A stretch of 63,910 bases of DNA, the filler included, from Octopus bimaculoides (lineage: Eukaryota): NCBI RefSeq assembly GCF_001194135.2. It is 4 parts of 4 records of this genome, joined end to end, with 100 filler letters (N's around TTAATTAATTAA, not from the genome) between each part and the next. Parts side by side here need not be neighbours in the genome. Positions count along the whole stretch, not along the records: positions 31,579 to 62,793 come from NC_068983.1; 3 more parts are not named here. One strand, given 5' to 3'. The stretch's first letter is position 1, and each line of letters starts with the position of its first letter. A model generated the notes under the pieces. That model had not been told where the DNA came from. It saw nothing but the letters and a program-made list of their open reading frames with translations, and made no database searches. Shown here piece by piece: positions 1 through 63,910 of this stretch. The position numbers were made by a program, and so were the translations under genes.

Positions 1-324
1 GAGCGTGGCCGTTGCCAGTACCGCCTGACTGGCTCCTGTAGGATTTTCGAGCAAGATCGTTGCCAGTGCCCCTGGACTGGCTTGTGCGGGTGGCACATAA
101 AAGACACCATTTCGAGCGTGGCCGTTTTCGTGCGGGTGACACGTAAAAGCACCCACTACACTCTCTGAGTGGTTGGCGTTAGGAAGGGCATCCAGCTGTA
201 GAAACTCTGCCAAATCAGACTGGAGCCTGGTGTTGCCATCCGGTTTCACCAGTCCTCAGTCAAATCGTCCAACCCATGCTAGCATGGAAAGCGGACGTTA
301 AACGATGATGATGATGATGATGAT
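1..324 (+). mobile_element. RTE LINE 3'UTR end
   Basis: Family 3'UTR (...GGAAGGGCATCCAGCTGTAGAAACTCTGCC...CATGCTAGCATGGAAAGCGGACGTTAAAC) plus (GAT)n. Other copies at ~2717-2920(-), 4560-4840(-), 18220-18440(-), 23225-23420(-), 29090-29255(+), 32580-32930(+), 39440-39572(+), 39578-39900(-), 40533-40940(-), 49609-50075(-), 61302-61516(-). Confidence 0.85.
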
Positions 325-1114
325 GTAGTCCTAACTGCCCTTCCATACATATCATTTTTATTAAAAGAATAGATGAAAGCTAAGTTTGACAAGAAAGAGA
401 GAATGTTCCTCTGCATGAGACTGCTCTTTGTTCTATGATACAGACTTCCTGTTTTACAGTGAGCTAAATTAAAATCTTCCATCAAAATTTCAGGTTGATT
501 TTTATTCTAATCGCATAACTTTGTTACGACAGTTATAGTAAATTCTTCGTTATTTTAAAAATCATTTTGAAACTATAAAATAATTTTCAAATTATTTTAT
601 ATTTCTAACTGAAATATGATAACAAAATGGGTTAATCTTCAGACATCCACCTTTGACCTTAATTTGTTTTATCTGGCATTTTAGTTTTTGCATCCTATTT
701 TTAGGGATGGAGGCATATCTTAGCATTTGAGGAATGATGTATCTTTTAAGTTTTATCTTTTCTTCTACTTGCTGCATAGTTTTTCATAGTGTATTCTTTT
801 CTGATTTTTTTTTTTTCATTTAATGTTTTTTTAAGGATTGTAAAAGTTTACTTCAGGAGATAATTTGATAAATTTAAGTTTTATTTTAAATTATTCTGTT
901 GATATTAGACATAAGTGCCAATTTTAGACTGAAAAGATATATGGGTTTACTGATGGAATTCAAACCATGCAGACCTGTTTTGGGGGTTATTTTTTTTTTT
1001 ATGTTTGTATGAGTCTTAAATATCTGCTTATAATACAGTTCTATATTTAAGAGATGAGGAATTATGTACATTATTTATAATTGACGGATATTTGTCCTCA
1101 TCTTGTTTGTTGTT

Positions 1115-1157
1115 AACACGTTTCGGCTGATATACCCTCCAGCCTTCATCAGGTGTC
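1115..1157 (-). ncRNA. Degenerate hammerhead motif on the opposite arm
   Basis: GACAC-CUGAUGA-A-GGCUG...CAGCC-GAAAC is intact, but a 3-nt deletion after GAAAC (GAAACGUGUU vs GAAACGUUGUGUU) removes the NUH site. Confidence 0.55.
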
Positions 1158-1503
1158 TTAGGGAAATTTCGAACCTGGGTTCTCATTCCTAAGGTATTTT
1201 TCAATGTTGTTGTTGCTGTTGTTGTTGTTGTTGTTTTATTATTATTATTATTATCATTATTATTATTATTCAGGTCACTGCCTGGAATCAAACTCGGAAT
1301 ATTATGGTTAGTAGCCCACGCTCTTAACCACTACGCCATATGCCCATGGGCATACAGTGTAGTGGTTAAAAGCGTGGGCTACTAACCCCAAGATTCCGAG
1401 TTTGATTCCAGGCAGTGACCTGAATAATAATAATAATAATAATAATAACAGCAACATCGAAAAATACCTTCGGAATGAGAACCCAGGTTCGAAATTTCCC
1501 TAA

Positions 1504-1549
1504 GACACCTGATGAAGGCTGGAGTGTATATCAGCTGAAACGTTGTGTT
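1504..1549 (+). ncRNA. Minimal type I hammerhead ribozyme motif (Penelope-type)
   Basis: Helix I GACAC/GUGUU. Core CUGAUGA (1509-1515) plus an extra A. Helix II GGCUG/CAGCU with 10-nt loop. GAAAC (1537-1541). Loopless palindromic helix III AC/GU. GUU cleavage triplet (1542-1544). Confidence 0.7.
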
Positions 1550-1883
1550 AACAACAAACAAGATGAGGACAAATATCCATCAATTGTAAATAATGTATCC
1601 GCTTATAATGTTTGATATTATTTACACTAATTTACAATTTTATACTTTTGTTGTACTTTTGTTTAAAGGATATGAATTAAAATGAATTTAAAGCAAATTT
1701 TATTGAATAAAAATCTGTTTTCAGTTGTGGATATTTTAACATATGATATGATATTTTGATATGATATGATATGATATTTTAACAATTTCTATATAAATAT
1801 TGAAGAATCTTCATATATTGCATAAAACAAGAAAATTAGAAATAAAGCAAAAATGATTTGATTTTCTATTTTTCTGTTTTCAG

Positions 1884-2051
1884 GGATCAAAGATTTACGG
1901 CAAAAAATTTCTGAAATATATTCCAATCCTTGGATGGATATGGTATTTCACAGAAAGTATATTTCTAGAGAGAAATTGGGACCAAGACCAGAAAACTTTA
2001 GTTCATGACATTCAAGAAATTGCTAGTTTCCCACAAGATGTTTGTATTACC
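1884..2051 (+). CDS. AGPAT3/4: AGPAT3/4-type lysophosphatidic acid acyltransferase, internal exon A (first exon in window)
   Basis: Polypyrimidine+CAG acceptor (1881-1883) and GTAAG donor (2052). 168 nt, phase 0-0, translating GSKIYGKKFLKYIPILGWIWYFTESIFLERNWDQDQKTLVHDIQEIASFPQDVCIT, which matches the AGPAT3/4 'K.EL.YVP.IGW.WYF.E.VF..R.W..D' block. Confidence 0.93.
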
Positions 2052-3180
2052 GTAAGTTGATTTTTCTGAGTTTTTGCATCTCAATTTGCCTATGTTATTC
2101 CTGGAAAGATACAAAGCAAAGTGTGTGTGTGTGTTATGTGTGTGCATGTCTATGCGTGCATGTTTTCATTCTTCATTGAGTGTGCTACTGGTAACTTTTG
2201 TCCAATGAGTCCATCTAGGGCAAGCCAGCCAAAGACTCCTCTGAGAGGAAATTGGACCCAGTAGGGTGTACTAATGAATCATTTTACAATTATGCAGTTC
2301 CTTACCTCTTTCAGAAATGAACTGTAGTAACTTTATATGTACAGTCTCTATTTATAACTTACATAAGCTGAACTGTGAAAATTTTCATCATTAAAATAGT
2401 GAAATAACAAATGTGTCACTGTACACGCGCTTAGCCAGCCACACTTAAATCCAGCCAGTCACAAAAGTTTTACATTGTTAATATATGACCTTTTATATGG
2501 ATTTGTGTGTATTTGACAACTTGTTGATATGGTTATGTGTTTGTGTGTGTATTTTCCAACCCACTTATAAAGTTGTATGTTCACTTGTTACTGTAGTTGT
2601 ATGCAGACACTGTTAATTGCATATTTTTAAATCTTTCTATATGCCAACTTGGGCATATGGAATTTTAACGATATCTTTTGAATATTATTGGAATGTTTTA
2701 TTAACTGAGTAGTTTCATCATCATTATCATTTAATGTCAATCTTCCATGCTGGCATGGGTTGGATGGGTTGACAGGAACTGGTATGAGAGAGGACTGTGC
2801 CAATCTTCACTGTCTACTTCAGCATGGATTTTATGGCTGGATACCCTTCCTAACCTTTCTAGCACCAACCACTTTACAGAATGGACTGGGTGCTTTTATG
2901 TGGCACCAGAACCAGTTAATATTAACTTTATGTATAATTTTTATTCAGACATCAGTGCAAGCATGACTGTGTAGACAAGAAGTTTGCTTTGTAACCACAG
3001 AATTTCAGGTTCAGTCCCACTGCACGGCAGCTTAAGCAAGTGTCTCTTTCTGCAGCCCTGTGCTTCTCAATACCATGTGAAGAAATTTTGTAGACAGAAA
3101 CTGTAGGAAGTCTGTCGTATATGTGTGCATATATATATGTGCGTGTGTGTATGTGTGCGCATGCATGTGTATATGTATGT

Positions 3181-3211
<31 letters not shown>

Positions 3212-3259
3212 CATACATACATACATACATACATACATACATACNNNNNNNNNNTATGT

Positions 3260-3290
<31 letters not shown>

Positions 3291-3334
3291 CATACATACA
3301 TACATACATACATACATACATACATACATACATA

Positions 3335-4011
3335 CAGGGTCCGCCGTAAGTAACTATATATTTTCTTTTGCTTGTAATTTTGTTGAATTTTTTTATTTAT
3401 TCAATTTTTTTATTTCATATGTCATTTGAAAGCTGAAATCTTATATTTTTATTTCTTTTCTTCCCCCTATTTCAGATATACTGTTATATCAATTATGTCC
3501 ACCCTATTAACAAAAGAGCAAAAGATTGCGGTTTTGAAATGGTTCTGCACAAAATTATCTGGCTATGCTACAGAAGCTGCTTTTGCCGTTATTACAACAG
3601 CAGGATAGAGCAGAAGATCTGTACTTTCAGCAGGACGGAGCACCAGCCCATTATGCTACGCTTGTGCGAGACTGGCTGGACGCCAACCTGCCCTGTTGAT
3701 GTCTCATTCACCGGATTTGACCCCTCCCGACTTTTTCCTCTGGGGCATTCTCAAAGAGAAAGTCTACTCAACAAAGCCCCGCAACATTGCTGAACTTAAG
3801 GAACAAATTCGAACTGCCAGAAAACTTTGTGCAGAACCATTTCAAAACTGCAATCTTTTGTTAATCAGGGGGACATATTTGATGTAACAGTATATCTGAA
3901 ATAGGGGAAAAAAAAAAGAAATAAAAATATAAGACAAATGAAGAAGAAAAATTGAATAAGTATCAACATAGTTACAAGCAAAAGAAAATATATAGTTACT
4001 TATGGCGGACC

Positions 4012-4014
<3 letters not shown>
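3335..4014 (+). mobile_element. Internally deleted Tc1/mariner element with long TIRs
   Basis: TA|CAGGGTCCGCC(G/A)TAAGTAACTATATATTTTCTTTTGCTTGTAA TIR at both ends, with imperfect inverted similarity extending ~130-150 bp. Remnants MSTLLTKEQKIAVLKWF, FQQDGAPAHY and SPDLTPPDFFLWGILKEKVY. Sits within TA-rich microsatellites. Confidence 0.9.
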
Positions 4015-4052
<38 letters not shown>

Positions 4053-4107
4053 CATACATACAGACATATACATACATATATACATATACATACATATATA
4101 CATACAT

Positions 4108-4158
<51 letters not shown>

Positions 4159-4838
4159 TACATTATCGACTGCACATACTCAGTGCATGTGTTTTGTTTG
4201 TTCACTGATTCACTGCAGTATAGCACCTGAAGGACAACTCTCTCATTGCACTGGGTGTTATAACACCTGAAAGTCATAGACAGGTGTGACAACTCACCTC
4301 TAATACTATCCAGATATGATGGATACTGATATTTCACTATTTTTGTGGCTTATCAATATCATGTACCTGAATTGAACTAGGGTTGAACCGAATTGCCAAT
4401 TTATGACCATATATAAATAGTGTAAAAAGTATTGCTGGTATGCCATGATAATGCATACATAAGATTAAATTCAACAACGAATTTAAAGCAGCTTTAATGA
4501 TGTAAACATTATTGAATATCTGTATATATATATATATAATCATCAGAGCGGTTTGACTGAAAAATGGTAAGCTGGGGAGTTGCACCAGGTTCTAATCTGA
4601 TTTGACAAGGTTTCTATGGCTGGATGCCCTTCCTAACATCAACCACTCCAAGAGTGTAGTGAGTGCTTTTTATGTGCTATCAGCATAGATGCCAGTTATG
4701 AAACACTGGCATCAGCACAGCTATCATCTCACTTGGCTTGACAGGTCTTCTCAAACATGGTATATTGCCAAAAATCTCCTCACTTGTCTTCCTCCATGAT
4801 GGCCAAAGTTTAAAGAGTGCTTTTTACGTGCCACTGGC

Positions 4839-4873
<35 letters not shown>

Positions 4874-6966
4874 TACACATAAATATGTGTATGTATATAT
4901 GAATGTGCAAGTATGCTTATATTCTATGTTGTTATCACTTGGTAGTAGCAGTGCTGATATCAGCATTCCTTACTGGCATTGTAAATGGTTGCTCTCTTTT
5001 GGAAAGCCAGTAGAATAAAAAAAATCCCTTTCTTGCAAAGCAGGTAGGAGTTAGCAATAGAAAGAACATAAAATTCTGCTTCAAATAACTCTTAATCCAT
5101 CCCATTCCTCTGCTAGCATGGAAAGACAGACTTTAAACAAATGAAAATTAGCTAATTTGTTTCACTAATTGAGTTGACCTAAATAAGCTCAAATAAATAT
5201 TTCAAATGTTTCTATTGTTGCTGCAAAACATGTTTGTTGTAAACAAATGTATAAGATAGCAGAATTTGTTATTTAGCTACAGCAATAACTTTATGTGACT
5301 TCATAGTCAAGTTTTTCATTAATTGCCCTGTGATGACATAGATCTAAAGGACTTGTGTTTTTTTATGGTATCAGTCAAGAAGAAAGTAATATACTCATTT
5401 CCTTCTCAATCTCTTCAAGGTTATTTAGGTTGATGTAATTAATGTTCTGCTTGAACTGCTGCAAGTTAATGACTCTAAGGGAAAAAATTTGTGCAGGAAG
5501 GGGAATTTCAGAGAGTGGATATCTAGGGAGGAAGGATTGGGATAGTGCTGAGCCTGGGCGGAGAGACAAGGGATGACATTGTTTATATTTGTCTTATTAA
5601 TGGTTAGGATATTTTGATAATAGCTAGACTACAGATAACACTTTCTTGAGTTCAAACCTTATTGATGTCATTACATCCTGGATGACATACTGTATTTGGT
5701 GGCAGAAAAGACACATGGGCATATTAAACACACACCCAGTTTCAGCAGGGCTTATTCAGGAAAGAAAAGTTTTAGTGCAGTGAAGCTTATGGGAGGCCCA
5801 ACTTCACATATAGGACCTGCTGTAATTCTTTTGAGACTTTTTTTGGAGTAAAAAGTGTGTCATATATGCCATCAAATATGGTACACTTTTCCCTTTTATT
5901 TCATAATTACAAAAATCCAAATTTGCAAAATTATTCTGATTATGTTACTATGGAAATGTGTATAAAATAATGAAAGACAAACCAAACTATACCATTATAA
6001 TTATTGTCACAGTTGTCTTTATGTATTGTTACATTTGAGTAGATACTTTCCTTCTTCTTGTGGTTAAATGCCACTTCTAACACCCAATACTGGGCCTGAT
6101 GTAGTTATTGTAATATCAACTAGAGAAGTTGTCTTTTTGAACTTGGTCCTTCTCAGGCCATACAATTCTAGAATATTTCTCTACTGAGTGGCTGATGACC
6201 TACAAACTTAGAATGAAATAAATACATTATGATGGTTCAGAAGATGAGGAGAAATAGGGATTAAGGTAAAGAAGAATGAGGTGTGTGTGTTTGTGATTGA
6301 AAACAAAATATACAAAAAGGAAGCAACCTATGATGTAGAGTAGAACGAAGTGGTGGTTGGGGTGAGGTAAATACTATGTGATTTGATGTAAGGTAGACAG
6401 GATTGTAAAATACTGTTGCTACAATTATGTCCCTAAAACTTTGGTAATTCAAATGACTTGTGTGGATTCTGTTTCATGTGGATTATTATCTGTAACAAGA
6501 TTTGTGAGAATTGTAACTATCAACGAAGAACACAAAAAATGAGATTAGAATAAAGTGTTTGATATTTATAATAGATTTAATTTTAGAGTTGTAAAAGTTA
6601 AAAATATCAGCTGAGCCATTGGAAGATAAAACTGGCTTACTCTTCTTTTTTTTATTTCTTATATAAGTTTATCAATTTGTATTGCAAGATCCTTGGTGTG
6701 AAATCATGTGTTGAAACAGATGTTGTTGTATTTTGGGATGATCATTTTTTTTTTTTTTTTGTCAAATAAACACACACACTATATATTTGTTCTTCACTCG
6801 TCTATTACTGTTCTTATTTTAACTCATGTCCATTGTCTGGAAATCTTTCGTCATACATCTGTGACCCCTTCAGCACCACTTTTCATTTTCGTGTGTGCTC
6901 TTGTTCCACTTACTCCATTCTGCTCTTCTATGATGTTTATCTTTATCTGCACATGCGTTTGCATCT

Positions 6967-6998
<32 letters not shown>

Positions 6999-7566
6999 CA
7001 TTGTTCTTAGCAGCAGTATGGCCTTCCCCTCAGTTCCATCCTCTCACCCCGTTATCGCTACTGCTGTCCTGGGACCCAAACGTTCGGTACAGTTCCTGTA
7101 TCTCTCTGTGTTTGTGTGTTCGCCCACAGTGTTGCCATCATAGTAGTTGTTGTTGTTATTGCCATCATTGTCACCTCCGCTGTTGCTGTTGTTGTTAGTC
7201 ATGTTGTTGATATTGTTTGTGTGTGTATATGGGTTCGCTTTTTATGTTTGTATCCATGCACTTTATATAGATTTTTTTTTATCTCTTATATTTATCACAG
7301 GTATGTGACAAATATTTTTTATTTTTGTCTTTTTTTTATTTATCTATCTCTATTTCTTATATATATCACAGGTAATGCATATATGTCTATTATGTGTATA
7401 TTACCCTGTTTGTATCTGTGTTTTATTATTATTTTTTCTCTCTCTTTTCTCCTCCCTTCTGTCTATAGTGATGTGGTGTGGTATGGTGGGTGTGGTGTGG
7501 TATGGTGGGTGTGGTGTGGTGGTGGGTGTGGTGTGGTGGTGGGTGTATGTATATGTATATGCATAT

Positions 7567-8116
7567 GTTGTTGTTGCTGGCACTCCGTCGCTTACGACGT
7601 CGAGGGTTCCAGTTGATCCGATCAACAGAACAGCCTGCTCGTGAAATTAACATGCAAGTGGCTGAGCACTCCACAGACACGTGTACTCTTAACGTAGTTC
7701 TCGGGGATATTCAGTGTGACACAGTGTGACAAGGCTGACCCTTTGAATTACAGGCACAACAGAAACAGGAAGTAAGAGTGAGAGAAAGTTGTGGTGAAAG
7801 AGTACGGCAGGGTTCGCCACCATCCCCTGCTGGAGCCTCGTGGAGCNNNNNNNNNNTAGTTCTCGGGGATATTCAGTGTGACACAGTGTGACAAGGCTGA
7901 CCCTTTGAATTACAGGCACAACAGAAACAGGAAGTAAGAGTGAGAGAAAGTTGTGGTGAAAGAGTACGGCAGGGTTCGCCACCATCCCCTGCTGGAGCCT
8001 CGTGGAGCTTTAGGTGTTTTCGCTCAATAAACACTCACAACACCCGGTTTGGGAATCGAAACTGCAATCCTATGACCACGAGTCCGCTGCCCTAACCACT
8101 GAGCCATTGCGCCTCC
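7567..8116 (-). mobile_element. tRNA-derived SINE (GGAGGCGCAATGG family); internal duplication around the N gap is an assembly overlap
   Basis: tRNA head at the right end and a CAA tail. Near-identical to 13196-13580. Confidence 0.88.
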
Positions 8117-8759
8117 ACTTATATATGCATAAATAATGTAATATTACACAGGGAGAGGAGGAGAGATAAAAAGAGTGTAGGAGAGGCATCTGGGAATCCA
8201 GTCACTATTCCTGCAAACACTGTCTAACCAGATGGTAGGAAATAAATTATCTCCAATAGAAACACTAGTTTCACACAATGAAAATCCAGAATGTTACCTT
8301 TAGTTACAGTATAAATAAGTTTTGACTAGATGACTGTTAGTCATTCATCATATAAAACTTCTATAATCAATATGACAGTATCATTATGGTCTTTCATGTT
8401 TCCATGGATGTTTATTTGTTATATTTGCCACTCATATATTACTGAAATCCATTCTCTCGCTCTCTATCTCTCTCTCTCTCTCTCTCTCCCCTCTCTCCCC
8501 CCTCCCCCTCTCTCTGCTTAGGGGAGGAGGGTGTAGGCAACCTCCTCCTCAGACTGATGGAATCAGTGCAGTTAATGTTTAGTTTGCAATCTTACCTATG
8601 TGTATAGGTTTAAAATAACATGGATTTGTAAAGTTAATATGAATGTGCTGATAACCTATCTTGATAAATTACTTTTTGCACTAGCTAAAATATTTCCTGA
8701 TAAAACTGTTTAATTTATTATTAGTTTCATGAGCTTCTTTGTCTTGTTCCTCTCCATAG

Positions 8760-8913
8760 ATACTGCTGTTTTGTGAAGGTACTCGATTCACTGAGGAGAA
8801 ACACAGGATCAGTATGGAAGTTGCTGAGAAAAAGGGTTTCCCCCATCTAAAGCACCACTTATTGCCCCGTACAAAAGGATTTGTGCTATCTCTTCAGGCA
8901 ATGAAGGGCAAAA
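8760..8913 (+). CDS. AGPAT3/4: AGPAT3/4 exon B (EGTR motif)
   Basis: TAG acceptor, GTAAG donor, 154 nt phase 0-1. ILLFCEGTRFTEEKHRISMEVAEKKGFPHLKHHLLPRTKGFVLSLQAMKGK contains the acyltransferase FxEGTR and LLPRTKGF motifs. Confidence 0.95.
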
Positions 8914-9025
8914 GTAAGTCTTTGTAGGGTACAATACTGTATAAAACTTAATTTAGACATCAATGCTTTTGACCATTTGATGATAATTATGATTAAATTG
9001 TAGTGTCCCCTTAATGCAACATATC

Positions 9026-9230
9026 TCTTTTACTCTTTTGCTTGTTTCAGTCATTTGACTGTGGCCATGCTGGAGCACCGCCTTTAGTCGAGCAAATCGA
9101 CCCCAGGACTTATTCTTTGTAAGCCTAGTACTTATTCTATCGGTCTCTTTTGCCGAACCGCTTAGTTACGGGGACGTAAACACACCAGCATTGGTTGTCA
9201 AGCGATGTTGGGGGGACAAGCACAGACACA

Positions 9231-9280
<50 letters not shown>

Positions 9281-9433
9281 CATATATACGACGGGCTTCT
9301 TTCAGTTTCCGTCTACCAAATCCACTCCGAGGCTATAGCAGAAGACACTTGCCCAAGGTGCCACGCAGTGGGACTGAACCCGGAACCATGTGGTTGGTAA
9401 GCAAGCTACTTACCACGCAGCCACTCCTGCGCC
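9026..9433 (-). mobile_element. tRNA-derived SINE with CORE-like CCTTGGGCAAGT and an internal (TA)/(TG) microsatellite
   Basis: Head GGCGCAGGAGTGGCTGCGTGGTAAG...GGTTCAGTCCC. Related copies at ~2957-3120(+), 27525-27690(-) and 40125-40440(-). Confidence 0.8.
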
Positions 9434-11596
9434 ATATGTTTATTATATTTCAACACATGAACCATAAACCATGACTTTGCACCTCAACCATGCAATTTAT
9501 GCATCAATAATGATTTGGGGGGGGGGGGGGNNNNNNNNNNNNNNNNNNNNNNNNNNNNNNNNNNNNNNNNNNNNNNNNNNNNNNNNNNNNNNNNNNNNNN
9601 NNNNTTTTTTTTTTTTTAATAACTTCATTAATCTGAATGATGTGTGACAGACACACACATTAGTAGCCATAGATAACCATAGACATATTCTGTTGCTGGA
9701 GATTTGCAAGAATTAAAATCATCACCACCTTTTGGATGCAGTGCAAAAGATAAAACAGGTAGAATTAAAAGAAATAGGTATTAGTTGAATGACTTTATCT
9801 GTTAATGCTAAGTGACTGATGAATTAACGAGTGAAGATAATTCATCAGTCAATTTAAATAATAGAACATTATATAGTGTGTTTGTTAAAGAAGATGGAAT
9901 AACAACACTCTAGTGTAACTAATTATGCAGTTACCGTGCAAGTGAAAGGTACATGATTTAATCTTGTCAGCTCCTTTTTCTTTTACATCTAAATTTAGTT
10001 CTTTATAATGTCTAATGTCTTGGTAGGGGGCTCTAAAAGAGGTCTCAGGGAGTAGCGTCCCTGCCTTCCACCACATTTCTTAAAGATCGTGGTAGAGGCC
10101 TTGGTCTTGGGACCATTCATGTCTAGAAACTGAGGTTGGGCGTAAGCAAGGGCATGCTCTCTGTAGAAAATCCAGCTCCAAGAAAACCTCATAATAGCAA
10201 TAGAGATGGCAAGATGGTGTGAGAGCAGTTGCTATGGTATTGAGGAAGATCCGGCCACCCCCTGTTGACAGAGACAAAACCTGGATTTAAAACACTGGAT
10301 GATGATGATGATGATGATGATGATAATGTCTGATGTCATATCATGTGATCATATGATTGACCAGACTATCAGATGTTATTATACATTGCTGATCACAATA
10401 TGCTTTGCATTGTTTTAGCTTTCAAATGATCCCACTGGCTAGGCAAGCACTCACTCACCTATGCCCTTGCTCAATGGGGCTGGGGTCATAGTGGTCCCAG
10501 AAGCATCATGGTGCATAGAGCCAACCAGGTCCACCAGTGTCCCCCCTCAATAGTGGTCCTGTGCCAGCCCCTTTGCATCCTCTAAGATGATGTCAAGTCT
10601 TTGAGTTTTGTTGGTCGGAGGTATGCAGGGGTTCATTCTGATGTTGGACCATCTGGTTTCTTCTGGTTGGTGTTGAAACAGGTTGACGGTTCTTCTGGGC
10701 GGGTTGTTAGCCCTCCACAGAATAGTCGGATGATGGGGCTACCATCTTGGTGATGAGCCGATGCGCTGTGGGTTACTGTTAGCCTGGAACTTCACTGTGA
10801 GACTGGCCTGCCTAGGGTGGACCTACCTGGAGTAAAGCTCCAAACAGATCTGCAGAACATGCAAACCTTCTCACCATGACAAGGCCAGACCCAGGAGAGG
10901 GCTAAGCAAGCAGGCCATGTCTAATGTCATATGCTATATAGAGATCCAATTTTTTAGCACGACATCTTAACCCTTTTGATACTAAACTACCTGAGACTGC
11001 CCCTAGTCTGATGATACACATTTTTTTTTTAAAGTAATTTAAATTAAAACCTTTCATGTTAATTTATTATCCAAACAATTAAGTTAACAATACAGTTATT
11101 TTACTAAATTCTTTGTTTCAAAATTATTTGAAACAAAGGCAGTGTATTTCATCAGAAATATGGTAACAAAAGGGTCAAAGCATTAATTAAGAAAAATATT
11201 TGCATTAGTAATTTTGTATGTCATTAAGAGTTGAATTAAATGTCAGGTAATGGAATTATGATTCATCAATTCTTCTTGTTTGTAGTTCAGCACAACAATA
11301 ACTTTAGCCAATTGTACAAGCAAATGGTGGTTTGTCAGTAACGGTAAAGTATTGGACTGAATGCTTGTGACATTTGTTAATCTTTCATTATGTTCTGGTT
11401 TCAAGTCCTGGCATGCCAATATCCAATTTACCTTGTAATCATCACCTTCAGGTCAATAAAATAAGTAACAGTCATACACTGGATTTCAATACAATCAAAT
11501 ATGTTTTGCTCTCTCTTTTTACAATTTGTGGCTTTGTACTAATATTAGAAATCAACTTATTGTCAAGAGATAAAATTTTCCTTTTCCTATTCTTAG

Positions 11597-11702
11597 TCCC
11601 GGCTATATATGACTGTACAGTCGCATTTCGTAAGGATGGTGCTGAACCAACTCTGAGAAATATTTTACATGGACGCATGTGTCGAGCTGAAATGTATGTA
11701 AG
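11597..11702 (+). CDS. AGPAT3/4: AGPAT3/4 exon C
   Basis: TTCTTAG acceptor, GTATG donor, 106 nt phase 1-2. (I)PAIYDCTVAFRKDGAEPTLRNILHGRMCRAEMYV(R), in frame with both neighbours. Confidence 0.93.
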
Positions 11703-11789
11703 GTATGTATGCACTGTGTTCTCTTCAATAAATCGATCAATCAATCAATCATCGTTGTCATCATTGTCATCATCATTGGAAAATTTGTC

Positions 11790-12440
11790 CTGCTGCATTT
11801 CTTTTGACTCTTTACATTCTGAGTTCAAATTGTATTGGGGTTAACTTTGCCTTTCATCATTTTAGGGTTGATAAAATGAAGTAACTGTGAAGTACTGAAG
11901 TTGATTAATCAACTAACCACCTTCTCTCATAATTGCTGGCCTTGTACCTAAATTAGAAACAGTCATTATTATCATTATTTAAGGCAACGAGCTGGGAGAA
12001 TTGTTAACACACAGGGCAAGATGCTTAGCTGCATTCCATCCGTCTTTATGTTCTGATTTCAAATTCTGCCTAAGTTGACTTTGCCTTTCATCCATTTGGA
12101 GTTGATAAAATAAGTACCTGTTGAGTACTGGGGTTGATGTAATCAATTTACCCCCTCCCCCAAAATTTCAGGCCTTGTGCCTTTAGTAGAAAGGATCATT
12201 ATTATCATCATTATTTTAAAAAATGAGGGCGGTGAGCTGGCAGAATCATTATCATGCTGGATGAAATACTTAGCGGTATTTTGCCTGTCGCTACATTCTG
12301 TGTTCAAATTCCGCCAAGGTCAACTTTGCCTTCCATCCTTTTGGGATCGGTAAAATAAGTACCAGTGAAACACTGAGGTTGATGTAATCAACTAGTCCCC
12401 TCTCCCAAAATTTCAGGCCTTGTGCCTATAGTAGAAAAGA
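11790..12440 (+). mobile_element. Three consecutive Meta-domain-type SINE copies
   Basis: Each has GAGTTCAAATT...GACTTTGCCTTTCATCC...GATAAAATAAGTACC and an ATT tail. Further copies at ~14631-14825(+), 15262-15501(-), 21070-21270(+), 23670-23830(+), 55712-55915(+), 58360-58700(+) and 58740-58900(-). Confidence 0.8.
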
Positions 12441-12641
12441 TTATTATTATTATTCCAGCAAAATAAATGGGATTCATTATAGGCTGCCATAAATGATGTA
12501 TTAGTGAAATTGATGAATTTATAACAAAGAGTGGATTGAGATATTTGAACATGTGGGTTTTCTGAATAGAGATACAAAAGATTTTAATAATGATTTTATA
12601 TTAAACTTTCTCAACCATCAAAATGTCTCTTTTGTCTTCAG

Positions 12642-12720
12642 GAGAATCCCTATTGATACAGTTCCTTACAACGATAGCAAAGAATGTGCCAACTGGCTCC
12701 ATAAACTCTATCAAGAAAAG
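12642..12720 (+). CDS. AGPAT3/4: AGPAT3/4 exon D
   Basis: TTCAG acceptor, GTAAG donor, 79 nt phase 2-0. (R)RIPIDTVPYNDSKECANWLHKLYQEK matches the 'RRIP......E.A.WLHKLYQEK' block. Confidence 0.94.
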
Positions 12721-13195
12721 GTAAGAGTTTCTTTTATTTTGATAGCCAAAAACTATTGTTTGATGACTGGGTATCAATAAATATTGTATCAATACAACAT
12801 GCTTATGGATAATTATGTAAAAGCAAGTCCTGTATAATGTGCTTAAAAGACATTATCAAGTCTCACTGTGAAAATAGATTCCATAATTAAACCACAGGCT
12901 TTTTGTCAGCGTCATATGAGGTTCAAACTGACAGGTTTTGTCTTTTCATTAACCTCTTTCTTACCATATTTCTGTTGAAACACACAGCTTTTTAGTTCTG
13001 TTAAATTTGAAAATAATGAAGAATTTGATAATATATCTATCATTATTAAGTTGATATTTAAAACATGAATTAACATGAACTTTTGATGGAAGATTTTAAT
13101 TTTAATTTAGATCACTTTAAAACTGGAAGTTTGTATCAAAGAACTGGGAGAAATGTCAGGTAGTTTTGTATTAAAAGATCAATCTTTCCTAACTG

Positions 13196-13580
13196 TTTGT
13201 TGTTGGCACTCCATCGCTTATGACGTCGAGGGTTCCAGTTGATCCGATCAACGGAACAGCCTGCTCATGAAATTAAGGTACAAATGGCTGAGCACTCCAC
13301 AGACACGTGTACCCTTAACGTAGTTCTCCAGAATATTCAGCGTGACACAGTGTGACAAGGCTGACCCTTTGAATTACAGGTACAACAGAAACAGGAAGTA
13401 AGAGTGAGAGAAAGTTGTGGTGAAAGAGTACAGCAGGGTTCGCCACCATCCCCTGCCAGAGCCTCGTGGAGCTTTAGGTGGTTTCACTCAATAAACACTC
13501 ACAATGCCCGGTCTGGGAATCAAAACTGCGATCCTATGACCGCGAGTCCGCTGCCCTAACCACTGGGCCATTGCGCCTCC
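13196..13580 (-). mobile_element. tRNA-derived SINE (GGAGGCGCAATGG family), full length
   Basis: A box TGGCCCAGTGG, B-box-like GTTTTGATTCC, CAA tail. Same family as 7567-8116 and 26729. Confidence 0.88.
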
Positions 13581-13929
13581 ACCCTAACTGTTTACAAGCT
13601 GCTAAAGTCAAGAATAGAACTTTTATAGGGAATGTATGCAGAATTATAATGAGTATAATAGACTATATGTAACAATGTTACATATATTCTATTATGCTTG
13701 TCATTATGTAAAGTTGGCTAAGCATAGCATTATTCTATAATTCTTTTAATGTTTTCTGTAAGAAGTCCTTTTCCTGTTAGCCTCATCAGACTGTAAGGTG
13801 AAGTAAGTGACTGAGCCTCACTTCAAGTTACTGAAAACCCTGTAGTTTATCCATAGGGGTCTATTTTTCACAGAAAAACTAAAAATATATTTATTAAACA
13901 TACATGATTTCCACTAATGTGTGAAAGTT

Positions 13930-14330
13930 ATGTACAACATATTTATCATGTGCATCTGTATACAGCAGAAGTAGTCATGGTGGTGTAGGATGTGGGTATA
14001 GCAGAAATGGTGATGGTAGTGGTGAGGTATCTGCATGCTGCAAATGTGACAGTTGTAGTGTGTACACAGTAGAAATAGTGTGGTGATTGTAGTGATGGTG
14101 GTGGTGATGGTAGTAATGCAGTGTCTGTACACAACAGAAGCAGTAGTAGGAAGTATGCATACAGCAAGTGGTAGTAGTGATGTCTGTACACAACAAAATT
14201 TGGTGGTGGGATGTTTGTACACCACAGAAGTGGTGCTGGTGGTGGTGGTGGCGGTGGCAGCGGCGGCAGAGGAGGAGTGATGTCTGTACACAACGCAAGT
14301 GGCTGTGGTAGAAGTAGGGCCTCTGTATGC
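13930..14330. repeat. GTG/GTA-rich minisatellite with recurring TGTCTGTACACAAC
   Basis: Motif recurs with variable spacers in the intron before AGPAT exon E. Confidence 0.75.
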
Positions 14331-14399
14331 TAGAGTGGGTGATATTCTAACAACCTTATTGAGTACACACTATTAAAATATGTTTTTGTCTATTTCCAG

Positions 14400-14601
14400 G
14401 ATAAACTATTTGATCAGTTCACTATGCTAGGTCGTTTCAGTGGAGTCCAGAAACGTACAATACCCCGACGTTATTGGGATTTGATTGTCTGGCTTTGTTG
14501 GGCATCAGTTCTCTGTCTGCCACTATTTGTGTATATATGGAATCTTATCCAAAATGGAATCACTCTTTACCAAGCTTTATTTGTTGTCACTTTGACTGTA
14601 G
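14400..14601 (+). CDS. AGPAT3/4: AGPAT3/4 exon E (C-terminal hydrophobic region); terminal exon not located
   Basis: TTCCAG acceptor, GTGAG donor, 202 nt phase 0-1. DKLFDQFTMLGRFSGVQKRTIPRRYWDLIVWLCWASVLCLPLFVYIWNLIQNGITLYQALFVVTLTV continues the KD motif and has membrane segments. Confidence 0.9.
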
Positions 14602-14842
14602 GTGAGTATTTCACTGTCATTATTATGGCAATAGAAGGCATGAGCTAGCATATCCACTAGAGCCTCAGACAAAATGCTTAGCAGTAGTATTTCTTTCAGC
14701 TCATTACATTTTGAGATCAAATTCTGCCAAATTCCAATAAAATAAGTACCAGTTGAACTCTAAGGTTGATGAAGTTGACTTACCTCCCAGCTAAAACTTG
14801 TTGGCCTTGTACCAAGATTTCAAAAGAAACACTATTACGTGC

Positions 14843-14879
<37 letters not shown>

Positions 14880-15261
14880 CCTATTTTGAAACATGAACAT
14901 CATTTTAGAGTATTGATTACAATAAGGGAGTATATAGAGTCACATATACTTGCTGATATACACCCACACTAGCACATGCATGTGTACACATGCAAACATA
15001 TTGTCCTTTGTATCAAGAAAGCCAAAAAACCCCAAACTCCTCAAGCTATCAAGCTTTGTCTCCTCTCTGTCTCTTCTACTACATCTTCCTCTGCTTCTCT
15101 CAACTTGATGACTCTAATAATTTCCACTTGCTGCTCTTTTCTCTCCTCATGTCCCTCTACTGCCTTCTTTCTTGTCCTTCTGGATCTTTCTTACTCTCTT
15201 TATGTTCCATTTAACCTTTGAACTACAACAGTTTTAAACTAATCATTGATGGAGGTTCACC

Positions 15262-15501
15262 TTATTTTTTTATTTCTTTACTGCCCACAAGGGGCTAAAC
15301 ATAGAGGGGGCAAACAAGGACAGACAAAGGGATTAAGTCGATTATATCGACCCCAGTGTGTAACTGGTACTTAATTTATCGACCCTGAAAGGATGAAAAG
15401 CAAAGTCGACCTCGGCGGAATTTGAACTCAGAACGTAACGACAGACGAAATACCACTAAGCATTTCGCCCGGTGTGCTAACGTTTCTGCCAGCTCGCCGC
15501 C
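15262..15501 (-). mobile_element. Young Meta-domain-type SINE
   Basis: GGCGGCGAGCTGGCAGAAACGTTAGC head; GAGGTCGACTTTGCTTTTCATCCTTTCAGGGTCGATAAATTAAGTACC. Confidence 0.85.
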
Positions 15502-16959
15502 TTATTTTCTAATTTATGAAGAACTGAAAAAAGTTATGAGCAATGCCCCTCATCAAAGTAAAAATATAAAGTTTAATAACTAAATATTATTTTACAGTTT
15601 TGAGGGTGGTTGAAAATAAAGAGTATCAAACTAGATACATTATGAAACTAATTCTATTGTATATTATGGAGTATACTTGTTTGTTTTACATCTCTTTTTC
15701 AATACAAGTATAGGTTGAATGTGTACTTATTTGAGGCCATATTTTTATGGCCAAATGCATTCTAGATGGGTACTTATTTGAGGCAGTATTTTTTATAGCC
15801 AGCCACTCTTCTTGTTACCAATCCTTCCCTGCTGTTTTACAAGAGAGCTTTAATTTCGTGGGATCATAAAGTTATTGGATATAATGTTTATGGAGAATGA
15901 AAACACAACACTACTTCTTTTTGTTTTTGTTCAGACAGTCTTATGCAATAAGCAAAAACAACAACTTTCATGTACACACATGAGTATGCACACACAAACA
16001 CACATGGTTGGCTTCCATGCATCTTCTGCCTACAAATTTCACTGATAAGGACTGGTCAGCTCAAAGCAACAGTAGAGGACGTTTGCCAAAGATGCTGCAT
16101 CATCATGGATTAAATATACCATAGAATATATATTTATTTCTGATATAGAATTAGTTTTGAGTTATAAACCTTTGAGAAAACTTGGATTCCAAAAAAAAAA
16201 AGAAAAACCCATAAAAAAATCACAATTTCAGTTGTATACTTAAATTTTATATCATTGCTACCCTTTCTGACCTAGTCTACTTAATTTTAAATTAAGTTAG
16301 GTTCAGTTTATTATTTACAACAAATTTTGGTGGTTTTTATTTGGTACCAAATCATCTCTGAGCAGTCCCATGATGAAAGATGTTTAAGTGTGACCATGTT
16401 TAAAGCATAAAGGATAATGTAGCTAAGAATACTTTATTCTGAATATACATTTCCTTCTGTTTTTTGAGGTAATAGAGTGAGATTTGGTTGTTATTTCTAG
16501 CAAAATAATAGATACTGAAGAGCCCATCCTCTCTCAAAGCATTTCTCTCGTTAGCAGGGCTGAGGTCAAATTCTTGTATGGGCCATTTGGGAATAAACAA
16601 ATACTGTTAGTAATGTAAAGTACAAGTCGGTTTTTGGTGAACAAACTTTGTGACCCATTTTCAATTCTTAGTTGTTTACTATTTCTTTACATATCACTAA
16701 TGTCTACAGGATATTAGTAATTGTTGTAATACTTTCTAAAACTGAAGATGAACGTCCATCTGGATTCTCAATGGCAGACATCTCCTCTCCAATTTCAGCT
16801 ATGCTGTTGATATTTCTGCTATATACAAATCTTGTTAGGGCTTACAATCTTTTGTTGACTCTCTTACTAAGCATGCTTCAGAGGTCAGACTTTCTATCTA
16901 CAAATAGAATGCATGACAAGAGACAAATCTAATCTGGACCTCTACCATACAATATATGC

Positions 16960-17400
16960 CAAATCAGTAAAGAAAGTTTCTGAATTCACCTACCTCAGAC
17001 ACAAACAATGGAATGATAGCTGTGAACCATAGAATCAAATTTGATTGAGCAGCCTTTGATAAGAACAAAATTGCACTTACTTCAAAACGGATCCCATACC
17101 ACATAAAACCAAGTATCTACAATACCTATGTTCTTCCTGTAGTTTTATATGGGCTTGAATGTGTCATCTTGACTTCTGTTGCACTATAGAAACTGAAGGT
17201 CTTTCAGAATCATGTAATGTGACTTCTTATGAACACTAAACTCTCAGACCATGTCAGAATTGGAGATCTAAGGCAAATAACCAAATTACCACAAATCACT
17301 CCTCTGTCATCAAACACAAAGTACTCAAACTGTTTAGCCACACTGAATGATTTGTGGTGTCAGTGAGATCTGTTTGGAAAACATGATTAAAAGAAAGAGA
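16960..17400 (+). mobile_element. Old RTE-like LINE RT C-terminal remnant
   Basis: KVSEFTYL...IYNTYVLPVVLYGLEC...KLKVFQNHVM..LL with stops. Confidence 0.65.
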
Positions 17401-19837
17401 AACAGAGGTTGGCAACCTTAAAAATGGAAAGATAGGTCTTAACATAATCTCTCTGAACACTTGCCAAAGATTGAATTCTATGGCAGCAAGTATCTCATGT
17501 TAGTGTGATGCCTGCTGCAGATAGAGATAGTGGCAATTGATGAATGTCTATAGGAAGAGAATAAAAATATAGAAGTCCACAAAATTATCTGCCATTTTTC
17601 CAACAATTTTGGCCACCTTTTTGAATTCAATATCTTTATACCTATCAGATATGCTTATGAAATTTTTTTTTAAAAACAGCACGGTACCCATGATTTTAGA
17701 AACATTTTTGACACTCCCAGAAGCTTGAAATAAACCATCCACATCAATTGTTAGCTGAGGGGATACTACCTCCTTTAAAAAAATCCATACTTCTGTAAAT
17801 TTGCTGGCAATGCTCCTGATGTGCCAATGCACCTTTTCCTCTCTGTGTTTCTTAGGATGTCTTCTGTTCTATCCTGTGTTCTATGTCATGTACCTTTAGC
17901 TCTCCTTACTTATTGCTGTTTTCTGTTACTTCTTTTATCATTTTCTGATGTGTTGTGATGCACTTGAGCACTGAATACAATAAGATCATATGTTAAACTT
18001 CATGCCTAGCCAAAGATAGTAACCAGGGGCAACCATTGTAGTGTATCTGCCTTTGGGCTCTGATTACATCACAGTAAAATACTTCTTAAACCAATGAGAG
18101 AGAGAATGAAAGTACAAGTGATACTGAACTAAGTGTTTCAAGATGAACAACTTCAGTTCCATTGTGGTAGTATCCGTTTAGCCATCTAATTACATACAAA
18201 ACTGTTAGATTCATCCTCATCTTCATCATCATCATCAATTTACATGTTTTCTGTTCTGGCATGGGTTGGGCTGTTTGACAGGATTGGCAAGCCACAGGGC
18301 TGTATTGTGCTTCAATGTCAGCTTTGACAGAGTTTCTATGATAGATGCCCTTCCTAACACCAAACACTTTACAATGGGTACTGGGTGCTTTTTTTGTGCT
18401 ACTGGCACAAGTGAGGTTGCCAAACAACTTACAAGACAGGAAAAACAAGGAAAAAGCTCTTTTGGCTAGGTGGTGGGAAGATTTGAGAGTGAGAAGAGAT
18501 GTTTTTATGTCGAGTGTTGATAGCTTAAAGTATAATAAAGGGACAAGCACATGTGTCTTGTTATATTCAAGATATATGGCTACTCTGCATTGCATAAGGG
18601 TAAGAGTAGCTCAGAGGAAGATAAGATGATAGTGATGGGGTACCAGAGCAAGCCCTCAGGGAGTAATAGAAGATATGGACTGGTGCCAGAGCAAATCCTC
18701 AGGGAGCAAGGGAGGGAAAGGAGAGGTGGGAGTTATGAGTATGAAGGAAGAGTATGAGACGCTTAGATCTGGGGTAGAGATGACTGAAATAAGTGATAAA
18801 CAGGGGTGGAGGTGCTGCTTGATGAGAAGTATCAGTATTGGGTGGGAGGGGATAGGGATGATAAATCAGTAAGTAGAGGATAATAAGCAAGATATAAGAG
18901 CATCTTGAGATCAGCCTTCACTACCTCATCCCATGTTTTTCACTTTAAATTTATTTTGTGAAGTGTTGAAATTTTTGTTCCACAATTGCTAATCTGGCCA
19001 CTGACACAGTTTCAATGCAACATTTTTGTCACAGTCATATGATGAAAAATTTGACAGCTCATTATGTAAATTAAAGAGAATTCAACAGCTTTGTATGTTA
19101 TTAAATTGCTAGTATGGCTGTATCAGTGTAATTACTTCAGTTGCAACACAGTCTCATATCAACTTACTTGCTTGACAAGTACAACTCCAAGCCTTCAGTT
19201 ACACTCTGGTGAATTCATTTTATGTTATTCTGCAAAAATTAAAACTCTTTAACACTGTTAACATATTTAACCCTTTTTATCTATGAGTGAAGAACTTAGC
19301 TTGAGAGAAACAATTTCTGAAACAATCTTTATAAGTTTAGAATAACTAAAACAATTTTCTAGGAAATTTTTAATTACTAAGAAACCAAATTTATTGACTC
19401 TTTTTCTTTTTGTTTCAAATCCTGGAACCAGATGTAATATCAGGTGGATTGATACCAAAAATGTTAATCATTATTTCTTGCATTTACATAATAAGGTGAA
19501 GGAGAGGGATATGTCATTGAACTAATATTGATACATTTGTAGCAGTGGACCAATATGTCATCAGACGAGACACCTTTAATTTACATGGTAGAGCTGACAC
19601 ACCACCTGATTTAACATCATCACTTGTCTGGTGCCTTTGATTTGCATGCTAGACTTAACACACTACGTGGTTTTTCTATAATGAAGCAGCACCTCCACCC
19701 CTGTTCATCACTTATTTCATTCATCTCTACCCCAGATCTAAGCATCTCTTACTCTTCCTTCACATTCTTATAACTTTCCACCTCTCCTTTCCCTCTCTTG
19801 TTCCTGAGGATTTGCTCAGGCACCTGCCAATATCCTT

Positions 19838-19870
19838 TACTAGCAGAGATACCCGGCGTTGCCCGTGTTA
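19838..19870. mobile_element. Helitron-type terminus
   Basis: TACTAGCAGAGATACCCGGCGTTGCCCG, i.e. CTAG next to a GC-rich CGGGCAACGCCGGG motif. The element runs into a scaffold gap. Confidence 0.55.
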
Positions 19871-21379
19871 CATGCAATTGAAAAATGAGACTTTTCTGTT
19901 ATATTTTCTGTAAGGAACTGGAATACATATGATTCGAATTTCATCAAAATTGCACATGAGGGTTCTTTCCCTCTTTACACACCCTAAAAAAATTCTAATC
20001 ATGAGACATGTATCCCATACTATTGATCTTTATGCGCATATTNNNNNNNNNNNNNNNNNNNNNNNNNNNNNNNNNNNNNNNNNNNNTTAATTAATTAANN
20101 NNNNNNNNNNNNNNNNNNNNNNNNNNNNNNNNNNNNNNNNNNATATATACATATATATATATTTGTGCTACACAAAGATATACTAGTAATACATAAAAAA
20201 GTAAAAGATTAAAAGCTCAGTTCCTTACGGCCGTTTCTACCAAGAGGTCACGATATCCTCCATGCTAGCGCCATCTCTTCAGTGTTCTGTAGGGATGGGT
20301 AGATTGAATTTGGATGTTGAGTGTGCCTCTAGGAGGCTCTAAATGATTAGGAGAGCCAATACATACAAGAGACAGTTACTAAAAGTTACAGTATATTTTC
20401 TTATTGAAGAGGGCATAAGAAGAATAGGAGCAAAACTTAAAGTGTGAGAGGATTACTCCTCTCACACTCTAAGTCTTGCTTTAAGATATATATATATATA
20501 CATATATATATATTCACACACACACACGCATATATTCACACACATAAACATATATGTGTATGTGTAATGTCTATGTGTGTGCATAGATATGTGTATATTT
20601 TTGCATGAACTTATATGTGTGTGCATATATATAAGTAAAAGAGAAGATGTTAAGAACAAAGTCAAAGAAATGTGCTCAATCCCAAGCTGATAGCTAAATT
20701 TAATTTCACTTATATTTTCCAAGCCCACAAGAAAAACAACACTGAGAGAAAGACTGTATTAAATAACTAATTTAATTCAAAGGAATGCATTTGATGCTGC
20801 TTGGTATCAGAGCAATCTATGAAAGCTGAAATAGTGAAGACAGTCAGTAGTTTACAACATTTCTGTGTTGCTGAAGTTACCAACCAAGAAAAAAACGACC
20901 TCTTTGAAAAAAGTCTTGTTCTATAACTGTCGCAGACCCACGATGCTAAAAGCAACCCTTTTTGTTACCAAATTTCTATTGGAATGCATTACTTTTGTTT
21001 CGTTTCCTTTTGAAAATAATGAAGCTTTTAGTAAAATAATTTTGTCATTATTATGCTGGTGTTCAAGATGGTAAAGTGGCAGTATTGCTAGCATGCCAGG
21101 CAAAATATTTGGTGGTATTTCATCCGTCTTTACATTCCAAGTTCAAATTCTGCTGAAACTGGTTTTGCCTTCCAGGGCTGATGAGATAAGTACCTGTTGA
21201 GCATTGGGGTCAATGTAATTGATAAGCTCCTTCTCCCAAAATTTCAGGCCTTGTGCCTATACAGTAAAAAGGATTATTATGCTAGTGTTTGAAACATAAA
21301 CTCACATGGAATTTTGATGGGCAGTTTTAATTTCGATCACTTTAAAACTCTGAACATGAACTCTACACCTCAAAAGCAA

Positions 21380-21682
21380 ATGACTATGGCTTCAGCATCC
21401 ATGTCATCCATGGCCAACCATCAGATCTGATCAGCATTTGTGAGGAACATGGTGAACTCAATGGTTGGAGCTGGCTCAAGATGACTATAGCTTCAATGTC
21501 CACATCATCCACAGCTGACTGTCAGATGTGATCAGTATTTTCAAGGGACATGGTGAACTCAATGGTTGGAGCTGGCTCAAGATGACAATGGCAACAGCAT
21601 CCATATCATCCACAACCAACCAGAAGATGTGGTCAGCATTTGTGATGGATGTGGTGAACTCATTGGTCAGATGTGGCTCAAC
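21380..21682. repeat. Three diverged ~100-bp tandem units
   Basis: ATGAC(T/A)AT(G/A)GC at ~21381, 21481 and 21582. GGTGAACTCAATGGTTGGAGCTGGCTCAAG repeated. Confidence 0.8.
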
Positions 21683-23439
21683 CCACCCCACGTGAATGCT
21701 CCTGCAAGTACAAGTAACTAAATAGTACTTTAAAACAGGAAGCTTGTATTACAGGACCAAGGGCAATCTCAGGCAGATCGTTATATCAAAAGGGTTAATA
21801 CAACCAAACACAAACCCACNNNNNNNNNNCACACACACATGCAATATATAAGCTCATCTACAACCAGAAATACTAATCAAATCTCTTCTAACCTTGTATT
21901 ACTTTATCTAAACCAGGTAATAAAATTTATACAATGAATATTCACAATCATATTTTCCATTAATATCTTAAATGCTGAAAGGATAAAAAGGAATAATATT
22001 TACATCAGTTTGTTGGTTATAATAATAACTACAATGTGTATTCAGCATTTATCACATGGTCTTTCTTATTCCATGCATTCTTCATTTTTCCTTTCTGATG
22101 CCATTTTTTTTTTTGTCTTTTTTGTATTTTCATTTCTTTGATGGAATGTTTTTATAAATATTTACATTGTTTGATTATTCTGTTCTGTTCCATTTCCATT
22201 CTGTTCTACTCTCTCTCTCTCTCTCTCTTTCATTTCTCCTTTTCTCTTTCACAAGTTCAATTCCCAACAGAATCATCGAAATAACTTACAAGGGTCAGAA
22301 TGCAGCAGATGTAAAAATTCAGGAAAAGCATAAAAAAAAATGAAAAAACCTCAACCAACCAAAACAAACAAAGACACAAACTAAATTTAGAGAAATGATC
22401 ACATCAACACATTAAAAAAACAACAAACAAACAATAAATTAATACAGTTACGACGGTGATGATGATGGTGATGATGGTAGTGTTGAAGGTGGGGGGACTT
22501 TGCCATTTTAAAGTGAGCATAATTTCTGTTCATTATCTGACATCCTTTAATTAATTAGATTTGCATATTCATTTTAGATCTAGTTTCATTTTTTTAGATT
22601 TGCATATTGATGCTTTAATAGTCTCCAACAAACACTGCACTTTCTCTTTTTGTTGTTGTTGTTATTTAATTATTAATAAAACCTTATGTATCTTGAAATT
22701 ATGGTTTAATGATTTTTCACACAACGCCATTTACTGCCTCACCATTATTTCAAACTTTTTCCTTAATTTGTACATATTTTTCAGTGAATGGTTCACAGTA
22801 ATAGATAGACATATTGAGAACTAATAGTACAGTATGTGTGTGTGTGTATGTGTGTGTGTGGAGGGGATAAGTTATGAAATTTTCTATTGAAATTCAAACT
22901 TCCTTTGTAGCTATAATTCCAACTTCCTTTTATGCTAACTATAAAAATGGACCAAAAAAAGAAAAAAAAAACAAAGAAAAAATACAAGAAACAACATTTC
23001 TATTAACAATTCTAGGAAACTTTAAAATAAAATTTAAAATAAAATTTTAGAAATAATTTGATAAAATTAGTAATAAAGTTTAAAGCCAATGACATTGCTG
23101 TTCTCTCGCAATCCATAGAAACGTCGACTTCCACATAATTTTTATTAAGTAGATTCAAAATTCTCTGAAACATTTTACAAATTGTAACAAGTCACAGACA
23201 GAGATGGAGATAAAGAATAATTATCAACATCATCATCATTGTTTTAATGTCCATTTTTCCATGTTTGCAATGGTTCGGATGGAATTTGTTGAGGTAGATT
23301 GGCAGATTTTTTTCCACGACTGGATACCCTTCCTGTTGCTAACCTTCACCTGTTTCCAAGTAAAGCAATATTTCCCCATGATCAGACATGTCTCAGAAGA
23401 CTGGAAACAAAGGACATCACTTGTACGAGTTATCTTCCT

Positions 23440-23864
23440 TTAGCCTAGGATATTTTTTCCTTCAGCCATATTCATGATATTTGTAATCAACATTGCAACA
23501 TCTTCCTCTATTTCTACACAATCCTAAAACTTAAAATCAATTATAGGATGAGTTTTAACAGGTATCACAGTGCACTCTCCTCCATCACCCTCACTGATGT
23601 GAGACCACTCTCCTTGCTGGTTCAAATGACTAGTAGTCCATTTTGGGATTATCACCTCTCCAAAAATGGACTTATATATAAAGGCAGCAAGCTGACAGAA
23701 TCTTTAGTCTACTAAACAAAATGCTTAGCAACATTTCATGCATCTTTATACTGTGATTTCAAATTCTAGCCTTTCATCTTTCTGGAATTGAGGAAATAAA
23801 AGTACCAGTTGAGCAATGAGGGGGGGGGGGAGATGTCAATAAAATCAACTAACCAACCACTTTA

Positions 23865-23899
<35 letters not shown>

Positions 23900-24209
23900 C
23901 CTACCCTGATGGACATATGACAACAAGTCAGGCAACACTAAAAATCTCTGGTGAGACATCTTTATCAATGTAACCAAAGAGACCCGGACTGATGGGTCAA
24001 AACATATGTTGTACCTATGAAAGGTTTAATACGAAATCCATCTCCTATTAATTAATACTATTACCTTAACTTCCACAGTGGAGTTCCTGAAGTAGATCCA
24101 ACAGAAGTGTACCACAACTGTTGATGACAACAGGTAGCCTAAACTGTGCCGGTGCTCTATTCAACATTTAAACACACTAATCAACTTATACTATTTGTCC
24201 AAATTATTT

Positions 24210-24256
<47 letters not shown>

Positions 24257-24602
24257 GAAGAAATAGGTATCAATAAGAGGAGTACAGTTGGAGAGTTATA
24301 TTTTAATCACTACAATTGTTTCAATGGAATGTAGTTCTCTAGCTAGTTACAACTAAATTCAAACCATGATGGGTAGAGGGGGTGACCATGAAGTCAACAA
24401 TTTTAAACTAACGGAGACAACACTCACATATCGCCTGAGGAAACACAACTAGATCTCATTATGCAAACAAACAGTTGCATAATCAAATACCTGTATTCCT
24501 GGACTACTATGCTGCATCGAAAACAATTGTAGCGATTAACAAATAACTGTCCAACTGCACTCATTCTTACTGACTCCAATTTCTTCAGTTTTATATTCAC
24601 AC
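23440..24602 (-). CDS. Candidate exons of an unidentified minus-strand gene (24602-24428, 24138-24065, 24014-23905, 23523-23440)
   Basis: Each segment has an AG acceptor, a GT donor or stop, and an open frame in otherwise stop-rich DNA. 24138-24065 (YLLSSTVVVHFCWIYFRNSTVEVK) joins in phase to 23523-23440 (DCVEIEEDVAMLITNIMNMAEGKNILG*). No single phase-consistent chain uses all four, and no homolog is recognised. Confidence 0.3.
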
Positions 24603-24731
24603 CTGAAAAATGACCAAACTTAAACTTGGAAGTATATAATAATACTACTGGATAGTACTGGACAATTCTGAAGGTGGACGAGCTTTATACTATAATCCAC
24701 TACATTCCTAATGGAATATACCATAACTATA

Positions 24732-24792
<61 letters not shown>

Positions 24793-24818
24793 ATCTATCT
24801 ATCTATCTATCTATATTA

Positions 24819-26344
24819 CTGTAAAAACCCATGTAGTTTATGCACTTTTTTCACAAAAACAAAAATAAACTTTAGAGGGTGCGTAAATTACATGAGTAAA
24901 TTGTTTGCACAATTTTTTAAGAAATTTTTTGGGTTGAAAAATGACATACAAATGTAAACATTCATATGGGAAGTTGACTCATTTAATGTCAGAATAGGTT
25001 TTTACAGAAAAAACATAATGAAGTTGACTTTTATTTCTGCTGGATGGCATAAGGCTTACTTTTCTGTATAAATTTACTAAAACCATTAAATGGTTAATTA
25101 CTTTTTAAAGTTCGACGTTCATGCTGGTAATCACGGTCTGGGCCATATTTTACATTGCTTAGAGTTTCTACCTATTGCAATGGAGCCCAATTTCCTTCAA
25201 TTGATCAGTTTTTCTCCGCTTAAGAAGTCTAGCCTGCGTTTGCCTCCAGGAAGCTATTGCTCGATTTCTCTGTGTTAGGACAATGAAATTCATCGCTGTC
25301 AACATCATAATTCATCCTTGCACATGTAAACTCACTAAGTGAATATGACTTAACGTTCCTATAGAAACCTTCATTTACCTTATATGATGTTTAATGTTGT
25401 TTCACATTCATGTAGAATTATGCAGCAATCTTAGGTTCTCTTCATAGAACACTTGTATGTATTACCAGTTCTTTTGGTATAGTAGATTTTTGCTATTCTT
25501 GTTTATGTCTACTCACAGACCTATATATTCTAACAAGTCGCTTCTTAAATTTCGCACCTCTCTTGTTCAATAAACACTGACTTAAATTTGCAAAGCAGTT
25601 TATTTTCTCCTTTCCATTTTAATGTTTATTTTAGCAGGTTATCAAACTATCAGTTTGGTCTCCCAGCTAAAATGGTAATGACAAATTTTTAAGTTTGCTT
25701 GACATTTTTTAAGTGTGAAAGGGATTAAAATTTTGATACTCCATATTAAAGGTTCCGACAAGAATAGGCAGAAAATCAGAGCTTGAGACAAGAAGACACT
25801 TTCTCAACTAATCAGAGTTCTGTTTACATAATAAGATTGATCGGTCACCTTCCTCTGTTGGTTGAGTAAAGTATCATCCAAGCTGATGTTTATTGGTAAT
25901 TAAACTTATTTTGAAACGCTTCTTGTGCATATTTATCAGCTTTTTTTTTTGTTGAGAAGAATTATCAACAACTTTTCCTGTGATCATCATTTGAGAAGAC
26001 ATACAGAAGTAAGCTAAAGATTGGACACAATCACTTGTGGGCAAGAAAGTAAAATAAAGTTTATTATAAACAACACAAACACTTCCTAATTTAATAGCTT
26101 TCAAGGTGATACTTGTTAAACAGAAATTATTTTTATTTAATGAAAATTTAATAAAATCTAATCATAAGTAGGTGAAATTATGCTAAAAGAACTGAATTGA
26201 AAACTTTTTTCCCCTGGCCATACTGGTAATTCTGAAAACTTTTGGGTGTGAATTTTACACGAGTAGAAGCTTTTTTTAACAATTTCTATCCTGAAATCAC
26301 CTGTGCAAATTACACAGGTGCACAAATTACATGGGTTTTTACAG
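24819..26344 (-). mobile_element. Degenerate pogo/Tigger-like Tc1-mariner DNA transposon
   Basis: 27-bp TIRs CTGTAAAAACCCATGTA(G/A)TTT(A/G)TGCAC (25/27 identical; 24819-24845, 26318-26344) with TA on both sides. The interior has only a weak, broken HTH-like remnant. Confidence 0.75.
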
Positions 26345-26669
26345 TAATATTTTGGTTAAGGATAGTTAGACTAATAACCTGATGTAGAACTCAATACATG
26401 TATGGTTCAGAACACAATGTTATATGAGTATAGAGTGGTAACAGAAAACAAAGAGAGGATACTGGAAAAACCAAATCATAAACTTCATTAGTCTCTGCTA
26501 TAAGATGTGGTGGACTCCTAGTTGAGCACCAGAATAACACCTCATAGCTTCCTCACAGCCTTGAATATGAAGTGCACTTTATTTGGGAAAGTTACATTTT
26601 CAGAACATACAGTTGTTATGAGTGAGGAAGTTTATATTGATGGCTATGGAAATCCCCCACCCCACCCCC

Positions 26670-27345
26670 ACACGAAGTGCATTCCAGAAATTTTCAAACT
26701 TTTTAGGAGAGGCAGTTATATCCTAAATGTGGAGGCGCAATGGCCCAGTGGTTAGGGCAGCGGACTCGCGGTTGGAGGATCGTGGTTTCGATTCCCAGAC
26801 CAGGCCTTGTGTGTGTTTATTGAGCGAAAACACCTAAAGCTCCACGAGGCTCCAGCAGGGGGTGGCGGCGACCCCTGTAGTACTTTTTCACCCCAACTTT
26901 CTCTCACTCTTTCTTCCTGTTTCTCGAGTAAAGCTGTGATGGACTGGCGTCCTGTCCATCTGGGGGGGGGGGAGGAACACATACGCCATAGAAACTTTAA
27001 AAGGGCACATAAATATATAAATAAGTTATATCCTAAATAAGCTGATCTGGCAACTTTTGTTATTCCGGATTGAAGGACTTGGCTGTAACAGCCCCCTATG
27101 AACACACCCTACTAAACACTGCTTGTCACAGCTGACTATTTTGCAGAATGCTGTCAGGATGTTTGGAAGATTGTTATGTGATAAAGTTTTGTGATAAACT
27201 GGGTAAAAATGTTACAAACTTATGAAATGCTCCAAACTGCTTATGGATTAACTCGTATAAGCTAAGCATCTGTTTTATGCGGGCACAGGGGGTTCAAGGA
27301 TAGTAGAGAGGAGGTGAGAGATGATGAGATTTATGGGAGGGAGAG
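26670..27345 (+). mobile_element. Mariner 5' fragment interrupted by a SINE
   Basis: From 27181 a frameshifted N-terminus IKFCDKLGKN..TYEMLQTAYG...FKDSREEVRDDE. TIR-like sequence near 26670. Confidence 0.7.
26729..27023 (+). mobile_element. tRNA-derived SINE (GGAGGCGCAATGGCCCAGTGG head) with 15-bp TSD
   Basis: A/B boxes present. AGTTATATCCTAAAT duplicated at 26714-26728 and 27024-27038. Confidence 0.88.
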
Positions 27346-29038
27346 AGATGTCAGAGCATCAAAGCTGGTTGAGAAAATTTAAAATTTTCTGGACAAAGAC
27401 GTTATGCATCTCTAAAAACAATAAACATAGAGTTTGAAGTTGGTGGGGCAACTATACATGAAAGTCTGAACATGTGCAAAGTTTGTGCAAAATTTGTTCC
27501 CAGGGTGTATACACATATGTATATACAAGGCAGGCTTCTTTCAGTTTCTGTCTTCCAAATCCACTCACAAGGCTTTGGTTAGCCTGGGGCTATAGTACAA
27601 GAAACTTGCCCAAGGTTTCACACAGTGAGACTGAGCCTGGGACCATTTAATTGGGAAGCAAACTTCTTACCGCACAGCCACGCCTACAACTATGTATATT
27701 AATTTTTAAAATTTTTATGTTTTATATTTGTGGGTGGGGTGCAGAAAAAACGGTGGGAATTGTTAGTGTTTTATTTCATGTATTTCTATTTTATTTAGCG
27801 GCACTTTGTTGTTGTTGATGGTGGTGTCGGTGTTGCATTCACTACTGACACAACAGTCAAAAGAGAATAGAAAAAGACCAAAAAGATACGTTGAAACAGA
27901 TATCATGTCCTTGTAGTTCCCAAATGTCTATAAAAGCGACACTGAACTAAGTTGATTTCAATGTGAAGAGATACATGAACTAAAATATTAGTAAAAAGAA
28001 ATAAGGAAAGCAAAGTTTTGGAAGTATAAAACTAAAAACACTTGTTTTGCCTTGAAGCAGGAAGACATTGGTGGGGTAGGGGTGGGAGCCGAGAAAAAAA
28101 AACAGAAAATTCTGTAATATCTCAAAAATAAATCTCAAGTAAAATATAATAGAATAGAATTTAAATGCTAGTGGAAATAATCAAATCTCTACAAATTAAA
28201 ACTAATTTCCTGCACTGAATGCACAAAAACCTCCCCCAAAAAAACAAAAACAAAAAAAAAATAATGAAAATACTTAAAACAATAAAAACCAACCGAAGAC
28301 ATTGAAGTAAATATTAATATTAATATTACATCATATTTATGTTATTTTGGGATAATATCTAAAGAGACACAACACTGTGGTGGTGGTGGTGGTGATGTTG
28401 GCGATAAGTGGCGATGGTGTGGGTGGGTAGGGGGAGAAAGGAAACGACAATGACGATGCACCAAGGCAGCAAATAGAAAATGTCAATACATTTTCATGCT
28501 GAATCAGGAAAATAAATGAATGAATCAGTGAAATAAATGGAGACTGACAACGACAGTGGGGAGACCATTTAAGCATTCATAAGAAAATAACTTAACGTCT
28601 AGACATCAAATCAAAAGATTGGAGCCGAGCAAAATTTCTTATTTCGACCATTTTATAATCCTATATTAACAATAGAAATTTAACATTAAAGAAATTTGAA
28701 GTCTATGAAAGATTGAAAGATATAATACTATCAAAGTCACTGAAATATATGCTTAACCAAACTAAATTTTTCTCTCCTCTAACACTGTTATCATCTTGTT
28801 GGCATCCAATTTTCCATAAAAGCATGAGACAGACAAATCTCAATGAGATAAGTTTTCTAGGGTTGATTGCTCTTCCTATTACTAATCTTCATTTGTTTCC
28901 ATTCAAGACCCTATATCTCCTAGTCTTTCAGGCACTAAAAACCCAGGCATGATTTCACAACAGATGAAGATAAAACCAATATTTATACAATGGTGACGTT
29001 GTTTAATTGATAAACAAACAATGCCAAGACAATGGGTA

Positions 29039-29085
<47 letters not shown>

Positions 29086-29256
29086 ACACAGAGTAGTTGG
29101 TGTCAGGAAGGGCATCAAATTGTAGAAACAGACCATTTCAAAACAAACAATGGTACCTGGTGTGACTCCTGGTCTTGCCATCTCCTGTCAAACTGTCCAA
29201 CCCATACCAGCAAAGCGAATGGATATTAAATGATGATGATGATGATGATGGTGATG

Positions 29257-31478
<2,222 letters not shown>

Positions 31479-32141
31479 NNNNNNNNNNNNNNNNNNNNNN
31501 NNNNNNNNNNNNNNNNNNNNNNTTAATTAATTAANNNNNNNNNNNNNNNNNNNNNNNNNNNNNNNNNNNNNNNNNNNNGAATCTTTATGATATAACACAT
31601 ATTCGTAGAAAATTTCATTAAAAAATATCCATTTTTCTGAATGTTATGATCATCCAAAGTCAGTGAGGAGGGGGGGGGAGAAATCTGAAGTTATGCGAAA
31701 AATATATTTATTTCAAGTGATGGCCACACGGAAAACGGGCATTAAATGAAAATTCTAATCATTATTTCTTAAATATTCATCTTAGTATATTGTACTACTT
31801 ATATGGTAATAGTGTTATACATAATACATTAAGTAACCTCCCTTGTGGTACGAAAACCTGCGTCTGCATGACCTCTATTGTGATGGTGCCACGATAAAAT
31901 ACAGAGTGGCTGGTATTAGGAAGAATATTTACTCATAGAAACCATATAAAAGAAATATTTTTGTACCATACTCCAGCATTTGTCCTTGCAGTTACCGTCT
32001 GTAGCTCCTGTTATTGTGATCATCGTTGTTATCTGTTACTTTATCGGTTGTTGCTGGTGTTGTTTTATTCAATCATATTCTTTAAACTGGAATATATTTT
32101 CTTAATTTTATTGTTCGTGTAGTAAGCTACGAAATTCTTAC

Positions 32142-32234
32142 ATTCTCTCGTGGTCCCAGCAGACAATGGAAAAAGGCAAGGTTGGATGCATTGGGACGGG
32201 CACTCTGACTGAATCCCAGGGTGATGAAAACCAT
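32142..32234 (-). CDS. Candidate first coding exon of a minus-strand gene
   Basis: ATG (32234) to a strong GTAAGA donor, exactly 31 codons: MVFITLGFSQSARPNASNLAFFHCLLGPREN. Non-repetitive, GC-richer than its surroundings. Product not recognised. Confidence 0.25.
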
Positions 32235-32579
32235 ATTGTTTTCATATTTTTGCTTCCATTTTTATATGTCTTTTGTCCACATGATTGTGGTACTTATTAT
32301 TACCCAGTGACATTAAATTCACAATTGTGACATTAAATTCACACTGCAGTGACAGTGTTTGTATATTTTACTGTGACTGCATCAAGCAATGAACCTATGC
32401 ATGTAGGCTTTCCTTACCTTAATTTAGGGTACTGAACTCTATGAACATCTTCTAGCCCTATTAGTCGAGGAAAAGACAAATAAGCACTCTTAAGTACTTG
32501 AGTGTGTAGCTACTTCTAGTTACTGTATGAACATTTTGATTATTTCTCGTAGATCCAACTGTTATTTTTATTTTATATC

Positions 32580-32930
32580 ACCTGTGCGGGTGACACGTAA
32601 AATACACCATTTCGAGCGTGGCCGTTGCCAGTAAGACATTCGAGCGAGATTGTTGCCAGTGCCGGTGGACTGGCTCCTGTGCAGGTGGCACATAAAATAC
32701 ACCATTTCGAGCGTGGCCATTGCTAGTACCGCCTGACTGGCCTTCATGCCGGTGGCATGTAAAAGCACCCACTACACTCTCGGAGTGGTTGGCGTTAGGA
32801 AGGGCATCCAACTGTAGAAACTCTGCCAATTCAGATTGGAGCCTGGTGCAGCCTTCTGGCTCACCAGTCCTCAGTCAAACCGTCCAACCCATGCTAGCAT
32901 GGAAAGCGAACGTTAAACAATGATGATGAT
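32580..32930 (+). mobile_element. RTE LINE 3'UTR end with tandem subrepeats
   Basis: High similarity to 1-324. Repeated CACCATTTCGAGCGTGGCC unit and a GAT tail. Confidence 0.85.
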
Positions 32931-33530
32931 CACAAATGAGCAACAATAGCATTGTTGGTTTTAGATTGCTACTTTTAACGTCTATCTGGGAGTTAGAGTG
33001 ACAAGGAATAATCTGTGCAAAACATACTATTTTAAAAATTATTCTTTATAAGAATATAATCAACCCAGCCCTTGCAATTAAACTGGTTTCATCAGTCCTT
33101 TAACTAAATTCTAGGTCATTATTTGACAGCACTGTCATTGGAATGTCAAATCTAGGAAAGACAAATAATAGAAATTTTGTTTCATTTTTCTGCATTATTA
33201 CTATTTCGGTTCCTTTACTAATATTTACATCATTCACCATTTGTAAATAAATGTTACATGCATATATTTAGTAAATATTCTTTACCTTCATTGTCCTAAA
33301 TAGTTACTGTGATTAAATCAAAAGGTTCTGTCTGCTGAAGGGAATGAAGAGCAGCTTGAGTAGTTTTGCTTGTCATTTCAAGTTCATAGCTTGAAAAATG
33401 CAATGAACAACAGAGACCTGTAGTATAACCACATAGTCTATTTGCATAACTTAGCCATAAGTGTGTATGGTAAATGTATGCTTGTAAATTAATTTATAAA
33501 CTTGAGAATATGGACACTGTATTAGTACTT

Positions 33531-33570
<40 letters not shown>

Positions 33571-33943
33571 TGTATATATTATTCATGATGCTATTTAGAT
33601 GCTGTTTCTAGTAGGCCAAGCTAGTACAAGCTAGTATGTTTAGTTACATGTAATATTCCTCAAGCTGTGGCCAAATTAACAAGATCACTTGACCTGCTGG
33701 AAATAGTAACCAAATGCCCCTAGAATCACTCACTGTAGAATATTTATAAAAGATGGAATTATGGTGGATGATTTAAAGCTAAAATTAAAAATTATTTTTA
33801 ACTAAACTAGAATAAAATACTCTCCATAAACCAATTTTTATATCAACTGGATTGACAAAAATTATTAATTAATACTAATTTGAATTCATTGGTTTCAATG
33901 ATTTTCTTTATTTTTAATATATTTTTATATTATTTTACTTTAG

Positions 33944-34012
33944 AGCTCACAGCATCTTTTCGAGGCCGTCCCTTAAATGGTAAAATTTTGACACCTCCTC
34001 AAGGATATGAAA
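33944..34012 (+). CDS. RNASEH2C: Ribonuclease H2 subunit C, internal exon (upstream coding exon not located)
   Basis: Long U-rich tract+TAG acceptor, GTGAG donor, 69 nt phase 1-1. (E)LTASFRGRPLNGKILTPPQGYE carries the RNase H2C 'SFRGR.L.G....P.G' motif. Confidence 0.9.
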
Positions 34013-34162
34013 GTGAGTTAATGAGAAAATTTCTGTATATCCATTTTCTTTCTCCTGCTTTTAGTAAAAAGAAATGATATTATGTACTATGCTGTCTGTG
34101 TAACCTTAGGTATGGCATTTAACCTATTTAACCTTCTCTCCTATTCACTATACCTTACTGTC

Positions 34163-35694
34163 CATTTAATGAGGGATGATATTGAAGCCATATCTATTCA
34201 TTCCCCATCACTCTACCTCTTTCACACATCATAATGCCTATGTATAAAGGATTTCATTGTATCTGTACCCAATACACTCTGCCATCATTCTCTCTTCCCA
34301 GGCCTCATCATCTCTAACATTCTCTATCTTTATTGATAGGCATTGCTCTTTCTATCACTCTCTCACTCCACTTATAATCTTGTTCCTTTAATCTACATAA
34401 CATGGTTTTTCTTGTCATTGTTCTCTCTGATATTCACTTTCTGGCTTATGTTGCTTTGAACTAATGAATCCACCAGTGAGTAGTGAGGACTCTCTAGTCT
34501 TACATTGCAGAAGGCAACATCACTAATGCTGGTGCTGCTATGAAATATATCCAATACACTCTATAAAGTGGATGTGGAATGAACAGGGACAACATGGGGT
34601 TGAGAAAACTCTTTAGTGTTAAGAACAGGGTGACCTCTTCAACAAAAATGAATGATCCTTGTAACCCATTATCTCTGCTTGCCAACCACCAGTTTACATA
34701 GTATACTACCAACAATAGTAGAGTTGCCATGTACCCTGAAGATTTGAGTCCTTGCTATTCTGTAAAATGTTTGTTCATTTAGGATTGCTTGACTGAGGAG
34801 ATGAACAGAAGTGACAGGTGTGATGGAAGAATGAGGATGAGTGGGAGAGAAACGAGAGAGTGATGGTTGAAATGAATGGGTTGTTAGATTGGTGTAAGTT
34901 ATAAGAAAGTGATAAATACAAGAGCAGTGGATTATGGAGCAGGTGATCTAAGAGGAGAGTATAGACGAAGTAATGGTAGATATTCCTTGGGGATATTCCT
35001 TGGGGTGAGCAAGAAAGTTAGGTAACTATCATGAGAGGGCAGGGTTGATTATTGGAGAGATGAGAGGGCCAAATTGATCTAGTAACTCTGAGCATAATGC
35101 AGTATGGAGGAGTGATCTACTGCCTTTTGTCTCACTGACAACCTGGTGCAAAGAGCGTGAAAAGGTGTTAGAGTATTAGAGAGGTGAGAAACAAGCATGA
35201 ATGATAGTAATGAGCAGTGGAGGCATGAGTGATAAGTAGGGGTGATAGGAATACTCATTATTCTGAGATGTTCAAGGGAACATAAGAGGATAGAGCAATG
35301 ACAGAAGGCATTGCGATAGTGATGTCAGACAAAGAGACAAGATGATTGGATAAAAGGAGCATGAGTAAGATGGCAGTACAGGAAAGGGTGGTGTGAAGGT
35401 AGATTGTAAGGTAGTCTTTTTATATACAGGCACAAAGTCAAATGTGCAATTGGTGCTTACACTGCACTTGTGCATCTGGCTTATGTTGCTTTGAGAGAGT
35501 GGTAGAAAGAGCAATGCCTATCAATAAAGATAGACAATGTTAGAGATGATGAGGCCTGGGAAGAGAGAATGATGGCAGAGTGTATTGGGTACAGATACAA
35601 TGAAATCCTTCATACATAGGCATTATGGTGAGTGAAAGAGGTAGAGTGATGGGGAATGAATAGATATGGCTTCAATATCATCCCTCATTAAATG
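34163..35694. repeat. 203-bp inverted repeat (34163-34365 / 35492-35694) in an RNASEH2C intron
   Basis: Direct base-by-base comparison gives about 5 mismatches. Confidence 0.92.
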
Positions 35695-36791
35695 TGCATC
35701 TGTCACATAAAGTCTACTTTCTCTATTAGCCTGCTTGTGATTCCTTTCCACTGGATATTTCATGGAGATTTTTATCTTTTTTACATATCAAACATGGCTG
35801 TTTCTTTGGTTATAGTGATTGTGTTGCTCTTCTTTCTTTCATCTTTGCTAAGTTTAGTTCAAAGCATCTTGATTGCAAGTCATGTTTGTATATCTGGGGT
35901 TTCTTCTCTATATCTCCTATAGATTCAACTGTAAGAAAGAGATTATTAGCAAACTCCTTTTTTTGGAGATTCAAAGGACTATAAACAGGAAGGGGCTGAG
36001 GAAGAGCCCCTTCCTGCTTATAGTCCACTATACTCATTGCCAACTCTTACCTTGTTGACTGCTCCTGTATATGGTTTGAACAGCCCTTACAAGCCATTCA
36101 TCTATTCCTAATTTTCTTAGCAACAACTTTTCTATTACAGATTATTGGACTCTCCCAGAGTCAATAAATGCTTTGTATCGTACCTTATTCCTAACCAAGA
36201 ATTTCTCCTGCAGTCATCTTCCAAGCACCTAGCCAAATTGCATTTCATCTAGTGTACTTCTCTTCTTGATTATTTGTGCTAAAACATTTTCGGTAACTTT
36301 CATAATCTGGTCCATCAACTTATTGTCTCTGTACTTTTTCTTCTCTGTTGTACTTGACAATATTGTTACAACACCTTCCTGTGCTGCACGATTGGCTATG
36401 CACTTGTTCACCATGTGACTTACCTTCTCCGATATTTTCAGCATCTCAGTGACTGCACCTGGTAGTCCAGTTGCCTTTTTTTTACCTTTGTAGCATTAAT
36501 CACTCTACTATACTGCTATCAACTTGGATGACCAACCCTTCTTTTTCTACTTAGAGCATTTCATCTCTACTCCATACATCCTCAACATTCAGTAATCTTT
36601 CTTATTAACATTTTCATGCTTCTTTTTTGCACATTGGTAAGGGGACTTCACCCAATGAGATCTCAATTTTAACACACATTCTTGCAGTCCAAAACACCTT
36701 ACACACATTGTAGAACAGCTGAATGGTTAAAACCAGTAAACGAATGTGTATGTACACGTATGCTTATTTATTCTCCAAAATCCATTTTCAG

Positions 36792-36955
36792 GTATGATTG
36801 TAAAAGAGAAAAAAGTACCACTGTCTGAAGAAGAGGATAGACAATTTTCTATTGTTGCCAGAGTTCCTCAGTTTACGTATTGGAATCTTGATAAGCCTAC
36901 TACAGATGAAGACAAACTTGCTAAGGCTTTAGTTTTTACAGAAATAGCTCGTGAG
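36792..36955 (+). CDS. RNASEH2C: Ribonuclease H2 subunit C, exon
   Basis: TTTTCAG acceptor, GTAAA donor, 164 nt phase 1-0. (S)MIVKEKKVPLSEEEDRQFSIVARVPQFTYWNLDKPTTDEDKLAKALVFTEIARE matches the 'F..FTLW..(D/E)..P..D.....AL.W..(L/I)A' C-terminal block. Confidence 0.9.
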
Positions 36956-38475
36956 GTAAAAATTTTGTTATTATTATTGAGCAAAAAGTTATGCAGTATG
37001 TAGTTGAAGTTCTTTACATTCTAAATTTAAATCCTACTTGGGTTGGTTTTCACCTTTTTTCTTACCTTCCAGACAGGAAAAAAATGAGTAAAGTGTTCTA
37101 CAGCAAAGATCCACTCCTGTTGCCAAATCCTGAGCTGTATGAAACCATAGTTCAAATAGTTCCAACTTTTGAACCTAAAACAATAACACTAAGTTCTCTT
37201 CTGTGCAAGAAATATGGTTTAGCCTCATTTTAGAAAGAACTTGACCTCTCAAAGACTTCCTGTTTGCACTGTTTTTTTTTGTTTTTTTTTTTCCCCCCAT
37301 TTTACTAAGTATATTTCTCCAGACTTTTTTCTATTGAAATTTCTGTTTAATAGTGGTTAATACCTCCAAGTAGTGACTTAGAATTATTGATATTATTTAT
37401 TAATGATTTAATAAAGAAATCCATATCTTGTAAATATAAGTAAAAATACATATAATCAACTATATTCAGCCTACCATGGCAGATGAAAGGATTCATGCAG
37501 GGTTTTTTTTCTTGGTCCCCAGTTATTTGTTGCATACATTAATGAAATAGATGCCAACTTGAAGCATGTTACTGTGTTAAAATACACATAACATTAAGCT
37601 GTACCTTAAGATAAAAAGAACAGATTCTAAATACTTTAGGTCTTTCCTGTTATCTGACCTAGGCACTGTGCAACAATGGATTGCAGACTGTCAACTCAAG
37701 TTTGTTGTACACAAATACATCTCTTATATTTTAGGAGGAAGAACCCAGAATTTACCTTCTCTCTTCACAGTACCAACTTTAGGAAGTATGCTGGTGAAAG
37801 TGACCTAGGCATTTTGTGAACAATGATCTGCATTGGGCAAACCACATTTTTAAATCATAACAAAGGCTGAGTGTATCTTAGCATCACTCAGTAAGGTCTT
37901 TGTCAGTCACTCACTTACTATCTATTTAAAACTATATTGTACATTCACACACTTTACTGCTGCATGTTGAAACCCCTGTTTTGTCCAGAACAGTGATTTA
38001 CTAGAAGCTTTCTAGAAACATGCAACCAGACAAATACCTTCTTTTAGTCACTTACTATATCTTGAACGTGCTGCTTCTCTGGGCATAAACACATTAAGAT
38101 ATTGATGTCTAGCAGCTGACTTGGTAGAAGCTCACAAGATTATTCACCATCTTTCCAACAACTTTGGCCACTGTATACAATAAGTTCATTATAACAAAAG
38201 CAAGAGTATTTTTCTCCACAGATACAGGAGACCTTCATTGTGCTCTAAAAAGGGCAGTTAGAGTTAGCCCTGGTTGATGTGTGGAGTGAGATCAATATAA
38301 TATAGACCTATATGCATTATTTTTCAAACCAAGAATGAGTTGAAGAGACAGAGTGAGTTAGTGTATCCAGACTAATCTCACATTATATGAAATAAAGAAA
38401 TACATCAAACCTTGACTTATTGTAACTTTTCTACAATATGGAATAATAATGTATTTGAAGAACAAACTCAAGAAG

Positions 38476-39075
38476 CTGCTTAAAGAAGTACCAATCACTG
38501 AAAGTGGATGGTACTTGCAAAAGAGGGAGACCCAGGAAGACATAGGATGAAATGGTAAGGACCAATCTCAGGATGTTGGGCCTCACGGAGAGAATGACAA
38601 TAGAGCGAAATGTCTGGCGATATAAAGTTCTTGAGAAGACCCACCCATGTCAGCGAAACTGAGTTCTAGAAGTGCTGTGTGTCCCACTCACACTTAACAA
38701 GGAAACTTCTCACACACTCTACCACAACAAACCAAACTACGTCTCTACATCTCTTCTCTTCCTCACATTTCCGCTTCATACACTATGCTTACCTCAAACT
38801 CAGCTGCATAAAGAAGTACCAATCACTGAAAGTAGATGGTACCTGCAGAAGAGGGAGACCCAGGAAGATATGGGATAAAATGGTCAGGACTGATCTCAGG
38901 ATGTTGGGCCTCCTGGAGAAAATGACAATGGACCGAGATATCTGGCATTATAAAGTTCTCGAGAAAACCCACCCACACTTAACAAAAAAACTTCTTGCAC
39001 ACTACCACAACAAACCAAACTATGTCTCTGCATCTCTTCTCTTCCTCACATTTCCGCTTTATGCACTATGCTTAT
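38476..39075 (+). repeat. Diverged tandem duplication of an RTE C-terminal fragment plus flank
   Basis: TAAAGAAGTACCAATCACTGAAAG at 38481 and 38809 (period 328). The second copy has a ~43-bp deletion. Confidence 0.8.
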
Positions 39076-41435
39076 CTCCTACTCCCCAATCCTGTCCTCT
39101 TGGCTATGTGCCACTGTATCATTGCTCTCTGCTAGCCCCTGACCTGTGTGTTCCACCCACACGTAACAAACCAATCTACATCACATCTCTTCCTTACATT
39201 TCTTCTTTCATACACTGTGCCTAGCTCTCACTCTTCAATCTGATCCTTACAGCCTGATACTCTGTATCATTGCTATCTAGTAGCCTCCTGATTCTATATA
39301 TACCCAAGATTTTGCCACTCACCATCCCCCTGTACTCTTTAATCACACTTCCTTTGCAATATCTTGCCACTTATATTATGCCACCATCTATATCTCTCTT
39401 CCTTTACTCAACCACCCCATTTATATTCTTGATTTTTACATCCAGCTGTAAAAATCCTGCCAAACAGTCACAGAAGTCTGGTGCAGGCTTCTGCCTGGCC
39501 GCCTCTTGTCAAACCATTCTACCCATGCTAGCATGGAAGGCAGATGCTAGACGATGATGATGATGATGATGACTTATTTCATCATCATCGTTTAACATCC
39601 GTTTTCCATGCTGACATTTATTGGATAGTTTGACTGAGGTCTGGAGAGCCAGCAGCTGCACCAGGCACCAATCTGATCTGGCAATGTTTCTACAGCTGAA
39701 TGCCCTTCCTAACGCCAGCCACTCAGAGTGTAGTGGGTGTTTTTTTTTTTACATGCCACCAGCACAGAGCCAGTCAGGGGGTACTGGGATTGATCACGTT
39801 CAGATGGTGCTTTTTACGTGCCACCGGCATAAGAGCCAGTCAGTGGATACTGGCATCGGCCACAATTGGTTGGGGCTTTTTACGTGCCATCGCCAGTCAG
39901 GCAGACCTGATGAGAGAAAGAGAGAGAGAGAGAGAGAGAGCAACAGAAGCAGTATTAATACCAAAATGTAAAATATTCACCACTTAAAAGTAGATGTTGT
40001 ATTAGAACACACAATACTGTAATAATTACCAAGAAAGAAACTCTCATTTTGGTTTTACAGTGCATAAAAGCACATCATTGTTATCGCCACCAATTCCTCT
40101 CCCAGCACTGCAATATTGTGTGATTTCAGTCATTTGACTGGAGCACAGCCTTAAAAGGTCTAGTCAAATAAATCAATCCCAGTACTCATTTTTTAAGTCA
40201 GGAGATGTAAACAAACCAACACTTGTCAAGCAGTAGGAAGACAAAGATAAAGGCACAGACACACACAAACATAACAGACTTTCATACAGTTTCCATCGAT
40301 CGAATTCACTCACAAGGCATTGGTCAGCCTGAAACCATATAGTTGAAGAAATTTGCCCAAAGTGAAATGCAGTAAGACTGAACCCAAGATCATGGAGTTG
40401 CAAAGCTAGCTTCTTATCTACACAGCTATGTCTGCGCCTTTGTCCAGAAAATATCAACAGCATAAACAATATACTATATTTTCTGATATATTGTTCTCTA
40501 TCCATGAATATGGTTAAATTTCAAAACTTGAATCATCATCATTTAGTGTCTGCTTTCCATGCTGGCATGGGTTAGATGGTTTGATTGAAACTGGTAAGCT
40601 GGAGAGCTGCACCAAGTTCCAGTCTGATTTTGCATGGTTTTTACAGCTAGATACCCTTTCTAATGCCAACCAATCCAAGAGTGTAATGGGTGCTTTTTAT
40701 GTGTTACTAGCATGGGTGCCAGTTACATGACACAGACATCAGCCACCACTATAACTTCACTTGGCTTGATGTGTCTTCTCAAGCATGGCATATTGCCAAA
40801 GGTTTTGATCACCCGCCATCACCTCAGCGGGACCCAACATTCGAAGATCATGCTTCACCACCACATCTCATGTCTTCCTGGGTCTGCATCTTCCACAGGT
40901 CCCCTCCACAGTCAGAAATCGACACTTCTTAAAACAGCTGTCCTCATCTATAAACAAGGTTTACTAAAATTTTCTGCATTGTAGTTGAGAGGGTTCATCA
41001 TCTCGGTTGTTGCTAATATCTTCAGGATGAGGACCCTGAGTTTCTTAATCCACATTTATTTTAGAAACATCAATTCATATACTGAAGAGCATCTTTACAA
41101 ATGGAAGGTTTTCCTATTTCTAATGAAAGGGTAGCTTGGTTACGTGTCCAACTCCTTTTTATCCTTACTTGCACCCTCTAAACTTGTTGAGTCTAGAATC
41201 TTATCAAAATCTTCAAATTCAGTAAAAGCCAACACTTTGGATTTGAAGAATTTTCAGTATTTTTGACAGCTGCAGCAAGCCTCTTACAAATGAACTGTCG
41301 CATAGCCATCATATATTGATCTAAAAAAAAAATTTTTTTAATTAATAGAAGTTTGAGTTACCTGCAAATGCATTTTCTGTTTTTTTCCCCTTATTTTACT
41401 ATTTAAATATTGAACAAATTCTTGTGTTTTTCCAG

Positions 41436-41504
41436 CTCCATCAACGAGAAGAGGTGGAGGAAAATGATGAATGTAAAAATGATGGCAATTGTAGTACAGA
41501 TTAA
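41436..41504 (+). CDS. RNASEH2C: Ribonuclease H2 subunit C, probable terminal coding exon
   Basis: TTTTTCCAG acceptor, phase 0. LHQREEVEENDECKNDGNCSTD* gives ...IARE|LHQ, equivalent to the conserved A..(I/L)H end. AT-rich putative 3'UTR with AATAAA near 41814. Confidence 0.75.
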   Translation, partial: LHQREEVEENDECKNDGNCSTD

Positions 41505-42080
41505 TAGTTTGCAGTTTAAAAAGCCAGATAAAGAACAATGCAGTTTAACATCAATTACAGCACTGCAAGTAAATTTGGCTCTAAAATGATTACTCTTTGT
41601 CTTCTGTGTACATAGAAAAAAATGTATTGTGTATGTTTGTGTGTGTCCGTCTGTATAATGTATATATAATATAAGGGTGCACCTTTTTGATGCAAGTCTG
41701 ATGAAGTGCCACTCCAATGTAATTAACTGCACATTTTGCATAACGTTTCATATGAAATTATTTATGTGCAATTATGTTAGAAATGAAGTGGTACCAAAAC
41801 AATTGTAACTAATAATAAAGATGTGTTAAATCCCTTCCTTTTCTTTGGATTAATATATCAACTCATATGTTCCTTTTCAACCTTCTACATGAATGTATGT
41901 ATATATATGTTAAATTCAAATTAAAACAAACGTAAACAAACAAACAAAGTTTGCTTTTAGAAGTGTTGAGATGTCTTACAAAGTTAAAGAAGTGATTTTA
42001 AATTCTCAATTGCAGAATAATGCTAATAATATAGCCTGAACAGGATAAACTACCCCTATTTTGCAGAAAAAAGTGTAGGT

Positions 42081-42156
42081 GGTTAGCTGTGGTCTCGAAC
42101 TCACATCTCCGTGATTACGCGTCACGATGCTTTGATCGATTGAGCTAAACTCCCCC
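42081..42156 (-). pseudogene. tRNA-Thr(CGT)-like head within a 311-bp tandem unit
   Basis: GGGGGAGTTTAGCTCAATCG... Perfect anticodon stem CGTGA/TCACG with loop CGCGTAA and GTTCGA. The acceptor stem does not pair. Confidence 0.55.
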
Positions 42157-42769
42157 ACTACAGATTCCTCTGCAAATTTAAGATGTATAGAAATCTCGCT
42201 TTATGAGACACTATCATATATTAAATTCAAATTATGACAAACGTAAATAAACAAACGAAGTTTGCTTTTAGAAGTGTTGAGATGTCTTAGAAAGTTAAAG
42301 AAGTGATTTTAAATTCTCAATCGCAATATATANNNNNNNNNNTTGTAAGCACAATTTATATAATTTGTTGTGGTTGTTTGGAACTTCCGCATTGGATGTT
42401 CCACGTCCAATTGGATGCTTAACCTCAGCAAATGATCGGGGGTCACTTTATTACACTGTTACAGAGATCAAATGCCTGAAGTTGGACAAATGATGAAACT
42501 TTTTATAAATGTGTTCAGAGAAAAATAGACAGAGAGCAAATGGTGTAGGGGAAGAGGAAAAGAGATGGGATTATAATTCAACAAAAATGGAGAAAAGTAT
42601 AATGGACAGCAGTAAAAGGATACAAAATTAAAAAAGCTATAAATACAAAATAGAGAAAATTAAATATATATATACACACACATACTGGATTACCTGTGAC
42701 CTGTTGGGTCACCGGGTAAGTCTGAGTTTCCCAGCAACAGAGTTTTGTTTCATAGGGATCTATTTTCTT

Positions 42770-43945
42770 TTCCAGTGATGACCTTGCTCTAATAGCTGAG
42801 TCACTGCCAGAACTAGAAATGAAGTTTAGGGTGTGGAAGCAAGTACTAGAATTGAAGGGCCTTCAAGTTAACCTAGCAAAAACCAATGTCTGAGTAAGTA
42901 GGAAGACTGACAAATCACAAACTTCTTCAGGTAGATGGCTCTCCTCAATCTGTAGAAAAGGCGTGGGTAGAAACTCCATACGATATACCCAGTGTAAGCT
43001 ATGGACACATAAAAGGTGCAGCAATATCAAAGGAAGGTTAACTGGGAAGATAGTTTTTGTGTGTGGCAGATGTAAAGGAGCAATAAACATTGAAAATGTA
43101 CAGAAAACAGATTCCATCACTTGCCAGGGGGAAAAACTAGAAGTAGTTGATAGCTTCCACTACCTAGGCAACCAAGTCTGTAGTGGGGTAGGGTTGCTCT
43201 GAGAGTAAAGCGGCTAGAATAAGAATAGCCTAGGCAAAGTTCAGGGAGCTCCTATCTCTGCTGGCAACTAAGGGCCTCTCGTTCAGGATGAAAGGTAGAC
43301 TGTAAGTTGCATGTGTGCAAACTGCCGTGCTACACGGCAGTGAAACATGAGCCATGACTGCTGAAGACATGCGTAGGTTTGAAAGAAATGAAGCTAGTAT
43401 GCACCACTGGATATGTAATGTCAGTGTGCATATACGACAGAGTGTGAGCACCCTGAGAGAAAAGTTGGACATAAGAAGCATCAAATGTGGTGTGCAAGAG
43501 AGATGACTGCAGTGGTATGGTCATGTGTTACATATTGATGAGGGCAGGTGTGTGAGGAAGTGCCACTTCCTAACTGTGGAAGAGGTAGACCCAGGAAGAC
43601 ATAGAATGAGGTGGTGAAGCATGGTCTTCGAATTTTGAGCCTCACAGAAGTAATAACAGGAGGCCGAGACTTTTGGAGATATGCTGTGGTTGAGAAGACC
43701 TAGCAACTAAAGTGAGATCGCAGCCATGGCTGATGCCGGTGTTGCATGTCTGGCCCATTTAAGTGTACCCTGGCATGTAAAAAGCACCCACTCCACTCAG
43801 GGTGGTTGGTGTTAGGAAGGGCATCCAGCTGTAGAAGCATTGCCAGATCAGGTTGGAGCCTGGTGCAGCCACTGGCTCTCCAGACCTCAGTCAAACCGTC
43901 CACCCTATGCCAGCATGGAAAATGGACATTAAACGATGATGATGT
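42770..43945 (+). mobile_element. RTE-clade LINE 3' portion (RT C-terminus, 3'UTR, GAT tail)
   Basis: DDLALIAESL...KGLQVNLAKT, Cys/His-rich insert, YLG, LHGSET, LQWYGHV, GRPRKT. 3'UTR ends in (GAT)n. Confidence 0.9.
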
Positions 43946-45121
43946 TATTTCACATGCTTTCAACGAGGTGGTGCACCAGCATGACCGCAGCCACCTGGCT
44001 GAAACCCATAAATAAAAAATTTTAAAAATCTTGTGTAAATGGCTCCTTTCCCCAGAAAGGAAAGATTTGGTTGCTATTTCTTGCACACCCTACTACCACA
44101 TAACAGGTATTTCTGATTCTTTGTCGCAAATAGCTGCTACATGGTAGCATGGTGTACTAGAAATAGCAGCAAAATCTTTGGAGGTTAGATACGTTGAATG
44201 CACTCAAAAAATACCTATGGAAAAATAAGTCATTTTGACTTTAAAATATTTTTTAGATATGTCAAAATAATTTTTTGTAATGGTACTCACTTGAAATCAA
44301 TTAAAAAAACGTTAAAACATTGTCTGTTTAAAGAAAGCTAAAATATAAATACTTACTGTACAAACAACTTACATTTTTGAAATCACATTCACTTTAAAAT
44401 ATTTCTAAATGATTAAAATGTGTTTAACAAAAGCGAAAATAGTAACATTTACCATAAAAAAACAAATCGTATTTTTTTGTTTGTCAAGTCAGTGTCTAGT
44501 CGAAAGGTAAGAGTTTCTTCCCTTTTGGGATTAAATTCTTTTCGGAATATTTTCCCATTATGCACCGTTTTGGGTATTTATACCTTGAAACCCCTATCTC
44601 CACAACCACTTGTCTGATTTACAAGAAATTTGTTTTCTGTTTGTATTTACATTTCAGAGGGAACTTAATTCATAATATTTTCCTATTCGCCAGTTTGGCT
44701 GGGTAACATTGCAAACAAAATTCAAGCTGACTTTTAATGTATTATAGATATATAGAGGCAAATCAGAGAAAATATGACAAAAAAAAAAATAGTGGGAAAG
44801 ACAGGCACTGAAAACGTGTTTTGTAATAGTTAAATTTTTAAAAGAAAATTAAAGAGTTGAAAATGGATAAGCACTAATTGAGACAGACAGATGGTTACTG
44901 GAAAATAAATATACACTCAAATATTCAAGAACATTATGGTATGAGCAAGTTGTGACCTTACTCATGGTGGGAACTATCCCATAAACATTTAGACAGCATA
45001 GCTGCCAACAGATCACATTGTTTCAGTGAGACTTTGTATAAATACATATAGTTAAGTACAAAGGTATAGATTCACACATATATACTTGCATATATAGATA
45101 ACACTAAATTTAAAACCCTCG

Positions 45122-45163
<42 letters not shown>

Positions 45164-45869
45164 NNNNNNNNNNNNNNNNNNNNNNNNNNNNNNNNNNNNN
45201 NNNNNNNNNNNNNNNNNNNNNNNNNNNNNNNNNNNNNNNNNNNNNNNNNNNNNNNNNNNNNNNNNNNNNNNNNNNNNNNNNNNNNNNNNNNNNNNNNNNN
45301 NNNNNNNNNNNNNNNNNNNNNNNNNNNNNNNNNNNNNNNNNNNNNNNNNNNNNNNNNNNNNNNNNNNNNNNNNNNNNNNNNNNNNNNNNNNNNNNNNNNN
45401 NNNNNNNNNNNNNNNNNNNNNNNNNNNNNNNNNNNNNNNNNNNNNNNNNNNNNNNNNNNNNNNNNNNNNNNNNNNNNNNNNNNNNNNNNNNNNNNNNNNN
45501 NNNNNNNNNNNNNNNNNNNNNNNNNNNNNNNNNNNNNNNNNNNNNNNNNNNNNNNNNNNNNNNNNNNNNNNNNNNNNNNNNNNNNNNNNNNNNNNNNNNN
45601 NNNNNNNNNNNNNNNNNNNNNNNNNNNNNNNNNNNNNNNNNNNNNNNNNNNNNNNNNNNNNNNNNNNNNNNNNNNNNNNNNNNNNNNNNNNNNNNNNNNN
45701 NNNNNNNNNNNNNNNNNNNNNNNNNNNNNNNNNNNNNNNNNNNNNNNNNNNNNNNNNNNNNNNNNNNNNNNNNNNNNNNNNNNNNNNNNNNNNNNNNNNN
45801 NNNNNNNNNNNNNNNNNNNNNNNNNNNNNNNNNNNNNNNNNNNNNNNNNNNNNNNNNNNGGTGTGGCAC

Positions 45870-46036
45870 TTTTTCACGCAGCTATCCTCATCCATTCTCA
45901 CCACATGTCCATACCAGCGCAATCGTCTCTCTTGCACACCACAACTGATGCTTCTAATGTTCAGCTTTTCTCTCAAGATACTTACACTCTGACGGGTATT
46001 CACATTGACATTACACATCCAACGGAGCATACTGGC
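45870..46036 (-). mobile_element. RTE LINE fragment between a gap and the mariner
   Basis: MLRWMCNVNV...VQERRLRWYGHVVRMDEDSCVKKC. Confidence 0.85.
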
Positions 46037-46053
46037 TTATATATATATATATA

Positions 46054-47213
46054 TTGGGTCATCCCATAAATAATGCAGTTTTTTATATTTCTTTTATTTT
46101 TCGAAATTAAAATATACTCTCCTTCATTTTCTACAATGCTCTTCCATCTATCTGGTAGACTTGCAAAGCCCCTCTTCCAGAATTCACTTGTCCATAATGA
46201 AAAATACTTCTCCAGTACTGTTCTGACTTTGTCTAGAGAATTCATATTTTTTCTGTCCAAATTATTTTGAAGACTGTGGAATAAATGATAATCAGATAGG
46301 GTAATGTCTGGTAAATATGGTGGGTGTGGCATCGTTTCCTATTCAAACTACCCCAGCCTTTTGAATGTCATCCTTGCTGTATGTGGTCAGGCATTATCCT
46401 GATGGAAGAACACCTTTTGTCTTGAAACCAAAGAGGGTTTTTCTTCCAGCGCTGACTTAAGCTGCTTGCAGTAGACCTCCTTTGTTATTGTTTGGTTTGG
46501 GTTTCAAAGTTCAAAGTGGACTAAACCTTTCATATCCCACCAAACAGATAACAACACCTTACGTGAGTGAAGACCTTCTTTAGCCTGGGGTGCTGGTGTT
46601 TCTCCTTTCCCTACTCACTGTCTTCAGTGCTTGACATTTTTATCGAGAATCTATTTCTCATCACTATTCGGTCCAAAAAAAGCTTCATTCATGAGCTGTG
46701 ACAGCAAAGAAGAGCACATATTCACTCTCTGCACACGATTAGACTGAGAAAGTTTGTGAGGAACCCATTGACCCAATTTGCTGGCTTTTCTGATGGCAGA
46801 CAGGTATTGATGAATGGTTGAATGACCTACTCCTAGCTTCTCTGCTAGTTATGATGAGATTTTGTCCCACCATAGTTTGTATGACATCCTCGTTGAGCTC
46901 TACTGATCTTCTAGGTTGTTTCCTGCTCGGAATTTCTGAAACCAGTGTTGACACTGGCTTAAGCATATTGTCCGATCCCCATATACTGCTTTAACATTCC
47001 TTCTATTTTCCATTGCATTGTTGCCTTTATCAAACTCATAAAGCAAAATATGCTCCTTTGTCACTTTCATTATAGTTTTGAAAAATAACTTTAAATCGAA
47101 CTGCACTCTTCAAAGCTTGCTCTAAGAATAAAGTACAAGGTAAAATTACTACCTGTTTTTATAGCAAGTTGATGCAGGTAGTTTATCCCTCTGACTTTTA
47201 TGGGATGATCCAA
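46054..47213 (-). mobile_element. Near full-length Mos1/Hsmar-type mariner, transposase pseudogene
   Basis: TIR TTGG(G/A)TCATCCCATAAA at both ends with TA flanks. Minus-strand fragments LLYEFDKGNNA...WFQKFRAG and HPPYLPDITLSDYHLFHSLQN...LPDRWKSIVENEGEYI. Confidence 0.92.
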
Positions 47214-47364
47214 TATATATATGGATCAAAACTGGAAATTTCAAAGCATCACACTTTGAAGCTTTAAGTACCAAGGAATTTGAATCAAAGTGTTTTGATC
47301 CATACATGTGACTCCCAATAGATGTGTTGGGTGCCCTTCTTTTGTTTGTCCACTCACTCGGGTG

Positions 47365-47398
<34 letters not shown>

Positions 47399-47560
47399 GA
47401 TGTATATATACACATAATGAGTAATGAAGCCTCTGGGGCCAGAAACCCCCATTTCCTGGAGTAAGTATGACTACTTAGTAGGGAGGTAACTCTTTGCACA
47501 GTAACTTTTCTTAAAATTTGCTAAAGTATATTATTTACCCTTTTTTATTGACATTTAGTG

Positions 47561-47895
47561 AAAGCGCATGGCTCAGTAGTTGAAGCATCAAGCTTACGAT
47601 CATGAGGTTGTGAGTTTTGAATCCCAGACCAGGCTGCGTGTTGTGTTCTTGAGCAAGACGCTTTATTTCACATTGCTCCAGTTCATTCAGCTGTAGAAAT
47701 GAGTTGCGACGTCACTGGTGCCAAGCTGTATCGGCCTTTGCCATTCCCTTGGATGACATTGGTGGCATGGAGAGGTGGGGGCTGATACTCATGGGCGACT
47801 GCTGGCCTGCCATAAACAACCTAGCCTAGACTTGTGCCTGGGATGGTAACTTTCTAGGTGCAATCCCATGGTCATTTGTGACTGAAGAGGGTCTC
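47561..47895 (+). mobile_element. tRNA-derived SINE, further family
   Basis: GAAAGCGCATGGCTCAGTAG...GAATCCCAGACC head, then CTTGAGCAAGAC. Confidence 0.7.
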
Positions 47896-48280
47896 CGCAA
47901 TATATACATTTATATGTGTGGATATACCTGAATGTACATATATATATGTGTGGTATATATCTACATATATATAAAGCTCAGTATGTGTGTGTGTGTAAAC
48001 CCACATAACTTCTGAAGTTCACAACTGATTTTCTTCAAACTGGGAACATACATTACTTATGTTCCAGAGATGGTTTCAGACTCTTAAAATTTTTCACATA
48101 ATGAGTTATGAGGCCTCTGGGGCTAGAAAACCACCTTTCCTGGTGTAAGTATGACTACTTAGTAGGGAGGTAACTTTTCTTAAAATTTGCTAAAATATAT
48201 TATTTACCCTTTTTTTATTGACATTTCATTATTAACGTACAATTGTCATCTTAGTTTATTACATCATATTTCTTGACATA

Positions 48281-48490
48281 ATGTCTTTAAACAAGAAATC
48301 CTCTATTAGTTGGGAAATGGTGGTAGCAGAGAAATTGAAAAGAAGAGCAAATGAATCCTCACATGAGACTTCAATTAGACAATCACAAAATACTGCATAT
48401 GCAGCTAATGCAAGATCAACAGAAAGTGATGGACAGCATAGTATTCGTCTGGCAACGAATGCTGCATTAACAGCTTCAGCCAATCCCCCC
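48281..48490 (+). mobile_element. Helitron-like RepHel N-terminal remnant
   Basis: KLKRRANESSHETSIRQSQNTAYAANARSTESDGQHSIRLATNAALTAS resembles the 'E(S/T)..Q...RL' repeats at Helitron N-termini. Confidence 0.45.
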
Positions 48491-49608
48491 ACCACCATGT
48501 TTCTTTCATATAAATTTCTCTTGTGGTGCTGTTGAGCACAGTCACAGGCTTAATTTATCACATAGATGTAATTCTTATGTCCGCTGATTGTTCAGCATGG
48601 TAATAGCAGCACAAACAGCTGCAAAGGAGAGTATATCCACTGAGAACTTTTTGGTGCACTCAAAAATCACATACCCCCACCCATCCACTTTTCTATGACA
48701 AGGTTAGGGCCTGGAATATTCCAAGCAGACGCATGACATGTCACTTAGTCGAATTAGCCCGTCATTTACTCAACAAATGTTTTGTCATCAATGCTGTGCT
48801 TCCCTGTATCACGTTTCAACTTAACTGTAACCACATATACAAACTATGCCATTTAAATCTCAAGCAACACCAGGTATATCTGCTAGTATATATGTATAAA
48901 TGTATGTGCATGTGAATCTATATCTTTGTACCAAATTATATGTGTCTTTATACTTAGTCCCATTGAAATATACAAAGTGACCTGTTAGTATCTATCCTAT
49001 CTAGGTGTCTATGAGATAGTTTCCTCCAAGTGTAAGGTCATGACCCACTCATACCATTTATTTTCTTGTAAATTTTATATATCTATTTACCAATTTCCAT
49101 CTGTCTGCCTCAATGTGTGTCCATTTTTAACACTTAGTTTAAGAAACTGACCTTTACAAAACCCAATGTTTTCATCTTCCTGTCTTCCCCTGCTTCTCTC
49201 TCCTTTTGCCATAATTTATATTCTTTTTCTTTAACCTGTTTGTATATATTTCTCTTTATATCTGGTGTATATTTTTATTTAATTTTCACATACATATATA
49301 CACATATATGTGTCACTAAAGTGACTTAGGGTGCTCTTCTGCACCAGTATTGTTAGAAATAAGAGTCAAAACAACTCATAGCATGATAACGCATCGTCTT
49401 ATTTACTGACAAGGGAGACAAGTTCCCTAAGCACTGGGCATAGGCAGATCACCAGTGATTTCATGTTTATATTAACACTGATCAGCGGCTGAGACTGGAA
49501 ACTTGGATTAAACTCAACTCGCCTTGTCAGTTTATAAGATCACCGTAGAAATATATATTTTTGCCTTTTGGTTGAAAAGTTACATTTATTTTATATAAAT
49601 ATATATAT

Positions 49609-50075
49609 ATCATCATCATCATCATCATTGTCGTTTAACGTCCACTTTCCATGCTAGCATGGGTTAGATGATTGAAATGGTGTATTTTATGTGCCACCTG
49701 CACAGGAGCCAGTCCATCGGCACTGGCAACGATCTCGCTCGAATGTCTTTTCATGTGCCAGAAAGGCGACGTTGGTAACGATCAACGGCCACGCTCGAAA
49801 TGGTGTATTTTACGTGTCACCTGCACAAGAGCCAGTCCATTGGCACTGGCAACGATTTCGCTCGAATGTCTTTTCATGTGCCACTGGCACAAGTGCCAGG
49901 AAGGCGACGTTGGTAACAATCACGCTGGAGCTGTATACGTGCCACCGGCACGGAAGCCAGACAGCTGCTCTGGCAACGATCGCGTTCGGACAGTGCTCTT
50001 AGTGCTCCACTGGTACAGGTGCCATCATGATTTCGCTTTCGCTTGCCCCAACAGGTCTTCGCAAGCAGAGTTTAG
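49609..50075 (-). mobile_element. RTE LINE 3'UTR end with duplicated subrepeats
   Basis: CAT tail at 49609. Two copies of AAATGGTGTATTTTA(T/C)GTG(C/T)CACCTGCACA(G/A)GAGCCAGTCCAT...CTCGAATGTCTTTTCATGTGCC. Confidence 0.8.
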
Positions 50076-53000
50076 TGTTCCTAAGGATACCTTATTTCAT
50101 TATGAAACCATAATATACTACTGAGAACATTAAAGGCTTATAAGTCAATACTCTGCCCCATCTGGGTTAGCAGGTGGGGTACAGTTTAAAGTTATCTGTA
50201 CAAATATTCTATAGAAATTAGAGCCAGCACTGAAAGTTATAATGTTTCATGTACGAATATGTCTATGTAAACAATGCAATTGAAGATAGAAAACTAGGTA
50301 ATGGGTGTCTATGCATATTCCAGTTCTCGCTCCTTCTTCAGCGTCACATACAACCCATTAACCATACACAAACCAACACAGCTTAAATAGCCACCAAATA
50401 TAGTGATAACATAATTGGATATACCGATTTTACATAATAAGCATGTTCTTGGCAACTGGTACGTACATATTAATTGCTGGTAGGGACACCAATTATGTTA
50501 CAACCTTACCAGCTCCTGCCAACCGTCCAACCCTTGTAAAGTGGACATTAAATTGATAATGGTGCAGGTGATCAGTGATGCATATGATTAGGAAAGATAG
50601 GCAAGAGTATATGATTGACAGTATTAAAAAGAGGTAAATAGCAGCAGAATAGTAATAATGGGAAAATGGGAGAGAGAATTTGATAGGTTGCAAGAGTGGA
50701 GGGGTGAGAAGCAAGTATAGTGCATGAGAAGAGTGAGAGATCTGGTGGCACAGAAGAATGATCAATGTAAAATGTGGGACAGTGTTAAGAATGAAGGATG
50801 AATATCTTGTGAAATGGTTCTGGGTAATGAGAAAGATAAGTAGTATCAAGAAAGAGCTGGGGAAATATGTAATTCTCACATTTAATCACACCAACAGAAT
50901 ATTGCAGTTAGGCAGATGATGGAGGAGTCAATAACAGATGATGAGTGGTGGGGAAAGGTTGAGGAGGAAAATAGGAAAGAGGCCCAGTTGTGCATGTATT
51001 ACATTGTGCTTCCAGAATCTCAGTTGACAAGATGGGCAAGTCTTCTTTAGTATCACATGTTATTAGTCATCCTGGTCCTTTGTTATCTTGATGAGGTTCA
51101 AGGGTCTGAGATCAGCTTTCACCACTTTGGCCCATGTCTTCTTGAGTCTCCCTCTTGCATAAGTTTCATCTACATTAAGTTATTAGCATTTCTGTATAAA
51201 GCTGTCCTCATCCATCTGCATCACAAGCCTATACCAGAACAGTCTTGTTTCTTGTATACTACTAGATCTGATATCTCTTATGCCTGATTTTTCTCTTAAC
51301 ACATTTGTATTTTGTCCTTAATGCACACCCAACATAGCGTGCTAGCTTAATTTAATTTCATTCCAGTATATAGAAATCAGTATTTTATTTTTTTAAATTT
51401 TTTTTATTTTTTATTTTTTGCTAAATACTGAGTCGTTACAACCACTATAACTTGGCAAGATAGATAAGTACACTTGTAACTTTTTTTTTCTGCAGTTTAT
51501 CATCATTGGTATGTTGGACAAAGTTTTGGCCATAACGTTTGCTTGTCACAAACAAAATATTTTTATTTCAAAGTTGTACTTGTTTAGCAAGTGGCATGAA
51601 TTTTTGTGTTACCATCAAAAGTCACTAAACAATTCACAATATTTGAATGGAGTCATTGATGAACAGAGTTGCAGATCAAAGTCATTACAACTGTATGTTG
51701 AATGAAAAAGCTATACAAATTTCTTTCCTATTTTTAATTTGAATAAAGACAGGACTTTTTTCTTTTTTTTTTTTTTTGACAATTTCCTTTCTTAGAAATT
51801 TAAAGGTATTATTTTGATTNNNNNNNNNNGTATTATTTTGATTGCCATAATAAACATCGTTTTTTTTTTTCCTCCCTTTTTAGTCATTTTTGTCTAAGCC
51901 ACAAAAGCCTCAAATTTATTTTTGGTGAAGTGTGAGAATTTGTGTTGCCATACTTCTCTCAAGCAACACATTACCCAACAAGGTGGCATATATGTTGCTG
52001 CATGACTTACTAGAAATAGCAGCTGAATCTCCTTTATATTCACACTCTACTATCTTCAAAAATAGAAGTATAAATCAGATACCTTGTCCCTCATTTTCAA
52101 AGATAATCATGACTCCATCTTTTTAACAATGATGGCACTTATTAAAGATCATCAGTAGCAAAAACTTCATCAATGAGGGCAACTAGAGAATCATAGCTGC
52201 TCCTGCATATAATACAGCTTTTGTGTGTACTTATGAACAAGGAAACTACTGAAATGGCAGTATTTCATTGATATAGATGCACATGATGCCCTGATTACTG
52301 CAATGAAGGCCTACCATCTATTTGTGGTTGCAAGATGTTTGAGTCTTGACTTGAGCTGTAATTCAATAATGGTGAGGGAGATTTGTGTTAGACCAGCATC
52401 ACTGTCATCCCTGACATTCTAAACCAGTGGCAAGATGAGCTGAGACAGGAAGTTTACCAGAGAGGCAGTGGAATAACAAGGGTGATCTTTATGTCTCACA
52501 GCAGTATTGTTGGATATTGCCTTTTGACACTTGTTTAATAGAAATCCAAACCTCACTTAATTGCAAGCCCTTAAAGAATTTCAGAGAATTTAAGACTTTA
52601 TAACCTCTAGCTAGTTTTGCTAGCCAGTTGAGTAGCGAACTAGAAGGTGTTACACCATCTTGCTAATTTAGCAGAAATTCCTAGTGAATGAAGTATTCCT
52701 TCCATTCCTCCTGTACATTGGATAATATAGTCCTAGATACACCACACCCCAGGAAAAAGATCTCATCTTGCATCCCGTTGATCATGAGCTTCTTCGAACA
52801 GGTCTGACGTCGGCTTATACAAAAGTATAATGCACATAAGTAGAATAAGTGAACAATCCACAATTAAAACAATATACGTGATTTGCTTTACTTCACCACA
52901 TTGTAAATGTGTTCACTATACAAAGAGAGACCCTAGAAAAGCAGAAATTGAAAGTTGTGACATTCAGTTTTTAAGTGTTAATCAGTCTGTTAATTAGTAC

Positions 53001-53379
53001 TTTTTTAAAAAATTTAATACATATGTAACTTTCTCACTTAAACTGGCATGACAGTATAATTACTGATCGATTAGATTAATCGTGGAAGGATTAAAGGTGA
53101 AAGCGACTCTAACGGGATTCGAACTCAACAAAAAGAGCTCCGCATCTCCACTGCTACAACGTAATTGGTGCCACATCACGTAGCTAAAAAAAGATAAGCT
53201 CCCTAATACCATTGAATGGTTATATTACACTAAAATAACCTACGAGCTGCAGGCTTCCTTACAGACTTAACATCTGCCTTTACACCTTTTTTGGTTTATC
53301 AGCGAGTAGTAACCTTCGCTGCTTTGCTACCAAATTAAACTGAATAAGGTAATTGTTTTTAAGTTAATTAAAGGACGTC

Positions 53380-53410
53380 TTTCATGTAAACTTCCGGTTG
53401 ATTCTAGCCG
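53380..53410. promoter_or_regulatory. ETS-type site ACTTCCGGT in a CpG-retaining, repeat-poor region (possible housekeeping promoter)
   Basis: ACTTCCGGT at 53390-53398. The region ~52700-55300 has few TEs and more CpG than the rest of the window. No transcript evidence. Confidence 0.3.
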
Positions 53411-56232
53411 TGTGTCTAGGATATCTTTGTCATTTCATGTAGTTTATAATTTTTTTTAGTACTTAATGAATTTCAAACTCATCGATATAACTGTGCTTGG
53501 CCATAAATACAGGTGCATTTAAGAAAAACAAGCTTTCAATGCACATGTAATTACCTGAACTGTGAAGTTTGTTAGTCCATAGGAACTAATATTTGGAGTA
53601 GTGTTCATTATAGATTAAAGGACACACATCTATAATCCCAAATTAACCGATAAGAATTGATTTTTAAATTTTAAAATTCCCACAAATTTATTTTCAAATT
53701 TATCAAATCATGTGGGATTTACAAAGTGGTGGCCATACTGGAATGTCTACTTTCTTTTAAAAATAATAACGGGAAAATTCAATGAAAAAAAATAGGGCAT
53801 AATTTTTCCATCACAATAACCACAACAGTTAATATGGGTTTCCATAGAGTGGTCATAAGAGTAAGTGTAGAGAGCAGACAATCTCTGCTGTTAACATTAA
53901 TTTCCGTCCTAGACGTAGAAAGAAGACATTAACGTAGTCATACGAAAATAAAACAACGAAATATATTGCTATTTTTAGTATGATTATAGTTATTAGAAAA
54001 TGTGATTATTAAAGTTTGTAGCATTGGATAAATTATGTGGAGAAATGAAAATTATTTTTGTAGATGAAATACTATCCAATATCTTATTTTCAAGTAGAGT
54101 AGGCATTCTGAGAATGAGGTACGTCTTTTAATATTTACTGAATAAAAAAAAATTGTACTCAGAAATAGTTTAACTTCGAAAAGTACGTTTTATGTTTAAT
54201 CAATAATATGAAGAATGCAAGCTTCGTAATATGTTCAATCGCTGGTAATTTTCATTATCTTGAATTAAAATTCAAGAACACGAAAGCTAATTATGAAGAA
54301 AAGAAACTAATTTAATTTGATGTTAATGCTTATTTCACACCTACGATATACTTAAATAGATTTTCAATGGAATAGTTTTTGTGTCATTACTTTCTTTTTA
54401 TTTTTGTAGTAGAAACATTTTCAACTGCTTCTAAATGAGAATTGTTTTGAACATAAAATGAATAACGCTTTTTTCTTCTGAGAGTATTTTCTGCACTCAG
54501 GATTAGCTTTGAAAGGGAGATAAGTCCAGGGAGTGTTCTCTTTTTTCTACTTACCTCCCTTGCAAGTAACCTATAGGAATGAATTCGATGAATTAGTTAA
54601 AGCATTGATTTCTTTCAAACAAATAGTCCTATATTTTTATAGAAGAGGAAAATTGGAATATTGTTTCCAAACAGCAGCACCATAAGTGGACCGAAATAGC
54701 ACCAACTGGGTTACGCAGTCAACTTCGGGCTTTAACTTTTAAATTCAGTATCTACTATCCGTAAATTGTTACTGGACGATGTGTGATCCTTGTTATGAGT
54801 AACGTAAGGTGGTCTAGTTTGAGTTTTCCTATTTTGACTCTTATCACTTGGCATATGTCATTTCATGTTACTTTGACGCTTTACAAAATTCAGTTCAGTG
54901 TCCTATGTTTCTGGAACTTTTGCTACTCATAACTACAGATAATATACGGATTATGTGCGTGACATGACTTGTAAAATCCTGCTGGTGAAAAATACTGGCT
55001 ATTCCCAACAGAACATCTTTCTGGAATTCCCTTCTCGTCAATCTTGTTGTTGTTGAGCAGATCTGTTATAAAAAGCCTTCCAGCCGTGATCATTCCATCA
55101 TTTTGTATATTAAGGATTACATTGTGTTCTTTTATAGAGTGTGATTTGAGCGCATTTGGCTGCTTTTGCAAGCGAACTGAGCGACGACGTAGACGCTCCC
55201 TTCCACCGTGACCTTTTTTCATGTAAACGTTAATTTACAGATGCTTAAGCTGAACTGAATATCATGCTGGAGTTAAACAGAGATGACTGGCTATCAAAAA
55301 TCAAGTCCAAACGATAAAACTATTGAGTCTAACTCTGTATTCTATGCTTGACTGCAAAATCCAAATTAGTTGGTGTCATGTGTCTGTAAATCAGATGGGA
55401 CTCTTGCTGTCAAGAGATCTCTTAAACTCTGTTAATACCTCCATCTGCTGCATTGGAAAACATATAAGGTCATTGGTCAATAATGCGTCCCTAATATGGA
55501 ACCAAAACTGACTGCAACACAATTCTCAAAGTATCCAGAACAATTTAAGACGAAGGCTGACAACTTCATATTTTCCAAAAATTAGAAAAGTTCTCTGTTT
55601 GAATCCCTGCAAAACTAGTCTTTGGGCCAATAAACAAGCTCACACCTCAAAAATTGTTACAGAAATATTCTCAGTGAAGAACATAATTTCCTGTTATTAC
55701 TTAAAGCACTAAAGCAGTGAGCTGGCAGAATCATTAACATGCTGGGCTAGATGCTTCATTTGTTTTTGCATTCTGAGTTCAAATTCCGTTAAGGTTGACT
55801 TTGCCTATCATTTTTCCAAGGTTGATAAAATATGTACCAGTTGAGCACTGGGGTCAATGTAATCGATTTAACCCTTACCCCAAAATTTGCTAGCCTTGTG
55901 CCAAAGTTTTAAACCATTATAACTAAAAGATCAAGACTAAATTTGCAGTGTATTTAAACATTCAACAATGCCCACTCTCACACACATGACATAGGTCTTC
56001 GTTCTTCCCTAACTTTATTTAATTCTACCATCATCCACACACAGCCGAGATATCACTTTTTGTGAGTCAGTTCACTAAGTTGTAAGGAGTATATACTAGA
56101 TAGCACATCATGAGTAAATGTTACCAAAGATAGACTGGTTTCTTATTCAGATGAAGATTTGACTTTTATGTCCTTAATGCCATGAAATTAAAACTAAGCA
56201 CCTGTCTTTAAAATCACCAAGGCTTAGGAAAC

Positions 56233-57750
56233 ATCATCATCATCATTTAACATCTGCTTTCCATGTTGTCATGGGTTGGATGGTTTGACTGAGGACTGGC
56301 GAGCCAGAAGGTTGCACCAGGTTCCAATCTGATCTGGCAATGTTTCTACAGCTGGATACTCTTCCTAAGGCCAACCACTCCGAGAGTGTAGTGGGTGCTT
56401 TTATGTTCCACCAGCACGAAGGCCAGTCAGGTGGTACTGGCGATGGCCATGCTCAAAAGGTGTTTTTTTATGTGCCACCTGCACAGGAGCCAGTTCAGCA
56501 GCACTGGTAACGACCACGCTCGAATGGTGCTTTTTACGTGCCACCAGCCTGGGAGCCAGTCAGCGGCCCTGGCAATGATCATGCTCAGATGGAGCTTTTA
56601 ATGTTCCACTGGCATGCATGCCAATCAGGTGGTACTGTCATTGGCCATGTCAGCGATTTTGATTTCACTTACCTCAACAGGTCTTTGCAAACAAATTTTA
56701 TCGTCCAATGAATGAAGGATACTCATAAGTGGACTGGTTAAACACCACTGGCATAGGTCTCACTTGGCTTGTCGGGTCTTCTCAAGCACAGCATATCTCC
56801 AAAGGTCTCAGTCACTAGTCATTGCCTTGGTGAGGCTCAATTTTCGAAGGTCGTGCTTCACTACCTCATCCCAGGTCTTCCTGGGTCTATCTCTTCCACA
56901 GGTTCCCTTAACTGCTAAGGTGTGACACTTTTTCACACAGCTGTCCTCATCCATTCACAACACATGACCATACCAGCACAGTCATCTCTTTTGCACACCA
57001 CATCTGATGCTTTTTAAGTCCAACTTTTATCTCAGTGTGCTTACACTCTGTCGAGTATGCACACTGACATTACACATCCATCGGAGCATACTGGCTTCAT
57101 TCCTTGCAAACTTACACATGTCCTCAGCAGTCACAGCCCATGTTTCACTGCTGTGTAGCATGGCTGTTTGTACACATGCGTCACACAGTCTACCTTTTGC
57201 ACTGAGCAAGAGGTCTTTTGTCACCAGCAGAGGTAAGAGCTCTCTGAACTTTGCCCAGGCTATTCTTATTCTAGCAGCTACACTTTCAGAGCATCCACCC
57301 CTGCTTATTGACTTGGTCACTTAGGTAATGGAAGCTATCAGCTACTTGTAGTTTTTCTCCCTAGAATGTGACAGAAGCTGTTTTTAGTGTTTATTGCTCC
57401 TGAGCATCTGCCACATACAAAAACTATCTTCCCAGTTAGCCTTCCTTTGATATTGCTGCACCTCTTATGTGTCCATAGCTTACACTGGGTACATCTTATG
57501 GAGTTTCTACCTATGCCTTTTCTACAGATCGAGCAGGGCCATCTACCTGTAGTTTGTGATTTGTTTGCCTTCCTACTTTTTAAGACTTTGGTTTTAGCTA
57601 GGTTGACTCTAAGGCCCTTTGCTTCGACTCCTGAAACTTTTCCTCTAGTTCTGATAGTGACTCAGCAATTAGTGCAAGGTCATCGGCATAGAAGAGCTCC
57701 CAGGGGCATCCTGTCTTGAATTCCTCTGTTATTGCCTGAATAAGAAGGGG
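56233..57750 (-). mobile_element. RTE-clade LINE 3' portion including YADD
   Basis: GCPWELFYADDLALIAESL, WPCSICRKG...CTQCKLWTHKRC, ARIRIAWAKFRELLPLL, LHSSETW. 3'UTR and CAT tail at 56233. Confidence 0.92.
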
Positions 57751-58454
57751 CTGAGGACTGATAATTAATTCATTTAGACTGCTAATGTAATTTATTAAAG
57801 TGGAAATGAAAATTAAATATGTTACTGACATCCCATTCCAGCAGGAAATATATCCAGTCTTCTTCCTTAAGAGGAATTACCAAAGTTTCCATGAAATAAG
57901 TACTATGCATTGTACTCAATCAATTCAGTTGACCATTCCCCTCCCCTACAAATTGGTAGCATTGTACCAATGTGAGAAATCCTTATCACTGTTCACCACT
58001 ACTATCATCTCCGTTTCTATCCAACTTGTTTGAATGTCTACCAGACTAAGAAGCACAAGTTATCAAATATTACAAAAGAAAATCTGAAATTAATTTTAAA
58101 ATTTTGCATTATTAGCCAGTTATTTGGATAAATGCTATGTAAAATGAAACCGATTAAATGAAAAATGAGATGCTACAGGTATGAAAAATAAATAATAAAT
58201 TGCTATAGAAATATTCCCACTCACAGTTATCTAGTGGCAATTTGATATTTATTATAATGATAAGTAACCTAAAATACATTCATAGACTGGAGACATGTGG
58301 AGAAAGATTTGTTTTCATTCCTTCACTAATGTTTTGTTTAATATTGACTTCTAAACTTAAGGCAACTAGCTGGCAGAATCATTAGCCCACTGGGTGAAAT
58401 GCTTACCAGCATTTCATCCATCTTCATGTTTTGAGTTCAAATTCTGCCAGGGTT

Positions 58455-59512
58455 GACTTATGATCAGTGACACTCCAACCACGACCAAACTGTGTGTAAG
58501 TCCACATTATTTAGTATGTCCTTCCTATTTAAAGACAGAGAGATTTGGCGTCTATTTGTAGCAGGTCAAGCAATGTCACAGAAGCTCCCCTTGCTGGTTT
58601 CTCAAGTAATGGTTATAGTAATAGATGTGGGGGCGATCACAGCAATAGATTTTCTCAGTGTTGATAAAATAAATATCACTTGAGTACTGCTGGCCTTGTG
58701 AAACCATTATTGATTTCTAAACTTAGGCATATGCCCCCAAACTTGAGTAAGCAGACAATTAATTAAATAACACTAGTACTTTACTGGAACTAATCAACCC
58801 TCAGGAGGATGAAAAGCAAAGCTGATCATGACAGAATTTGAACTCAGGACATAAAGACACTTTTACCAAATACCACAAGGCATTTAGCTAACTAATCTAC
58901 TGATTCTTTCATTCCACTTGATATGTCACTAGAGAGAGAGAGAGCAACAGATGGCAGAATTTTGTAGTAACATCCTCCTACCAGCCATAAGTCCCTGCAA
59001 AGATAATGGACACTGAGTAAGTCATGGAAAACACAAACTTTGTGATTTAGCTTCAAGTCTTATTTAAAGTCATTTCACTCCACTTTCACAACTAAAATCC
59101 TAAAGAATGGTATGAATTTCATGCTTTTCACTTAAGCTACCTCTATAGATATCACACTTCATTCATGTTAGTAAGGAACCATTATCTTCATTTGAGTGAA
59201 CAAAATAGAAAGAACAACAAACTGTGTTGTTTCTTGTACTTTCTTCAAACTGTAGTAGTAGTAGTAGTAGTAGTGGTTATTATTGTTTAGCTCCATGTCA
59301 ACCCTGACCAAGTAGACTTATGATCAGTGACACTCCAACCACGACCAAACTGTGTGTAAGTCCACATTATTTAGTATGTCCTTCCTATTTGAAGACAGAG
59401 AGATTTGGCGTCTATTTATAGCAGGTCAAGCAATGTCACAGAAGCTCCCCTTGCTGGTTTCTCAAGTAATGGTTATAGTAATAGATGTGGGGGCGATCAC
59501 AGCAATAGATTT
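58455..59512 (+). repeat. 198-bp direct duplication (58455-58652 / 59315-59512)
   Basis: Two substitutions; 860-bp offset. Confidence 0.92.
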
Positions 59513-59872
59513 ATTGATGGCAATATTGTTAAAGTTATGGTGGTGATAGTGACAGTGGTGGTGGTGGTAGTAGCTGGTGATGGTAATGGTTACAATTATA
59601 GATGCATTGGTGAGAGATGGTGGTAGCAGCAATGTTATTTAATATATGAGTAATACTTGTGGTTGTAGTATGGGTGATACTGTGAGTAATATTGTTGGTG
59701 TTGGCGATAGTAGGTAGTAGTACTACCACTCTTAATATACACCACCACTGCCTCTACTATGGATACTACTCTTCCTTTGCTTTTTGCCTTTTACTTTCAC
59801 CTTCTACTGGTGGTATTTTCCACGTACTGAGATAGTTTGTACCTAAAAATATGACAAATGCATGGATTGATA

Positions 59873-60024
59873 CGTTATTTACATTTGACGGATATTTGTC
59901 CTCCACTTTTTGTTATTAGCCTGTTTCGGCTGATATACCCTCCAGCCTTCATGAAGTGTCTTGGGGAAATTTCGAACCTGGGTTCTCATTCCTAAGGTAT
60001 TTTTTGATGTTGTTGTTGTTATTG

Positions 60025-60072
<48 letters not shown>

Positions 60073-60132
60073 TCACTGTCTGGAATCAAACTTGGAATCT
60101 TGGGGTTAGTAGCCTGCTATTCAGGTTACTGA

Positions 60133-60169
<37 letters not shown>

Positions 60170-60325
60170 TAATATCAAAAAATACCTTAGGAATGAGAAC
60201 CCAGGTTCGAAATTTCCCCAAGACACCTGATGAAGGCTGGAGGGTATGTCAACAACAAACAAGATGAGGACAAATATCCGTCAAATGTAAATAATGTACA
60301 TAATTCCTCATCTCTTAAATATAGA
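59873..60325. mobile_element. Palindromic tRNA-head / Penelope-like-tail retroelement, copy 2 (centre collapsed, both hammerheads damaged)
   Basis: Same arms as 1035-1595 in the opposite orientation. 11-bp TSD ATGGATTGATA (59862-59872, 60326-60336). The tRNA centre is replaced by the small hairpin TATTCAG-GTTA-CTGAATA. Confidence 0.85.
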
Positions 60326-61299
60326 ATGGATTGATAGTTCAAAGATCCTGTAGTGGTGGTGGTGGTGATGACGATGATGATGATGATACTATTTTTGGTG
60401 GTGATGGTGGTGGTGGTGGTGGTGGTGGTGGTGGCAGTGATGTNNNNNNNNNNNNNNNNNNNNNNNNNNNNNNNNNNNNNNNNNNNNNNNNNNNNNNNNN
60501 NNNNNNNNNNNNNNNNNNNNNNNNNNNNNNNNNNNNNNNNNNNNNNNNNNNNNNNNNNNNNNNNNNNNNNNNNNNNNNNNNNNNNNNNNNNNNNNNNNNN
60601 NNNCATTGGTGTGGGAACATAGCAGTAGACTGATAGAAAAAAATTTGAAATAATCAGAAATACATTTTAACAAAATACTTTTTCTCAAATTTAATTATCT
60701 TCTCCCTCCTCCATTTGCCAGTTCTAATATTTTGTTCATTTTCTTTTTTCCTTTTTTCATGATTTTTCTAATATTTTTATTGTTTTAATACCACATCTAC
60801 CACCATTGCTGCCATTTTCACTTCTTTTTTTTTTTTTGATTTAATGTCATTGAGTTTTAAAACATTTACTATAATTGTTATCCTTGCTGATTCTGATGGG
60901 TATCTCTGACTATCTCTTTCTCTGTCTTTCTGTATCTCTTTCCCTCTTCCTCTCTCTCTGTCTCTCTATCTCTTTTTCTCTCTCCCTCTGTCTTTCTTTC
61001 AAAATCAGTCTATCTGAGAAATATGACACAGTACAGCAAGGAAACTTGGGTAGTAAATTCATAGGATCTGTAACAGCTGGAGTGAATGAATAGATTCGAG
61101 TCTATGCAACATTGATATAAAATGAGAGCCATGCACGAGTTGGTAAATGGGTTGAACATTGCTTACAGTCGAAAGAATGGCTATAAATTCACCAACACTT
61201 TGGAGTTATAATTCTGAATGGCACCTTTGTTCTTATGGCACTACCTGTTCATTATGACCCACTAGATTATATGAACTCTACTTAAATTTTGAATCTCAT

Positions 61300-61301
<2 letters not shown>

Positions 61302-61344
<43 letters not shown>

Positions 61345-62793
61345 GTTTAACGTCCGCCTTCCATGCTAGCATGGGTTGGACGATTTGACTGAGGACTGGT
61401 GAAACCGGATGGCAACACCAGGCTCCAATCTAATTTGGCAGAGTTTCTACAGCTGGATGCCCTTCCTAACGCCAACCACTCAGAGAGTGTAGTGGGTGCT
61501 TTTACATGTCACCCGCNNNNNNNNNNNNNNNNNNNNNNNNNNNNNNNNNNNNNNNNNNNNNNNNNNNNNNNNNNNNNNNNNNNNNNNNNNNNNNNNNNNN
61601 NNNNNNNNNNNNNNNNNNNNNNNNNNNNNNNNNNNNNNNNNNNNNNNNNNNNNNNNNNNNNNNNNNNNNNNNNNNNNNNNNNNNNNNNNNNNNNNNNNNN
61701 NNNNNNNNNNNNNNNNNNNNNNNNNNNNNNNNNNNNNNNNNNNNNNNNNNNNNNNNNNNNNNNNNNNNNNNNNNNNNNNNNNNNNNNNNNNNNNNNNNNN
61801 NNNNNNNNNNNNNNNNNNNNNNNNNNNNNNNNNNNNNNNNNNNNNNNNNNNNNNNNNNNNNNNNNNNNNNNNNNNNNNNNNNNNNNNNNNNNNNNNNNNN
61901 NNNNNNNNNNNNNNNNNNNNNNNNNNNNNNNNNNNNNNNNNNNNNNNNNNNNNNNNNNNNNNNNNNNNNNNNNNNNNNNNNNNNNNNNNNNNNNNNNNNN
62001 NNNNNNNNNNNNNNNNNNNNNNNNNNNNNNNNNNNNNNNNNNNNNNNNNNNNNNNNNNNNNNNNNNNNNNNNNNNNNNNNNNNNNNNNNNNNNNNNNNNN
62101 NNNNNNNNNNNNNNNNNNNNNNNNNNNNNNNNNNNNNNNNNNNNNNNNNNNNNNNNNNNNNNNNNNNNNNNNNNNNNNNNNNNNNNNNNNNNNNNNNNNN
62201 NNNNNNNNNNNNNNNNNNNNNNNNNNNNNNNNNNNNNNNNNNNNNNNNNNNNNNNNNNNNNNNNNNNNNNNNNNNNNNNNNNNNNNNNNNNNNNNNNNNN
62301 NNNATTTCATGTGTCACCCGCACAAGAACCAGCCCAGGGGCACCGGCAACGATCTCGCTCGAAAGATTTCAGGTGTCACCCACACACGAGCCAGTCCAGG
62401 GGCACTGGCAACGATCCCGTTCAAAACATTTCATGTGTCACCCGCACAAGAGCCAGTCCAGGGTCACTGGCAACGATCTCGCTCGAAGGACTTCGTGTGT
62501 TGCCCGCACATGAGCCAGTCCCGGGGCACTGGCAACGATCCCGTCTCGCTCAAGGCATTTTATGTGTCACCCGCACAAGAGCCAGCCAAGGGGCACCGGC
62601 AACGATCTCGCTCGAAAGATTTCATGTGTCACCCACACACGAGCCAGTCCAGGGGCACTGGCAACGATCCCGTTCAAAACATTTCATGTGTCACCCGCTA
62701 CAAGAGCCAGTCCAGGGTCACTGGCAACGATCTCGCTCGAAGGATTTCGTGTGTTGCCCGCACATGAGCCAGTCCAGGGGCACCAGCAACGAT
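61302..62793 (-). repeat. RTE 3' end whose UTR subrepeat is expanded into a ~62-bp tandem array with ABCD higher-order structure
   Basis: Monomers start at 62304, 62366, 62428, 62490, 62557, 62619, 62681 and 62744. Period-4 diagnostic variants give a 253-bp higher-order unit. A 787-N gap separates the array from the LINE tail. Confidence 0.85.
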
Positions 62794-62893
62794 NNNNNNN
62801 NNNNNNNNNNNNNNNNNNNNNNNNNNNNNNNNNNNNNTTAATTAATTAANNNNNNNNNNNNNNNNNNNNNNNNNNNNNNNNNNNNNNNNNNNN

Positions 62894-63910
62894 ACTGACT
62901 TGTAATAAGATGCACCATCCAAAGGCAGACGTGGATCGTCTTTACCTTCCCAGAGCTCAGGGAGGTCGAGGCTTGATCCAGCTTGAACTTACGTACAAAA
63001 CCACCACAATCGGACTGGCCAAATACCTTGAAATAACCAACGATTGGATGCTGAGACTTGTTGAAAAACATGAACGACCAAAAAAACTTCACTCTATTCT
63101 GAAAGAGAGCAAAATATTCGCTACTGATCTCTTAGATACCCACCAGCTTGATCAGGTTGAAGGAAATGCGCCAACTACTGCTGCAAAGAAAATAAAATTA
63201 ATTGCAAAGACAAAAGCACATGAAAAATTAGCTAGCAGATGGGAACAGAAACCTCTGCATGGTAAGTATGTGGCTCGTAGCAAACAAGCTGATGTCGAGC
63301 AGAAGCACACGCATCAATGGTTAGGAAGCTCAGGGCTAAAAGCAGAGAGTGAAGGTTTCATATTGGCTGCTCAAGACCAAAGCTTATTAACCCGGAACTA
63401 CCAAGCCAATGTGATAAAAAAATGGAGCTGACCCAAAATGCCGATTCTGTAACGATACGATTGAAACTATAGACCACCTAATCTTAGTGTGTAGAGTTTT
63501 AGCACCTGTAGAATATAAAGCAAGACATGACAGAGTTGGTCAGTATTTACGCTGGACAATATGTCGGCATTATAAAATCAAAACCACTGACAAATGGTAT
63601 AAACACCATCCTGAAGCTGTGACCGAGGGAGAAAATGTATCGATTCTGTGGGACTTTCCGTACATACCGACAAGGCTATAAAAGCTAATAAACCGGATAT
63701 TATTATAAAAAATCAGACAAAGAAGATGTGTTTATTAATTGACATGAGTATTTCCTGCGATCATAATATAGCGGCGAAAGAATTTGACAAGATCAGTAAA
63801 TATAAAGACTTGCTAATAGAAATTGAAAAAATGTGGCACCTCAAGGCGATTACCGTACCAGTGATTGTAGGATCTCTAGGAATGATTAAAAAAAAGGTAC
63901 TGAAACCTAT
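62894..63910 (+). mobile_element. R4/Dong-clade non-LTR retrotransposon ORF C-terminal half (post-RT region, CCHC knuckle, restriction-like endonuclease); runs off window
   Basis: HPKADVDRLYLPRAQGGRGL; WEQKPLHGKY; AAQDQSLLTRNY; CRFCNDTIETIDHLILVC (C-x2-C-x8-H-x4-C); RHDRV; KPDIII...LLIDMSI...K..KY. Three frameshifts (~63420, ~63661, ~63895) and no in-frame stops once they are corrected. Confidence 0.9.

Follow-up and report, generated by a model that had tools for sequence, protein, structure and literature searches.

A lopsided hairpin lies within an 11-bp target-site duplication

The window, which is the whole stretch of Octopus bimaculoides DNA (63,910 nucleotides, filler included, with positions counted along its full length), contains a piece at 31579-62793, and within this piece a 453-bp element (59873-60325) is enclosed between two copies of an 11-bp target-site duplication (TSD). 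The element is composed of two inverted arms of about 195 bp each, both located inside the single duplication, a centre of roughly 63 nt and, on one side only, an extension of 29 nt. It has no long ORF. Its features are as follows.

59862-59872, no strand: left copy of the TSD, 11 bp, ATGGATTGATA; its final TA (59871-59872) also prolongs the inverted repeat
59873-60003, minus strand: unique part of the short (tail-less) arm, with the outward minus-strand end ...CCGTCAAATGTAAATAACG and a 14-nt indel relative to the other arm
60004-60068, no strand: (TTG)n(TTA)n microsatellite within the left arm
60069-60131, no strand: centre, non-palindromic although its outermost 15-20 nt are weakly similar; a second copy, known from a protein only, shows it conserved
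60132-60174, no strand: (AAT)n microsatellite with GAT interruptions within the right arm, mirroring the left one but shorter
60175-60296, plus strand: unique part of the long arm, common to the short arm, with the end ...GTAAATAATG
60297-60325, plus strand: tail, the 29-nt extension TACATAATTCCTCATCTCTTAAATATAGA, on the right arm only
60326-60336, no strand: right copy of the TSD, 11 bp, ATGGATTGATA

Read along the plus strand, the junctions are ...gacaaatgc ATGGATTGATA / CGTTATTTACATTTGACGG ... CCGTCAAATGTAAATAATG TACATAATTCCTCATCTCTTAAATATAGA / ATGGATTGATA gttcaaag... The insertion took place in an AT-rich target (...AAATGC/ATGGATTGATA/GTTCAAAG), with ATGACAAATGC to the left of the ATGGATTGATA site and GTTCAAAGATCC to the right of it. 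Trinucleotide arrays of the GGT/GAT type are located on either side of the insertion site (59514-59584 and 60353-60442); the right array starts 16 nt past the TSD, and an N gap (60444-60603) begins inside it. Just upstream of the element there is also a 201-nt direct repeat (58452-58652 and 59312-59512, 99% identity, 860-nt spacing), which may have arisen by tandem duplication at this site or else in the assembly.

The original prediction described this element as the second of two copies (copy 2), with one long-tailed arm and one arm that stops short, and the two arms are as described. TACATAATTCCTCATCTCTTAAATATAGA is found on the right arm only, where the sequence runs on past the matching ...GTAAATAATG (which ends at 60296), while the short arm, read outward, ends with ...GTAAATAACG (the reverse complement of 59873-59882). 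The tail is 29 nt long, or 27 nt when a TA overlap with the duplication, described below, is assigned to the arm. Neither the left flank nor any other part of the piece 31579-62793 yielded a counterpart of the tail; a resemblance of the left flank to the reverse-complemented tail (13 of 29 ungapped matches) was rejected as not above the AT-rich background. The arm/tail boundary (60284-60305) has a structure of its own: a small palindrome, ATGTACAT (60294-60301), lies precisely at the point at which the short arm stops and the tail starts, and the boundary is also located within a 9-nt direct repeat, AATGTAAAT/AATGTACAT (60284-60304). The final codon of the shared arm is an ATG (60294-60296), and its frame is open across the tail (MYIIPHLLNI). 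Folded as RNA, the element has a minimum free energy of -258.5 kcal/mol, in comparison to an average of -94 for shuffled sequences (z = -30.7).

The entire hairpin entered the site in one event

Copy 2 had been predicted to have its own 11-bp TSD, and ATGGATTGATA is indeed exact at both 59862-59872 and 60326-60336. The match is not extendable in either direction, as the neighbouring bases are c vs a on the left and c vs g on the right. Given the flank composition, the chance of finding ATGGATTGATA at one place is about 1e-6, and over 60 offsets it is about 6e-5; across the 27,371 11-mer positions of the piece, ATGGATTGATA alone has a second occurrence 400-520 nt further downstream. As the hairpin is bracketed by one exact 11-bp duplication, we conclude that the entire 453-bp hairpin, together with its one-sided extension, entered in one event and with sharp ends.

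In their unique parts the two arms are mismatched at 6 of 119 aligned nucleotides (K2P 0.052) and differ additionally by one 14-nt and one 1-nt indel. Arms which are 5% apart, combined with an intact TSD, fit the assumption that both arms were identical at the time of insertion. If so, the divergence would amount to about 0.026 per arm, and the insertion might be of the order of 7 My old (calibrated from PMC13282606, in which a Jukes-Cantor distance of 0.09 corresponds to about 25 My). The finding of 0 changes in the 22 duplicated bases is consistent with such an age.

It could also be supposed that no mobile insertion occurred here: the sequence might have been duplicated locally in inverted orientation, or the structure might be an artefact of the assembly, the flanking repeat being due to chance. 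In favour of this, the scaffold has many gaps and resembles a short-read assembly, the N run at 60444-60603 is nearby, and palindromes are notoriously difficult for assemblers (PMC8557442). However, an artefact would yield identical arms, whereas those found here are 5% apart, differ by a 14-nt indel and contain unequal microsatellites. Moreover, the exact 11-bp repeat is located precisely at both ends (p ~6e-5), and another gene model, described below, contains a second copy. We thus regard this explanation as hardly credible. An empty-site paralogue, looked for within the piece 31579-62793, was not found.

A two-nucleotide overlap weakens the proposed TATC target preference

According to the original prediction, the TSD of copy 2 starts with TATC when read outward from the short arm, and this is correct, as the reverse complement of the TSD is TATCAATCCAT. 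The predicted arm end requires a correction. The stop of the short arm is present, but the inverted repeat is actually longer by 2 nt (TA), so that 59871-59911 matches 60258-60298: the long arm reads ...AATAATG and then TA-CAT, and the short arm reads the matching ...AATAACG and then TA-TC of the duplication. Since the inverted repeat enters the TSD by TA, the arm/duplication boundary is ambiguous by these two nucleotides, and the TA shared by arm and duplication could be either an overlap or a 2-nt microhomology at the priming site. It needs to be stressed that TA represents the element's own next two bases. The idea of a TATC target preference is therefore weakened, and TC alone is left as a possible target signal. 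The chance agreement of two independent sites is about 0.005 over 4 nt and about 0.07 over 2 nt (flank sum(p^2) = 0.27).

A second copy of the repeat is contained in an octopus gene model

A blastn search with the element across 31579-62793 returned only the element itself and its own inverse, with no second copy; copy 1 of the original prediction lies outside this piece. When six-frame arm peptides were used as a query against 5.8 billion proteins, one protein was found: A0A0L8FR24 (A0A0L8FR24_OCTBM), the O. bimaculoides NUP42 gene model. Its residues 146-194 (about 48 residues) correspond to the translated arm, microsatellite (poly-Ile from ATT) and centre of another copy, and its C-terminus reads PSSGVLGKFRTWVLIPKVFFDA(I)9QVTAWNRTRNLGVSSLCS. 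The translated centre is QVTVWNQTWNLGVSSL at our locus vs QVTAWNRTRNLGVSSL in A0A0L8FR24. As the two centres differ, and as the NUP42 exons are absent from the piece, the copy in the gene model does not come from our locus. The match shows that the repeat constitutes a family in Octopus and that the centre is a part of this family.

The arm sequence CCCTCCAG/CC, at which the NUP42 model passes into the repeat, resembles a good splice acceptor, and the repeat-derived end of the model may be either an exonisation or a mis-annotated retained intron. At the two arm sites that can be compared, the centre-linked arm of A0A0L8FR24 carries the bases of our other arm (PSSGV vs our PS*SV), and the differences between our two arms look like private changes that arose after the insertion. 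It should be kept in mind that A0A0L8FR24 covers one arm and the centre only, and therefore a palindromic copy and a plain monomer are indistinguishable there.

Further searches were made for relatives of the element. A0A0L8FR24, used as a query itself, returned only itself and its cuttlefish orthologue. No protein spanning the junction of the centre and the right arm was matched at E <= 10, and neither was the tail-frame peptide MYIIPHLLNIE, for which an 11-residue match would itself score near E <= 10. A scan of the JGI metagenomes with arm 20-mers produced a sole match of 24 nt (ERZ761607 NODE_32334, 843-866), which we rejected as a copy of the element, as it is a chance match in a GC-rich, apparently bacterial coding sequence. 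Scans of GTDB contigs for the element gave no match, and its sequence strings do not occur in the literature searched.

Other repeats are present in the same piece

A second inverted repeat, unrelated to the element in sequence, is located at 34163-34365 and 35492-35694 (203-nt arms, 98% identity, 1126 nt between them). Within this structure (34163-35694) a direct repeat, GTGCATCTG, brackets the right arm plus 16 nt, and the 20-nt sequence TCTGGCTTATGTTGCTTTGA is found at 34440 and 35476. A decayed Mos1-type mariner transposase is present on the minus strand at 46000-47109, with an HTH_48 match (E = 4e-14, 46903-47109) and a C-terminal ORF (46000-46332). The 3' half of a LINE occurs in two inverted copies about 13 kb apart (42756-43577, plus strand, and 56811-57876, minus strand; 81-91% identity), with a YADD reverse-transcriptase motif, a PHD-finger-like cysteine motif and a ...RRLRWYGHV... 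tail.

The piece also contains members of a very abundant SINE-like family with the core ...CATGCTAGCATGGAAAGCGGACGTTAAACGATGATGATG... (32633-32930, 39490-39971, 43779-43960, 49609-49964, 56209-56650 and 61309-62793). This family shows a variable count of 62-66-nt tandem units (TTTTACGTGCCACC...GAGCCAGTC...), and the last of its arrays reaches the end of the piece.

The ends of the element argue against a cut-and-paste transposon and a tRNA-derived SINE

Long inverted arms, internal microsatellites and a short unique centre might suggest a derivative of a cut-and-paste DNA transposon, namely a foldback element or a long-TIR MITE, with Mutator-like elements as one candidate source. Mutator-like elements make 9-11-bp duplications, and the 11-bp duplication found here is inside this range. 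Mutator and unclassified TIR families have also been reported in octopus (PMC13282606). The termini themselves do not fit this scenario. The left one reads CGTTATTTAC... and the right one, reverse-complemented, TCTATATTTAAG..., and the inverted repeat begins only 29 nt inside the right end. The true termini inside the TSD are thus not inverted repeats, with 29 nt at one end left unmatched, and this argues against a cut-and-paste MITE. In addition, the original prediction gives a 14-bp TSD for copy 1 (outside the piece), while a DDE transposase with a fixed stagger would not vary in this respect, and no transposase relative was found. We therefore consider a foldback or MITE origin very unlikely.

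Short, abundant, non-coding and TSD-flanked sequences are also typical of the tRNA-derived octopus SINEs OR1, OR2 and OK, reportedly described by Ohshima and Okada in 1994, and the arm of our element contains a B-box-like GGTTCGAAATT. However, a tRNA-derived SINE was rejected as a candidate: ARAGORN predicted 0 genes, no Rfam tRNA was matched, there is no A box, and no tRNA-like fold surrounds the B-box-like motif. The plus strand of the element has T5/T6 runs at positions 35 and 128, and the minus strand has one at position 144. As such Pol III terminators occur in both orientations, Pol III read-through would be blocked either way, which argues against a Pol III SINE. Another candidate, the plant miRNA hairpin model MIR2606, which was the top match in Rfam at E <= 10, was rejected as well (44.8 bits vs a gathering score of 139.7), the similarity being that of a long AT-rich hairpin.

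A Penelope-like retrotransposition event is a possible source of the hairpin

A one-sided tail combined with a TSD is probably an ordinary insertion footprint of a known kind of retroelement. The reading that we favour, though it falls somewhat short of probable, is that the element is the product of one retrotransposition event of the Penelope-like (PLE) type, which left head-to-head copies of about 200 bp, similar to pseudo-LTRs (pLTRs), and no coding part; here one copy is likened to PLEs by its anatomy. This reading is proposed because the arms, the tail and the duplication match the published PLE footprint. In Adineta vaga, a PLE insert is completed by an adjacent inverted pseudo-LTR within a 9-bp duplication, and duplications of 8 bp and 10 bp accompany other cases (PMC3846280). 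A tail of 30-40 bp is often present at one end only, and an inverted 5'-truncated copy adjoins the unit (Craig et al. 2021, PMC8557442). A further reason is that an ATG ends the shared arm, with the tail open in frame, just as the end of a PLE pLTR carries the first codons of the ORF; there, the tail lengthens these codons, and a case of a 31-bp tail has been described (Arkhipova et al. 2013, PMC3846280). The low divergence of the arms, the abundance of PLEs in octopus and the poorer fit of the other classes of element speak for this reading as well.

Apart from the unique centre (see below), two observations count against this reading. Firstly, neither a PLE-type reverse transcriptase nor a GIY-YIG domain was found in the element or in the 31-kb piece, in which a six-frame motif scan gave only the LINE-type YADD. 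Secondly, no hammerhead was detected in the element (Rfam cmscan, E <= 10). Hammerheads are present in the pLTRs of canonical Penelope, Poseidon and Neptune, and absent in Naiad and Chlamys; the Naiads of cephalopods are old remnants only. Core-like halves of such a ribozyme do occur, CTGATGA at 60229 in the right arm and GGCTG-loop-CAGCC-GAAAC (GGCTG...CAGCCGAAAC) in the reverse-complemented left arm. We rejected them as a hammerhead, as these half-motifs are split between the arms, with no valid helix III, no cleavage site and no Rfam match, although they might conceivably be a decayed relic.

On the other hand, and this is the main rival reading, in line with the original prediction, the element may belong to a non-autonomous retroposon family in which the master was already a palindrome with a tail, and its hairpin RNA was copied whole by a LINE or PLE reverse transcriptase. 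The 5' end would then be set by the transcription start and the 3' end by the tail, and both ends would be common to the full-length copies, as in any family. The bracketing of the entire unit by one exact duplication agrees with this idea, and so does a unique centre with no snap-back junction, joined to the arm in the same way in the second copy (A0A0L8FR24). The 11-bp length of the duplication fits target-primed reverse transcription as well, and lengths reportedly vary among copies. Yet an RNA that folds into an almost perfect duplex of about 200 bp (-258 kcal/mol) would make a poor template for reverse transcription, the 3' end has neither poly(A) nor a simple repeat, and there is no Pol III promoter, with T5/T6 terminators in both orientations. 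The second copy is not decisive in favour of a palindromic master either: A0A0L8FR24 shows the arm, the microsatellite and the centre only, and a non-inverted monomer would encode the same protein, while at its two comparable positions there are no arm-specific diagnostic differences. All in all, a palindromic master seems rather unlikely to us.

This bears on the claim of the original prediction that the palindrome is the mobilised unit with defined ends. The part that concerns one event and sharp ends is borne out by the single exact TSD, but identical ends do not establish that the palindrome was the template. Full-length copies of any one family share their ends. In PLEs, moreover, both the inverted copies and the one-ended tail of 30-40 bp arise from the way in which the element inserts (PMC3846280, PMC8557442, PMC11167929); if reverse transcription starts at two fixed sites and both strands are extended, independent PLE events will share their ends whether or not the template is palindromic.

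A mechanism with two priming strands and two start sites can be proposed

The proposed PLE-type mechanism finds its model in biochemical work. At AT-rich sites, a PLE protein studied in vitro cut both strands of the DNA and extended them (Frangieh et al. 2024, PMC11167929), and reverse transcription begins at two adjacent internal sites, the genomic tail being the stretch between them (PMC11167929). For our locus we infer an enzyme, dual priming and two start sites of the same kind. An element-encoded GIY-YIG endonuclease would nick both strands of the AT-rich target 11 bp apart (top strand GATA^GTTC, bottom strand CCAT^GCAT), and both 3'-OH ends would prime reverse transcription on the element RNA, which could start at either of two fixed internal sites with a distance of about 29 nt between them. 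With the bottom strand as primer, the cDNA would start at the distal site and keep the tail (right arm, 60175-60325). With the top strand as primer, it would start at the proximal site, possibly aided by the 2-nt TA pairing, and give rise to the tail-less left arm. Finally, the two cDNAs would join head to head at the centre, and filling of the staggered nicks would produce the 11-bp duplication.

A more far-reaching idea is that the hairpin of 453 bp propagates itself as a non-coding "solo inverted-pLTR" element, that a palindromic RNA or a bidirectional RNA pair serves as its template, that it has reached many copies in octopus, and that its preference for a nick site (...GATA^G) is real. 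We find this unlikely. If it were true, it would define a new structural class of non-autonomous Penelope-dependent retroelement, as well as a ready source of long double-stranded RNA in a lineage with heavy RNA editing.

Implications for repeat annotation

Annotators of repeats should be cautious here, since a hairpin of this lopsided kind, with its clean TSD, may be taken for a MITE or an unusual SINE even though it bears a Penelope-like structural signature. Penelope-like retrotransposition is a class that accounts for about 7% of octopus genomes and that annotation pipelines handle poorly; in Octopus vulgaris, 190 PLE families make up 6.8% of the genome (supplement of PMC13282606). If there are many solo inverted pairs, their fixed ends would provide an in vivo read-out of the two start sites, which so far have been seen in vitro only, with a lizard element. 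Intronic hairpins may further serve as a source of splice sites, an example being the copy in the O. bimaculoides NUP42 model, and of long double-stranded RNA.

Comparison with known systems

Twin-priming inversions of L1, said to have been described by Ostertag and Kazazian in 2001, resemble our element in that cDNA is primed from both target strands and an inverted segment lies within one duplication. However, what L1 twin priming inverts is another part of the RNA, closer to its 5' end and at variable points, and the same 3' segment is not doubled with two fixed ends.

Animal (non-LTR) retrozymes (PMC7229834; bioRxiv 10.64898/2026.07.22.740005) are likewise short and non-coding, and are presumed to rely on PLE machinery. 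They differ from our element in forming head-to-tail tandems with active type I hammerheads and circular RNAs, whereas here we see a single inverted pair with no detectable hammerhead.

The likeness to endonuclease-bearing (EN+) PLEs is one of structure. There is no ORF between the repeats, and no hammerhead was detected. The centre, a unique segment of 30-60 nt, also differs from the simple palindromic junction of some PLEs. As in EN+ PLEs, on the other hand, a single insert carries terminal repeats of about 200 bp in head-to-head inversion, and one end is longer by about 30 nt (29 nt here, marginally under the published 30-40). Similarly, the repeat ends with an ATG whose frame continues into the tail, and a short TSD is found at an AT-rich target, its length being 11 bp here and 8-10 bp in the published cases.
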